DNA of 63,878 bases, the filler included, from Octopus bimaculoides (Eukaryota): NCBI RefSeq assembly GCF_001194135.2. It is 5 parts of 5 records of this genome, joined end to end, with 100 filler letters (N's around TTAATTAATTAA, not from the genome) between each part and the next. Parts side by side here need not be neighbours in the genome. Positions count along the whole stretch, not along the records: positions 30,174 to 58,131 come from NC_068982.1; 4 more parts are not named here. One strand, written 5' to 3'. The notes beneath the pieces are model-generated. The model ran no database searches, had not been told where the DNA came from, and saw only the letters and a program-made list of their open reading frames with translations. Below, piece after piece: positions 1 through 63,878 of the stretch; positions within the stretch are counted from its first letter, which is position 1, and the number at the start of each line of letters is the position of its first letter. A program made the position numbers and the translations under genes.

Positions 1-17
1 TATATATATATATATAC

Positions 18-396
18 GTGGAGACGCAATGGCTCAGTGGTTAGGGCAGAGGACTCGCAGTCGTAGGGTGGCGGTTTCGATTCCCAGACCGGGCGTTGTG
101 AATGTTTATTGAGCGAAAACACCTAAAGCTCCACGAGGCTCCGGCACGGGGTAGTGGCGAACCCGGCTGTACTCTTTCGCCACAACTTTCTCTCACTCTT
201 CCTGTTTCTGTTGTACCTGTAATTCAAAGAGCCAGCCTTGTCACACTTTGTGTCACGCTGAATCTCCCCGAGGACTACGTTAAGGGTACACATGTCTATG
301 GAGTACTCAGTCACTTGCACGTTAATTTCACAAGCAGGCTGTTCCGTTGATCGGATCAACCGGAACCCTCGTCGTCGCAACCGACGGAATGCCATG
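18..396 (+). mobile_element. tRNA-derived SINE, family C, near full length
   Basis: Head has A box (TGGCTCAGTGGTTAG) and B box (GGTTTCGATTCCC). The 3' part (CACTTGCACGTTAATTTCAC..GTTCCGTTGATCGGATCAAC..GACGGAATGCC) recurs at 31690-31870 (-) and 62844-62936 (+). Flanked by (TA)n. Confidence 0.85.
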
Positions 397-441
<45 letters not shown>

Positions 442-477
442 GTGTATGTATATATATTGTTGACATCATAAAAATTT

Positions 478-549
478 ATATTTATTTATTTATTTATTTA
501 TTTATGTGTTTCAGCCAAATGGCTGCGGTCATGCTGGTGCACCACCGTG
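478..549 (-). mobile_element. 3' tail of CR1/L2-like LINE or partner SINE
   Basis: Reverse complement CACGGTGGTGCACCAGCATGACCGCAGCCATTTGGCTGAAACACA(TAAA)n is nearly identical to the LINE tail at ~6090-6160. Confidence 0.75.
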
Positions 550-1179
550 TATAGGTACAATCAAATGAAAACGGAACACATAAGGGCAATCAATCTGCAG
601 CCGATAGGTTTTATTAGACTATTTACGATCCTGATTTCCTTCTGCGTCATTAAATTCTCAATCGAAGTAATAAAAGTCGGTCTCGAAAAAGCCCCTAAGC
701 ATTTCGGATGTCGAGGTGACTAAGAATGGGTCTACATCGTCCTGTTTGTTAAATCCTACCAATTCATGTTCTTGAAAGTTGGTTGTTACCAGCAATCAAG
801 CTTGATCTACGAAAATCAAAGTCCATTTCTTCGCAAACCACCGCTTAATATTTTCCTAAATGTTTCTGTGGATTGAATAAAATCGTCTATCAGTTGGTCT
901 TTCTATTTGAAGCACTATCAACTCCATACCTTCCCAGGGGTACAAGGAGTTCGAGATAAATTTGATGATATTTATGTCTCATTACTTTCAATAACAGTTT
1001 AATGTATTGCTGAATAGTCAACGGCGTTGGAAAACATGAAGTTGAGAAAAACTTAACTGACATAGAAGACTGAAAACCAGTTGAATATTTGTAAAAAGTT
1101 ATGCGTAATGATGGTTCGCGCCAGGTATCAAAATGTCGACATCATGACTGCTTCTCAGCGCTCTGTGAACAACATAAAG

Positions 1180-1650
1180 ACTGTAAGATGTGACATGGAC
1201 ATCGTGAAAACCGAGTTTCCACAAACTGTGATGATCTTTGGAAATCTCTCCCCACATCTTTGAACAGGGCTTTAGGCTCAATTCAGACGGCTGTGTAAAG
1301 CTGCTGGAGACTGTGGTCAATCACTGGCTAGAGTTGGTTGCTGCTGAAAGGTCATATGTGTGGCGGTACGATATGGATCCTTGCCATATCACCGGAAAGA
1401 GTCAGAAGTGGTTGTCGGAGAGTTTCTACAATTTCACAAGCCTCAATTTCTGACCTCTTAATTTCCTCGATTCTAATTCCAATCTCTTACTGAGAAAGAC
1501 ACCAACCGCTCTGCCTCCAACACAAACACTGTAGCTAAGGTCAAGGAGTTGTTCAAAGATCTTTCTAGGGACACACTGAGGAACGCATCTGCCAGGTTTT
1601 GGTGCTCCATTGAGGCTGTGGTGGAAGCTAAGAGTGGTTTCTTCAAGTAA
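1180..1650 (+). mobile_element. Degenerate Tc1/mariner (DD37D/maT-like) transposase, C-terminal half
   Basis: Frameshifted translation KTEFPQTVMIFG..PHIFEQGFRLNSDGCVKLLETVVNHW..SYVW..D..PCH..KSQKWL..ARFWCSIEAVVEAKSGFFK* resembles the catalytic and C-terminal motifs of this group. Confidence 0.8.
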
Positions 1651-1831
1651 ACTGCTATTTCCTAACCATAAACCAGTTGGTAATTTTTGATTTTTTTGAT
1701 GGGGCATTGTGTTTTGTTTTCCTTTGATGCATATTGTCAAATTTAGCCCTAACACACTACAGATGGCCTCATGTTATTTCTTTTGCTTTCCATTTCATAT
1801 TTTCTTTTTTGACTTAGTGATTTTTACTCAG

Positions 1832-1899
1832 CGTTGCGGACCGTGTGCTTCATGTATTTGCTGTCCGTCGTTCTCTTCCTCATTATAATAAGACGGTGA
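1832..1899 (+). CDS. Candidate host exon encoding a short hydrophobic segment (xLRTVCFMYLLSVVLFLIIIRR*)
   Basis: Strong acceptor (TTTCTTTTTT..TTTTTACTCAG|) at 1831 and a 16-residue hydrophobic run. The frame ends either at TGA 1897-1899 or at the donor CG|GTGAGG (1895/1896). No homologue recognised. Confidence 0.35.
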
Positions 1900-2275
1900 G
1901 GCGTTACATCTATTTCTAAGATTGAGAGAGATGATTTCTTTCATTAACTTTGGCGTTGCAACCGATAATTGAACGATGACTGGAATATCATAAGAGGGAC
2001 CTGTCTCTCGTGTCAGGTTCGCAGCGTCTGCCTCTTCAGTTTCTGTGCCCGAAGAGGAGCTTGCCACTCCGAAATGCATGCACCTCACAGTCCAGTTAGT
2101 TGACGGCGTGAGCTGACTGTGTATTTACATCTATCTGCCTACAACAAGAAATTTTCTCCATGACAAACTACAATGAATGGCATTATTACGGGTTTGAATA
2201 TGTCCAAAACACATTTGAATTGGTAGCAAATTTGTATTTATGCACATCGCCACTTAGCGCTGTCACCATGTGTAT

Positions 2276-2332
<57 letters not shown>

Positions 2333-3747
2333 TGAGTGTGTGTGCGTGGGTGTGTATTATGTGTGTGTGTATGTTTGTGTATACATGCATACATTGACGC
2401 ATTTTATTGACACCAACACTAAAGCACATGCATCGGTTATCTATAAAGTTTACCTGATGGTAAGGTAATAATAAGATAATTGTGAGCCCGACTCCTGGAA
2501 CGAGCAACGAGGGTTNNNNNNNNNNNNNNNNNNNNNNNNNNNNNNNNNNNNNNNNNNNNNNNNNNNNNNNNNNNNNNNNNNNNNNNNNNNNNNNNNNNNN
2601 NNNNNNNNNNNNNNNNNNNNNNNNNNNNNNNNNNNNNNNNNNNNNNNNNNNNNNNNNNNNNNNNNNNNNNNNNNNNNNNNNNNNNNNNNNNNNNNNNNNN
2701 NNNNNNNNNNNNNNNNNNNNNNNNNNNNNNNNNNNNNNNNNNNNNNNNNNNNNNNNNNNNNNNNNNNNNNNNNNNNNNNNNNNNNNNNNNNNNNNNNNNN
2801 NNNNNNNNNNNNNNNNNNNNNNNNNNNNNNNNNNNNNNNNNNNNNNNNNNNNNNNNNNNNNNNNNNNNNNNNNNNNNNNNNNNNNNNNNNNNNNNNNNNN
2901 NNNNNNNNNNNNNNNNNNNNNNNNNNNNNNNNNNNNNNNNNNNNNNNNNNNNNNNNNNNNNNNNNNNNNNNNNNNNNNNNNNNNNNNNNNNNNNNNNNNN
3001 NNNNNNNNNNNNNNNNNNNNNNNNNNNNNNNNNNNNNNNNNNNNNNNNNNNNNNNNNNNNNNNNNNNNNNNNNNNNNNNNNNNNNNNNNNNNNNNNNNNN
3101 NNNNNNNNNNNNNNNNNNNNNNNNNNNNNNNNNNNNNNNNNNNNNNNNNNNNNNNNNNNNNNNNNNNNNNNNNNNNNNNNNNNNNNNNNNNNNNNNNNNN
3201 NNNNNNNNNNNNNNNNNNNNNNNNNNNNNNNNNNNNNNNNNNNNNNNNNNNNNNNNNNNNNNNNNNNNNNNNNNNNNNNNNNNNNNNNNNNNNNNNNNNN
3301 NNNNNNNNNNNNNNNNNNNNNNNNNNNNNNNNNNNNNNNNNNNNNNNNNNNNNNNNNNNNNNNNNNNNNNNNNNNNNNNNNNNNNNNNNNNNNNNNNNNN
3401 NNNNNNNNNNNNNNNNNNNNNNNNNNNNNNNNNNNNNNNNNNNNNNNNNNNNNNNNNNNNNNNNNNNGCAAGCTCGAGGGGACAGTAAAAGTCCGGGTGA
3501 TGACAATTTTTCCCGGTTCTGTGACGGTAGGCTCCTCATCTAGGATTCCACATGCTGTGACACCTTCCCCAGCGGCAACTTGGTGCTATCAGTTACCAGC
3601 CCAGGATCCGCTGCTCGTCAGGCCGAGAAAAGCAAACTGCCAAGGTACCGGTTACTCTCCGGCAAGTTTATTGTAATCGACTTAACTCCGCTCCTGAATT
3701 TGCTAGCTTTGTGCCAAAGTTTGAAAGCCAATATATTATACATATAT

Positions 3748-3806
3748 CATCATCATCATCATCATCATCATTTAACGTCCGTTTTCCATGCTGGCATAGG
3801 TTGGAC
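3748..3806 (-). mobile_element. 3' tail of RTE-type LINE/SINE ending in (GAT)n
   Basis: Reverse complement GTCCAACCTATGCCAGCATGGAAAACGGACGTTAAAT(GAT)n resembles RTE-class short-repeat tails. Confidence 0.55.
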
Positions 3807-3847
3807 ATACAAGTATATATATATACATATGTAAGTATGTTTATATA

Positions 3848-4260
3848 GGCGCAGGAGTGGCTGTGTGGTAAGTAGCTTGCTTACAACCACATGGTTCCGG
3901 GTTCATTCCCACTGCGTGGCACCTTGGGTAAGTGTCTTCTACTATAGCCTCGGGCCGACCAAAGCCTTGTGAGTGGATTTGGTAGATGGAAACTGAAAGA
4001 AGCCTGTCGTATATATGTATATATATATATATGTTTGTGTGTATGTGTGTCTGTGTTTGTTCCCCCAACATCGCTTGACAACCGATGCTGGTGTGTTTTG
4101 GTCCCCGTAACTTAGTGGTTCGGCAAGAGAGACTGATAGAATAAGTACTAGGCTTACAAAGAATAAGTCCTGGGGTCGATTTGCTCGACTAAAGGCGGTG
4201 CTCCAGCATCGCCGCAGTCAAATGACTGAAACAAGTAAAAGAGTAAAAGAGTAAAGAGTA
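3848..4260 (+). mobile_element. tRNA-derived SINE, family B (CORE-like), full length
   Basis: Head GGCGCAGGAGTGGCTGTGTGGTAAG..GGTTCCGGGTTCA, CORE-like CACCTTGGGTAAGTGTCTT, internal (TA/TG)n, and tail GGCGGTGCTCCAGCAT..ACTGAAACAAG(TAAAAGAG)n. Many copies in the window. Confidence 0.9.
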
Positions 4261-4287
4261 TATATATATATATGGAGAGAGAGAGAG

Positions 4288-4326
<39 letters not shown>

Positions 4327-5210
4327 CATAGTCACACAATTTAAAGATTAATTTTAAACTCCTTTTCCCCATCTTCTTTCACTGAACAGCGGATCCTTTA
4401 CCATTTCCTCAAATCGTGAACATTTATCTTTCATTGGGGGAAGTGTTTTATCGATTAAAACACGCACATGAAAATGTTAAAAGCCATTTCCCTCTCTTAG
4501 AAATGCAGATAGCTGAATGTTTTATATATTCAAGTATTCCTTATTATAAATTTTGGTTATGGAACATCACATGGGAAGTGATAACATTGAAGCCTTGGGA
4601 TATTACCAAAATTTTGATAACTTAATAAATGACATAAGGAATACATAACACATCGAAGGATTTCAAGTGGTTTACGTTTGTTGTATAAAGAATGAAAGAA
4701 AAAAAATTAATGGAGAAAAACAGAAGATTTGGTGATTTGCTAGTTCCTGTTTACACAAGGAAAAAAAACAAAAACAAACGTAACAAACAAGCAAATCAGC
4801 AAACAGCGTTATGCTGTTGAAGATCACATGATAAACTGAGATGAACCTCTGTGGCAAGAAATATGAGTTTTGTACACGAGGAGCTCATAAAAGCATCGTG
4901 TAGTAATCCTTTAAAGACGTAGTTTAACGTTTCTATGCATGCAGCTTGTAAGTGACGTGTTATGGGGCGTGGCTCAGACATTCTTTATAAATATAGTGTA
5001 CGAATAAAATAGGATATAGAAATTGTAATGTGAAGGAGAGAGTGGGGGTGGGGGACCTAGCATTGACATTCTTTATCAGTTGCATCATATAAGAGAACAT
5101 TTGTCAACCTCTTTCGGCACGACATTTATTCATTTGGATATGGTAACAATCCCAAGTAGAACTCTTCAGAATTCAAGCGAGTAATATATAATATAATATA
5201 ATATATACAT

Positions 5211-5292
<82 letters not shown>

Positions 5293-5704
5293 CTTTGAAT
5301 GTACTGCGATATAAAGTGCATATTTACATGGAAACGAGGGTAAAATAAACAGTACATGAATGTAAATTACATTCAAAACAGATATGTTTCTATTGGAGCA
5401 AACTGGAAGAGAAATTCTAGAAAGAAGGGTCTATTGAGATTAACAAGAGTAATGTCTTCCAATTGCACTGAATTATGGGAAAGAATATTTTAGAGTAAAA
5501 AGAATGTCTTTCACTAAGTTTGTCAAGCCACTAAGGCTATAAGATTATTCCGAAAATTGGTGGAGGCCTATAGCTTTACTATAAGCTATTTAGATAAGGG
5601 AAATTAATTGTTAATGCCTTGAAAATGTTTCTGATTTCTTTGATGATCGCTAAAAATCATCGCAAGCATTTTGTTTTCTTTTCCCTGTATATACGAGTAT
5701 TTTA

Positions 5705-6160
5705 TACATAGATGTGCATCAAGTACTACAGGAATGCCCGCACGGGTCGCCACTGCATGGTGTCAAAGGTGCCGTCCACTGCATCTCACATAAGAACGAG
5801 ATACTGCAGCAGCCTCGGTTTCAGAGGACTTCAGCTCTTCAATGCCCTGCCAAAACATCTGAGAGACCTGCAAGACATGTATGTGGAGGTCTTCAAGACA
5901 AAAATCGACGCTTTCCTCTCCACGATACCAGACGAACCAATGGCTCCAAATGAGACACAGTTTAGGGCAGCGATGTCAAATTCTCTTATACACCAGATGT
6001 GCCATCAAAACTCTTGATTGGACTATATCATGTGGAGGAGAAGAGCCATGCAAGGAACGTGAAGAGAGCACAGCATAAAGACGGAAAATCACGGTGGTGC
6101 TCCAGCATGACCACAGCCACTTGGCTGAAACCCATAAATGAATAAATAAATAAATAATTT
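5705..6160 (+). mobile_element. 3' end of CR1/L2-like LINE (RT C-terminus, 3'UTR, (TAAA)n tail)
   Basis: ORF 5712-6017 reads RTRYCSSLGFRGLQLFNALPKHLRDL..VEVFKTKIDAFLSTIPDEP..RAAMSNSLIHQ, typical of CR1/L2 ORF2 ends, and is followed by a stem-loop tail. Confidence 0.85.
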
Positions 6161-7804
6161 ATCAATGCTTTAACATAATTGNNNNNNNNNNNNNNNNNNN
6201 NNNNNNNNNNNNNNNNNNNNNNNNNNNNNNNNNNNNNNNNNNNNNNNNNNNNNNNNNNNNNNNNNNNNNNNNNNNNNNNNNNNNNNNNNNNNNNNNNNNN
6301 NNNNNNNNNNNNNNNNNNNNNNNNNNNNNNNNNNNNNNNNNNNNNNNNNNNNNNNNNNNNNNNNNNNNNNNNNNNNNNNNNNNNNNNNNNNNNNNNNNNN
6401 NNNNNNNNNNNNNNNNNNNNNNNNNNNNNNNNNNNNNNNNNNNNNNNNNNNNNNNNNNNNNNNNNNNNNNNNNNNNNNNNNNNNNNNNNNNNNNNNNNNN
6501 NNNNNNNNNNNNNNNNNNNNNNNNNNNNNNNNNNNNNNNNNNNNNNNNNNNNNNNNNNNNNNNNNNNNNNNNNNNNNNNNNNNNNNNNNNNNNNNNNNNN
6601 NCCCCAACCCCAACCCACCACTACCACACAAAATTTCAGGCCTGGTGCCTATAGTACATAGAATTCTGTCTGAATCACAGCATACAAACATAATGAAGCT
6701 GTTCGAAATATATGCTACTGCTACAGAGAATTGTGAAAACAGTTGCTTCATTAGACAGCGAATTTAATTCTATCAAAGAGACGTCCAGAACCTCCTATGT
6801 AGATTTTTCAAATGCTGTACGTTTCCTTTCGATTCGAGGTTCAACCCTCTATTTGTCATTTTAGTCTCCTCTGCATTGATGGAACCGAAGTAAGTAAAAC
6901 AATGACGAAGTCTTCAGAGCTTTTCTATTAACTGAAAGTGATACTAGAATCAAGTACGTGATTATTCGCCGACGTTACCGTGGGAGGTCAAATCTAACTC
7001 ACAACGAAATAAATAGAATACAATATTATTGGTCTCTCTTTCTCCGTCTCTCCGTCTCTCTCTTTGTCTTCCCACTCTGTTTATCTCTGTCTGTCTGTCA
7101 GTCTCTCTCTGTCTCTATTTGTCTGTGTGTCGGTCTCTGTCTGTCTGTCTGTTTGCATCTCTCTCTCTCTCTCCATATATATATATATATGCACGTATGT
7201 ATATATCGCAGTACTTATTGATATTTCAGAACAGGTATTGATTATGAAAAGCACAAGGAAAGCTTCCATTGGTCACTTCAGTACAATTTGCCACAAGACA
7301 GATATGAAAATCTAAAGGTACTTTTCCTTGTATTTATCGATGAATGCTTATATATATATNNNNNNNNNNNNNNNNNNNNNNNNNNNNNNNNNNNNNNNNN
7401 NNNNNNNNNNNNNNNNNNNNNNNNNNNNNNNNNNNNNNNNNNNNNNNNNNNNNNNNNNNNNNNNNNNNNNNNNNNNNNNNNNNNNNNNNNNNNNNNNNNN
7501 NNNNNNNNNNNNNNNNNNNNNNNNNNNNNNNNNNNNNNNNNNNNNNNNNNNNNNNNNNNNNNNNNNNNNNNNNNNNNNNNNNNNNNNNNNNNNNNNNNNN
7601 NNNNNNNNNNNNNNNNNNNNNNNNNNNNNNNNNNNNNNNNNNNNNNNNNNNNNNNNNNNNNNNNNNNNNNNNNNNNNNNNNNNNNNNNNNNNNNNNNNNN
7701 NNNNNNNNNNNNNNNNNNNNNNNNNNNNNNNNNNNNNNNNNNNNNNNNNNNNNNNNNNNNNNNNNNNNNNNNNNNNNNNNNNNNNNNNNNNNNNNNNNNN
7801 NNNN

Positions 7805-7842
<38 letters not shown>

Positions 7843-8578
7843 GCATACATATATTTATATGTATGTATGTATGTACAAGAGAATTAAATGCTTACAATAG
7901 AATTAAATGTTTACAATAGAGCTAAATGTTTATAATACAATTAACTGATTGACATTGAATTACAAAAGATAACAACAACAGTAATTGTATTTAGCAGAGT
8001 TCACTTTCGATTTTCATTTTGCAAACCCTAACTTTGAAATATATGTAGCGAAAAGAAGCAGTAGTGATACCACAAGGCAATATTCATCTCAACTTAAATT
8101 TGAACGTTGTGTTGGAACACAAAATACTGCGTTAAGTACCACAAGAGAACATCTGCTATGGACTTGAGGTGCATATAAGTACTCGTGTTTATATCGCTAG
8201 CGGGTGATAATCGTCCGCTACCACCACCGGAACTGTCGAATCATGTCATTTCGGCGTTAGTGAACCTAGAACAATGTGGTTGGGAAGCAAACTTCTTACC
8301 ACACAGCCACACCTGACAGAAAAAAAGAATAACTTGGACGGAGTGGTACATACGTAAATTATTTGTTCACAAAACGAGTGAAGGGTGTTTTAGTCTTGCT
8401 TTACTTTATGATCCATCCATAAGATAGCAGCAGTATTACCTAACCTTCTAGCATTCAAATTGGCTATATCTACTCAAGTATTCTAGCTGTTTTAGGTTCA
8501 AACTGACCAGATCCAGCCTCTCGCACCTACCCTATAATGTCATTCTAGAAATATACAATCACATAAACAAAATCTTAA

Positions 8579-8799
8579 CCCTTTTGATAACAACCCGGCT
8601 GAAACAGCCTCTGGCTCTGTAGTACAAATGTCTTGTTTTCAAAAGTTCTGAATTAAAATATTCCACCAAACCTTAGTCACAATTTATGTTCCTAACACTA
8701 GTTTAATGATAACTAAGTTATTTTACTAAATTCTTTGTTATATTTAAAATAATTGAAAGAAACGCAGAACATCTCAAAATAAATACAGTAACGAAAGGG
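8579..8799. mobile_element. piggyBac-like MITE
   Basis: TTAA|CCCTTTTGATA...TAACGAAAGGG|TTAA: TTAA TSDs at 8575-8578 and 8800-8803 with CCCTTT termini. Confidence 0.75.
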
Positions 8800-8904
8800 T
8801 TAAAGCTACCAGATAATGCATGATTACTTCAATACAATGTGAATAGATAAACGTTATATTTAACAGAATAACCTGAAAGCTAAAAGGTTAACATTTTCTT
8901 TCTA

Positions 8905-9103
8905 CTTTAGGCACAAATCCTGAAATTTTGTAGGGAAGAGGTAAATCGATTACATCGATCCTAGTGTTCAACTGGTATCTATTCTATTGACCCCGAGGGT
9001 ATGAAGGGCAAAGTCGATCTCGGCGGAATTTGAACGTAAAACTAGAAGAAATGCCACTAAGCAATCTGTCCTACGCGCTAACGACCCTGCCAGCTCGCTG
9101 CCT
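8905..9103 (-). mobile_element. tRNA-derived SINE, family A
   Basis: Reverse-complement match to GGCGGCGAGCTGGCAGAAACGTTAGC..GAGTTCAAATTCCGCCGAGGTCGACTTTGCCTTTCATCCTTTCGGGGTCGAT. Confidence 0.85.
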
Positions 9104-9124
9104 ATTTCTACCTTAATATTGGCT

Positions 9125-9319
9125 TTAAAGTTTGGCACAAGGTCAGCAATTTCAGGGCTGGAGCTAAGTCGAGTACAATGACCTCCAGTACTCAGCTGGT
9201 ACTTATTTTGTCGACCCCGAAAGGATGAAAGGCAAAGTCGACTTCGACGGAATTTGAACTCAGAGCGTAAAGCTGGCAGAAATGCCTGGTGCGGTAACGA
9301 TTCTGCCTGCTTGCCGTCT
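9125..9319 (-). mobile_element. SINE family A
   Basis: Plus strand GACCCCGAAAGGATGAAAGGCAAAGTCGACTTCGACGGAATTTGAACTCAG is the reverse complement of the family core. Confidence 0.85.
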
Positions 9320-9335
9320 TATTATTACTACCTTA

Positions 9336-9530
9336 ATACGTTAGCACAGACAAAATGCTTAGCGGCATTTCCTCCGTTTTATGTACTGAGCTCAAATTCC
9401 GCCGAGGTCGACTTTGCCCTCCATCCTTTCGGGGTCAACAAATTAAATACCAGTGAAGCTCTGGGGTAGATATAATCGACTAGTCCCTTCCCACCAAATT
9501 TCAGGCCTTCTACCTTTATGAGAAGGGGTT
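9336..9530 (+). mobile_element. SINE family A
   Basis: ACGTTAGCAC..AAATGCTTAGCGGCATTTC..CAAATTCCGCCGAGGTCGACTTTGCCCTCCATCCTTTCGGGGTC. Confidence 0.85.
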
Positions 9531-9543
9531 ATATACTGAAAAT

Positions 9544-9637
9544 AAGGTGGCTAGCTGGCAGAATCGTTAGCACGACGGACAAAATACTTAGTAGCGTTTC
9601 TTACGGCTTTACGTTCTGAGTTCAAATCCCGCCAAGG
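9544..9637 (+). mobile_element. SINE family A, head only
   Basis: GGTGGCTAGCTGGCAGAATCGTTAGCAC..GTTCTGAGTTCAAATCCCGCC. Confidence 0.8.
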
Positions 9638-9739
9638 ATTTCACATATATACACATAGACGCAATAATTCAGAGTTGACGCCTCTATCAAAGTTGAGGTC
9701 TCTCTCTCTCTGTCTATCCTGGATTTCACCTTACAAATA

Positions 9740-9990
9740 TACGTGTCTTCTATTCCACTTTGTCGTCTATTTTTAAGTTCTTGAATAGTGCGTCCAGTTT
9801 CTTTTAGCAATGGTTGATGAGGCGTTTCTGCGGGTTTACTTATTACCGGTTTACCATGAAAAAGCTTGCCACAGCAAATCTGCATCTACTACCTCCTCTT
9901 TGTTACGCCAACTGTGACCAATGAATCTCAGCTTGTGCTTTCGTATTGTCCCTGTGATATACAAGATGTCTTGGTATGGCTCTGTGTTAG
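9740..9990 (-). mobile_element. RTE-clade LINE, degenerate C-terminal fragment
   Basis: Two frames give ITGTIRKHKLRFIGHSWRNKEEVVDADLLWQ and FHGKPVISKPAETPHQPLLKETGRTIQELKN, resembling the RTE RLRFAGHCWR..LLW..GRP..TY motif. Confidence 0.7.
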
Positions 9991-10005
9991 TTTTGTATTG
10001 AAATA

Positions 10006-10412
10006 TGCGTAGGTGTGGGTGTGTGCTTCTCAACCACATAGTTCCCAGTTAAGTTCCACTGCGTGACACCTTGGACAAGTGTCTTTTACTATAGCCTCGG
10101 GCCAACCAGAGTCTTGTGAATGAATTTGGTAGACGGAAGCTGACAGAAACCCGTCGCATATATATATTTATATATGTGTGTGCGTGTGTGAGTGTGTGTG
10201 TGTGTGTATGTGTGTGTTTGTGTGTGTATTTGTCCACCACCACCGCTTGACAACCAGTATTAGTGTGTTTACAGCTCCATAACGTAGCGGTTCGGCAAAA
10301 GATCTCGATATGATAAATACCAGACTTTAAAAAAAAAATACTGGACTAAAAATTAATCAAGGCGGTACCTCAGAATGGTCGCAGCCTAATGACGGAAACA
10401 AGTATAAAAGAT
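10006..10412 (+). mobile_element. SINE family B, diverged full length
   Basis: CACCTTGGACAAGTGTCTTTTACTATAGCCTCGGGCCAACC..CGCTTGACAACC..GCGGTTCGGCAAAA..GGCGGTACCTCAGAATGG. Confidence 0.85.
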
Positions 10413-10469
10413 ACCATGAAATGTTCAGAACAACATGGAACATTCTGGTGTAAGTACAGTTTAGCGTAT

Positions 10470-10910
10470 TCTTCACGGGAGCTGAAACAATAGCGAGCAA
10501 TATCTCCCTCATTTTCACCTCTATGGATAAAATCAAAGATTGTGAAATCTATGTAAAATAGAGAAGCTAGTATATTCCACTCATTTACATCTTCAAAGAT
10601 GTAATTATTTGCCCCATTGTTGATCTATATGGAAGAAAGTCGTTCTGAATTTCTGTGAAGAATTTTCTCTCGTTTGAGCTTGATATTTTTCGGTGACATC
10701 GGATTTTAGATTTTAGCAGCAATTGCATTAATTGTCAAGCTACGGTAGTTCTTCGTATAATCTAGGTCTTCTGGTTTTGTGTATTGGTATTACAGAACTT
10801 CCTCCTCAATATCTGCTTTTCTTTGCTGGTATTGCAGGCCTCTAGGTGCAAAATGTTAAATTCTTCTACTTTCCAGACCTCTTCAGTGACAACATCCAGC
10901 ATGTAAGCTT
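10470..10910 (-). mobile_element. RTE-clade LINE reverse transcriptase fragment (degenerate)
   Basis: Minus-strand translation LDVVTEEVWKVEEFNILHLEAC..KNYRSLTINAIAAKI..QNDFLPYRSTMGQI..LFYIDFTIFDFIHR covers RT domains 1-3. Confidence 0.75.
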
Positions 10911-11577
10911 TATCGATGGATCGATCGAACGATCCATCCATCCATCCTCCCCACACATTATACACACTGAAGTGTGTGTTTGTGTGTATGTGTGTGTTTG
11001 TCGTGTGTGTGTTAAAACAAAAAAACGGGCCAAGAGAAATAAGTTAGCATGCTCAGTAGCAGGAATTTGGATATCAAATCCAACTAAAAGTATATCAAAT
11101 ATCGCACAAAATAAATTCTTGAAATTTTTTTCGGTAGAAAGTAAATGCTTGGTTGCTATTGAAGCTGGCTTTGAATAAGAAGCAGCAAAAAAAAATCTCA
11201 AGAATCAAGAATTAAGGGATTAAGAATTAAGATGTCAAGGGATGATATGGTGAAAGAGTATGCAAAAAGTTTGCAATTGATTGAAATTTGCCTTGAACTA
11301 GTGAATAAACTGTAAAAGCTAGCAACAGTGGTTAGTGACTGTCAATAAAAAAATGAGAGATAATTTCAAGGAAATATATATTCAATTTACAAAATGGCAT
11401 TACATGCTGAAGGGAAAAACCTGCTCTCTATTTCCTGTCAACCGGGAAGCCACTCATACGTTTCGCTCTAATTGGCCCTCATCAGCTTCGAATAATTAAC
11501 TACAGTTGAAGGCAGTTTTAACTTACAGAAAACAAGGAGTGAAGATGCTTGGCCAATAATAATTTGCATGAATAACC

Positions 11578-11628
<51 letters not shown>
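11578..11628. repeat. (AAT)n microsatellite
   Basis: Perfect trinucleotide run. Confidence 0.95.
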
Positions 11629-11629
<1 letters not shown>

Positions 11630-12074
11630 GTGAACGAGCTGCATTTATCTCCCCTTTTCTTTGAGACACATAAACGCTTATTATATGGATATTTATTCCT
11701 TTCTCCAGCCATAAGGGAACATNNNNNNNNNNNNNNNNNNNNNNNNNNNNNNNNNNNNNNNNNNNNNNNNNNNNNNNNNNNNNNNNNNNNNNNNNNNNNN
11801 NNNNNNNNNNNNNNNNNNNNNNNNNNNNNNNNNNNNNNNNNNNNNNNNNNNNNNNNNNNNNNNNNNNNNNNNNNNNNNNNNNNNNNNNNNNNNNNNNNNN
11901 NNNNNNNNNNNNNNNNNNNNNNNNNNNNNNNNNNNNNNNNNNNNNNNNNNNNNNNNNNNNNNNNNNNNNNNNNNNNNNNNNNNNNNNNNNNNNNNNNNNN
12001 NNNNNNNNNNNNNNNNNNNNNNNNNNNNNNNNNNNNNNNNNNNNNNNNNNNNNNNNNNNNNNNNNNTATAAACA

Positions 12075-12275
12075 CAATGAGAAAAATACTGTCCTTGCCT
12101 CCGAAACGCGGAGTAGATGAAACAGGGACAACTGACGAAGGGGTATACTCTTTATGTTGCATATCTCGTTTCTCTGTTTTTTTCGTTGTTCGAAAAAATG
12201 TTCGTTTTCTGTTTTCGTTTTTATGTTTTCATTTCTTATTGTGTTTAAGGTTTTTTTTTTATGTCCTGTACCCAT
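12075..12275. repeat. Probable Penelope-like terminal repeat fragment
   Basis: Contains CCGAAACG and CTGACGAAGGG motifs followed by a T-rich (GTTTT) tract, as seen at PLE ends. No coding evidence. Confidence 0.4.
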
Positions 12276-12424
12276 ATATGCATGTATATATACATATATA
12301 TGTAGGTATGTACATATATGTATGGATATATGCATATATTTATATATTATTTATACTATTATATTTATACTATTTATACTTTTCCAAGTAAGTTTTATCT
12401 ATCTATATATATTCTTTTATTTTA

Positions 12425-12640
12425 TTCTTTTGTTTTAATCATTTGACTGCGGCCATGCTGGAACACCGCCTTTATCCGAGCAAATCAACCCCAGGGCTTA
12501 TTCTATGTAAGCCTATTACTTATCCTATCGGTCCCCTTTACGGAACCGCTAGAATACGGGGACGTAAACGCACCAGCATCGGTTGTCAAGCGATGTTGGA
12601 GGGGAAAAGCACAGACACACAAATACATGTGTGTGTGTGT
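12425..12640 (-). mobile_element. SINE family B, 3' half
   Basis: Reverse complement of CATCGCTTGACAACCGATGCTGGTGCGTTTACGTCCCCG..GGCGGTGTTCCAGCATGGCCGCAGTCAAATGA. Confidence 0.85.
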
Positions 12641-13836
12641 GTNNNNNNNNNNNNNNNNNNNNNNNNNNNNNNNNNNNNNNNNNNNNNNNNNNNNNNNNNN
12701 NNNNNNNNNNNNNNNNNNNNNNNNNNNNNNNNNNNNNNNNNNTCCTCCCCTCCTCTTATATATACTCGCTCGCACACATGCAAGAATATATTCTAATCAC
12801 TTGCATGCACGTACGACATAAAATGGATAAGGGAATGGTTGAATAAGCTGCCTAACCATCACACATGACAACGTGCGCCCCACCCTCTCCTCCCCCCACA
12901 CGCACACAAGCACGCGCGCACATAGGCAAGCACGCTTATACATACACGCTCAGACGTACTTGTACGCAACTAAGGAACGTACGCAGAAAAGCATATAAGC
13001 ATATTAACACGCACATGCACATGCACATGCACGCGCGCGCACAGACACATACACACAAATGCTGCCATGTACACATACAAACGTATATATATATATATAT
13101 ATATATACTCTTTTACTCTTTTANNNNNNNNNNNNNNNNNNNNNNNNNNNNNNNNNNNNNNNNNNNNNNNNNNNNNNNNNNNNNNNNNNNNNNNNNNNNN
13201 NNNNNNNNNNNNNNNNNNNNNNNNNNNNNNNNNNNNNNNNNNNNNNNNNNNNNNNNNNNNNNNNNNNNNNNNNNNNNNNNNNNNNNNNNNNNNNNNNNNN
13301 NNNNNNNNNNNNNNNNNNNNNNNNNNNNNNNNNNNNNNNNNNNNNNNNNNNNNNNNNNNNNNNNNNNNNNNNNNNNNNNNNNNNNNNNNNNNNNNNNNNN
13401 NNNNNNNNNNNNNNNNNNNNNNNNNNNNNNNNNNNNNNNNNNNNNNNNNNNNNNNNNNNNNNNNNNNNNNNNNNNNNNNNNNNNNNNNNNNNNNNNNNNN
13501 NNNNNNNNNNNNNNNNNNNNNNNNNNNNNNNNNNNNNNNNNNNNNNNNNNNNNNNNNNNNNNNNNNNNNNNNNNNNNNNNNNNNNNNNNNNNNNNNNNNN
13601 NNNNNNNNNNNNNNNNNNNNNNNNNNNNNNNNNNNNNNNNNNNNNNNNNNNNNNNNNNNNNNNNNNNNNNNNNNNNNNNNNNNNNNNNNNNNNNNNNNNN
13701 NNNNNNNTATATATATACATACATACACGCTCAAACGCACGCACACACACTCACACACACACAAAAGACATACAAATACACACAAACGTACACACCTATA
13801 CATACACACACATGCATACACATATATACACGCACG

Positions 13837-13883
<47 letters not shown>

Positions 13884-13978
13884 GTGTAGACATAAGTAAT
13901 AACATGTTTATAGAACTGGACGACGAGACGAGTTCAAGCAGCAAGATAACCAATTGTTTCTATTACAGTTGAAGTCGA

Positions 13979-14560
13979 GGAGGCAAGCTGGCAGAAACGT
14001 TAGCACGCCGGGCGAAATGCTCGCCGAGGTATGAGTTCAAATTCCGCCGAGGTCGACTTTGCCTTTCATCCTTTTGGGGTCGATTAAATAAGTACCAATT
14101 ACACACTGGGGTCGATGTAATCGACTTAATCCCTTCGTCTGTCCTTGTTTGTCCCCTCTAAATTTCGCCCCTTGTGGGCAATAAAGAAATATTTCTTCTG
14201 CCGTTACGTTTTCAGTTCAAATTCCGCCGAGGTCGACTTTGCCTTTCATCCTTTAGGGTCGATTAAATAAGTACCAGTTACACACTAGGGCCGATGTAAT
14301 CGACTTAATCTGTTTGTCCTTACTTGTCCCCTCTGTGTGTAACCCCTTGTGGGCAATATAGAAATAAGAAACGTTAGCACGCCGGGCTAAATGCTTAGCG
14401 GTATTTCGTTTGTCTTTATGTTCTGAGTTCAAATTCCACCGAGGTCGACTTTACCTTTCATCCTTTAGGGGTCGATGAATTAAGTACCAGTTGAGTACTG
14501 GAGTCGATGTAATTGAGTATACCCCTGCCCCAAAATTGCAGTCCTTCTGCCTACAATAGA
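13979..14560 (+). mobile_element. Tandem array of three SINE family A units
   Basis: CAAATTCC(G/A)CCGAGGTCGACTTT(G/A)CCTTTCATCCTTT occurs three times (~14038, ~14218, ~14430) head to tail. Confidence 0.9.
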
Positions 14561-15002
14561 AAGGATTATAGTATAAGTCAGTGTTTCTCATGGATGAGAG
14601 GAAAACTGACTCCACCCAATTCCTTCGTGCTGGGAATTTCTGTGACGACTAGAAGTAGGACGGGCAAACTGGCGCGTTTATTTAAAAAAGAAATAAGTTT
14701 TCCAATAAGGTTTTAACATTGTCAAATACGTTAGAGGAGAAAGAAAAGTGATACTGATGCAAACAATTTTACATAGAATATACAAAGAATATGCCGTGGA
14801 ATCATGTCAGTGATCAGGTCGCAGTTGGTGCGACGAATTTTAAGACACCAGATAAAAAACGTTTAAGTGAAGTTAACAGTTTTTTGTGTTATCAAGTGAT
14901 TAATATGTGTCTTCCATACTGCAATCGTTCAATATTGTTTTCTCATCAACAAAGAAGGGAAACTGACGCCAAAAGTTTTTATTAATATTCTCTCGGGAAT
15001 GA

Positions 15003-15218
15003 AGACGGCGAGCTGACAGAAACGTTAACAATCTGGGCAAAATGCTTAGCGGTATTTCGTCCATCTTTACGTTCTGAGTTCAAATTCCACCCAGGTCGTC
15101 TTTGCCTTTCATCCTTTCAGGGTCGATAAAATAAGTATTTGTTGAGCACTGAGGTCGATGAAATCGATTACACCCTCCCCTAAATCTACTGGCCTTGTGC
15201 CAAAATTTGAAATCAATA
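15003..15218 (+). mobile_element. SINE family A with imperfect TSD, followed by another head (15229-15297)
   Basis: Family match. Flanks are AATATTCTCTCGGGA and AATATTCTCTTGGAA. Confidence 0.85.
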
Positions 15219-16022
15219 TTCTCTTGGAAGTGAGCTGGCAGAAGCGTTAAACAAGCCGGGTAAACTGCTTAGTGGCATTTAATCTGTTGTCAGTTCANNN
15301 NNNNNNNNNNNNNNNNNNNNNNNNNNNNNNNNNNNNNNNNNNNNNNNNNNNNNNNNNNNNNNNNNNNNNNNNNNNNNNNNNNNNNNNNNNNNNNNNNNNN
15401 NNNNNNNNNNNNNNNNNNNNNNNNNNNNNNNNNNNNNNNNNNNNNNNNNNNNNNNNNNNNNNNNNNNNNNNNNNNNNNNNNNNNNNNNNNNNNNNNNNNN
15501 NNNNNNNNNNNNNNNNNNNNNNNNNNNNNNNNNNNNNNNNNNNNNNNNNNNNNNNNNNNNNNNNNNNNNNNNNNNNNNNNNNNNNNNNNNNNNNNNNNNN
15601 NNNNNNNNNNNNNNNNNNNNNNNNNNNNNNNNNNNNNNNNNNNNNNNNNNNNNNNNNNNNNNNNNNNNNNNNNNNNNNNNNNNNNNNNNNNNNNNNNNNN
15701 NNNNNNNNNNNNNNNNNNNNNNNNNNNNNNNNNNNNNNNNNNNNNNNNNNNNNNNNNNNNNNNNNNNNNNNNNNNNNNNNNNNNNNNNNNNNNNNNNNNN
15801 NNNNNNNNNNNNNNNNNNNNNNNNNNNNNNNNNNNNNNNNNNNNNNNNNNNNNNNNNNNNNNNNNNNNNNNNNNNNNNNNNNNNNNNNNNNNNNNNNNNN
15901 GTGGTGACTGAGGCAGTATTTATGAAGTAAGTACTTACTATGTGCGACTTTCATTGCAAACATTGCGGCATTTGATATCACATCGTCTACCCTCATAACA
16001 TTAACCCTCACAGATTCCTCAC

Positions 16023-16311
16023 TTGTGCCCAGGAGGGGTGCAGGCATCTACGCAGGCTTGGAACGAAGTGATGCAAACCAAGGTCTAACATTTTTGTACA
16101 AAGAAGGACTTATTGTTTTTTAAAGTTATTTTTGTTCTTTTTCTTTAAGAAAAAAAAAACCAAACTTCAAGCTACTTTTTACAGATCACATTTTACTCAC
16201 TGTTTTCTAAACTTGAGAAAAGAAAGTAGGGGGTGCAAATTTTGATTTTGCGCCCCACAAAATTTTAGGAGGCGCGCTTACACCCCTTGCACTCCTGTAC
16301 CCGGGCTCATG
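16023..16311. mobile_element. Possible non-autonomous DNA element with imperfect GC-rich terminal inverted repeats
   Basis: Left TGTGCCCAGGAGGGGTGCAGG versus right reverse complement TGAGCCCGGGTACAGGAGTGCAAGGGG. No TSD seen. Confidence 0.3.
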
Positions 16312-16399
16312 GGCATCTTACCTGCGTCATCTTTTGCTAATCTGTGAAGGATTATACATTACACCTGAACATTTTCCGTCTCAGAGTCTGTCATCTAAG

Positions 16400-17180
16400 G
16401 TTTTAAAAGGTGGGGAATAAGTGGCTTGCAATAAATTATCATCCGTTTTCGTTAACCGCTCATATCATTAAAGTATTTAAAAGATAGAGGGGAAAATAAA
16501 AAGATTCAGAACAATCTTCTTAGCGAAAAGGTATTGATGCCAACCAGCATAATTTTAATAGAAGTGAGACTGCCTAACACAGTCCCTCAGCTACTTTGAT
16601 GATATTCTACTAAATACCTGCTCCCTACCCCACCGCCCTCGTGAAAGGGCACAGTTGTCATTTATCTTGGCTTCAGTCAAATTTTCAAGAGACTAACTTA
16701 GTATTCTGCTGAAAAAAAATCATTCGACATCGGAGTCTGTGAACTGCATTGGATTAAATAATTCCCTGTGTAACACAGCCCAACAGGTTGTGATCGGTGG
16801 TATTTGCTGAACTCCAGTAAAAGTCATTAGTGATGTCTCCCACGGTGTTGTGTTGGATCCGCTTCTGTTTCTTATTTTCTTAAACGACATTGCAACTATC
16901 ATCAAACAGAGTAAAAGCAAATAATTAAAAATCTTTGCTCTTGACTATAAGCTCCCTGAAAGTCACCAAGGGCCTATGCAGCCGAACTGATGATCCAAAC
17001 CGAACTAGACGATATTATTCGAATGATGTAAAAAGATTCGTCGCTGCGGTTGAGTGAAAATTTGAGCTCGTCTTTGGTAGAAAGAACGTAGCCATGTAGT
17101 CTTCTCTCGGGAGAGTTTCTTGTAGCATCAATGTTACGCGTGACTGTCGACAACAACCTGAGCTGGCGTACATTATGGGA
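16400..17180 (+). mobile_element. CR1/L2-like LINE reverse transcriptase fragment (degenerate)
   Basis: Translation pieces HIIKVFK, PVKVISDVSHGVVLDPLLFLIFLNDI, KIFALDYKL (FADD relic), IQTELDDII, KFELVFG, SGEFLVAS, VTVDNNLSW. Confidence 0.8.
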
Positions 17181-17241
17181 ATTGAAGCACCCAAGACGAA
17201 AATAATAGTTATAAATAAATAAATAAATAAATAAATAAACA

Positions 17242-17451
17242 GGCGCAGGCTGTGTGGCAAGAAGCTTGATTCCCAACCACATGGTTCTGGGTTCAGTCCC
17301 ACTGTGTAGCACTTTGGGCAAGTGTCTTTTACTATAGCCTAGCCTCGGGCCGACCAAAGCTTTGTAAGTGGTTTTGGTAGACGGAAACTGGAAGCCGGTT
17401 GTATATATAGCTGTGTGAGTGTGTGTGCCTATGTGTGTGTGTGTGTGTGTG
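17242..17451 (+). mobile_element. SINE family B, 5' half (runs into gap)
   Basis: GGCGCAGGCTGTGTGGCAAGAAGCTTGATTCCCAACCACATGGTTCTGGGTTCAGTCCC..CTTTGGGCAAGTGTCTT. Confidence 0.9.
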
Positions 17452-17495
17452 NNNNNNNNNNNNNNNNNNNNNNNNNNNNNNNNNNNNNNNNNNNN

Positions 17496-17507
17496 TTAAT
17501 TAATTAA
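17496..17507. other. Assembly spacer TTAATTAATTAA (six-frame stop) inside a 100-nt N gap
   Basis: 44 N + TTAATTAATTAA + 44 N. Identical constructs at 30118-30129, 58176-58187 and 62788-62799. Confidence 0.95.
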
Positions 17508-17554
17508 NNNNNNNNNNNNNNNNNNNNNNNNNNNNNNNNNNNNNNNNNNNNTTT

Positions 17555-17750
17555 ATGTACGTGTGTACGTATCTATGTATATATTTATGTACGTGTGTAC
17601 GTATCTATGTATATATTTATGTACGTGTGTACGTATCTATGTATATATTTATGTACGTGTGTACGTATCTATGTATATATTTATGTACGTGTGTACGTAT
17701 GTATGTATATATTTATGTACGTGTGTACGTATGTATGTATATATGAATGT
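17555..17750. repeat. 32-bp minisatellite, about 6 copies
   Basis: Unit ATGTACGTGTGTACGTATCTATGTATATATTT starts at 17555, 17587, 17619 and onward. Confidence 0.9.
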
Positions 17751-18363
17751 ACGTCAGTATGTATATACGTACGTCTGTATCTATGTATGTATCTACGTCA
17801 GTATGTATGTACGTGTGTATGTAGTTATACACGCCTGAATATAATTCACCTTGTCAAGAATTCTAGTATTGAGAGAAAAGAAACGTCCATGTGCCAATAC
17901 CAAAGAACCAAATCTTCTCTCTAATTATTAGTTGTTTTTAAAGCAGTTGACTTGCGTTTTTCTTCGGCATGTTGTCTATATTTATTTTAAATATTTATTT
18001 TAAACTACAATTGTTAACTATGTCCTTTAAAACATCCATCCTAATTACATCTCTCGATGAAAAACATCTGAATTTATTTAGTAATCTGTCTCTGTAGGGC
18101 TTTTTTTTCCTTTTTCCTTCGGTGCTATTTTGCTGTATTTGTTCCTCTTATTTTATCTCCAGCTTAATTACTCCATAAATCTTCTTTGCTTAACAATATA
18201 GTTTTCGTCAAAAGAAATGGTTGACATTTTTTGCTCCTCTATACTAATATAGTCCCTAACATAATTAAAGGCGAGCTGTTGAAAAACAGGTTTCTTCAGC
18301 AGGAAATGAAAGGAAAAATAAAGTGTTTTCCACTTCCTCTCGTTCTTACCTTCTAACTTTTCT

Positions 18364-18394
<31 letters not shown>

Positions 18395-19306
18395 TCACTC
18401 ACTCACTCACTCACTCACATACATTATTCCGTGGCCAGTTCTCTTGATTTATAGTCTCAATTGACTATTACTGTAAGAAAATAGTCTGAGCAAAGGAAAC
18501 TGGTTGCTAGATTTCAATCTAATTGGAAACCGATAAAAGTAAATGTGTGGCTTCAGGAAGAAATCATGTGAGTTCTAAAATAAAAGCACGAGATGCCGTA
18601 GTTAAATTGAGGAATTCTAGCGACCAATCTACATAATGACATTAGAAATTTTTCCAGGGATACCTTCTGCATGAAGAAAATACAGTTAAAGGCTGGTTAA
18701 CATAGTTAATATATTGCGATATTGAGTCGAAAAGAATTGTTCAATCTACATAATGCCGATTGGAATACTAATATAATTGATAAATCAGTTGGAAAAAGCT
18801 TTGAGAGATTTCTTTTATCGCAGTTAGGATACTTGGGAGAGAGTAGCTGCTCCGTTCTAAACCGATATAAAATCTCTTTACGCAGGGAAGACTGTCTAAT
18901 AGAGAATATCAATACGCCAGAGAGAGAGAGAGAGGGGGGAGAGAGAGGGCGAGAGAGAGAGAGAGAAAAAAAGAGCGTGAGAGAGAGAGATAAACTCAAA
19001 ACCACAAAATGGAGATTTTAATGTGTAAGAAATAGTTAATATGCTATAAGGCAATTCATAAAAGATGTAGATTTTAATTCAAATCCTCCGAGGTTAGATG
19101 AGACAAAATACAATACATCGACGAAATTGTTAAGAACGGAAGGTTTATCTATTTATTTATTTGTTGGGTCTTTTGTTTTTTTTTTCGGAGGGAGGAGTGA
19201 TTCTTGTAATGGTTTCAGTTGAAGGACTGTAGCTCAGCTAGTTCAGCCTTACCGAAGAAACTTGGAAGAAACAGCAGGTCTGGAATCCCAATGCATACAT
19301 TCTTAT

Positions 19307-19344
<38 letters not shown>

Positions 19345-22300
19345 GTATGTATGTATGATGTATGTATGTATGTATGTATAGAAGTTTATCAATTCGATTT
19401 GCAAGATTCCTGATGTGAAATCGTGCGTTGAAACAGATATTGTTGTATTTCGGGATAATTTTTTTAGTTTTCTTTTTTTCCATACAAACACGAGCACTGT
19501 TGTTTTGTTGTTTATTATTTTTTTTATTCTTCTTATTTTATTATTTTAACACCTGTTCATTGTCTGGAAATCACGTTGGTGACCACTTTTCGTTTCTGTT
19601 TGTGTGTTCTTGCGCCACTTACTCGATTCTGTTCTAAAATGTGTATCATTATGTGCGCATGCGTTTGTGTCCTTGTTTGTGTGTGTGTGTGTAAAATGGA
19701 CTTTCCTGCTGGAAACGACGCTTGAGCACTCAGTTACAAGTCATACTAAACCGACATTCGAAACTTCCAGGAGTATTCTTTGTCATTCCACTCGACCTAA
19801 CTTTATCTAAAGTAGATTTTCTTATGCAAAATATTATCATTGGACAAGCTATGCTTCGTAATTGCTGTCAGTGGAGCAAATTTCAGCAGCGTATTCTATT
19901 CACTACACCCTCTTCCACGAATTCTCTTCGACCATTTGTGTAGCTTAAACTGTAATACGGTGTACCACGTGCCAGAGTAAGGCTGTGCGCACTATTTAGT
20001 GTAAGGATGTAAAAGCGATATTTGGTCAATTTCCATTCTTTTCATTATTTTCATCTGGTCAATATTAATTTCCATTATTTTCATATAAGATATTCTCCTG
20101 GCAGAAATCTGTCGATTAATATCAAACTAACGCCCAAGGGCGTCCATAAATTATAGTTTACAAAATTATTTATGTAATCACCTCGCTGCTAAAAGACCCG
20201 ACAAAACACCTGCTACCATGACTGAAATTTTAAGACAGGTTTTACTCTTGCTTCGCTTGTATGGGACATCAGAAACAACTTGCTATGAAGCAACTATTCT
20301 GGAAACCTTCCAGATAATACCCGTTTACACTATTTCGAAATAGTCCTTAACACTACGAGTTCATCCATTCTTTTGACAGATTTTATTATTCTGCTGGCTG
20401 TTTAGCAAATCTTCTCACTAGGCTAGAGTGTTTGTGGGGAATGGGGGTGATAGCCCAAGATGAACAGGTTGTACTGCGTTGGATGTTAATAATAACATTC
20501 ACGATAAACCTAACCCGACCACACGCGATTACAGCTCTATTTATATAAATACACAAACAGATACATGCCGTATTTCTATCAATGGAAACTGAAACAAGTG
20601 AGAAAATTACATCAATGACCAATGTGTTTTACGTGTACTAACATGCTTGAATACCATCCGTCTTGTTAGGATATTATGAACATTTTACTTGACACAAAAG
20701 ACATTATTGACTATTCATTGTTCTGTACGAAAGAGATCGTTATGGCCTTCACATTTAAGCGCACACGTGTGCATGTGTGCAGACAGAGACAGAGAAGGAG
20801 AGAAATGGAGAAAGTGAGACAGATCTAGGGAGAGAGGGAATTTCTCTGGATGGAACCAAAACCTGGACAATGAAGAAGGAAATACTTAGGCCGCCTTCAT
20901 AGAACAGAAGACAAAAGAAATTTATGGACATAGTCAACCCATCTATTGAATGGTTGCTTAACACAGACTTTGCTAACTGCAGTAATCGTGCCGAATGTTG
21001 CATTTTAGAAGATTCGCAACCTATAAGAAAGGATGAAGACCAAATATACACACGCACGATATATTCCTTTTTCACTCGTTTATTACTGTCCTTATTCTAA
21101 CTGGTGTCCATTGCCCGGAAACCTTTCGTCACACATCTGGAACCGCTTCAGCAACACTTTCCATCTTCCTGTGTGCTCTTGCTGTACCTATTCCGTTCTA
21201 TTATTATTATATATANNNNNNNNNNNNNNNNNNNNNNNNNNNNNNNNNNNNNNNNNNNNNNNNNNNNNNNNNNNNNNNNNNNNNNNNNNNNNNNNNNNNN
21301 NNNNNNNNNNNNNNNNNNNNNNNNNNNNNNNNNNNNNNNNNNNNNNNNNNNNNNNNNNNNNNNNNNNNNNNNNNNNNNNNNNNNNNNNNNNNNNNNNATA
21401 TATATATATGACAATTTGGATAAGCTAGGGTTTTCAGGAAAATTAATCAACCTGCTAATTCGCACGTTGCAAATACCATCTGTAAGCGGAAGAGTAAAAA
21501 TATGGAAGACTTTTATGAAATTCAAAATAAGGATTTGCTTTTGTTATTTATGCTTTTTTTTTAAATCTAATTTCCAAAGAATTGGTTTTGTATATATTGT
21601 TAAAAACCAATTTTTTCCTCAGAGGAAAAATACAAGTAATTGAAAACAGAAGCGAATATTCATAGCTACATGCACACATGCAGTCATACAAGTGTCAGAC
21701 AAAAATTTATGCGCCATCATACAACTTAGCAGCGCAGCTAATGTGAAGATGTCTTCAAAAATCAAAGAGAAAAAGGTAAACGTCGGACTGTTTCTTCGAA
21801 ACCTCTGTATTCTGTATTCAGATTAAACTTCCCATTTACACCAATATTAATTCGTACACATAGTCTTCGTGGTAAATTACCGTGCATGTACGAATTTATA
21901 TATTCATGGGTATATGTATAAATGTGTGTACGAACTTGCGTATGCATAAGTATATATATGTGTGTGAGTGTGAATGTCCGTGTGAGTATGTGTACGTGTG
22001 TGTGCATTTGTAATGGTAGCATTCTCTATTAACTGAAATGTTCAAAGAAATTGTCCCTAAATATCCTAATCAATTGGTCTTGTTATAGATTTTTCATCCA
22101 TTCTATACAGAACATCACTGCATCTGTTGTGACACCTGCAATATAAGCAAAGTTGCCTTATGTCGATTAAATCATGAAAGAATAGAGTTTGAAATTAACT
22201 TTATTCTCAGTGGACATAATTATTCTCAACATTACAATTATTCTTCTTAATGTAGATGACTTAATTTGTTTTCTCTTTAAACTTCTCGGTTTCTTTCACT

Positions 22301-23029
22301 GTTTAGTGTTCTCTCTTCTTCATGCTGAAATTTATCTCGTTTAATTCAGTTCGTCTCCCTATGTTGCAGTAAATATATATTTTACTATCAAAAACTACCG
22401 CCGATATAACTATATTACCTATCGCCACAAATATTCAATACAAAATGTTTGATGATACGTCTGGGAGTTTCAAATGTTTACCGGTTGTGATTGGAATGGT
22501 AGTGTTATTGGTGATAGTTAAAGTAGAAGAAAAAGCACTGAAGGCGTTAGTTTTATCCACAAAATAAATATAAGCTATTAGAAAAACAAAATTCTCATCA
22601 TTTCGGAAACTGTATGAAAGCGATGGCTTTAAAACCTTTACGTTTTTTTTTTCTATTTGGTGTCTAAACGTGCAAAGAGAGGAGAAGCAGAGTTGTTTGA
22701 ATATCGTCTACACAAGACAAGCTATTAGTGTTGGAAAGCTGCGCGTGACAATAATAAAAAGAGACGATACTGCTTTAAGAGAAATGCCCGAACGAACGGT
22801 TTTTATTATTAACAAGCAGGTAAACAAGTTTGCCATAAGTTTATTGAATTCTATTGGAACGGTCAAAAGAAAAGAAGCAGCTCTAGCCTCATTAGTATTC
22901 AATTAAATTGCTATATCCTTCGTTGACCCACAAATACATAATAACTAAAACGCTCAGAAACACAGCAAATACAAACATGCACATTCACACAAAGTCATAC
23001 AGGCACATATACATATACATATGTGAAAA

Positions 23030-23091
<62 letters not shown>

Positions 23092-23284
23092 AGGATAAAT
23101 ATTTCGAGTACATATATGCGTGCATATTCGTGTGTATGCGTCTGTGTCTGTACATGTTTCAGTATATATATACATGTATGAGACATCAACCAAATGTAAT
23201 AATACAGATATGGGTGCAATAATTTTCTAAACTAACATCAGTCATGCACACAGCATACGTTGCTAGGGTAATTCTTTCTCTATA

Positions 23285-23760
23285 CAATGCACCATTCTCC
23301 GCTCTCACCTCCCATGTCTTCCTCAATCCATATTTCTCCTTCTTCAAATGCACCCATAGCCTTTGTGAACTTCTAGTCCGTGGCTCCTTCTCTGCTCGCG
23401 CCCAACCTGGCTCAATCTCTTGCTGTCACCCATGTTACTACACCTTCACCTACCTCCTCAACATTATTAACCTCACCGGCACCCATCACCGCCCAGATTA
23501 ATTCACCTCTACTTCCAGCAATGTAATATACAGAATTCTCTGCTCTCTGTGTCATTCCTTGTACATTAGCCAAACTGGCTGGCGTCGATGGGGTTTATCG
23601 GTTTCACAAATAACACTGGGATATCAGATTCGACAATAACATCCGGGTTCTTTCCGCTGTCTCGCGACCAGTCATTTGCTATTGCATCTGACTGTGTTCT
23701 GTCTGTACTTGCACAGATGTATCCCCAAGTTTCGTCTCCGTCGAGAGCTAGAATTATTTT
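23285..23760 (+). mobile_element. Penelope-like element, GIY-YIG endonuclease region (degenerate)
   Basis: FSFFKCTHSLCELLVR..PGSISCCHPCYYTF..FTSTSSNVIYRILCSLCHSLYISQTG..DRF..DIR matches the PLE pattern C-x-S-x-NVIY-x-I-x-C-x2-C-x3-YIGQT. Confidence 0.85.
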
Positions 23761-24105
23761 TCTGTCTATATTCCTCAGTTTCTTATAGTCTCACTTCATC
23801 ACGTACCTTGATCTAACCCTACCACCATACACACGTACACACACGACAAACACTGTTATGCCTCTACAACATAAGCATACACCTGCACAGACGTATGCAC
23901 ACGCACGCACGCACGCACGCGCGCACGCACGCACGCGCGCGCGCACATATATACTTGGCCAGCTAAGCAATCATCAAATGATAGCTTCGAAGTTACTGTC
24001 AAGAAGATTCGTATATAAGAATAATATATTTGTACGCTACAAAATCTATCAAGTAACCTATTAGACTAATTAAAAAATGTTTTTCTTATAACTGGACATT
24101 TAATG

Positions 24106-24302
24106 TGGCGTGGTGGCAGAGTCGTTAGCATTCCGTAGAAAATGCTTAGCGGCATTTCATCTGTCATTAAGTTCTGGGTTCAAATTCCGCCCTGGTCTAC
24201 ATTGCTCTTCATCCTTTTGAGGTCGATAAAATAAGTACCAGCTGAAGGCTGGTTTCGGCGCAATCCACTTAATCCCTTCCCTGAAATTGCTGGCCTCGTG
24301 CC
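24106..24302 (+). mobile_element. SINE family A (diverged), followed by an internally deleted family B head (24330-24425)
   Basis: GTGGCAGAGTCGTTAGC..GGGTTCAAATTCCGCC..TCATCCTTTTGAGGTCGATAAAATAAGTACCAG; then GTGGCTGTGTGGTAAGTAGCTT..AAAGCCTTGTGAGTGGATTT. Confidence 0.8.
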
Positions 24303-25654
24303 AATATTTCAAATGATAAAGGCAAACTTTCATGTGAGTGGCTGTGTGGTAAGTAGCTTACTGGATCTACTATACCCTCGAGCCTCCCAAAGCCTTGTGA
24401 GTGGATTTCGTAGAAGCCCGTCGAATATATATATATATANNNNNNNNNNNNNNNNNNNNNNNNNNNNNNNNNNNNNNNNNNNNNNNNNNNNNNNNNNNNN
24501 NNNNNNNNNNNNNNNNNNNNNNNNNNNNNNNNNNNNNNNNNNNNNNNNNNNNNNNNNNNNNNNNNNNNNNNNNNNNNNNNNNNNNNNNNNNNNNNNNNNN
24601 NNNNNNNNNNNNNNNNNNNNNNNNNNNNNNNNNNNNNNNNNNNNNNNNNNNNNNNNNNNNNNNNNNNNNNNNNNNNNNNNNNNNNNNNNNNNNNNNNNNN
24701 NNNNNNNNNNNNNNNNNNNNNNNNNNNNNNNNNNNNNNNNNNNNNNNNNNNNNNNNNNNNNNNNNNNNNNNNNNNNNNNNNNNNNNNNNNNNNNNNNNNN
24801 NNNNNNNNNNNNNNNNNNNNNNNNNNNNNNNNNNNNNNNNNNNNNNNNNNNNNNNNNNNNNNNNNNNNNNNNNNNNNNNNNNNNNNNNNNNNNNNNATAT
24901 ATATATATATATATATAAGCGTGTGTTGTGCGCGCGCGTGTAAGCAAAATAATTGACAGCTAACACGAAGTAACCCGATAATATGTGACTGCGGTCTTAA
25001 TCTTTCAATGTATAGGAAATAGCAGAGAGTGTTAAGCAGCCGTCAAAGAATTTTGACGATATTTCTTTTCCATCCCTTTGGCCTAGGGAAGAGTTGCAGG
25101 TTAGTATTACAGGAAAGTTCCTGTTCTAGGTTTCTGCTTCTAATTGCGGCTGGGGGAATTCATAAATAATTAAGTGCGTTTAACAATGAACTGACTAACA
25201 CTGAACAGCTAATAGGAATTGCCGCTTTAACCAGTAATCTAAGAAATTAGCTTGCCACGCTCCACGATTGAATGAATGTTATTAGATGATGTCAGAACTT
25301 GCTCAATGACAACATATATCACTGTGTTTTCTTCTCTATATTTCGTTTTCTAAAATTCTTCTTAAGATTTTTGCTTTTTCATCCCTTCGTAATTGATAAA
25401 GCACTGCCAGAGTTATATAGATGTCGCTTCAATCGACTGTACTGTTTCTCTGCAACGCATTAGCCTCGGTACATTATTAGTTTCTAAGTTCAAAAGTTGG
25501 ACAAGAAATAAATAGAAAAGATGAAAATGGCGGCTTTTGGAAATATCTCAACAGATGTTTAGTTAATCAGTTTCAAATCTGATTTCTGCCTCGCAACTAA
25601 ACGCCTTCCCATCGAAGCTGACAGTTTCTCGAAGACAATATAATAGGTATATGA

Positions 25655-25852
25655 AGGCGGCGAGCTGGCAGAAACGCTAGCATGCTGGGTGAAATGTTTA
25701 GGGGTATTTCGTTTGTCGTTACATTCTGAGTTCAAATTCCGCCGAGATCGACTTTGCCTTTCATCCTTTCGGGGTCGATAAATTAAGTACCTGTTGCGTA
25801 CTGGGGTCGATATATAATCAACTGGTCCCTTCCCTCAAAATTCCGAGCCGTC
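25655..25852 (+). mobile_element. SINE family A
   Basis: GGCGGCGAGCTGGCAGAAACGCTAGC..GAGTTCAAATTCCGCCGAGATCGACTTTGCCTTTCATCCTTTCGGGGTCGATAAATTAAGTACC. Confidence 0.92.
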
Positions 25853-25962
25853 TACTAAAGCCACTCGCAAGGCCTTGGTCTGCGCGAGGCTATAGCGGAA
25901 GACATTTGCCCACGGTTCCACGCACTGGGACTGAACGCGGAACCATATGATTGGGAAGCAAG
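25853..25962 (-). mobile_element. SINE family B head fragment
   Basis: Reverse complement CTTGCTTCCCAATCATATGGTTCCGCGTTCAGTCCCAGTGCGTGGAACCGTGGGCAAATGTCTT..CCTTGCGAGTGGCTTTAGTAGACG. Confidence 0.8.
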
Positions 25963-26433
25963 GAAAAAGATATATGGAGATGTACCAATCCTAGTGGCTA
26001 CATTTGCAATTGCATAAAGCGATGTTGTTTTATGCTGTCTATTTTATGTACCGTCATTTAGAGTCTTAAGAAATCAGGTTTACTAAACTAAGTTCTGCTG
26101 GTGATACGGTTAGTTAAATCTACGACTGCACACTCTCGCCATGATGGCAGTCAGGTTATATAGTTCGTTAAATAAATAAACGAATACAATACCGTCAGAA
26201 ACTACATCAAACACCGAAGAAAACAAGTGACCAGTGGAAAAAAACCGAAATTGTTAAAGGATTAAAACTTTCATTCCTTGGTTCTTACTATTCCATGGTG
26301 TCTTACATTTTCTCTTCAGAAACGCAACGTAGACTTCCACTTCTCTTCTCCTTTGATAACATCACATACGTGAAATGGTTTGTTGTTGCTATAACTTTCG
26401 CCTCCAGTTCATTGAGACTCATCTGTCACCTTG

Positions 26434-26764
26434 TGACAGAGGGTGCTGACTAGCTTTTGTGACCTCTATTAATTATGCCTTTAGGTTCTAATTGCTAATA
26501 AGCCACCCTTTTTAATTTGTTGTTTACACTCCCACAGTTTTGAAAATCAGCAAATGATTTCAACGGAAATAGAGTTTAACCCTAGGCGTTAAGAGCCACT
26601 GATAAGAATTAAGGTAGTCTGCACCAAAATTCGAAATCGCGTTACGGCATGTATGCTAGGGACATACTTCCCTTTGTCACTCATTAAGTATAATACTTTT
26701 GTGGATTTAGAGTTAATTTAACTCTTATTTTAGCATAAACAGTGCTAGTCAGCACCCTCCATCA
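26434..26764. mobile_element. MITE-like element with 21-bp terminal inverted repeats
   Basis: TGACAGAGGGTGCTGACTAGC (26434-26454) and GCTAGTCAGCACCCTCCATCA (26744-26764). The 16-bp core is a perfect inverted repeat. Confidence 0.6.
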
Positions 26765-26782
26765 CTTTTGTGACCTCTATTA

Positions 26783-26865
<83 letters not shown>

Positions 26866-26939
26866 CACATCGCATTTGGTCTGTCTGATAATATATTGTT
26901 TGTTACAACGTACAGTTATACTAAGACATACAATATATT

Positions 26940-27173
26940 ATTTCCCTCTTTATTGCCCACAGGGGGCTAAACATAGAGGGAACAAACAAGGACAGACAAA
27001 GGAATTAAGTCGATTACATCGACTCCAGTGCATAACTGGTACGTATTTAATCGACCACGAAAGGATGAAAGGCAAAGTTGCCCTCGGCGGAATTTGAACT
27101 CAGAACGTAACGGCAGACAAAATACCGCTAAGCATTTCGCCCGGCGTGCTAGCGTTTCTGCCAGCACGCCGCC
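26940..27173 (-). mobile_element. SINE family A, full length
   Basis: Reverse-complement match from head GGCGGCGTGCTGGCAGAAACGCTAGC to tail GCCCCCTGTGGGCAATAAAGAG. Confidence 0.92.
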
Positions 27174-28604
27174 TTACAGCATATTTTTGAAAGAGTATTG
27201 TTCGTTTTGTAGTACAATATAGTATCCAAACAAAATATTTGTAATTCACAATTATGATGCTATTGCAGTTAATTTAATTGAGCTGCTCCAGTGTAAGAGA
27301 AGGAAATGCTTCTTTCTTCTGTTTTACGAAGAGAGAAATAAGCTAATGTAAATTATCCCTGTATCCAAGGGGAGAATCTTAATGTCAGGAATGTCTCAAT
27401 TAAACGTTCAGCGTCGATCTTACAGAGTCATAAAATCATCTTTCAGTGTTTTTCTACCCATGCATAAGATTTCCCACATTTTCTCAATAACATGAAATTA
27501 AGAGAAAAATCCACGTAAGACCGACTGAACCACATTCACACTGGATGAATATGAAATTTTCTTGATGACCCTGTTACCAATTTAAAATCACTGACTCATT
27601 ACGATCACGATCTTAAAGAGAATGATTACTTCATTAACGATCATAGATCAGGGAAAATGAGAGTCAATATGATCTTAATTTATAGGGGAAATCTTTCTGC
27701 TCCACTTACCGTTTTAATATCTTCTGTTTAATCTTTCTCTAATTTCCATGTCTTCATATACTTCATATTTCACAGTCTTGTCAAAAACACTTTAATAACG
27801 TTGGCAAATTACTTAGAGGTGAATAGAAACTCATGTCCAGTCTAATCAGCAATCAATTTATATTTCCAATCGAGACAATTTTCTCTCACTTATTGCAAGG
27901 TATAAAGCTAATACCGCTACACGGTCATATTCAGTTCATCTGTAAAAATATCATAACCTTACCGTCCGCCCTATGACATCAAAGTAAATTTTCGATGTCA
28001 TTGTGTTTGTAGACTGAAAGCTTGTTTATGTGAATAAAAGACTGAGACACGTGAACCACGGGTTCAAATCTCCAACTGCATGCATTTTAACTGAAGAGAA
28101 TTTGGTATATTTGTCAAATGTTGTTCCATCGTCCTTTTGTTTCGATGTTTCGGATTTAATTTATCGATCAATTCTCATCCCTGCTAACTAAAATTTACAT
28201 ATAATTACTTCTGACAGGTTTTCTTCAAATAAATTCCAAGCCAAATTTGGAAGACAACATAACAAAGTTAAACTGTTAAATTATGACTACAATATATGTA
28301 GGTGCCTCCTACACAGCGCCGTTTCGCTCCCCATTTTCACTTACAACTCCACTGACAACTCGAAACTATGTTCATAAAAGTTTACCATAATGCGACGACT
28401 CAATGAGAAAGTCCCTTTGGCGTTGTGATCCCGAATCGAAAATATTGGTTTCTAATTTTGACACAAAGACAGCAGTTTTGCGGATGAGGGTAGATCGATT
28501 ATATCCACTCCAGTAATCAAATGAAACATTTTTTATCATCTAAGCATTTTGTCTTGTGTGTCTTACATTCTGCTCCCTCGCCGCCTTATCAATCGGAAAT
28601 AATG

Positions 28605-28815
28605 ATTTTAAATTTTAGCACAAGGCCGGCAATTTCAGGAGAGTGTGTAAATCGATTGCATAGACCCCAGTGCTCGGTTAGCACTTATTTTATCGAAACC
28701 CGAAAGATGAAAGGCATAAGTCGATAATCGGTGGTATTTGAAATCAGAACGTGAAATCGGAAGAAATGCCGCTAAGCATTTTATCTGGTGAGCTTACGAT
28801 TCATTCAGCTCACTG
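28605..28815 (-). mobile_element. SINE family A (diverged); extra head fragment at 28540-28590
   Basis: AACCCGAAAGATGAAAGGCATAAGTCGA..ATTTGAAATCAGAACG..AAATGCCGCTAAGCATTTT. Confidence 0.75.
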
Positions 28816-28877
28816 ATGTATGAATCAATAATATGACTCAATCCTATCAGTATCCACATCCACAGTTACAATTTCAG

Positions 28878-29053
28878 GCGCGGGAGTGGTCGTGTGGTAA
28901 GCAGCTGCTTACCAACCATATAGCTCCGGGTTCAGTCCCGCTGCACTTGCAACTTGGGCAAGTGTCTTCTACTATAACCACGGGCCGACCAAAATCTTGT
29001 GAGTGGATTTGGTAGACTGAAACTGAAAGAAGCCCGTCGTATATATGTATTTG

Positions 29054-29088
<35 letters not shown>

Positions 29089-29285
29089 TTGTCCCCCCCC
29101 CCACCAACATCGCTTGACAACCGATGCTGGTGTGTTTACGTCCCCGTAACTTACCGGTTCGGCAAAAGGGACCGATAGAATATATACTAGGCTTACAAAG
29201 AATAAGTCCTGGGGTCGATTTGCTCGACTAAAGGCGGTGTTCCAGCATGGCCGCAGTCAAATAACTGAAACAAGCAAAAGAATAG
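28878..29285 (+). mobile_element. SINE family B, full length
   Basis: Complete head, CORE-like block, (TG)n and tail GGCGGTGTTCCAGCATGGCCGCAGTCAAATAACTGAAACAAG. Confidence 0.92.
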
Positions 29286-30194
29286 GTCTCTTTGTTTAAT
29301 TTCTAAGAATGCGAAACGAAAGCGCTTCGCCGTTTCTCTAGATTTCGAACTGACATGTTTCTTTAGACTTGCTGCCGCTGCCCACCAACAACCCAGCATC
29401 ATATACACGTTGAAAGAGATAAAGAGGAAGACTCTAATGTGCGCCACAATAAATCTTTTGTAGTCTTTGCTTTTATGTCCCTTTAAGTTTCCCATACAAT
29501 TCCATGCCAATTACTCTTTGTTTTCTCTTCAATGAAATATATAACAGTTACATAATAATAATTAACGTAATTGATTACAAGCCTTAGTCGTAGCTAAAGA
29601 AATTAATATTTCCCGTTTGGTTATTCGAAAGACATCGCTACTAATCACTGACAGTTACTGGGTCTTTAGATATTTGCCGAATCATTGGATTGTGAGAAAT
29701 GTCAACCTTGGATACAAACATTATTGGCAAGTAATTCTATTTACAAAATCGCACCACTTCGTCAGAAGCTCAAGTACAGCTTTGGAAACTACGTCTATCT
29801 CAAGATGGCTGCGGTCTTGCGAAAATAAGCGTATATGTTTGAAGCTATACTTTATGTATATACATATAACTACATACCTACATAATTATGTAGGGATGTG
29901 TGAATATAATTATAATAATATATATCATATCCATATATATGTGTGTGTATATGTGTGTGTGAGTGTGTGTGTGTATGTACAGACAAGTGTATGAGCGTGT
30001 ATATATACAAATATATATAAAAGTGTATTGTATATGTACATATATATATATGTTTACATATATATATACTTATNNNNNNNNNNNNNNNNNNNNNNNNNNN
30101 NNNNNNNNNNNNNNNNNTTAATTAATTAANNNNNNNNNNNNNNNNNNNNNNNNNNNNNNNNNNNNNNNNNNNNATATATATATGTATATATATA

Positions 30195-30420
30195 TATACA
30201 TATATGGGAGAATTCACGAAAAAACAACAGACGAAGACAGGTGGTGTAAACAACAAATGGATGTATTAGTATAACGCTCGGGCATAGAGAAAGTCTTTAA
30301 CGTTTCGAGCATACGCTCTTCAACAGAAAGAAACAAGGAGGGAAACAAAGAGAGAAAAAAATATATGTGTAATGATCAGCAATCTATCATGGCGAATGCC
30401 GGATAGAAGGATCACACAGG
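30195..30420 (-). mobile_element. Penelope-like terminal (pLTR-type) repeat carrying a hammerhead-like motif
   Basis: Minus strand TCTTT CTGTTGA A GAGC GTAT GCTC GAAAC GTT AAAGA in a pyrimidine-rich UTR-like context. Confidence 0.55.
30294..30331 (-). ncRNA. Minimal type I hammerhead ribozyme-like motif (A6 variant)
   Basis: Helix I UCUUU/AAAGA, core CUGUUGA(A), helix II GAGC/GCUC with GUAU loop, GAAA, and palindromic AACGUU in place of helix III. Confidence 0.5.
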
Positions 30421-30744
30421 AGAGTTATGAAGAAGGGGAGATAACAAAGAAGTAGTGATCCCCAAACGAAGGTGCGTGTGTGTGTGAGAATGCTGGTGAT
30501 TTTAACGTATGCATGTGTGTATGTAGGCATACATACATACATACATACATACATAAAACGAAAACAAGGTGGCAGGTTTAACATCGATCCAAAATGACTT
30601 TGAATGTCACATCATATCCCTTCGGCAACATTTTTGAACCACCAAGTGTCGAAATACAACCCTTGACCAAGTTTTCATACATGAGGCTGATAACATCATA
30701 AGACTTAGAAGGCAGCTCCTTGAGCAACATTCCTTGTCTGATAA

Positions 30745-30872
30745 CCTAGATATGCAACTATATGCATGAGGTTACATACATAAAACATACAAATCTGCAC
30801 ATACATACATACATACATACATACATACATACATACATACATACATAATTACATACATACATACATACATAA

Positions 30873-30903
<31 letters not shown>

Positions 30904-31086
30904 CATACATACATAATTACATACATACATACATACATACATAATTACATACATACATACATACATACATACAAACAAACAAAAATACCCTGTTATTGAT
31001 GTTGAAATTCCAATGACGGGGCCTTGGATCTAGGTTAAAAACCTGTTGTTTCTCTATTGGCAAAATATTTTGAAATAAACTGAATG

Positions 31087-31095
<9 letters not shown>
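30745..31095 (+). repeat. Dispersed repeat family E with (TACA)n array
   Basis: AAAAATACCCTGTT(A/G)TTGATGTTGAAATTCCAATG..CCTTGGATCTAGGTTA..TTTCTCTATTGGCAA..GAAATAAA(A)CTGAAT, preceded by (CATA)n. Confidence 0.8.
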
Positions 31096-31122
<27 letters not shown>

Positions 31123-31134
31123 GTACATATATAA

Positions 31135-31250
31135 ATACAAACAAAAATACCCTGTTGTTGATGTTCAGTTCCAAAGAAGGAGCCTTGGATCTAGTTTAGC
31201 AACCGGCTCTTTCTCTATTGGCAAGAAATTTTGGAATAAAACTGAACAAT
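31135..31250 (+). repeat. Dispersed repeat family E
   Basis: Second tandem copy of the ~110-bp core. Confidence 0.85.
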
Positions 31251-31689
31251 GGCATGCATGCAACTCTCAAGATATGCAACTGTCATTTCCAATGAAACAT
31301 AGGTTATGAAAACAGCTTTAAACGATCACCTCTTTCATAATCTCAGAGAACTGCCCCTCTTTTCTCACCAACAGCATGATTTTCCTACAGCCAAAAATAG
31401 TAAAAATTTGCTTTCATACGAGACACGTTGTTGCATTCCCACTCGTAAGGAATTTCACAAAAGCTGTTACTGAACTTAATATCAGAAAAAAACCTTCCAT
31501 CTATCATTTAGATCGAAAGTTTTTTTGTCAGATCATTCATTCATAGTCAGTATCAAGAAGGCGCTCCTTGGCTATCATATCAACTCTGATTTATTTCAGG
31601 GCTCAATTACCGTATGATTCCCTCTTTACATAAATCATCATCCTACTTTAACATGTAATTACACGCACGCACACACGCGCGCGCACAAT

Positions 31690-32007
31690 TGGCATTCCGT
31701 TGGCACGACGATAAGATCTGCAGTTGATTCGATCAACGGAACAGCCTGCTTGTGAATTTAACGTGAAAGTGGTTGAGCACTCCACAGATACGCGTACCCT
31801 AAACATAGTTCTCAGAGAGATTCAGCGTGAGACAGAATGTGACCAAGTTGGCCCTTTGAATTTACAGCTATCACTCATTTCTATCAGTTGAGTGGACTGG
31901 AACAACATGAAATAAAATATCTTGTTCAAGGATACCTGCTGCCAGAAATCGATATCACCTTACGATTGTGAGCCGAATACTCTAACCAATAAGGCCGCGC
32001 CTTCCTC
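31690..32007 (-). mobile_element. tRNA-derived SINE family D (CORE-like head, family-C-type tail)
   Basis: Reverse complement: GAAGGCGCGGCCTTATTGGTTAGAGTATTCGGCTCACAATCGTAAGG..TCCTTGAACAAG..CCAGTCCACTCAACTG, then the same 3' tail as 18-396. Confidence 0.8.
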
Positions 32008-33069
32008 AAGCATTCATACGCACGCATATACACCCATACACACGCACACTCTCACGCACTCCTAAGCAAATGATAGTTTTACGCCATCATTCCGTTATCA
32101 CTTAGCCACCGACTCGACGCAACCTGAATATCTCACACTGAGAGAGATAGATTAGTAGTTAGCAAAGCCAGAAAGGTTGCCATTTTCGGAGTTGAAATTT
32201 ATCGTCAAGGACATTGTCTACATCGATATAAACAGAGATCTCAAAGAGGAATTGCTACTGTTTGCGAAGGCAATCTACAGCTGAAAATATTCAGAAATAT
32301 AATGGATTGTATATAAATAAGGGTGTTTATGCAATTTTAATTCCATTTTCAGTAATGTCTTTGAGTTATTGATTTCTTTAATTTAAAAATTACTCTAACA
32401 AATTTAAATGCATAGATTAGAAGAAGCGACCGAATAAGTCACTTAATGGTATATAATTAAATCTTTCACTTATATGAATTCAAATCCCAGCTTGCATTGA
32501 TTGTACATTTCATCTTTTCGGGTTCTATAAAATACAACACATTACTAATTGGGGATTTATTGAACTAACTTTAGCTCATCCACAGAAATAATGGACTGCT
32601 TCATTTAGTTTTAACTCTGCTTTCTGACGCTAAATCTCTCTGAAACCGCCTTTATCTTTTAGACCTCAAGGGAATTGATCAAACAATCGTCTTTTAATTC
32701 AAGGACAACTCTGATCGTGTTAATCAAACGCGTTCCTGTCTTGACCATCACGTCTCTTTTCTCAAGCATAGAGTATCAAAGACTACATTAGCTACTTTTT
32801 AAACAGTAGAGTGTAAGTTGTAAATAACTGGAGAACGACCACTTGCAATAGCCATTTCCAGTCTGGGTTTCATAATGAAACTATTGGTGTAAGGCAGGGT
32901 TTGTGAAGTAAGCAAAACTTTCAAAACCCTAGGGTCTGGGGGAAAATTTATTTCATTGAAAGAGTCCTTAGAAATAAAAAAAGGTTTGGGACCACTTACG
33001 TTGAATCTCTCTCATTGAAGTCGTTTCAGTGACTGTTGATTTCTTGTTAAGATTAAATTGTACATAACA

Positions 33070-33125
<56 letters not shown>
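33070..33125. repeat. (TAA)n microsatellite immediately 5' of the Dong-like element
   Basis: Perfect run. Confidence 0.95.
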
Positions 33126-33129
33126 GCAC

Positions 33130-34287
33130 ACCAACATTTTGCTCCATCCCTAACTGATGTCACTCAGACCCAAAGCAAATAGCTGCCTAGATGACCGAAG
33201 GAACAACATACCTTCTACCAAAAACTGAAAGCACGAAAATCCAAAGAACTACCGACCAATTAAACGCCTCGACACCACCTACAAGATCCTCACGTCCATA
33301 CTAACTGAAAGAATATACACTTTCCTGGAACAGAACTCTATTCTTCCACAAGCTCAAAGAGGTTGTAAAAGGAATTCTCAGGGATACAAAGATCAATTAC
33401 TCATAAATAAAATGATTGTAGAGAATTGCCGGAGCAAAAAGAACCTGAGTATGGCATGGATAGACTACAGGAAAGCGTTTGATAGTGTCCCACATAATTG
33501 GCTACTCAAGGCCCTTGAGATATACAAGATCTCTCCTGTAGTCTCCAAATTCTTCCAAGATAGCATGGCCAAGTGGAATACATGTCTTTTCCAACACCAT
33601 AGTAATGGGATGAGCTAATCTAACAACATCAACATCAAAAGAGGCATCTTTCAAGGTGACCCCCTCTCCCCATTACTCTTTTGCATGGCACTGATCCCAC
33701 TCTCAAACGAACAGAGTAACACCAAGTATGGGTTCAAAATGCATAATGTTATAGTAAATCATGTTTTATGTGGACGATCGGAAGCTGTTTGCTAGAAATG
33801 ACGAAGAGTTCAGCAATGATATAGCGATGGATTTTGGTCTTGACTTAATAAGTGTGCTAAAGCAATTTTTGTGAGAGAAAAGCTCTGGCAAACAGCTTCC
33901 GTTAAATTAGACACCGACACTACCATCAAGGAGCTTAACCCGCAAGGATGCTATAAATACCTGGGGATAAACGAAGGAGACGGTATACAACATACTACTA
34001 TGAAAGAAAAAGTACGAAAGGAACATTACAGAAGAATACGACACATACTAAAAATTGACCTCAACTTCAAAAATTGTCGCATCGAAGCCATTATCACCCT
34101 GGCACTTCTAGAAGTCCAATACAGTTTTAACATAATTAACTGGAATCTTACAGAACTCCAACGCCTGGACAAGATGACAAGAAAACTGCTAACATCTAAG
34201 AACATGCACCACCCAAAAGCAGATGCTGATCGTCTGTACCTACTTAGAAGTAATGGGGGAAGAGGAATGATGCAGGTAGAACAGACC
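33130..34287 (+). mobile_element. R4/Dong-like (RLE-group) non-LTR retrotransposon RT, 5'- and 3'-truncated pseudogene
   Basis: TEGTTYLLPK..PKNYRPI..TTYKILTSI..QRGCKR..KDQLLINK..NLSMAWIDYRKAFDSVPHNWL..IKRGIFQGDPLSPLLFC..YKYLGI..HPKADADRLYL..GGRGMMQVEQ. Confidence 0.88.
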
Positions 34288-35206
34288 CGTTTCAATCACA
34301 TCAACATTGACTTAGTCGGTCCCTACCATCTTCACAGGGGTGCTCGTACCTACTGACCTTGGTAGACCGATACGCTCGTTGTCCTGAGACTATCTCTCTC
34401 TGCAGCACGGAAACACAAGTCAGCCGAGCCTTCATCACAAACTGAATTGCCCGATTCGGTGTCTCAAACAGCACATCACCCAATCGGGCTCCACAATTCA
34501 CCCCAAAGCTGTGGAATGACATATGTGACCTTTTGGGAATCACAATGAAGCGCACAATAGCCTAACATCCACAGGCCAACGGGTTAGTGGAGAGATTTCA
34601 CCGCTGCCTGAAGGAGTCCTTGACAACCAGACTTAACAGGGCCAATTGGATTGATCAACTTCCATGGGAGATGTTGGGAATCTGTACCGCCCCGGAACAA
34701 TTTCTCAACACTTCTTCCACAGAAATGGTGTATGGTGCCCCTCTTGCAGTGCTAGGAGAGTTCCTTCTGAACACAAAGTCAGACCCAGATGTCAAAAGAT
34801 ATCTCGCGCAACTGAGAGACAGTGTGGGCCAGTTGCGCCCTATTCCCATGTCAACACCCGGGACACCTAGATCATCCGTGCCAATGATCTCTGCACGGCT
34901 AAGTTCGTGTTCATTTGACGTGGCACACTACGAAAACCCCTCCAGTCACCCTACTTTGGCCCATATGAAGTCCTATGTCCGGGAGACAAATCGTTCAAAC
35001 TCCGAATTGCCGGACGACAAGACACAGTTTCCATCGATAGGTTGAAACCAGCCCATCTCGATATTGACAGCCCCATCCAATTAGCTCAGCCACCAAACAG
35101 AGGCCGTCCCAAGCAAATCACACCAACCTTTGGCAAGGAGCAATCACCAAAGAGCCGAGTAACCACACGCAGGAGCAGGGCAATTAAAACGCCTTCCCGG
35201 TTCTAA
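34288..35206 (+). mobile_element. Gypsy (Ty3) LTR retrotransposon integrase with GPY/F module, degenerate
   Basis: RFNHINIDLVGP..LTLVDRY..IARFG..HPQANGLVERFHRCLK..WIDQLPW..PLQSPYFGPYEVL..VSIDRLKPAHL, with stop at 35204-35206. Confidence 0.92.
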
Positions 35207-35223
35207 TGACAGTCAACAGTTCT

Positions 35224-35233
35224 GGTGAGGAGC
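35224..35233 (+). other. Polypurine tract (PPT) of the Gypsy element
   Basis: GGTGAGGAG directly upstream of TGTA at 35238, the canonical PPT/3'LTR position. Confidence 0.6.
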
Positions 35234-35237
35234 TATA

Positions 35238-35545
35238 TGTAGGGCACTCCCCAAGGATTTACGAACTATAGACAAGAACTTCGCTGCAGGCTAGCTAGGG
35301 AGCTGGTCTGCAGCAAAGTAGACTACCGGTTAAGCGGACTTCTACGATGTAAGAGTTGACAGTCGGCTGTCGCCCTCATGTGTTTAATTAAATATATGAG
35401 GGCGACAGCCGCTAGTCAACCCCCTGCTTCGTAGAGGTCTGCTTAATCGGAAGTCTACTTCGCTACAGACTAGCTCCCTAGCTAGCCTGCAGCAAAGTTC
35501 CTATCTACAGTTCGTCTGTCATAAATCCTTGAGTAGTGCCCTTCT
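35238..35545. mobile_element. ~308-bp self-complementary sequence in the 3'-LTR position (palindromic LTR or fold-back MITE)
   Basis: The left arm TGTAGGGCAC..GGCTGTCGCCCTCATGTGTTTAA pairs with the right arm TTAAATATATGAGGGCGACAGCC..GTGCCCTTCT, with no spacer (centre 35387/35388). Confidence 0.85.
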
Positions 35546-35589
35546 GTTAGTCTTGAACTTATGAAAATATATTCAATATTTCATTTGCA

Positions 35590-35760
35590 CACAAGGGCGA
35601 TCAAAATGTCTTACAGTAATTAGTTACGTCCCCTTAAGTTCTCAGTTCAAATCTCGCTGGAGTCGACTCTTCAGCAATCGATGAAATTAAATACCAGCCA
35701 AATACTGGCTTAGTTTAATCAAATGTTGTCTTCTCTAAAAAGTGGGGCTGTGTACCCCCG
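35590..35760 (+). mobile_element. SINE family A, old copy
   Basis: GTTCTCAGTTCAAATCTCGCTGGAGTCGACT..TCGATGAAATTAAATACCAG. Confidence 0.6.
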
Positions 35761-35967
35761 TTAGAATATCAGTATCTTAATCTCACACAGAAATATAACA
35801 TCGAGTTATTTCCCTTAACAGAACATCAACTAGCGATTAGTTATCTTGAAATTCCAAATATTTATTTTGTTTAATCGATCAGAAATGTCATACTAATGTT
35901 ATGTTAAAATTGTATGCACTTTTATGTGTATGCTTGTGCAGATGTTAGTGAATAAGTGTGTGCGTAT

Positions 35968-35998
<31 letters not shown>

Positions 35999-36559
35999 GT
36001 TTATTTGTTTATACTCTAAAGAGTATAAACGATTATATCATTTTCTTCCTCCTTAGACTGCAGTAAGTAGTTATTTAAGTTGAGTGCTTGCTGCGCTTGT
36101 ATTAAATATAATACTTAGTACGTTTCCCTTTTTACTAAGGAGGTGCATTGTTCAATACTCCTTACAGCAGCAGTATTTATCCCATTATGAAATGTAGATG
36201 AAGTTTTGTGTGTGGAAGGATGATTGTGGGTGAGGCGGTGTTGGGGGTAAAGTAGTACAATCGAAAGAAGAGGGGGTGTAATGCTATGAAATTGTTTCTT
36301 TGAGATGTCTAGTGCTTTTGTCTTTTTTGTGTAACAGAATTCAGTCGCAGTCGTCAAATAACCATTGCAGACTGATTTGCGAATGTGCAGATTTGTGTAT
36401 GAATGCATATAAATGTGTGTGCGCGTGTGTATGAGTGTGTGTGTGCTTGTCTGTATACAAGTATGTGGGTGTGTATACATATATGTGTATGTGTATGGCT
36501 GTGTGTGCATACACACACATATATATTTGTGTTTGTGTATATCTGTGTGCGTGTATGTA

Positions 36560-36722
36560 GGCGTAGTATAACCGAATGTTTAAGAAGTTCGCTTCATTAT
36601 CATGAATCTCCGAGTTCAATGCCATTCCGTGGCATTTTGCACAATTGTCACTTTCTACAACTCCAGGTTAATCTATACCTTGTGACTGGAATTAAGCAGA
36701 TGGAAACTGCTAAGAAGCCCTT
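36560..36722 (+). mobile_element. SINE family B head, old copy
   Basis: GAGTTCAATGCCATTCCGTGGCA..CCTTGTGACTGGAATTAAGCAGATGGAAACTGCTAAGAAGCCC. Confidence 0.55.
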
Positions 36723-37034
36723 TGGGTGGATTGCGCCGGCAAGTCGAAAGGTACAAACACGTCACACACTGTGCCAGGCTGTTTATGCTTGAGAATTACA
36801 TCAAGGGTACATGTGTCCGAGGAATACTTAATAAAATACACACACACATACACACTCACACATACATACACACTCACACATATATACACACATACGCGCA
36901 CACATACACACACATACACACACATACACACATGCATACATATGCTTATACAATATAAATATATGCATATATACATATATATATATATTTTTTTTGTCTG
37001 ACATATGATGTTTAAAATGGCTACTATCATAAAG

Positions 37035-37081
37035 AGAGAGAAAGAAAGAAAGGAAGAAAGAAAGAATAAAAGAAAGAATAA

Positions 37082-37133
<52 letters not shown>

Positions 37134-37168
37134 AAAAAGAAAGAAAGAAAGAAAGAAAGAAAGAAGGA
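37035..37168. repeat. (GAAA)n microsatellite
   Basis: Long imperfect tetranucleotide run. Confidence 0.95.
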
Positions 37169-37579
37169 ATAGTTAGCGGGAAATAGAAGAAAGATAGAAT
37201 GTTTTATGCCAAACAGTAAAATATCTAATTACTCACTAGGAAAGGTCATGTTTCTTCAAGAATCGGCATAAAGTAAAACACGCAATGGAGATTCATTCAG
37301 CTAATCTGTTAAATTTAGAAACAATACCAAAATCTTCAGTATTTGGAGATGTATTTGACCGTAACATTACATTCAACTCCATCAAGAGTTTTTATTTGTG
37401 TTACGTTAACTGAATACCCACTTGTTTGTAAGGAAATTATTCACTATACAACAACGGTGCTTCAAATTCATTCTATACTGAAATCAATAATTATTTATCT
37501 TCAACTCTATTTTCAACAATAAATTCATTTCTTAACCCATTCTGGTTGGTACATACATACATACATACATACATACAAA

Positions 37580-37700
37580 CAAACAGCAAACAAAAATACT
37601 CTGTTGTTAATGTTGAAATTCCAATGAAGGAACCTTGGATCTGTGTTAGAAACCGGTTCTTTGTCTATTGGCAAGAAATCTTGAAACAAAACTGAATAAT
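37580..37700 (+). repeat. Dispersed repeat family E
   Basis: AAAAATACTCTGTTGTTAATGTTGAAATTCCAATGAAGGAACCTTGGATC..GGTTCTTTGTCTATTGGCAAGAAATCTTGAAACAAAACTGAATAAT. Confidence 0.85.
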
Positions 37701-37705
37701 CTTTT

Positions 37706-37917
37706 CTACACTAGGCACAATGCCTGGAATTTTGGAGGAGGGGGCCAGTCGATTGAATCGACCCCAGTACGCAACCAGTACTTAATTTATCGACCTCGAA
37801 ACGATGATAGGAAAAGTCGACCTCGGCAGAATTTGAACTCAGAACGTAGAAACAGACGAAATACCACTAAGCATTTCGCCCGGTGTGCTAACGTTTCTGA
37901 CAGCTCGCCGCCATGGA
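37706..37917 (-). mobile_element. SINE family A inserted at the 3' end of a family E copy
   Basis: Family match. Flanks AAACTGAATAAT and AAACTCAATAAT act as a TSD. Confidence 0.85.
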
Positions 37918-37942
37918 ATAAACTCAATAATGACATACATAC

Positions 37943-37973
<31 letters not shown>

Positions 37974-38265
37974 TGTATGTATGTATGTATGTATGTATGT
38001 ACGTATGTATGTATCTTTCTATTACAGTAATCTTTGCCAGCGAGATATGGAAGAACTCAGAAAGGACGAACAGGAAACTAAATTTATTCCATCAAATTTT
38101 CTCAGAAAGATTTTGAGGGTCGATATCACCTGACAGCTGGTGTAAAAGGAGCAGGCGGAACATTACAGCCAACATTACGTTGAATAGGTGTGCAAGAGAA
38201 GTAGCCGACCGATTTCCTGTGGAGGAAGCTTGCCGCCGAATGCAGACTTAAAGGTAAAGTAAAGT

Positions 38266-38385
<120 letters not shown>

Positions 38386-38479
38386 CGGATAGACAGACAG
38401 ACAAAGAGTGTGTGTGTCTGTTTTTATGTTTATCTTTACTACTTGACAACTGATCTTGGCTTGTTTTTGTCTATGCAAC

Positions 38480-38990
38480 CTAAAGGTAGTGAATTGGCAT
38501 TGTTACCTGAGTGCTGAACAAAATGTCTCATGTTATTTGTTCTAAGTGTCTATGCTTTGAGTTCATATCCTGCCGAGGTCAACTTTGTCATTCATCCTTT
38601 TGGGATCGGTAAAATGTACTGACCTAGGGCAATGGATTGGCAGAACTGTTAGAGGGTAGAACGAGATGCCTTGTGCTGTCTGTTCCGGTTCTTTGCGTTT
38701 AGGTGACAACATCTATCCCGTCTTAAAGAGTGGAGACTTGTAATCATGGGCAGCTGCCAGTCGTCCTCAAAAATTCTTGCCCGGGCCCAAACATGCAAGT
38801 GTAGATGCAGGGTCATCTCTGAACGATGGACACACTACAATGTAACTTAGCAGTACAGCAAAAAGAAGACGATAGAATAAGTACACGACATAAAATTAAT
38901 TCTAGGTCAGTTTGATCGACTAAACAGTCCAAGACTGCTCCAGTAGGACTGCAGTCCAATGAATGGGACAAGTAAAAGAATAAAAGTTAA
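38480..38990 (+). mobile_element. Old SINE family A copy followed by a related SINE with a family-B-type tail
   Basis: GAGTTCATATCCTGCCGAGGTCAACTTTGTCATTCATCCTTTTGGGATC; later GATAGAATAAGTAC..GCTCCAGTAGGACTGCAGTCCAATGAATGGGACAAGTAAAAGAATAAAAG. Confidence 0.65.
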
Positions 38991-39308
38991 GAAATGAAAC
39001 AATACTAAAGCGTAGGCAGATGTGCCTATGAGAGAGTCAGCAGTACTTCAGAGTACTTTCTGAAATTAAAGAAAATCTCTAGCACTTGAGATGATGTCTT
39101 AACTATGTTACAGATGTGTGTTCATCATGACAAACCATTAGAAACTGTTAATGTAACATTTGGAAAAAAAGCTTTGAAAATGTCAGTTATTGTTTATTCT
39201 AGAGTACGTAGGTGGTAGAATTGTAAGTTCGTTTTCCTAATATATATATATATTATTAAATCGTCTTATGCACGGGAAACAAGAGATATTCATTCAAGAC
39301 ATTAACGT

Positions 39309-39374
39309 GAATATTTATTATTAATAAGTTCTGGCAGATTCGAATCTGCCAGAATGTATTAAGAATGAACGTTT
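39309..39374. other. 66-nt hairpin with a perfect 26-bp central palindrome
   Basis: TTCTGGCAGATTCGAATCTGCCAGAA (39329-39354) is perfectly self-complementary. The arms extend to 33 bp with three mismatches and several G-T pairs. Confidence 0.85.
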
Positions 39375-40309
39375 TGAATCTTGCTGTTCATGGTAGATAC
39401 CCGCACAGATCAATTTATTCGCTGTCTGCTCGCCGAAATTATAAACAAGACCATCGGCTCTTGTTAGATTCACTGACTGAAGGGTGACATGAACGTATAT
39501 TTGTCGTAAAGAAGAAGGTTGAGTGATTAGCATATTCACGTTGGAATCTGTCGGAACGCATTAAGAATAAATGGGCAAATCATCACCTTTGTTTCGATTA
39601 TCGTATTTTGACTGTTTATCGAGATTATGATTTCATTGGAAGATGTTTCCAATTCCTCTGTTCATAGAAGTAATGAACTTCTAGTAGGGAAAAACTTACG
39701 TTGCGAGGAGATAGGTCCTTTACAGAAAATTGCTGAGGAGGCTTCTGTTCTCATTCTGTGAAACATTTGCTTCATTTACATTCAGTCATTACCACTTATA
39801 AAAGTTATTCTTCAACCAAAGCCTTCAGTCTTCTATATTCAAGTTTGAGACTGTGGTCGTTAAAAACAAGCAGCAGCAGATTCAAGAACAACTTTGAGTA
39901 TAATGCTTTACCCATTTAAATAATTATTTACCGGCCCTTTTTTAACGTTAATCTCTTCTCTTACTTCTAACTGTTAACTTTTCTCATTACAAAAGCCAGC
40001 CAGACTTGATTTGAAAGTATATATCATAGTTTATATCATAATAAAGAAGTTTTTATCTTGAAATATCCCAGTGCTTTGGCTGCATACTATATCCGAACTT
40101 CTTTCCAAGTAGCGATTTCTAATTACTGCGTATCCAGTCATTGCAATAATCATCTTCCTCACATGGACATTGATCATAAATAAACTTTATCTGCCCCCTC
40201 TGTCATTCCCGAACTCTTCCATCCATCAAAAACTATTCGTCTTTCTCTCAATTTATATTGAGAATCTCTATTACTTACGAGCCTCTCTTTCTCTACACCT
40301 TTCTTTGTT

Positions 40310-40457
<148 letters not shown>

Positions 40458-42877
40458 ACTTCAATGCATGATGCAACACCTCTCGGCCCATCACACTCAT
40501 CCTCGTCGGCATATCTGGCACAGAGACCGAAACCTTTATCAGCTCAAACTTGGTGAAGGCAAGCAGCTTATTGGTTAGAATGTTGGACTCAAGAAAATGA
40601 GGTCGTGGATTTGATTCTCAGACAGTGTGACACATTTTAACTCTGAACAAAGAACAGTTATTTCAAATTTTACAAAATTAACTGATCACCCTCATCGTAA
40701 AAAAAAAAAAAACATTGCAAGCAGTATTCCTGCCGATATTTTACTATTTTACACATCAAAATCTAAATTCTTTGCTGAAGTTTATCCATCGCCTAATAAT
40801 GTGTTTAAATATCTTATTGTGAAGTCACACGATATAGTAATCAGGATGTCTGGCTTACGATCGTGTAGTTGTGTTTTAGATTCTAGGACCGAGTGGTACT
40901 TTATTTCACGTTACTCCAGTTTACTCTACTAAAAATACGAACTGACCGAATGCTGGTGCAGTCCTCTTTCCCTCTAACTGTCACATTTCTGGATGTTCCA
41001 CTGGGTCAATGGTGGGCGAACCTAAAGGATGTCTATGGCAGCTCGCAACTACCAGGGCACCTAAAAGGATTATATAAAGGATGATACATGCTAAGAAATC
41101 GTTCTCATGTGTGGAAGCTGCAGTTTTTATCCTCTGATTATGTCACAAATTGGATTCCTTTACATGATCAGAAACTACGTCAGATGACTCAGTAATTGTT
41201 AGTACGGTCAACCTCAACACGCATACTTTATCGACACCCCGAAAAATAAAAAGTTAAGTTAGATTCGGCTGGTTTTGATCGCAGAATTTAGTTGAAAAAG
41301 TATAGTGAAATATTTAGTCCAGTAAGCTAGCGTCTCTGCCAACAATTTTGCTTCGGACATATATCAACTATACTCTCTTTTTTCTTATGAGTATGTTTTG
41401 TTCTTCGTTTGATGTACGTACGCGTGTATGTACGTATGTATGTACGTATGTATGCATGTATGTGCGTGTGTGTGTATATATATATATATACATACATATT
41501 ATAGGTATTATATACACACAAACATGTGCATGTATAGGTATGTATATGTGATATTTGTGTATATATGTATATGTATGTGTGTGTGTGTGTGTGTGAATGC
41601 ATGCATGCGTGTGTATTGCAAGTATGTATGTACATGTGTATGCATACATTTATGTTTTTATGCATGTAAGTATGTAATTATCCATAAACCAGTCGGCTGA
41701 ATATAGACTAATATATTGATCCTGTATATACCTAACCCTAGTAATCCACCAATCAGCTTATCGCCCAGCATGCAGACAGTCAGTCAGTCAGTCAGACAGT
41801 GAAAGAGCCATACAACCTCTACTCTTCCTTCTTTTTTTTTTTATATAATCTTCACTTCCCTTTGTATTTACATGCATAACATAAATACCAACATACATTC
41901 ATACATACAAACGTATCATAAAGTTAATGAATATTATCTGGACTGTAAAGGAATCAAAAATAAGGAAAAGAATATATGTAAGAAAACGTAAACGGAAAGC
42001 AAAATTATTTAAGTAGAAATGTTAGTTGGAGTGATAAATAGCGATTATTGAAGATAGATATACAGTTTGAATGAAGTAACTTCAATTTCCGGCAAGTCTC
42101 GTTTTGCTGCTGACCAACAAATACATCGTATGTTCTTAATATCCGTTTGTGTTTTTCATCACATTATACTATACCCAACGAAATACACTCATAATCTTAA
42201 CTACTAACTATTATAAATATTTGGGTATTCTTTGATTGCTAAACATCTATAAAGGGATGAAATGAAGTCAGTCAAAAAAAAAAAATAATAATAGTATTTT
42301 CGTATCATCTGCCAAAAGAAAAACAGCAAAAATGAACAAAAAGAAGAAGAAATCTATTATCTTGAATCGAGTTGCGTTCCAAAAATTCACCATTTTTTTT
42401 TTTTTTAACAGTTCATATCAATCAAAACCAGTCTGCCTTTAATATCCGCAATTTCCACTACATTATAGCTGTTGGAATATACTTGATTATAACTCAGAAA
42501 TATTATAAATATTTGGGTATTTTTTGTTTAATAAATATTTAAGAAGAAAATAGATAAAATATAATAGATATGCCTTATGTATGAAAGCTATTAAGCTTCA
42601 ATCAGACGACTTCCAAAAAGAAGAAAAAAAATGAAAAAAGAAAAAAAATAGAAGTAAAGAAATATTAATCAAATTTTCAACAATTCTTATTTTGTAAGGA
42701 AATATTTCGTGGAAACATATAAGGAACGTGAATGAAAACAAGGCATACGTCTAATTGAACTCACACTTTCCGTTATAGTGCTGCAACTTCTATGAAGTTG
42801 ATGAAGAATAAAAGTTTCAGTCTAAATATTTTAGAATGATGTACTTATAATTATCGTCAATATCTAAATAAACTAAT

Positions 42878-43091
42878 GTTACAAGCTAGCAAAATCGTTG
42901 CCGCGCCAAGCAAAATGCTTAGTGGCATTTCGTCCGTCTTTACGTTCGAGTTCAAATTCCGTCAAGCTTGATTTTGCCTTTCATCCTCTCGGGGTCGATA
43001 AAACAAGTACCAGTTGATCACTGGGGTCGATTACATCGACTCCACCACCAGAGAAACAAGGTTGCTGACCTTGCGCCAAAATTTGAAACTG
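42878..43091 (+). mobile_element. SINE family A with 15-bp TSD
   Basis: TSD ATATCTAAATAAACT at 42860-42874 and 43092-43106. Confidence 0.9.
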
Positions 43092-43289
43092 ATATCTAAA
43101 TAAACTGAGACATCTGATATTAATATTTTATCTATTTTATCTATTTTCTTCTTAAATATTTATTAAACAAAAAGTTTGTTATCCTGAAATACGATATTGT
43201 TGTAAAACATTTACACACTCGCACTCATAACATCTATCCAGCAATCCACATGCACACACGCGCACACACACATATATGTTATACATAAA

Positions 43290-44396
43290 TGGCAATTTCT
43301 GTCTACCGATCTGTCTGTTACCATCTTACTGCCTACACCAGTGAACCAATCTTGTCGAAACTTTACATACATGTTGAACTAAAAAGCAGTTCAATTATAA
43401 GTTAATTGGATTTGAATAAAAAATCTAAAATGGGCCCCCAAGGTTGGTTGGGGTATTACTTGATAAAATGAGAAGAGTGCAAAAGTGTTAGCGTGAGGGA
43501 AATGTGGTAGTATAGTGAGTGTGGCTAATATCAGAGAAGGGGAGAACAGCGTTGTGTAAGCAACAATATGGAGTGGCAGTGGAATGATAACGTTAATACA
43601 GCTTTCATAAGTAACATTTAAAACGCCGAGGAAGGGAAAGAAGGGTGGGTGTGAGGAATACGTAGTTTTAAGTAGTGGAGGATAGGTGGCTTTTCTGTTG
43701 TCCATCGCAAAGTAGCACTCACAGACACGTACATACACACATAATACATATATATGCATACAAACGTACATACATGCTTACATACATATGTCTACTATGC
43801 ACCATTTTAAACTCGTGATTACCGGTGTGTAAATGTGTGTGTGTGTGTGTGTGTGTGACGTCCTGTAACTGTCTGTCTCTATACTTTTGTAGGGTCTTCA
43901 CTATTGCTGTCACATATTGTGAGATTTCAAAATTACATCAAAATTTTCAAATTTGGTATATTGAAATAATTTTCTACGTTAAATCCGATTTTTGCTATTT
44001 ATTTGTTCCAGAAAAATTACAGAAAAATGTTACTCAGGTTTCAAGTTTAATCAATTTTACCTATCAGAAAACAGGATTTGGAAGCTGGCATTTTCTACAT
44101 GATAGCTATCTATCATAAAATGAAAGCAAAATCATTACAAGGAGGAATTTCTATGAAACAAAAGAAAGCAAAGCATTACGACGACCAAAGTTGTAAGAAC
44201 TTCTGAAGTTTTAATAAGGTTTAATGAATAAAGTCATGTGAAACGGTCGAACAGACAAGTAAATAATTTTAAAAGGAAATAAATCCTCAAGAAGCCTATC
44301 TGTCGGGGAAGGCATGGTCTGACATGGAATAAACAAAAATTTATATAAGACATTCTATTGTAAAAATTTCCCAGCAACGACGGGCTGTTCAGCTAG
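43290..44396 (+). mobile_element. Non-autonomous Helitron-like element (3' end well defined, 5' end uncertain)
   Basis: 3' end CCCAGCAACGACGGG hairpin followed by CTAG|T (44370-44397). The 5' region has a CTGT-rich stretch and TGAACCAATCTTGTCGAAACTTT, reminiscent of DINE-1/Lep1-type elements. Confidence 0.5.
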
Positions 44397-44532
44397 TATA
44401 TATNNNNNNNNNNNNNNNNNNNNNNNNNNNNNNNNNNNNNNNNNNNNNNNNNNNNNNNNNNNNNNNNNNNNNNNNNNNNNNNNNNNNNNNNNNNNNNNNN
44501 NNNNNNNNNNNNNNNNNNNNNNNNNNNNNNNN

Positions 44533-44565
<33 letters not shown>

Positions 44566-45504
44566 TGTATTTACATATGTATGTGCATAACACCCTTGGC
44601 TACGAAAGAAATAACCAATAGACTTGCATATAGAATTTATTAGTGTGTCGTGTTACGTTTGCTCATTCTGAATGAAGTCCGCAGGAAGTAGATGTCTGAG
44701 CTACCATGAATTGAATCATTTTCTCGTTCCTAGTGAAAATATATTTTACTACGTTTTTCTTGCAGAAGGAGAAAAAATAAAGTGTTTTCATATCTATTTA
44801 ATGTTCATATGCGAAAGCATAAAAACTGTAGTTTTATGTTAAGGTTTTCTCACGCTTGTTATTAGACGTTGTGGTGTGCATAGATACTTATTAATATTTT
44901 ACTCATGCTGTTGATAAACTCACATCAGATTGGCGAATTAAACAAGTCAAAACGAGAGTGGCCATTACTGCTAATTCATTGCTTGTATTCCATGCAATTA
45001 ACGATTGATTATAAGTTCTTTCGAGTGGAAGGAAACTGAAAGTGTAATGTTTTGATGAGTGGTAACGAAACTTGAAACATTCCAAGGCAATGAGCTTTAT
45101 TTAGCGTTTTATGAACAGAACAAGATGTATTCATATCTGTTCAAAGTTCTGCAGTGAAAGGCTTAAAACTGAAGTTTAATACTTCAAATATATATAAAAG
45201 AAAGATATTTAAATGTTCTAATACACGACACGTTGCTCACTTACACACATACGCACACATATGTAGGTGCTTATATATTTGCATGTATGTATGTGCTTGT
45301 GTTTGTGCATGTATGTAACTCCCCCTTCTCTCTATCTCTATCTTTATCTCTTTATATGTGTGTATATATATATACATGCACATACACACACACACACACT
45401 TACATATATACATACGTAAATACATACATACATATAGACAGACAGACATACATACGTAAGTACGTACATACATGCATGCCCAGAAGTTTGTCATTTAAGT
45501 ATAT

Positions 45505-45695
45505 ATGAGCATGTCTAGATATCCAGGTATGTGATATGCCATGCATAAAACAAAGCATACAAATCTGCACATATACATACATATAAAAATACCCTGCTGT
45601 TGATGTTGAAATTCCAATGAAGGAGCCTTGGATCTAGGTTAGAAACCGGCTCTTTCTCTGTTGACAACAAATCTTGAAATAAAACTGAATAATGA
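45505..45695 (+). repeat. Dispersed repeat family E
   Basis: Shares the upstream CATAAAAC..CATACAAATCTGCACAT block and core with 30745-31095. Confidence 0.85.
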
Positions 45696-46372
45696 CTTAC
45701 ATACACACATACATGTAACAGTCTGCCAATGATTGTCCGTTAGAAACCAGTAACCAAGAACGTTACTTTTTATCTATACGGATTAAAATACAAACCAACA
45801 AATAAATGCATTAAAATTTCAATCTAAGAACAATATGCCGAAAATAAATGTCAAGATGCTCACAGCTAGGATCGTCAGTTTATATATGAAAGTCAAAAGA
45901 AAAAAACACGCAAATAAATGCAAGATCGTTTGAAGGCCAAGCCATACAACATAAACCAGGCAATAAGAATATCAAAAAAAAAAATTGGAAAATTCCAGCA
46001 GAAATTTCACATTTGAATTGAAAACATAAAACCTAAAAGAAAAATCTCTTTTATGTTGAACTTACTTTGTGTAGAAACGTAATGTGTCAATGTGTACCGT
46101 TCGTTTAATTTGTGTGACATTTCTGCCATTTCTGCCAACAAGTTTGAAGGTCATCAAATGAGTAACTGATTTTAGGAATTAATCCAACATTTCGAACCTA
46201 TATCTCGGAGAGTTTCGCCTCATTCTGTTACAATGCTGAAATTGCGTATGTAGAAATGTGCAATTTGGTTGACTGGACATGCTTCTATCATTTACTCAGC
46301 CCGGTCTTCACATAAATAACGTGTTTTATATTCTTTTTTATTTTGCAAAATTGAGATAAACAAAGTCCTTTT

Positions 46373-46985
46373 TTAACCTAAAATACATTCTTCTTCATTT
46401 TCTACAATGCTCTTCCATCTATCTGGAAGACCTGGTCTTTTATTTGTCTGTGACGAAAGACACTTCTCTTGTACCGTTCTGACCTCGTCTACAGAATTTT
46501 TATACCCACCATCTTCGGTGCTTGACATTTTTATAGAGAACCCATTTCTTGTCATCAGTCACTATTCGGTCTAAGAAGGTTCATTCGTGAGACGTGACAG
46601 CAAAGAAGAGCACACATTCATTCTCTGCAGGCGATTAGACTCGGAAAGTTGACCCAATTTGCTAACTTTTCCGATAGTACGCAAGTATCGATGAATGGTT
46701 GAATGACCAAATCCAAGCTTCTCTGCTAGTTCCTCAACAGTTACGATGGGATTGATTTTGTTCCAGCAGGGTTTGCAGGACGTCGTCGTCGAGCGCTGCA
46801 GATCTTGCGGGACGAGGCTCGTCTTCTAGGCTGTAGTTTCTGTCTCGGAATTTCTGACACTGGCTTATACGTATTGTCCGATTCCCATATACTGCATTAA
46901 TATTCCTCACACTTTCCGTTGCTTTGTTGTCTTTATTTAACTCATGACGCAAAATATGCCGAATGTGCTTCTTTGTCACTTCCAT
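46373..46985 (-). mobile_element. Mariner (DD34D) transposase pseudogene with internal deletion
   Basis: MEVTKKHIRHILRHEL..YSLEDEPRPAR..ELAEKLGFGHSTIHRYL..DRIVTDDKKWVLY..[core deleted]..LPDRWKSIVENEEECILG*. Confidence 0.9.
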
Positions 46986-47054
46986 TACAGCTTTGAAAAA
47001 ATAACTGTTAAAATCGAACTGCACTCTTCAATACTGCCACAGTCCGAGTAATAT

Positions 47055-47263
47055 CCAAAATGAACCAGGACCACTTGATTCGAGCATGTAGATGATTTAG
47101 ATCTTATACAGAAGCAGTTGTTGAAGCTGAAGGTGGCTTTATCGAATAACATTATAGAAAAGAAGGTTTATTTTTTTCCTCATAGCATTTTTTGATAAAT
47201 AAAATTATTATCTGTTTTTTATATAAACATAAATCTGTCCTCAAATATCTTACGCACCCTGTA
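47055..47263 (+). mobile_element. 3' end of DD37D/maT-like element with right TIR
   Basis: RAC..FRSYTEAVVEAEGGFIE*, then a terminus ..ATCTTACGCACCCTG|TA. Confidence 0.65.
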
Positions 47264-47274
47264 TGTGTGTGTGA

Positions 47275-47480
47275 CTGTATGTATTTATTATTTGTGTCAC
47301 TGTTTTTTCCCTCCACTATCGCTTGACAACCGATGTTGGTGTGTTTACGACACCGTCACTTAGCGGTTCGGGAAAACATAGACCGATAGAATAAGTACTA
47401 GGCTTACAAAAAATAAGTCCTGGGGTCGATTTGTTCGACTAAAGGCGGTGAACAAGTAAAATAATAAAAGAATAAAAGAA
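47275..47480 (+). mobile_element. SINE family B, 3' half
   Basis: ATCGCTTGACAACCGATGTTGGTGTGTTTACG..AATAAGTCCTGGGGTCGATTTGTTCGACTAAAGGCGGTG. Confidence 0.88.
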
Positions 47481-47487
47481 ATTATAT

Positions 47488-47529
<42 letters not shown>

Positions 47530-48443
47530 GTCATCATCATCATCATCATCATCATTATATTTATTGCTGTTGTTTATGTGATCACCGTTTGTGTTGCTAT
47601 GATTACCTTGTATATTCATTAATGTTTTTCATTAATATGGATGCACATTTCTATCATTCTCTCTAATGCAAATAATTCAGCTTTGCTTTCAAAAGCTCTT
47701 GAATTCGTATTAACTTTGTGATCTGTAATATATTTTCAATGGATTTCAAGTGACGAATATCAGAAGAAATCCATGTCTTTGACGAAGCGCTTTTGCTAAT
47801 TTAGTAGAATGATCGGAATCAGCACGGTACTGCTTGTATGTGTTATATAAGATAAAATGATATTTACAAACAAGACACATTCCAAATTCTAGACTTCTTG
47901 TAATGATGCAATGCAGGATGTTCAAGAACATTCAACGGTGTTACGGCTAGATCACCTAATACCTCGCAGCAAAATTCTTCAATAATATATATATATATAT
48001 ATGAAATAACTCCAATGTAATCGGCAGAACTGTACACATGTCTAATTTTATGTGGACAATTCGTGTATTGTTCTGCAAATTATATTGTATCGAACGGTCG
48101 TACTCATGAGCCTCGGGTGGGTTATGTAAGTAAAAATTACATTAAGCCATTAAAGCGCGAAATCTGGTCTACAATTAATTCTTTTAGTTTTGTATATTTT
48201 CAACTGTCTTGCCCGTTCATGTTCTGGTGTACGCTGAATTTCCTTGGAGAACATTCTTTTCTTTTGACCGCTTTTGTTTGACCGTTGATGGTCGATTTCA
48301 AGCGTAAAGGATGTCCACTTAGTGGTCATTCCTGCTCATATGTATGTAATATAATTTTTCTGAATTCTCAGAATTTTCTTGATGGTAGGCCACTGGTTTT
48401 AAATTTGTGTTAATTAAATTAATATCCAATTTATCACCCTTAT

Positions 48444-48493
<50 letters not shown>

Positions 48494-48630
48494 NNNNNNN
48501 NNNNNNNNNNNNNNNNNNNNNNNNNNNNNNNNNNNNNNNNNNNNNNNNNNNNNNNNNNNNNNNNNNNNNNNNNNNNNNNNNNNNNNNNNNNNNNNNNTAT
48601 ATATATACACACACACACACATACATATGC

Positions 48631-48671
<41 letters not shown>

Positions 48672-48950
48672 CAAACACACATACATAAAATATTGCAACG
48701 AGCCATATGCTTGGTTCTAATTTACAAGCTGTGAACCGGAAAGACGAGGAGTAAAAATATAGTAAAAACAGCTTCTTCTCAAGATCTTAAATTATTCTGG
48801 TCTAACTTTGAAATGAAAGTTTACCCAAAAATGAAAATATCACGCTGACAGAGAACTAGCCCATAACTTACTTAAACCTTATCTTTGGTCTATACACAGG
48901 CTGTCTGAATCGGCTTTTGCAAGGCCATTACAAGTCTAACAAGTGATGAA

Positions 48951-49165
48951 AGGCGGCGAGGTGGCAGAAACGTTAGCACGCCGGACAAAATGCTTAGTGG
49001 TATTTCATCTGTCTTTACGTTCTGAGTTCAAATTCCGTCGAGGTCGACTTTGCCTTTCATCCTTTCGGAGTCAATAAATTAAGTACCAGTTGCGTACTGG
49101 GGTAGATCTAACCGACCGGTTCCTCCCTCCAAATTTCGGGCCTTGTGCCTAGTGTAGAAGAGAAT
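48951..49165 (+). mobile_element. SINE family A
   Basis: GGCGGCGAGGTGGCAGAAACGTTAGCACGCCGG..GAGTTCAAATTCCGTCGAGGTCGACTTTGCCTTTCATCCTTTCGG. Confidence 0.92.
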
Positions 49166-49269
49166 ATGGCAACTGATGGGCGTGCAGATTAAAAGAATAA
49201 AGTGTAGGGACATGTCGAACAATTTTATTAAATGAATCTGCTGTCCTAAGTAAGCAACCAACGTAGAAT

Positions 49270-49690
49270 CTTGTGTAAGTATGGCTTGATTAGAAAAGGA
49301 TATTCGATTCTATTGCTAGCTCAATGCTTCTGAAGTTACTACGGCTGACAAAAGTACTAGCTGCATTAATTACTGTCATTGACAGAGTCACGAAGACTCA
49401 CATTTAAAGCAGCTTCCCATGTAAATATTTCAAAGAAAATATTCTAGTACAACTCTATCTGTACTTCTGTATATATTTTGGAGCGAAATCTAGAGTCATT
49501 TCTTTTATGAAGATCCGCTGTTTATGTCTTACGGTCTACAAAAGTAAAAGACACCTAGGTAACCCATAATTTCTTCGTGGGTGATCTAAAGATCTATGTT
49601 CAAAATACATGTTGAGTAACAGTCGGATTTAATCACATTTTCTGATGATACAGGAATAGAATTTGGTCAGAAGAAATGTTCATAAAGAAA
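49270..49690 (+). mobile_element. Highly degenerate R4/Dong-like RT fragment
   Basis: LD*KRIFDSI, LKLLRLTKV, VTHNFFVGDLKIYVQN and FSDDTGIEFGQKKC correspond to the DY.KAFDS, HxxxxDDLKLY and FSxDIGMxFG motifs. Confidence 0.55.
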
Positions 49691-50275
49691 TCAGTAAACT
49701 ACTGGTTGTCATTTTATCACCCCAAGAGAGAAGATGAAAGATAAATTCAAACTAAATAGAATTCGGAAATAGAACATGAAGAGAAATAATAAGCAACTGT
49801 GTTATACTTTATCTGACAACTCCATTATTCCAAATATTTCTATCGATAATTTGCAAAAATATTAATAAAGAAAATTAAAGAAATCGTTCGGAAATAATAT
49901 ATTAGCTGACGTTAGAAAAGGATATTTGACACAAAATTCGTCGTCATATAATGCAAAGCAAAACTATATTGGCTGCCCAGGGAATTCATTACGCCTATCA
50001 TAATGTAAATACTGATTACGAGAGATATCGAAGGAAAATGTCACCGAAGATGTCACTCCATAGAATTTCATTGTTTCGTTGACAAACATTTACATTCTCT
50101 CAGATTTATGTATGAGAATGGTTGTATGTGTGTGTGTGTGTGTGTGTGTACATACACGCATGCATCATGCATGCATACATACATACATATATATGTATGC
50201 ATGTATGTATATCATATGTATGTAGAAAATTGGACAGATAAGTAGATAGATAGATATAATGGGAGCGCGCGCACG

Positions 50276-50311
<36 letters not shown>

Positions 50312-50420
50312 CATGCATATATATATATATATATATATATATACANNNNNNNNNNNNNNNNNNNNNNNNNNNNNNNNNNNNNNNNNNNNNNNNNNNNNNN
50401 NNNNNNNNTATATATATGCA

Positions 50421-50646
50421 TACAAGGAGATGCTGAAAAGTTCCTAGCTTTGTGTAAAAGAAAATACAAGAGGATCCGTTAATTTTGGTTTTATCCAACA
50501 TATTCTTCTCCCAAATTCACTTACTTTTGCAGCGGTTCTTCATTTTTCTATGCCCTGTAAAACAATTCGGAAGGCTGGACCTCCAACTAGGATCCTCTAA
50601 CCAGGCCGTTCAAGATACCCTTAAAGCAAGGAACTTTTCAGCACTA
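50421..50646. mobile_element. Mariner-derived MITE
   Basis: TIRs TGCTGAAAAGTTCCTAGCTTT (50431-50451) and AAAGCAAGGAACTTTTCAGCA (50623-50643). Confidence 0.8.
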
Positions 50647-50879
50647 AAATGAGCCCTACACTGAACTAAATATCGTGAATAGTATCAGATTAAAGTTGTG
50701 GATATATTTTTATACATTGGGATCTTTGATACTATGCAGTGCCATTCAATTCAGTATTTGGCATAGCTTTCAATTTATAAGTTGGGAGCTAGACCTTCCA
50801 GAATCGGGAGTAGATCTAAAGATCGGGAGTAGATCTAAAGAGACTAAAGTTTCTTTAGTCTCTCTCAATTGTTCATCAT

Positions 50880-52150
50880 TTTAACTGGGTCAATCTTCTT
50901 TGTGTAGTGGTGCTGGATTGCCTCAAGTTCCGATACCTGTTTGACTCTCTTCGTTGTTCACAATTCAATAACCCAGACGACTGAGAACGGACGTTTTTCA
51001 TAAAAGCAGCATGGAGAAAGGCTTTTATATTGTCCCTACTGAATAATATAGGACTTTTGTTGTCTTTGTGAAGACATTTATTCAATAAGGAAAAGTATTG
51101 TTTTGCTACGCCAGTTACACGTTCTTGTTCAACGATGGATTGAACCAAATTATGCCCTCTCGTTGGGGCTGTTTTGTTTTTACCTGTAAAGCGGAAATTT
51201 TTTCTATTGTATTTTTAATGAGGCTACGCATGAGTGCCTAGTTGTATTTGTTCTTGAGTATGTCAAAATTTACTTCATCAGAGAAAAAAAAAGACTTCCT
51301 GTACGTCTACCCATTGCCATGGGTGTTTATTTAATAGCGTTTGATGGATGGTTGCAATCTTAACGCATGTAGACACATTGATTTTAAGGTTATTTATGAT
51401 TCGTAAGAATCTATGTTTAGAGTTATCGTTGTTTCCAGATAGTTGAAGGTCACTAAACTATTCTACTGTTTTTTATGGTTAAAAAATTTTTAAGGTGGCA
51501 ACGATTTTTCCCAAGTGACTAAGTTGTGCATTAACTCCAGCTTTCAGAAAATATTAGGCCATCTCCCTATACAGTTCCATATTAGAATAGTCCATATAGT
51601 CCATATTTATTCTAGTTCTCTAAGGAGAATAGGCCTAAGGCTTCACAGACAACTGTGCTATCATAATTCACTTTGAAAAATTGAACATGTCTTTAAATGT
51701 TTTGACCCAGAATTTCTTGATGTCAAGTAAGATACTATTGTGTCGAGCTCATCTGATATTACAAATTTCTGGATAGATGCGAACTGTAAGGTTTTATGGG
51801 ATAGATCTTTGATGATAGAGGGATAAAAATCTTTGATGTTAAATAGGATATATTTTCACCCTCAATCGGTTTCAGATTCTGTGAGAAAATCTATTTTTAT
51901 GTGGACTGAGTCCAGTATCTTTTATTGGTCAGGTCTAGTTCACTTTTCGCAGGGTTATTTAGCCTGTTTTACGCTATTAAAGTTATAATTGTGGTAGTTG
52001 AGTGTTATGTATACACTTTTCGTTCCGCTGTCTTTGGCCCTATTGTGCATACAGCGTTGGTTGCTATTTGTTTTACCGTTGTATATGCCATTGTGATAGT
52101 TTTTATAGATTTGCATTACGTTGTCAAGTAGTAAGTTATTATAGTGTTTT
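50880..52150 (-). mobile_element. Penelope-like element RT region (degenerate)
   Basis: Minus-strand pieces IKDFYPSI, VVCEALGLF, LYR.DGL, GIIWFNPS and YFSLLNKCLHKDNKSPILFSRDNIK match PLE RT and C-terminal motifs. Confidence 0.75.
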
Positions 52151-52425
52151 TATCCCCCCCCCCCGCATAAATAGTTTCTTTTGTCCCCAAATACGATGTT
52201 CTTGGAGAAGTTTATTGTGTTTATATCCTTTTCCGAGCTCTTGATGGAATTTGCCAATTGTAGTTCCAGATTTTAACGATGTTATTATGTTTAATGTATC
52301 ATGTACAAATACGTTTAAGCGTATATGGACAATGGACATTTCCTAGTTTTAAAAACTATTGTTTACGTTAGTTTCTGTTCTTAGAAACGCTTTAGTAGTC
52401 GTGAAAGCAGGATTTTCACCTCCAC

Positions 52426-52526
<101 letters not shown>

Positions 52527-52584
52527 GTTGATGCTAACTGGAGCAGAGAATGAATTTCAAGATAATTCTATCTGCCTTTACAAC

Positions 52585-52720
52585 GAAGGGAGACTTTCAG
52601 CATATGGTCGTCCGATCTGATAGAAATAGTAGCGAAATATGCCTCCAACCACACGCTGACAGCTTCATATATACAAGGACGTAGTGAATCATCTACACTA
52701 TATATCAACAAAAGAAGAAA
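52585..52720 (-). repeat. Dispersed repeat family F (other copies ~32780-32850, 55105-55190, 61545-61615, 61825-61870, all +)
   Basis: Shared core GTGTGATTTGAG..CTATTTCTA..CGACCACGT(A/G)GA in diverged forms. Confidence 0.55.
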
Positions 52721-53370
52721 AGTAAACGGCTGTAACAACTTAGGTCTACTCGATTAAGGAGTTAAACAATAACAGTATCAATAAGCCAAATACATTTCGT
52801 ATTTACTTGAATATAAATTGAAATTACTGATACAATCACATTTATATAATATAGAACATATAATTTAAATAAACTTATAATACCATCAACAACAGCACCA
52901 AGTCACTAGCCTCTAATTTAAAAATACAAAGTAGAGTGGAACACCTAGTCATACTTCAAAGGACCACAAGAATAACATTTTTTCAAACCCAAAATGTCCA
53001 CTAATAATCCGTGTGAAAACTGAACTGAGCATAATTAGCAAACACATTCTCGGCTCAATAAATTTCAAGATTAGAAGTGCTACGAAATAACCGCAGTGGA
53101 ACAACAGCAGCGCAGCAATTAAGTGGTTCAATGGCATAGAAAATAAAGCGGTCTTTATGCTGATTTATCCACTTCAATAAAATGGAATTTTCCCATTAAT
53201 TTTAAATTCTATTCTCCAGAAAGCCTTAGAATTTAGTAGGACAATTACGATTATTAATGACACAAATACCAGCATAATAACGAATATGGCGTTAAAAGTA
53301 TTATCACTAATTTCACTACTGTTTCTTTTGGCGTTTGAATAACACATACACACTCCCCTTCTCAATCTTG

Positions 53371-53447
<77 letters not shown>

Positions 53448-55609
53448 AATGCATACATACGTACACACATATGCACACACACATACATACATATATATAC
53501 ATACACATACACATACACATATGATAAGGAGAAAGAAGCATGAAATTAGTACAGTTTTAATCTTCATTACAATTGTTTCTGTACTCTTCCGTTTCTAATT
53601 ACATTGCATGTGTATGATCTCGTGTAAAAGATTACGTAATCTGTGGTTGAATAGGCTTGAGTGGCACTTCATCAGACAAGCATTGAGCCGTGCCTTTTTG
53701 CATGGTGCCTGGTACGAAATTCACTCTTCTCTTCTGCCTTACTATATATGTTACTTTTCGAAAGACTTACACATTAGTTCTACCACTGAAATACCCGGAT
53801 TTCCTACACCAGTAAACTTGTAATTCCTCTAAATTTCAGTATTAGATTGTGTCTAGCCAGAAGTTCGCTTCGGTAGGTGCATTTAGAATAAACCGCTTTT
53901 TAAACCCAATCAAACCTACACTGTGTGTGTGTGTGTTTGTATGTATCTGTCTGTGTATGTATATGTGTGTCTGTGCGCGCGCGTGTATGTGTGTGTATGT
54001 GTACGCATGTATATAAAACACATGTGCCAACTAGAAACAACCAAACTTCACGATTTTTACTCTTTATAAATTTGATGATAATACAATTAAGAGACAATGT
54101 TTCAATAAAAATATCTCCTTCATAATAAAATACCAACTATATTTAAATTCCTCCGGCTGAGAAAGGGGACAATCAACACTAACACTGCTGTGGCCCTTAC
54201 TAAATCACTACAATGGCTGCTACTAATTAGATAGTTTACTGCTATAAGACACTGGAAACCCTAGCTGTTGCTGTTGCTGTCCCTACACCTGCTACTACTA
54301 CTAACATCCCTACCTGCTATTACTTTCACTGGTTGGCCACCACTGCCGTCCACTCTCAACTAGCAACAATTAGAATGAAACGAAATACAGCACTATGTGG
54401 TCGTAATAAGCAAAACTTGTAAACTTTCTGTCCTGTTATTATGAAAGATTAATTTGTTTTATTTCAACTTTTTTTAAATTTCAGCATGATTAAATCATCT
54501 GAAAGTGATAGAAGCTGGTAGCTGCTTATTTGAAAATATATTACTGTCTTTCTTTTTACCATGTTAAGTTCCTCAAAGCATTTTATTATTTTTCAGTGAA
54601 TATATGTGTGTGTGTGTGTGTGTACAGACATACATGTGTATGTGTGTGTGTTTGTGTGTGTACGTAAATTATATAATTAGATTCGATATTTTTACAGTTC
54701 TGTCAATCCATTGTCTAAACTGGTATTATTTTTTATAGCCCCCAACGGAATGAAATGCAAGATTCATCTCAGCGTTATTTGAACTCAGTGTACAGATAGT
54801 TTGAATAAACACTGTTCGGTACTCTACCCGATGCTCTGATGACTTTGTTACATTAATTGACAAACAATTAATTAGCACACGGCTGATGAAGAAACTCTAA
54901 TCTGTTGTAGAATGACTGATTAATGACATAACTAAGCATTTATCAAGCGTAAGTTTTACAATGGTTAGATATTAGGAATTAGTAATTCGGTAATCGCTTC
55001 TATAGAGTGTCTAAATGCCTCTGGTGAGATAAAGAGATTATCGTTGAATTAAAATTTCATACGGTATAATTAGGAACTCATAAACCAAATATGTCCTTCG
55101 TTTTATTGAGAGGGTAACAGTGTGATTTGAGAGTATTTAGTTTCATTTTGGCCGAGCTACCGTGTAGAGGCCCTAGTCTCAAGGATTACTTAGAACTATC
55201 CGAAAAAACACCTACAAGAAAATGGAATGGACTGTGTCAGTTCCCTGACAGTGAGGCATTCACTACCATGAAGTTCTGAAATAGTCAAACCTAGTGTTTC
55301 TCACGGTAAAGGTGGTTGTAAAGGTTGAAGTGGGGCGGATAAATTCCATTATTCAAAATTTTAGAAATTTGTCCTCCAACATGACAAAGAAAAAAAGATT
55401 GATATAACTGCAAAATCTGTTTAGGCGGGAGTAGCAAAACATTTCACTAAAGTTTTTCAGGTTGGGTTCCTCATATTTGTGTACTTGAGAACTAATGGTC
55501 TCGGTTATGGCTATATGAAAAATATCGAACATTCAAACGATGATAGGTTGTTCTGAAGTGGAGTAGAAGACGGGAATAATGTTGGTTTACCAACGTGTGT
55601 ACAGCAGAA

Positions 55610-55765
55610 AAAAAGTGGTGAGTTACTTAGCCGCATTATTTCCTGAATTTTACGTTCTGAGTTCAAATCCCGCCGAGGTCAACTCTGCCTTTCATCCATT
55701 TGGGATCGATAAAATAATGTACAAATCAAGTAATGAGTTTTATGCCGCCTCTCAAAATTTCTGGC
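55610..55765 (+). mobile_element. SINE family A
   Basis: GTTCTGAGTTCAAATCCCGCCGAGGTCAACTCTGCCTTTCATCCATTTGGGATCGATAAAATAA. Confidence 0.85.
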
Positions 55766-56286
55766 TTGTAACGGACCAGCGTCCCGTTTAGAGGGATTGT
55801 TGTAGTTTTGGTCTCTTCCATTACCCATGGGCCCAGTGAGTCCTTAGGTTCGAGGAAAACAGATACGACTGAACAGACACACATTGTTACATGCAGCCTT
55901 ATACCAATACACAAGATGTGTCAAATATAAATAAAAGAAGCAAGAAAATGCGCATTCAGGAATCATAATATTTTTAATTAACTGAACTGGAAAATTTCAC
56001 AAGTAATGGAAATTTAATAATATTGCAGCTGGAGTTTGGATTGAAAGAAAAAAATGACATATTAAATTTAATTGAAACGTAAAAATATATCCACCTTTTT
56101 AGATTCAACGTCACTTTAGGAAGAAAATTCGATATGGAACTTCTTGTATCTACTCCCTGTGGTGAATTTATTAAATTCACATATTCAGGAGTGGCGTACT
56201 TTTTTCAATCACATACATGCCTACGTTTTTATTCACATATTACGTGTGTGTAGGCATTGTCTACACATGTGGCTGATAACAAGAAT

Positions 56287-56320
<34 letters not shown>

Positions 56321-57319
56321 TACGTTTGTTGATACTTCTAATGATCTGCTGATAACTGACTTCTGAAGGCTAGACCATGAAAAAGGTGTTGACGTTTAAT
56401 TGAAAGAATGATGAATCTAGCTTCAAAATATTTAAAGCCATACACCCTAAAAAGCTAATTTTTCATTTCGTTCTTCCTTACTTGCGAACAAATATCAAGG
56501 GACTGTTATGGAAATTTAGAGTATTGTTGCTTGGATGTCTGACGATATTTTTTTAATGAAAATCTTCCCTTTGATGCTGCTCTTCGAATTTATTAAATTT
56601 GTATTGGAGAGATGGTACTTTTAATGTTTTTCTTTTAGCAAATTAAACTACACTTATGGGAAGAAAAATAACATTCCGCATTTTCATTTTTCCTCCTCCC
56701 CTCCTCCTCTTCCTGCCACTTTTCTCCCTTCACCTTTTCCCTTCCTTCTTCCGTTTTTCTCTTTCTGTCATTTTTCTCCTCCTCTTATGCTTCGTCTCCG
56801 TTCCCTCCTTTTTCATCCCTCTTTTACTTCCTACTCCGCTACTCCTTCCTCCTCCCCTCATCCCATTCAAACTCGGGCAGACGATAAAACATCAAAAATA
56901 CATTGGCATTTAAAATACTTGTAAATGGTTATGGCGTTCACCATTATCCATTAGTGGGTGTCAATTAGAGGATTAGTTGTACATATGTCAATGTCTGTTA
57001 CTAATCCTTCAGTTATCGTTAAGAGGATGAAAGAAAAAAATCTTTTTTTCTTTGTCACTCGAGTAAGACTGTATTTTAACACAGATCTATCATTTCAAAT
57101 CAAATGGTTACGCATTTTCTACATAGACAATGTGAAAGAATTCAAAGCATGTCGCTTGCCTAATGACACAATGAACAATCTGTGAGCGTAATTTCAGTTC
57201 AAGACCTACATGTTAATATTTATTTCCCGCGGCTGTGTCCGCTATTGATGTGAAATGTCTGTGCTTTAGTTTAATCATGTTATTGTAATCTTTACATTTT
57301 TGCCTTTTCAGTTCATGGA

Positions 57320-57630
57320 TCACAGCCCAAAACTTCATTTGTCAAAACACTCTATTGTACCAGACTGATATTTAGAGGTCCTCAACTGTTCAACTACTTA
57401 CCTAAAGAAATCAGACATATCGAAAGAACATCTATTGAAGCATTCATAAAAACATTGGATAAACCCCTGAGGATTGTACTTGACCAGCTAAGCATTCAAG
57501 GATACATTCAAGAAAGATCAACTGCTACAATCTCAATCATAGACCAACTTCCTGCCATGAAGCGACAACAAAACTGATAGAAAATATGTTAAGGGGTGCT
57601 TAACTGAAACCGTTAAAAGAATAAAAGAAA
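57320..57630 (+). mobile_element. 3' end of a second CR1/L2-like LINE
   Basis: TLYCTRLIFRGPQLFNYLPKEIR..SIEAFIKTLDK..STATISIIDQL..*, then ACTGAAACCGTTAAAAGAATAAAAG tail. Confidence 0.8.
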
Positions 57631-58038
57631 ACGAAATTCAGCTTTGGTCCAGTTCGTCTTAGTTTCTTAGTAATAACGCCCTCTTAATTCAAAACTGCCA
57701 CAAAAAACAAAAACAAAAGAAAAATCATCGTACGGCTATATTGTACATTTCCTGAGTCTTTATTAGATCTGTGTGCACTGTAGTTTCTGTGTTTTGTGTA
57801 CCTCATACTTCTAGATGCCAAAGGGCTAAAGAAAAAATAGTTTTATCAAATATTCTCATCGAAGTAATTGTATCTGCTAATAAAAGCAAATGGCATTACG
57901 ATTTAACTGATGAAGCCTTTCCTTTAATTGGCTAGCACACATTATAAAGGTTTTATACGTCACGTTTTAGTCTCTTGTTATCTCAAGCATTAACTAACGG
58001 TAAACCGAAGACTCATATCTACCTGTCTGTTCTTTATT

Positions 58039-58131
<93 letters not shown>

Positions 58132-58278
58132 NNNNNNNNNNNNNNNNNNNNNNNNNNNNNNNNNNNNNNNNNNNNTTAATTAATTAANNNNNNNNNNNNN
58201 NNNNNNNNNNNNNNNNNNNNNNNNNNNNNNNATATATATATATATACATACACATATACATACATACATACATACTAC

Positions 58279-58328
<50 letters not shown>

Positions 58329-58865
58329 ATACATATATATACATATCTGTATATCTGTTACTTATTTTATACTTCACTTCTTCGTGTTTTATTTATACGA
58401 TTTTCTAACCATATAATACTGTTTATATTGCATATATTTCTTTTGTTTTCCTATTTAACAGCATACAATATTTCCTAGTTATTCTGGGCACCTTCTCTGT
58501 TATATTTCTAGTTTTTCATACCTTTCGTAGATGCCTTTCCGCATCCTTTCCTTTCATTTATTATTTATCTATTTTTTGCATAGTATTTTTTATTGCTTAC
58601 TGGTTGTTATGACATTTTGTTTTTGGAAACTTATATGTTTATTATTTATATATTATGTTAATCATATATTCTTATTACGACATATGCACAAGTGTATATA
58701 AGATTTTCTGCTTGTTTGTCTTAGCTTTATATGTAATTGTCTTTCCTTTTCATCCATTTTGACACAGCATGCTATTTGTGCTTTCGTGTCTTCCATATAT
58801 AATTTTATATCTCTCTTCATACGTTGAAACATGGACACGAATATTTTCATGAATGTGTGTATGCA

Positions 58866-58922
<57 letters not shown>

Positions 58923-59814
58923 NNNNNNNNNNNNNNNNNNNNNNNNNNNNNNNNNNNNNNNNNNNNNNNNNNNNNNNNNNNNNNNNNNNNNNNNNNNNNN
59001 NNNNNNNNNNNNNNNNNNNNNNNNNNNNNNNNNNNNNNNNNNNNNNNNNNNNNNNNNNNNNNNNNNNNNNNNNNNNNNNNNNNNNNNNNNNNNNNNNNNN
59101 NNNNNNNNNNNNNNNNNNNNNNNNNNNNNNNNNNNNNNNNNNNNNNNNNNNNNNNNNNNNNNNNNNNNNNNNNNNNNNNNNNNNNNNNNNNNNNNNNNNN
59201 NNNNNNNNNNNNNNNNNNNNNNNNNNNNNNNNNNNNNNNNNNNNNNNNNNNNNNNNNNNNNNNNNNNNNNNNNNNNNNNNNNNNNNNNNNNNNNNNNNNN
59301 NNNNNNNNNNNNNNNNNNNNNNNNNNNNNNNNNNNNNNNNNNNNNNNNNNNNNNNNNNNNNNNNNNNNNNNNNNNNNNNNNNNNNNNNNNNNNNNNNNNN
59401 NNNNNNNNNNNNNNNNNNNNNNNNNNNNNNNNNNNNNNNNNNNNNNNNNNNNNNNNNNNNNNNNNNNNNNNNNNNNNNNNNNNNNNNNNNNNNNNNNNNN
59501 NNNNNNNNNNNNNNNNNNNNNNNNNNNNNNNNNNNNNNNNNNNNNNNNNNNNNNNNNNNNNNNNNNNNNNNNNNNNNNNNNNNNNNNNNNNNNNNNNNNN
59601 NNNNNNNNNNNNNNNNNNNNNNNNNNNNNNNNNNNNNNNNNNNNNNNNNNNNNNNNNNNNNNNNNNNNNNNNNNNNNNNNNNNNNNNNNNNNNNNNNNNN
59701 NNNNNNNNNNNNNNNNNNNNNNNNNNNNNNNNNNNNNNNNNNNNNNNNNNNNNNNNNNNNNNNNNNNNNNNNNNNNNNNNNNNNNNNNNNNNCATATATA
59801 TATATATATATATA

Positions 59815-59858
<44 letters not shown>

Positions 59859-60097
59859 TGTGTGTTCAAATCATGCGTATATACACATATGCACACACGC
59901 ATATACAAGTTTAGAATCTGGTAGATTGAGAGTCATCCCCAAGCTTCCGAGATATCCACTGGAACGTTCACACATCTATAATGTAATAATCCAGATAAAC
60001 AGCGGCGAATGTAACATACCATCTCGCATAAAAACAATTACACATACACACGCACACACACAAATACACACACGCACACACGCACTCACACACATGA

Positions 60098-60180
60098 TAA
60101 AAGTTCCAATGAAGGAGCTTTGAATCTATGTTAGAGTCCGGCTCTTTCTCTATGGACAAGAAATACAGAAATGAAACTGA
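60098..60180 (+). repeat. Dispersed repeat family E, partial
   Basis: TTCCAATGAAGGAGCTTTGAATCTATGTTAGAGTCCGGCTCTTTCTCTATGGACAAGAAAT. Confidence 0.75.
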
Positions 60181-60619
60181 TTGATATACATATATCACGT
60201 GCTCACATTGACCAGACTTTTCAATGTCTTTATACATCGCTGGTCACAATGCACATTGCATCATTTCAGCTTTTGATTGATACTAGATGAGCAGGTCAAC
60301 ATGCCCCCTGATCAGGAAGCTAGTCAGGGTTACATATATGTGTATATATATATATATATGTATATGTGCGTGTGTGTGTGTATGAGTGTGTGCGTGTGTG
60401 TGTGTGCGTGTGTGTGTGTATGAGTGTGTGCGTGTGTGTGTGTGCGTGTGTGTATACATGCATACTGTTCGAATTGATTAGGACTTCATGAGACACTACC
60501 TGAATAAGTCGTTGGGAGAATTTTGAAGCGAACATTGCAAGAAATTTGACTCTACTTTCAGTTTTGAGTTACGTCATCAGATTTTTCTCTATTATCAAAC
60601 TAACTTTCAAATTAGCATT

Positions 60620-60740
60620 TTTACCAGCTGTGTGGGCTGGAACAACGTGAAAAGGGTTTTGCTCAAGAACCCAACACGTCCACCGCTCCAGGAATCGAAC
60701 CCCCAATCTTACAGTGATGAGTCCAACGCCCTAACCACCA
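60620..60740 (-). mobile_element. SINE family D head
   Basis: Reverse complement TGGTGGTTAGGGCGTTGGACTCATCACTGTAAGATTGGGGGTTCGATTCCTGG..TTCTTGAGCAAAACC..CACGTTGTTCCAGCCCACACAGCTGG. Confidence 0.75.
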
Positions 60741-61275
60741 TATATGTATATTCTTACGTTTCGTTACCTTCTGACTTTAAAATATTCATATTTCAAAATA
60801 CGATTACAGAAATTGAAGTTTAACTTGAAGAATACTGTATAGATTTAAAAAAATAAATAAATAAAGATAATTGTTTCGAAATTTCCCTTTTAGTTGGAGA
60901 AATACCAAACAATAAAAGAAAGAAAATCTGACAACAAATGTTTCTCATCTCAACGAAAAGAAGCAGTTAATCTTTAGATGTTTGGCAATAATCTATGTAA
61001 GATAATTGATTGATATGATTAAGGGAAAAGAATTATAAGATTTGTTTTGCAATCAAGAGAAAACTACGAAGAGATTTCGATCTATTTGGTCTCATCGGCT
61101 TCTCGTAGACTAATCAATTCTGTCTGATCAAATGACAGATTTTTACATATCGCAAAACTATTTCAATATGTACCAGGCGTTTATCAGAATTGATTGGATC
61201 AATTATTCCCCACCCAACCATTACGACATTATGTAGTGTTGTACCGAAGTTGGAAACCAACATTTCTGGTTACCA

Positions 61276-61490
61276 AGGCGGTGACGCTGGCAGAGACGTT
61301 AGCACGCCGGACAAAATACTTAGCGGCATTTCGTCCGTCTACACGTTCTAAGTTTAAATTTCACCGCGGTCGACTTTGCCTTTTATCCTTTCGGAGTCGA
61401 TAAAATAAGTACCAGTTGAACACCAGGGATCGATGTAATCGACTTAGTTCCATCTTCAAACCTACTGGCCCTTCTGCCAAAATTTGTAAC
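61276..61490 (+). mobile_element. SINE family A
   Basis: GGCGGTGACGCTGGCAGAGACGTTAGCACGCCGG..GTCGACTTTGCCTTTTATCCTTTCGGAGTCGATAAAATAAGTACCAG. Confidence 0.9.
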
Positions 61491-61737
61491 CAAAATCTCA
61501 GGTTACTGGTACGTACTGAGTCAAGAAAACAATGAATGTGATGGTGAGGGCGACTTGGCTGGTATTTCTATTTGGTTGAGTGACCACGTAGAAGACCTCT
61601 CACTAGTTCATTGTAACACTGCTGTTATAGTTTAACGGGTACAAGTAATTGAAAAATTGCTCAATACTTTTTTAGTAGAATACATGTTATTTAACGTTTA
61701 CAAGAAGCGTACTGACAGTAACTTCAAAGTTTAATAA

Positions 61738-61798
<61 letters not shown>

Positions 61799-61885
61799 TA
61801 TATGATATATATCTGGTGGAAACATGGTAGGGTATGATTTGAGGAAGGTACAACTACGACCACGTGGAAGATGCTTTGTTAACTT

Positions 61886-62117
61886 ATTTCTTTATTGCCC
61901 ACAAGGGGCAAAACATAGAGAGGACAAACAAGGACAGACAAAGGGGTTAAGTCGATTACATCGACCCCAGTGCGTAACTGGTACTTAATTTATCGACCCC
62001 GAAAGGATGAAAGGCAAAGTCGATCTCGGCGGAATTTGAATTCAGAACGTAACGGCGGACGAAATACCGCTAAGCATTTCGCCCGGCGTGCTAACATTTC
62101 TGCCAGCTCGCTACCTT
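61886..62117 (-). mobile_element. SINE family A, young full-length copy with 15-bp TSD
   Basis: TSD ATGCTTTGTTAACTT at 61871-61885 and 62118-62132. Confidence 0.95.
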
Positions 62118-62843
62118 ATGCTTTGTTAACTTGTGTTGCTATTGCTATTGTCGGTGGAGATGTAGTCAAGTCTGACAACAACAAGAAGAAACAACAGCAA
62201 GCAAATAATGAACAGCTGGCTATTTCAATTGTCTCCCTTTTATAAATGCGAATGAGGCCTTGTGTTAGAGTGTTCACTAATCAATATTTCTGTTTATCGT
62301 TGATTTTATTTATAAGAAATACTAAGACTCGTGCACGGCGACGGCAGTGGGTGGACGGGGTGGTTAGACGTTCAGCTATTGGACAGATAACTCTCGCTCT
62401 CTACACGGTTTGTTAATCCACCAAACAACTGGTCTCGTAGATAAGACGTCGAAAGGCGTGTATATGTGCATGTACATGTGTGTGCTGATGTGCGCAATTG
62501 TGTGAATATATGCATGTGCAAGTGAGTGAATTCTGTGTGTGTGTGTATGTGTGTGTGTGTGTGTGTGTATGTGTGTGTGTGTGCGTCTGTGCGTGTGTGT
62601 GTGTCTGAAGCCGTGTTTGAATGAGTATCAATCAGGAAATGTGTGCCTAACTGCGTCTGAGAAGCAAAAGACGTGAAGTGTGGTTGTTTCTCTCAAAATT
62701 CGAATGTGTTTATTACTAACGAATATAATGGCGAACATGTATANNNNNNNNNNNNNNNNNNNNNNNNNNNNNNNNNNNNNNNNNNNNTTAATTAATTAAN
62801 NNNNNNNNNNNNNNNNNNNNNNNNNNNNNNNNNNNNNNNNNNN

Positions 62844-62936
62844 CTCAGCCACTTGCACGTTAATTTCACGAGCAGGCTGCTCCGTTGATCGGATCAACTG
62901 GAACCCTCAACGTAGTAAGCGACGGAGTGCCAAAAA
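62844..62936 (+). mobile_element. 3' tail of SINE family C/D (emerges from gap)
   Basis: CTCAGCCACTTGCACGTTAATTTCACGAGCAGGCTGCTCCGTTGATCGGATCAACTGGAACCCTC. Confidence 0.85.
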
Positions 62937-63110
62937 CAAGAAATATATATATATATATGTGTGTGAGTGTGTGTGTGCGTGTGTGTGTGCGTGTGTGTGT
63001 GTGTGTGTGTATACATATATATATGTGTCTGTGTATACACACATACGTACAAATATATATACCTATACATACACACACGTGCTAGCGCGCGTGTATCTTT
63101 GCGTGCGTGT

Positions 63111-63150
<40 letters not shown>

Positions 63151-63524
63151 ATGTTTATGTATTTATATATGCTTATGTGCGTACATAAAAAAACATATGA
63201 ATAAATGTGTGCGGGTTTTTGTGATTATGTATGTGCATTTCTTTGTGTCTGCCTCTGTGTGCATTGCACAACCGATAGGCCATCGGCATATTACGTTTAG
63301 AATCTTCACGATTTAAGTTCAAACTTTCTTCAAGTGTGCTTAGTGTTTCATGTGCCCTAGTGTCCGAGAAAATAATTCTTTGCAACCCTGAAATCACTCG
63401 GTTGAAATTTGCAAAGGAATAAATAAAGAATGGGTATTTGTTAGGATAAATGCATTAATATATACACATACATAGGCGTTGTTGGAATATAGGAAGGTCT
63501 TCTTCCAGTTGCCGTCTACCAAAG

Positions 63525-63665
63525 AATCTTGCTTTGCAACCACGTCGCTTTTGAGTCAGTCCCACGGCGTGACACTTTGGGTGAGTGTCTTCACGTATTC
63601 ACCGGACCGATTAATTCTTTATAAGTGAATCTGGTAGACAGAAACTTTGTGGAATCCAATCGTGC
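63525..63665 (+). mobile_element. SINE family B head, old copy
   Basis: GAGTCAGTCCCACGGCGTGACACTTTGGGTGAGTGTCTTC..AAGTGAATCTGGTAGACAGAAACT. Confidence 0.65.
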
Positions 63666-63878
63666 GTGCGTGCATACACATCTTTTCCTTCCTTGGCTTT
63701 CGCCAAGTAACACACGCCACCACTTTGTCTCTCTCGGTTCCGTGCCTCATCGCGTTCATACACACATAATTTTTCTCGTCTGGCCGTAAAGCCTTCTGTT
63801 TGTTTTCCTGTCTTGTTTTTTGTCCGCCACTACATTCCTCCATGGCTAGATTTAATTTGCGTATACAGATTTAATCTG

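What the first reader, a model, noticed from the sequence alone, without database searches (positions are those of the whole stretch)
35221..35545. Gypsy element whose apparent 3' LTR is one ~308-bp spacer-less palindrome
Seen in the sequence: the integrase stop (35204-35206) is followed by a PPT (GGTGAGGAG) and then TGTAGGGCAC at 35238. From there to 35545 the sequence folds back on itself around TTTAA|TTAAA with no spacer. The arms of ~150 bp differ mainly by transitions and a 7-nt indel, so this is old real DNA and not a read-level artefact. The end GTGCCCTTCT is a decayed inverse of the start TGTAGGGCAC. Established: LTRs normally carry only short terminal inverted repeats (TG..CA). Inference: this may be an LTR retrotransposon family with fully self-complementary LTRs. 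Such LTRs would give an orientation-symmetric promoter, a built-in long dsRNA (an ADAR or siRNA substrate in an animal with heavy A-to-I editing), and solo LTRs that look like MITEs. The alternative is a fold-back MITE that inserted exactly at the PPT/LTR boundary.
Basis: partly seen in the sequence, partly recalled or inferred. Interest (0 to 1): 0.8.

Follow-up and report, generated by a model that had tools for sequence, protein, structure and literature searches.

The report
Inverted duplication of a Gypsy LTR
The 300-bp palindrome is real, but it is a one-off, old fold-back duplication of the first two thirds of an ordinary LTR at the end of a dead, truncated octopus Gypsy fragment, not a new kind of LTR and not a MITE.

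Summary
Arms 35241-35387 and 35388-35542 meet at TTTAA|TTAAA with no spacer. They differ by 22 substitutions (17 transitions) plus 1-nt and 7-nt indels, and the DNA fold scores z = -18.

The interpretation does not hold. The window is Octopus bimaculoides. Eight LTRs of the same integrase family, from three Octopus species and one Logan read assembly, all start TGTAGGG just after a purine tract. All match the left arm, and all continue as ordinary non-palindromic LTRs of about 225-265 bp. One O. vulgaris copy has two direct, 94% identical LTRs flanked by ATGG.

So the left arm is nt 1 to ~150 of a normal 3' LTR, the right arm is its inverted copy, and LTR nt ~151-225 are missing. Because relatives without a right arm carry the left-arm sequence, a MITE insertion is excluded. 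The right arm keeps a 7-nt ancestral stretch that the left arm lost, so the duplication is old and not an artefact.

The element is a 5'-truncated integrase pseudogene fused to a LINE RT fragment. Best mechanism (inferred): a strand switch at the TTAA/TTAATTAA mini-palindrome, probably at the cDNA stage, because the right arm ends within 3 nt of the start of polypurine-tract (PPT)-primed plus-strand DNA. Interest is low.

The parts
33220..34281 (+). Fragment of a non-LTR (LINE) reverse transcriptase, truncated at both ends and degenerate. It directly abuts the Gypsy fragment.
   Evidence: tblastn with P0203 aa 22-384: 48% identity, E 7e-104. No LINE C-terminal part is found anywhere downstream in the piece. 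Pfam RVT_1 3e-17.
34288..35206 (+). Ty3/Gypsy-type integrase pseudogene, 5'-truncated. It starts at RFNHINIDLVGP, about residue 63 of a full integrase. Frameshifts lie near 34323 and 34900, with in-frame stops at 34443, 34563 and 34916. The TAA at 35204 is CAA in relatives.
   Evidence: Three-frame translation. Pfam rve 1e-5, below the gathering score. 719 homologues at E<=1e-10, many with Integrase_H2C2 + rve + RT_RNaseH. tblastn with P0002.
35224..35232 (+). Polypurine tract GGTGAGGAG, 5 nt upstream of the LTR start.
   Evidence: A purine-rich run sits at the same place in every 3' copy of the family (alignment A2).
35238..35387 (+). Left arm: nt 1 to ~150 of an ordinary 3' LTR (TGTAGGGCAC...). 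Complementarity to the right arm begins at 35241. It carries a private 7-nt deletion.
   Evidence: Homologous to the LTRs of L001, L002, L005, L006, L007 and L003. LTR nt 1 is defined by 5' copies whose upstream flank differs (L002_up, L007_up).
35384..35391 (.). TTAATTAA mini-palindrome at the symmetry centre (35387|35388). It aligns with the AATAAA/TAAGAATA region of related LTRs and is the inferred strand-switch point.
   Evidence: Sequence. Alignment A2 columns about 240-250. L003 reads GATTAACTAAG at this point and then continues as a normal LTR.
35388..35542 (-). Right arm: inverted copy of LTR nt ~150 down to nt 4. It keeps the ancestral ATGACAG that the left arm lost. The last 3 nt of the LTR terminus are not represented.
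   Evidence: A2 columns 64-70. Polarised substitutions: 8 left-derived, 14 right-derived.

Best explanation
WHAT IT IS (about 0.85). This is a private, old rearrangement, not a designed feature. The 3' LTR of a dead Octopus bimaculoides Ty3/Gypsy fragment is present only as its first ~150 nt. It is followed at once by an inverted copy of those same nucleotides, and the normal last ~75 nt of the LTR are absent. Since the event both arms have decayed independently (about 15% mismatches, K2P about 0.17). The locus is now inert sequence that can merely form a long hairpin if transcribed.

HOW IT AROSE (inferred, about 0.4 for this version). During plus-strand DNA synthesis primed at the polypurine tract, the nascent strand (LTR nt 1 to ~150) stopped at the AT-rich, self-complementary TTAA/TTAATTAA motif. 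It re-annealed through that motif to a plus-sense template, either the co-packaged RNA or another plus strand, and was extended in the opposite direction. That extension copied U3 back to nt 1, then the PPT and the integrase region. The bottom strand of the window then reads as one cDNA, 5'->3': sense LTR 4-150, antisense LTR 150-1, antisense PPT, antisense integrase. It may then have switched template to a LINE RNA, which would give the fused LINE RT fragment. The resulting linear fragment was patched into a chromosome break by end joining rather than by integrase.

This version accounts for five things at once: the absence of a spacer, the turn at a mini-palindrome, the missing LTR 3' third, the 5'-truncated integrase, and the right arm ending within 3 nt of the position where PPT-primed DNA begins.
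For: Shown:
- The palindrome is real and far beyond chance.
- The left arm is the start of the family LTR. Homology to seven LTR copies in L001/L002/L005/L006/L007, and to L003/L004, runs from the integrase through the PPT into the arm.
- Those LTRs are ordinary. No inverted repeats are found, and they continue 70-110 nt past the centre-equivalent point to a shared end ...ATAGCTTAAC(T)AAAGCTATA.
- L007 has two direct LTRs, 16 differences in 262 nt, flanked by ATGG.
- L003/L004, which share the arms' 8-nt insertion and 37-nt deletion and are thus the nearest lineage, also have an ordinary LTR.
- The right arm retains the ancestral ATGACAG that the left arm deleted, and both arms carry derived substitutions (8 and 14). 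So the arms are old and independent, not an artefact.
- Arm complementarity ends at LTR nt 4, with extension score 0 beyond it.
- The right flank holds no LTR remainder and no integrase.
- The centre is a perfect TTTAATTAAA. L003 has TTAACTAA at the same place, one base from a palindrome.
- The element is truncated at about integrase residue 63 and is fused in the same orientation to a LINE RT fragment that lacks both ends. At most CAG-level microhomology is seen at the junction.

Precedent from papers:
- Ty1 cDNA replication intermediates are captured by NHEJ at breaks, with the 3' LTR as a hotspot (PMC11372161).
- Plus-strand synthesis can be prematurely disrupted, and aberrant strand transfers occur in retroviral reverse transcription (PMC12657518).
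Against: - This is a single locus, and no reverse-transcription intermediate can be observed.
- The turn sits at the poly(A)-signal-like hexamer, not at any canonical stop of plus-strand synthesis.
- The terminal 3 nt do not match, so the right-arm end is 'near' rather than 'at' LTR nt 1.
- The LINE/integrase junction could equally come from a later genomic deletion.
- No copy more than 82% identical in DNA to this element could be retrieved. The native sequence of this exact sublineage at the turn (TTAATTAA or TTAACTAA) is therefore inferred.
- Chromosomal fold-back repair can also make inverted duplications of up to about 150 bp (PMC11724301).
Confidence: 0.75

Rival explanations
1. Post-integration chromosomal fold-back. 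A normal 3' LTR suffered a break or a stalled fork near nt 150. The 3' end snapped back on the TTAA/TTAATTAA microhomology, a cellular polymerase copied about 150 nt of the same strand, and the new strand was joined to the other end, with loss of the remaining LTR.
For: The layout fits: no spacer, and a turn at a short self-complementary motif. Fold-back inversions of 2 to about 150 bp primed at inverted microhomology and finished by NHEJ are documented in yeast (PMC11724301).
Against: Two extra coincidences are needed. Synthesis would have to stop within 3 nt of LTR nt 1. The other break end would have to lose at least the remaining ~75 nt of the LTR, of which the flank holds no trace. Most documented events are under 14 bp.
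Confidence: 0.22
2. Two LTRs in opposite orientation. A second insertion, a solo LTR, or the element's own 5' LTR after an inversion lay tail-to-tail with the 3' LTR. Because TTAATTAA reads the same on both strands, a microhomology-mediated deletion or inversion between the two copies of that site joined nt 150 to nt 150.
For: This explains why the right arm ends at the LTR's outer terminus next to unrelated DNA, and why the join is spacer-less at a palindromic 8-mer. The arms need not have been identical at the start.
Against: An integrase-made end should read ...CCCTACA. The window has ...CCCTTCT, which needs two transversions in 3 nt where the arms show only 5 transversions in 147 nt. No second integrase, LTR remainder or reciprocal palindrome of LTR 151-225 is found anywhere in the piece. 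The model needs two same-lineage insertions side by side, or an inversion across 8 bp of homology.
Confidence: 0.15
3. One reading: this sublineage of the family has fully self-complementary LTRs as its normal state.
For: A palindromic LTR would automatically end TG...CA. No copy more than 82% identical to this element could be fetched, so the exact sublineage is sampled only once.
Against: None of the 8 related LTRs is palindromic, including the nearest lineage L003/L004. The palindrome lacks the LTR's conserved 3' third, which is shared by all other copies. The outer end of the right arm is not the expected ...ACA. No second copy lies in the 28-kb piece or in 120 kb of other Octopus loci.
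Confidence: 0.05
4. A fold-back MITE or TIR element inserted exactly at the PPT/LTR boundary.
For: The terminal inverted repeats look MITE-like, and the size is typical.
Against: The left arm is the LTR itself. Relatives without any right arm carry the same sequence directly after the PPT. No target-site duplication flanks it: CTATATGT on the left, TCTGTTAG on the right.
Confidence: 0.02
5. Assembly or read artefact: a chimeric fold-back read, or a mis-join of two LTR copies.
For: Spacer-less palindromes are a classic artefact of amplification and of some long-read libraries. I could not check reads.
Against: The arms differ at 22 sites and two indels, each arm has its own derived changes, and the right arm keeps ancestral bases missing from the left. 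A fold-back read would give identical arms. The nearest assembly gap is 8.8 kb away.
Confidence: 0.03

Closest known systems
Ordinary Ty3/Gypsy (Metaviridae) LTR retrotransposon of Octopus, as seen in L007 (O. vulgaris OX597815.1) and L001 (O. bimaculoides CM046615.1)
   Same: The integrase C-terminus is 79-83% identical in DNA. The purine tract and the LTR start TGTAGGG are the same. The conserved U3 stem-loop (ACTTCGCTGC...GCAGCGAAAG) is shared.
   Different: Those copies have a direct, non-palindromic LTR of about 262 bp (about 225 bp in the L003 lineage). The window has only nt 1 to ~150 plus their mirror image, with no 5' LTR, gag or RT.
Fold-back (snap-back) templated inverted insertions at DNA breaks (PMC11724301)
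   Same: An inverted copy sits directly next to its template. The turn is at a short inverted microhomology. The size lies at the upper end of the reported range (about 150 bp).
   Different: Reported events are mostly 5-34 bp and end at arbitrary points. Here the copy ends at the LTR terminus, and the sequence beyond the turn is lost.
Capture of LTR-retrotransposon cDNA intermediates at chromosome breaks (yeast Ty1; PMC11372161 and the 1996 Teng/Gabriel and Moore/Haber papers cited from memory)
   Same: A truncated fragment is rich in 3' LTR sequence, lacks integrase hallmarks, and has one end near a replication-intermediate terminus.
   Different: Those are experimental events in yeast. No palindromic LTR product is described in the text I read. 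Here the case is a germline fossil in a cephalopod, inferred from structure only.
DIRS-type retroelements and Penelope-like elements, which carry inverted terminal repeats
   Same: They are retroelements that carry inverted rather than direct terminal repeats (from memory).
   Different: DIRS elements use a tyrosine recombinase, and their inverted repeats lie at opposite ends of the element. Here there is a DDE integrase (rve), and the inverted repeat is a single fold-back at one end. This element is not a member.
Foldback/MITE DNA transposons
   Same: A hairpin-forming sequence of about 300 bp with long inverted arms.
   Different: It has no target duplication and no independent copies, and one arm is demonstrably part of the retroelement LTR.

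Membership tests
Ty3/Gypsy LTR retrotransposon | pol with RNase H followed by an H2C2 zinc finger and a DDE integrase core | tested here: met
   The window fragment matches rve (E 1e-5, below Pfam's cut-off because it is decayed). It has 719 homologues at E<=1e-10. Homologues P0042 and P0086 show RT_RNaseH, then Integrase_H2C2, then rve, in that order. The window itself lacks everything upstream of integrase residue ~63.
Ty3/Gypsy LTR retrotransposon | Two direct LTRs flanking the internal region, with a short target-site duplication | tested here: not met
   Relatives meet it: L007 LTRs at about 7577-7838 and 10509-10770 are 94% identical and flanked by ATGG. The window copy has no 5' LTR and only a rearranged part of the 3' LTR. 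It is a fragment of a member, not an intact member.
Ty3/Gypsy LTR retrotransposon | Polypurine tract immediately upstream of the 3' LTR | tested here: met
   GGTGAGGAG at 35224-35232. A purine run is conserved at this position in all 3' copies.
Ty3/Gypsy LTR retrotransposon | Primer-binding site after the 5' LTR | not tested
   The 5' end is absent from the window. The sequence after the L007 5' LTR (ACTGATAACCTCGACG) was not analysed against tRNAs.
   None of the 8 related LTRs is palindromic. The limit is that only about 120 kb of other Octopus sequence was reachable, and no copy was more than 82% identical.
Fold-back MITE / TIR element | Target-site duplication flanking the terminal inverted repeats | tested here: not met
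   The flanks CTATATGT and TCTGTTAG share no duplication.
Fold-back MITE / TIR element | The element is separable from the host sequence, with independent copies elsewhere | tested here: not met
   The left arm is the LTR of relatives that lack the right arm. No other copy lies in the piece or in seven loci. A whole-genome search was not possible.
Fold-back / snap-back inverted duplication | An inverted copy contiguous with its template, with the turn at short self-complementary microhomology | tested here: met
   Spacer of 0 nt. The centre is TTTAA|TTAAA, with TTAATTAA at 35384-35391.
Captured retroelement cDNA intermediate | A fragment end coincides with a terminus of a reverse-transcription intermediate, with no integrase signature | tested here: inconclusive
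   The right arm ends at LTR nt 4, within 3 nt of the PPT-primed plus-strand start. Only one such end is available, and no empty site was available for comparison.
DIRS-like retroelements | Tyrosine recombinase instead of a DDE integrase | tested here: not met
   The adjacent ORF is an rve-type integrase.

The most novel reading that the evidence does not exclude
This sublineage of the octopus Gypsy family, sampled here only once, may really use a self-complementary LTR. In that case U3 would be mirrored around an ATTAAA poly(A) signal, R would be a hairpin, and solo LTRs would look like MITEs. The ordinary LTRs I found would then belong to sister lineages. The evidence against is strong but indirect, because no copy more than 82% identical could be fetched.
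Probability: 0.05. Interest if true: 0.7.

Novelty: new member of a known kind. Interest (0 to 1): 0.2.

Why it matters
As it stands, this is one decayed rearranged repeat in microsatellite-rich non-coding DNA. It has no sign of function, and it removes an attractive but unsupported idea (palindromic LTRs as a built-in dsRNA source).

It has modest value as a worked example. A spacer-less palindrome at the end of an LTR element can be dated and polarised with relatives. Its geometry, with the outer end at the plus-strand start and the turn at a mini-palindrome, points to an aberrant reverse-transcription product fixed in an animal germline. If genome-wide searches found more such 'half-LTR hairpins' ending at LTR nt 1, they would be a natural record of strand-switch errors of retrotransposon reverse transcriptases. 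They would also be a small source of hairpin RNAs.

Tried and rejected
- **Other copies in the piece.** I searched 30174-58131 for a second copy of either arm or of the LTR remainder, and for a reciprocal palindrome of LTR nt 151-225. Nothing was found.
- **Does the LINE resume after 35545?** That would have made the Gypsy block a clean insertion. tblastn with C-terminal parts of full-length LINE homologues found nothing.
- **Exact-protein look-ups.** Look-ups of window ORF 34587-35045 and of P0001 and P0124, meant to reach other assemblies or same-subfamily loci, found nothing on record. The cluster listing gave no contigs.
- **Translated palindrome as query.** A protein search with the translated palindrome, meant to catch ORFs called on other LTR copies, gave no candidate.
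- **Rfam and tRNA scans of the piece.** Nothing was found. The tRNA-like look of 35640-35680 was not confirmed.
- **BEL/Pao reading.** My first impression, from the DRLKPAH motif, was a BEL/Pao element. I dropped this because homologues carry Integrase_H2C2 and RT_RNaseH, the Gypsy-type domains.
- **Extension of the palindrome into the PPT.** An apparent AGTTC/CTA match turned out to be an alignment artefact (score 0).
- **Autointegration and L1-type twin priming.** I considered both on paper and rejected them. Neither yields a mirror image of the same LTR segment with the RNA 3' side at the centre.

Full report
**1. The observation**

The repeat finder reports three collinear inverted pairs. 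Together they make one palindrome, 35241-35387 / 35388-35542, with 0 nt between the innermost arms. BLAST of the region on itself gives a single reverse hit of 310 columns at 80.6%, E 6e-80. As single-stranded DNA it folds at -119 kcal/mol against -40.7 +/- 4.4 for shuffles, z = -18.

Aligned from the centre outward, the arms differ by 22 substitutions (17 transitions, 5 transversions), a 1-nt indel and a 7-nt indel. Complementarity stops sharply at 35241/35542, and an anchored extension scores 0. The TGT at 35238-35240 therefore has no partner in the TCT at 35543-35545. The nearest assembly gap is 8.8 kb away.

**2. Origin of the sequence and what lies upstream**

The integrase fragment retrieves UniProt A0A0L8HXS1 of Octopus bimaculoides at 93% identity. 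That gene model is spliced across this very locus. The 'Gypsy element' is only a fragment:
- It starts at 34288 (RFNHINIDLVGP, about residue 63 of a full integrase).
- It changes frame near 34323 and near 34900.
- It has in-frame stops at 34443, 34563 and 34916.
- It ends at TAA 35204, which is CAA in relatives whose stop is the next codon.

Homologues carry RT_RNaseH, Integrase_H2C2 and rve in that order, so the Ty3/Gypsy assignment is sound.

Immediately upstream, 33220-34281 is a LINE reverse-transcriptase fragment in the same orientation, truncated at both ends. The junction shows at most CAG-level microhomology. The LINE does not resume anywhere downstream.

**3. Relatives**

Exact-protein look-ups gave seven loci:
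- L001 and L005: O. bimaculoides CM046615.1
- L002: O. sinensis
- L006 and L007: O. vulgaris
- L003 and L004: Logan assemblies SRR11869391 and SRR11869394

In all of them the DNA homology to the window (73-83%) runs from the integrase through the purine tract into the left arm.

The multiple alignment (A2) shows three things:
- The LTR starts at TGTAGGG. Two upstream copies with unrelated left flanks (L002_up, L007_up) begin exactly there.
- The window's two arms both align to LTR nt 1/4 to ~150.
- Every relative continues for another 70-110 nt (...GTAAAGTAATAAACCTTT...ATAGCTTAACAAAGCTATA) to a shared LTR end.

None of these loci has an inverted repeat at its LTR. L007 carries a complete, internally deleted element. 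Its LTRs lie at about 7577-7838 and 10509-10770. They are direct, differ at 16 of 262 positions, and are flanked by ATGG on both sides. L003/L004 share with the window's arms an 8-nt insertion after TGTAGGG and a 37-nt deletion. They are therefore the nearest lineage available, and their LTR is also ordinary. Where the window turns back (GTTTAA|TTAAAT), L003 reads GATTAACTAAGAATACTTTTACTGAC....

**4.

The left arm is retroelement LTR. It is not a foreign insert, because relatives with no right arm have it. The MITE idea therefore fails, and there is no target duplication either.

What is special here is confined to this locus. LTR nt 1 to ~150 is followed by its own mirror image, and the last third of the LTR is missing. 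The right flank holds no trace of that last third.

**5. Age and authenticity**

The 7-nt indel is a deletion in the left arm. The right arm, like all relatives, still has ATGACAG (A2 columns 64-70). Polarising the arm differences with the relatives gives 8 left-derived, 14 right-derived and 3 ambiguous changes. Both arms have therefore decayed independently from a common sequence. K2P is about 0.17, roughly three times the LTR-LTR divergence of the L007 element. This rules out a fold-back read artefact and shows there has been no arm-to-arm gene conversion.

**6. Mechanism (inferred)**

Any model must explain five facts:
- (a) There is no spacer.
- (b) The turn lies at a perfect TTTAATTAAA, where the nearest relative has TTAACTAA.
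- (c) LTR nt ~151-225 are lost.
- (d) The right arm ends at LTR nt 4, next to unrelated DNA.
- (e) A 5'-truncated integrase is fused to a LINE fragment.

*Preferred reading (about 0.4).* Read on the bottom strand, 5'->3', the block is: sense LTR 4-150, antisense LTR 150-1, antisense PPT, antisense integrase, antisense LINE RT. That is what one expects if a prematurely stopped, PPT-primed plus-strand DNA re-annealed through the self-complementary TTAA/TTAATTAA to a plus-sense template. It would then have been extended as a minus strand, later switching to a LINE RNA. The linear product would have been patched into a break by end joining. Capture of Ty1 replication intermediates at breaks, with the 3' LTR as a hotspot, is documented (PMC11372161). 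Premature or aberrant plus-strand events are documented for retroviral reverse transcription (PMC12657518).

*Rival 1 (about 0.22).* A chromosomal fold-back at a break within an integrated LTR. Such events reach about 150 bp in yeast (PMC11724301). This model leaves (c) and (d) as coincidences.

*Rival 2 (about 0.15).* Two oppositely oriented LTRs joined by deletion or inversion across the palindromic 8-mer. This explains (d). However, it predicts a canonical ...CCCTACA end, which is not seen, and other remnants, which are not found.

*Remaining rivals.* The family-level palindromic LTR (about 0.05), a MITE (about 0.02) and an artefact (about 0.03) are residual.

**7. Comparison with known things, and verdict**

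The locus is a fragment of an ordinary octopus Ty3/Gypsy element. It is not an intact member, because it has no 5' LTR and its 3' LTR is rearranged. The rearrangement works like known fold-back or snap-back inverted duplications. It is not DIRS-like, because it has a DDE integrase, and it is not a foldback transposon.

Nothing indicates function. The neighbourhood is microsatellite-rich non-coding DNA with no RNA-family or tRNA hits. Whether the hairpin is transcribed, diced or edited cannot be tested here.

Interest is low (0.2). The novelty class is a new instance of a known kind of event. The main limit of this work is that the octopus genome could not be searched by DNA. The exact sublineage is thus represented only by this copy, and by two protein read-throughs (P0122, P0124) that share its LTR start.

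Noticed in passing
window 33220-34290: A LINE reverse-transcriptase fragment, truncated at both ends, is fused head-to-tail and in the same orientation to the truncated Gypsy integrase. At most about 3 nt (CAG) of microhomology is seen. UniProt A0A0L8HXS1 ('Integrase catalytic domain-containing protein') is a gene model spliced across these two dead transposon fragments and is almost certainly spurious.
   Followed up: partly
window 35278-35319 and its mirror 35457-35498; alignment A2 columns ~86-130: A stem-loop of about 42 nt lies inside U3: ACTTCGCTGCAG, then a loop with GCTAGCTAGG, then CTGCAGCAAAGT. It is conserved in all LTR copies of the family across three Octopus species. It explains why repeat finder also reports the arms as a direct repeat. 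It could be a regulatory or dimerisation element. Covariation was not tested.
   Followed up: partly
L007 ~7577-10770 (O. vulgaris OX597815.1): A complete but internally deleted element of about 3.2 kb. It has two direct LTRs of about 262 bp (94% identical) flanked by ATGG, and integrase from about residue 62 onward. It may be a non-autonomous derivative. L002 (O. sinensis) has a similar LTR-to-LTR spacing of about 3.1 kb and might be the orthologous insertion or a copy of the same deleted form.
   Followed up: partly
L001, L005, L006, L007 and the window (integrase start points): Most sampled copies of this integrase family are 5'-truncated within the integrase, at about residues 62, 63, 73, 145 and 161. 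L002 still reaches residue 1. Three of the truncation points cluster at residues 62-73. I cannot tell whether that is chance or a shared deletion-prone site.
   Followed up: no
window 35204-35209: The TAA that ends the integrase here is CAA (Gln) in relatives. The family's own stop is the TGA one codon later.
   Followed up: yes
window 30174-58131 in general: The piece is microsatellite-rich ((TG)n, (ATGT)n-like, (GA)n, (AAT)n) with 36% G+C. It has three assembly gaps (44404-44532, 48494-48597, 50346-50408) and no convincing host exon. All long ORFs are repeat translations.
   Followed up: partly
window 35600-35700: The stretch GTTCTCAGTTCAAATCTCGCTGGAGTCGAC looks like a tRNA T-arm or SINE head, but ARAGORN and Rfam report nothing. 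It may be a decayed SINE.
   Followed up: partly
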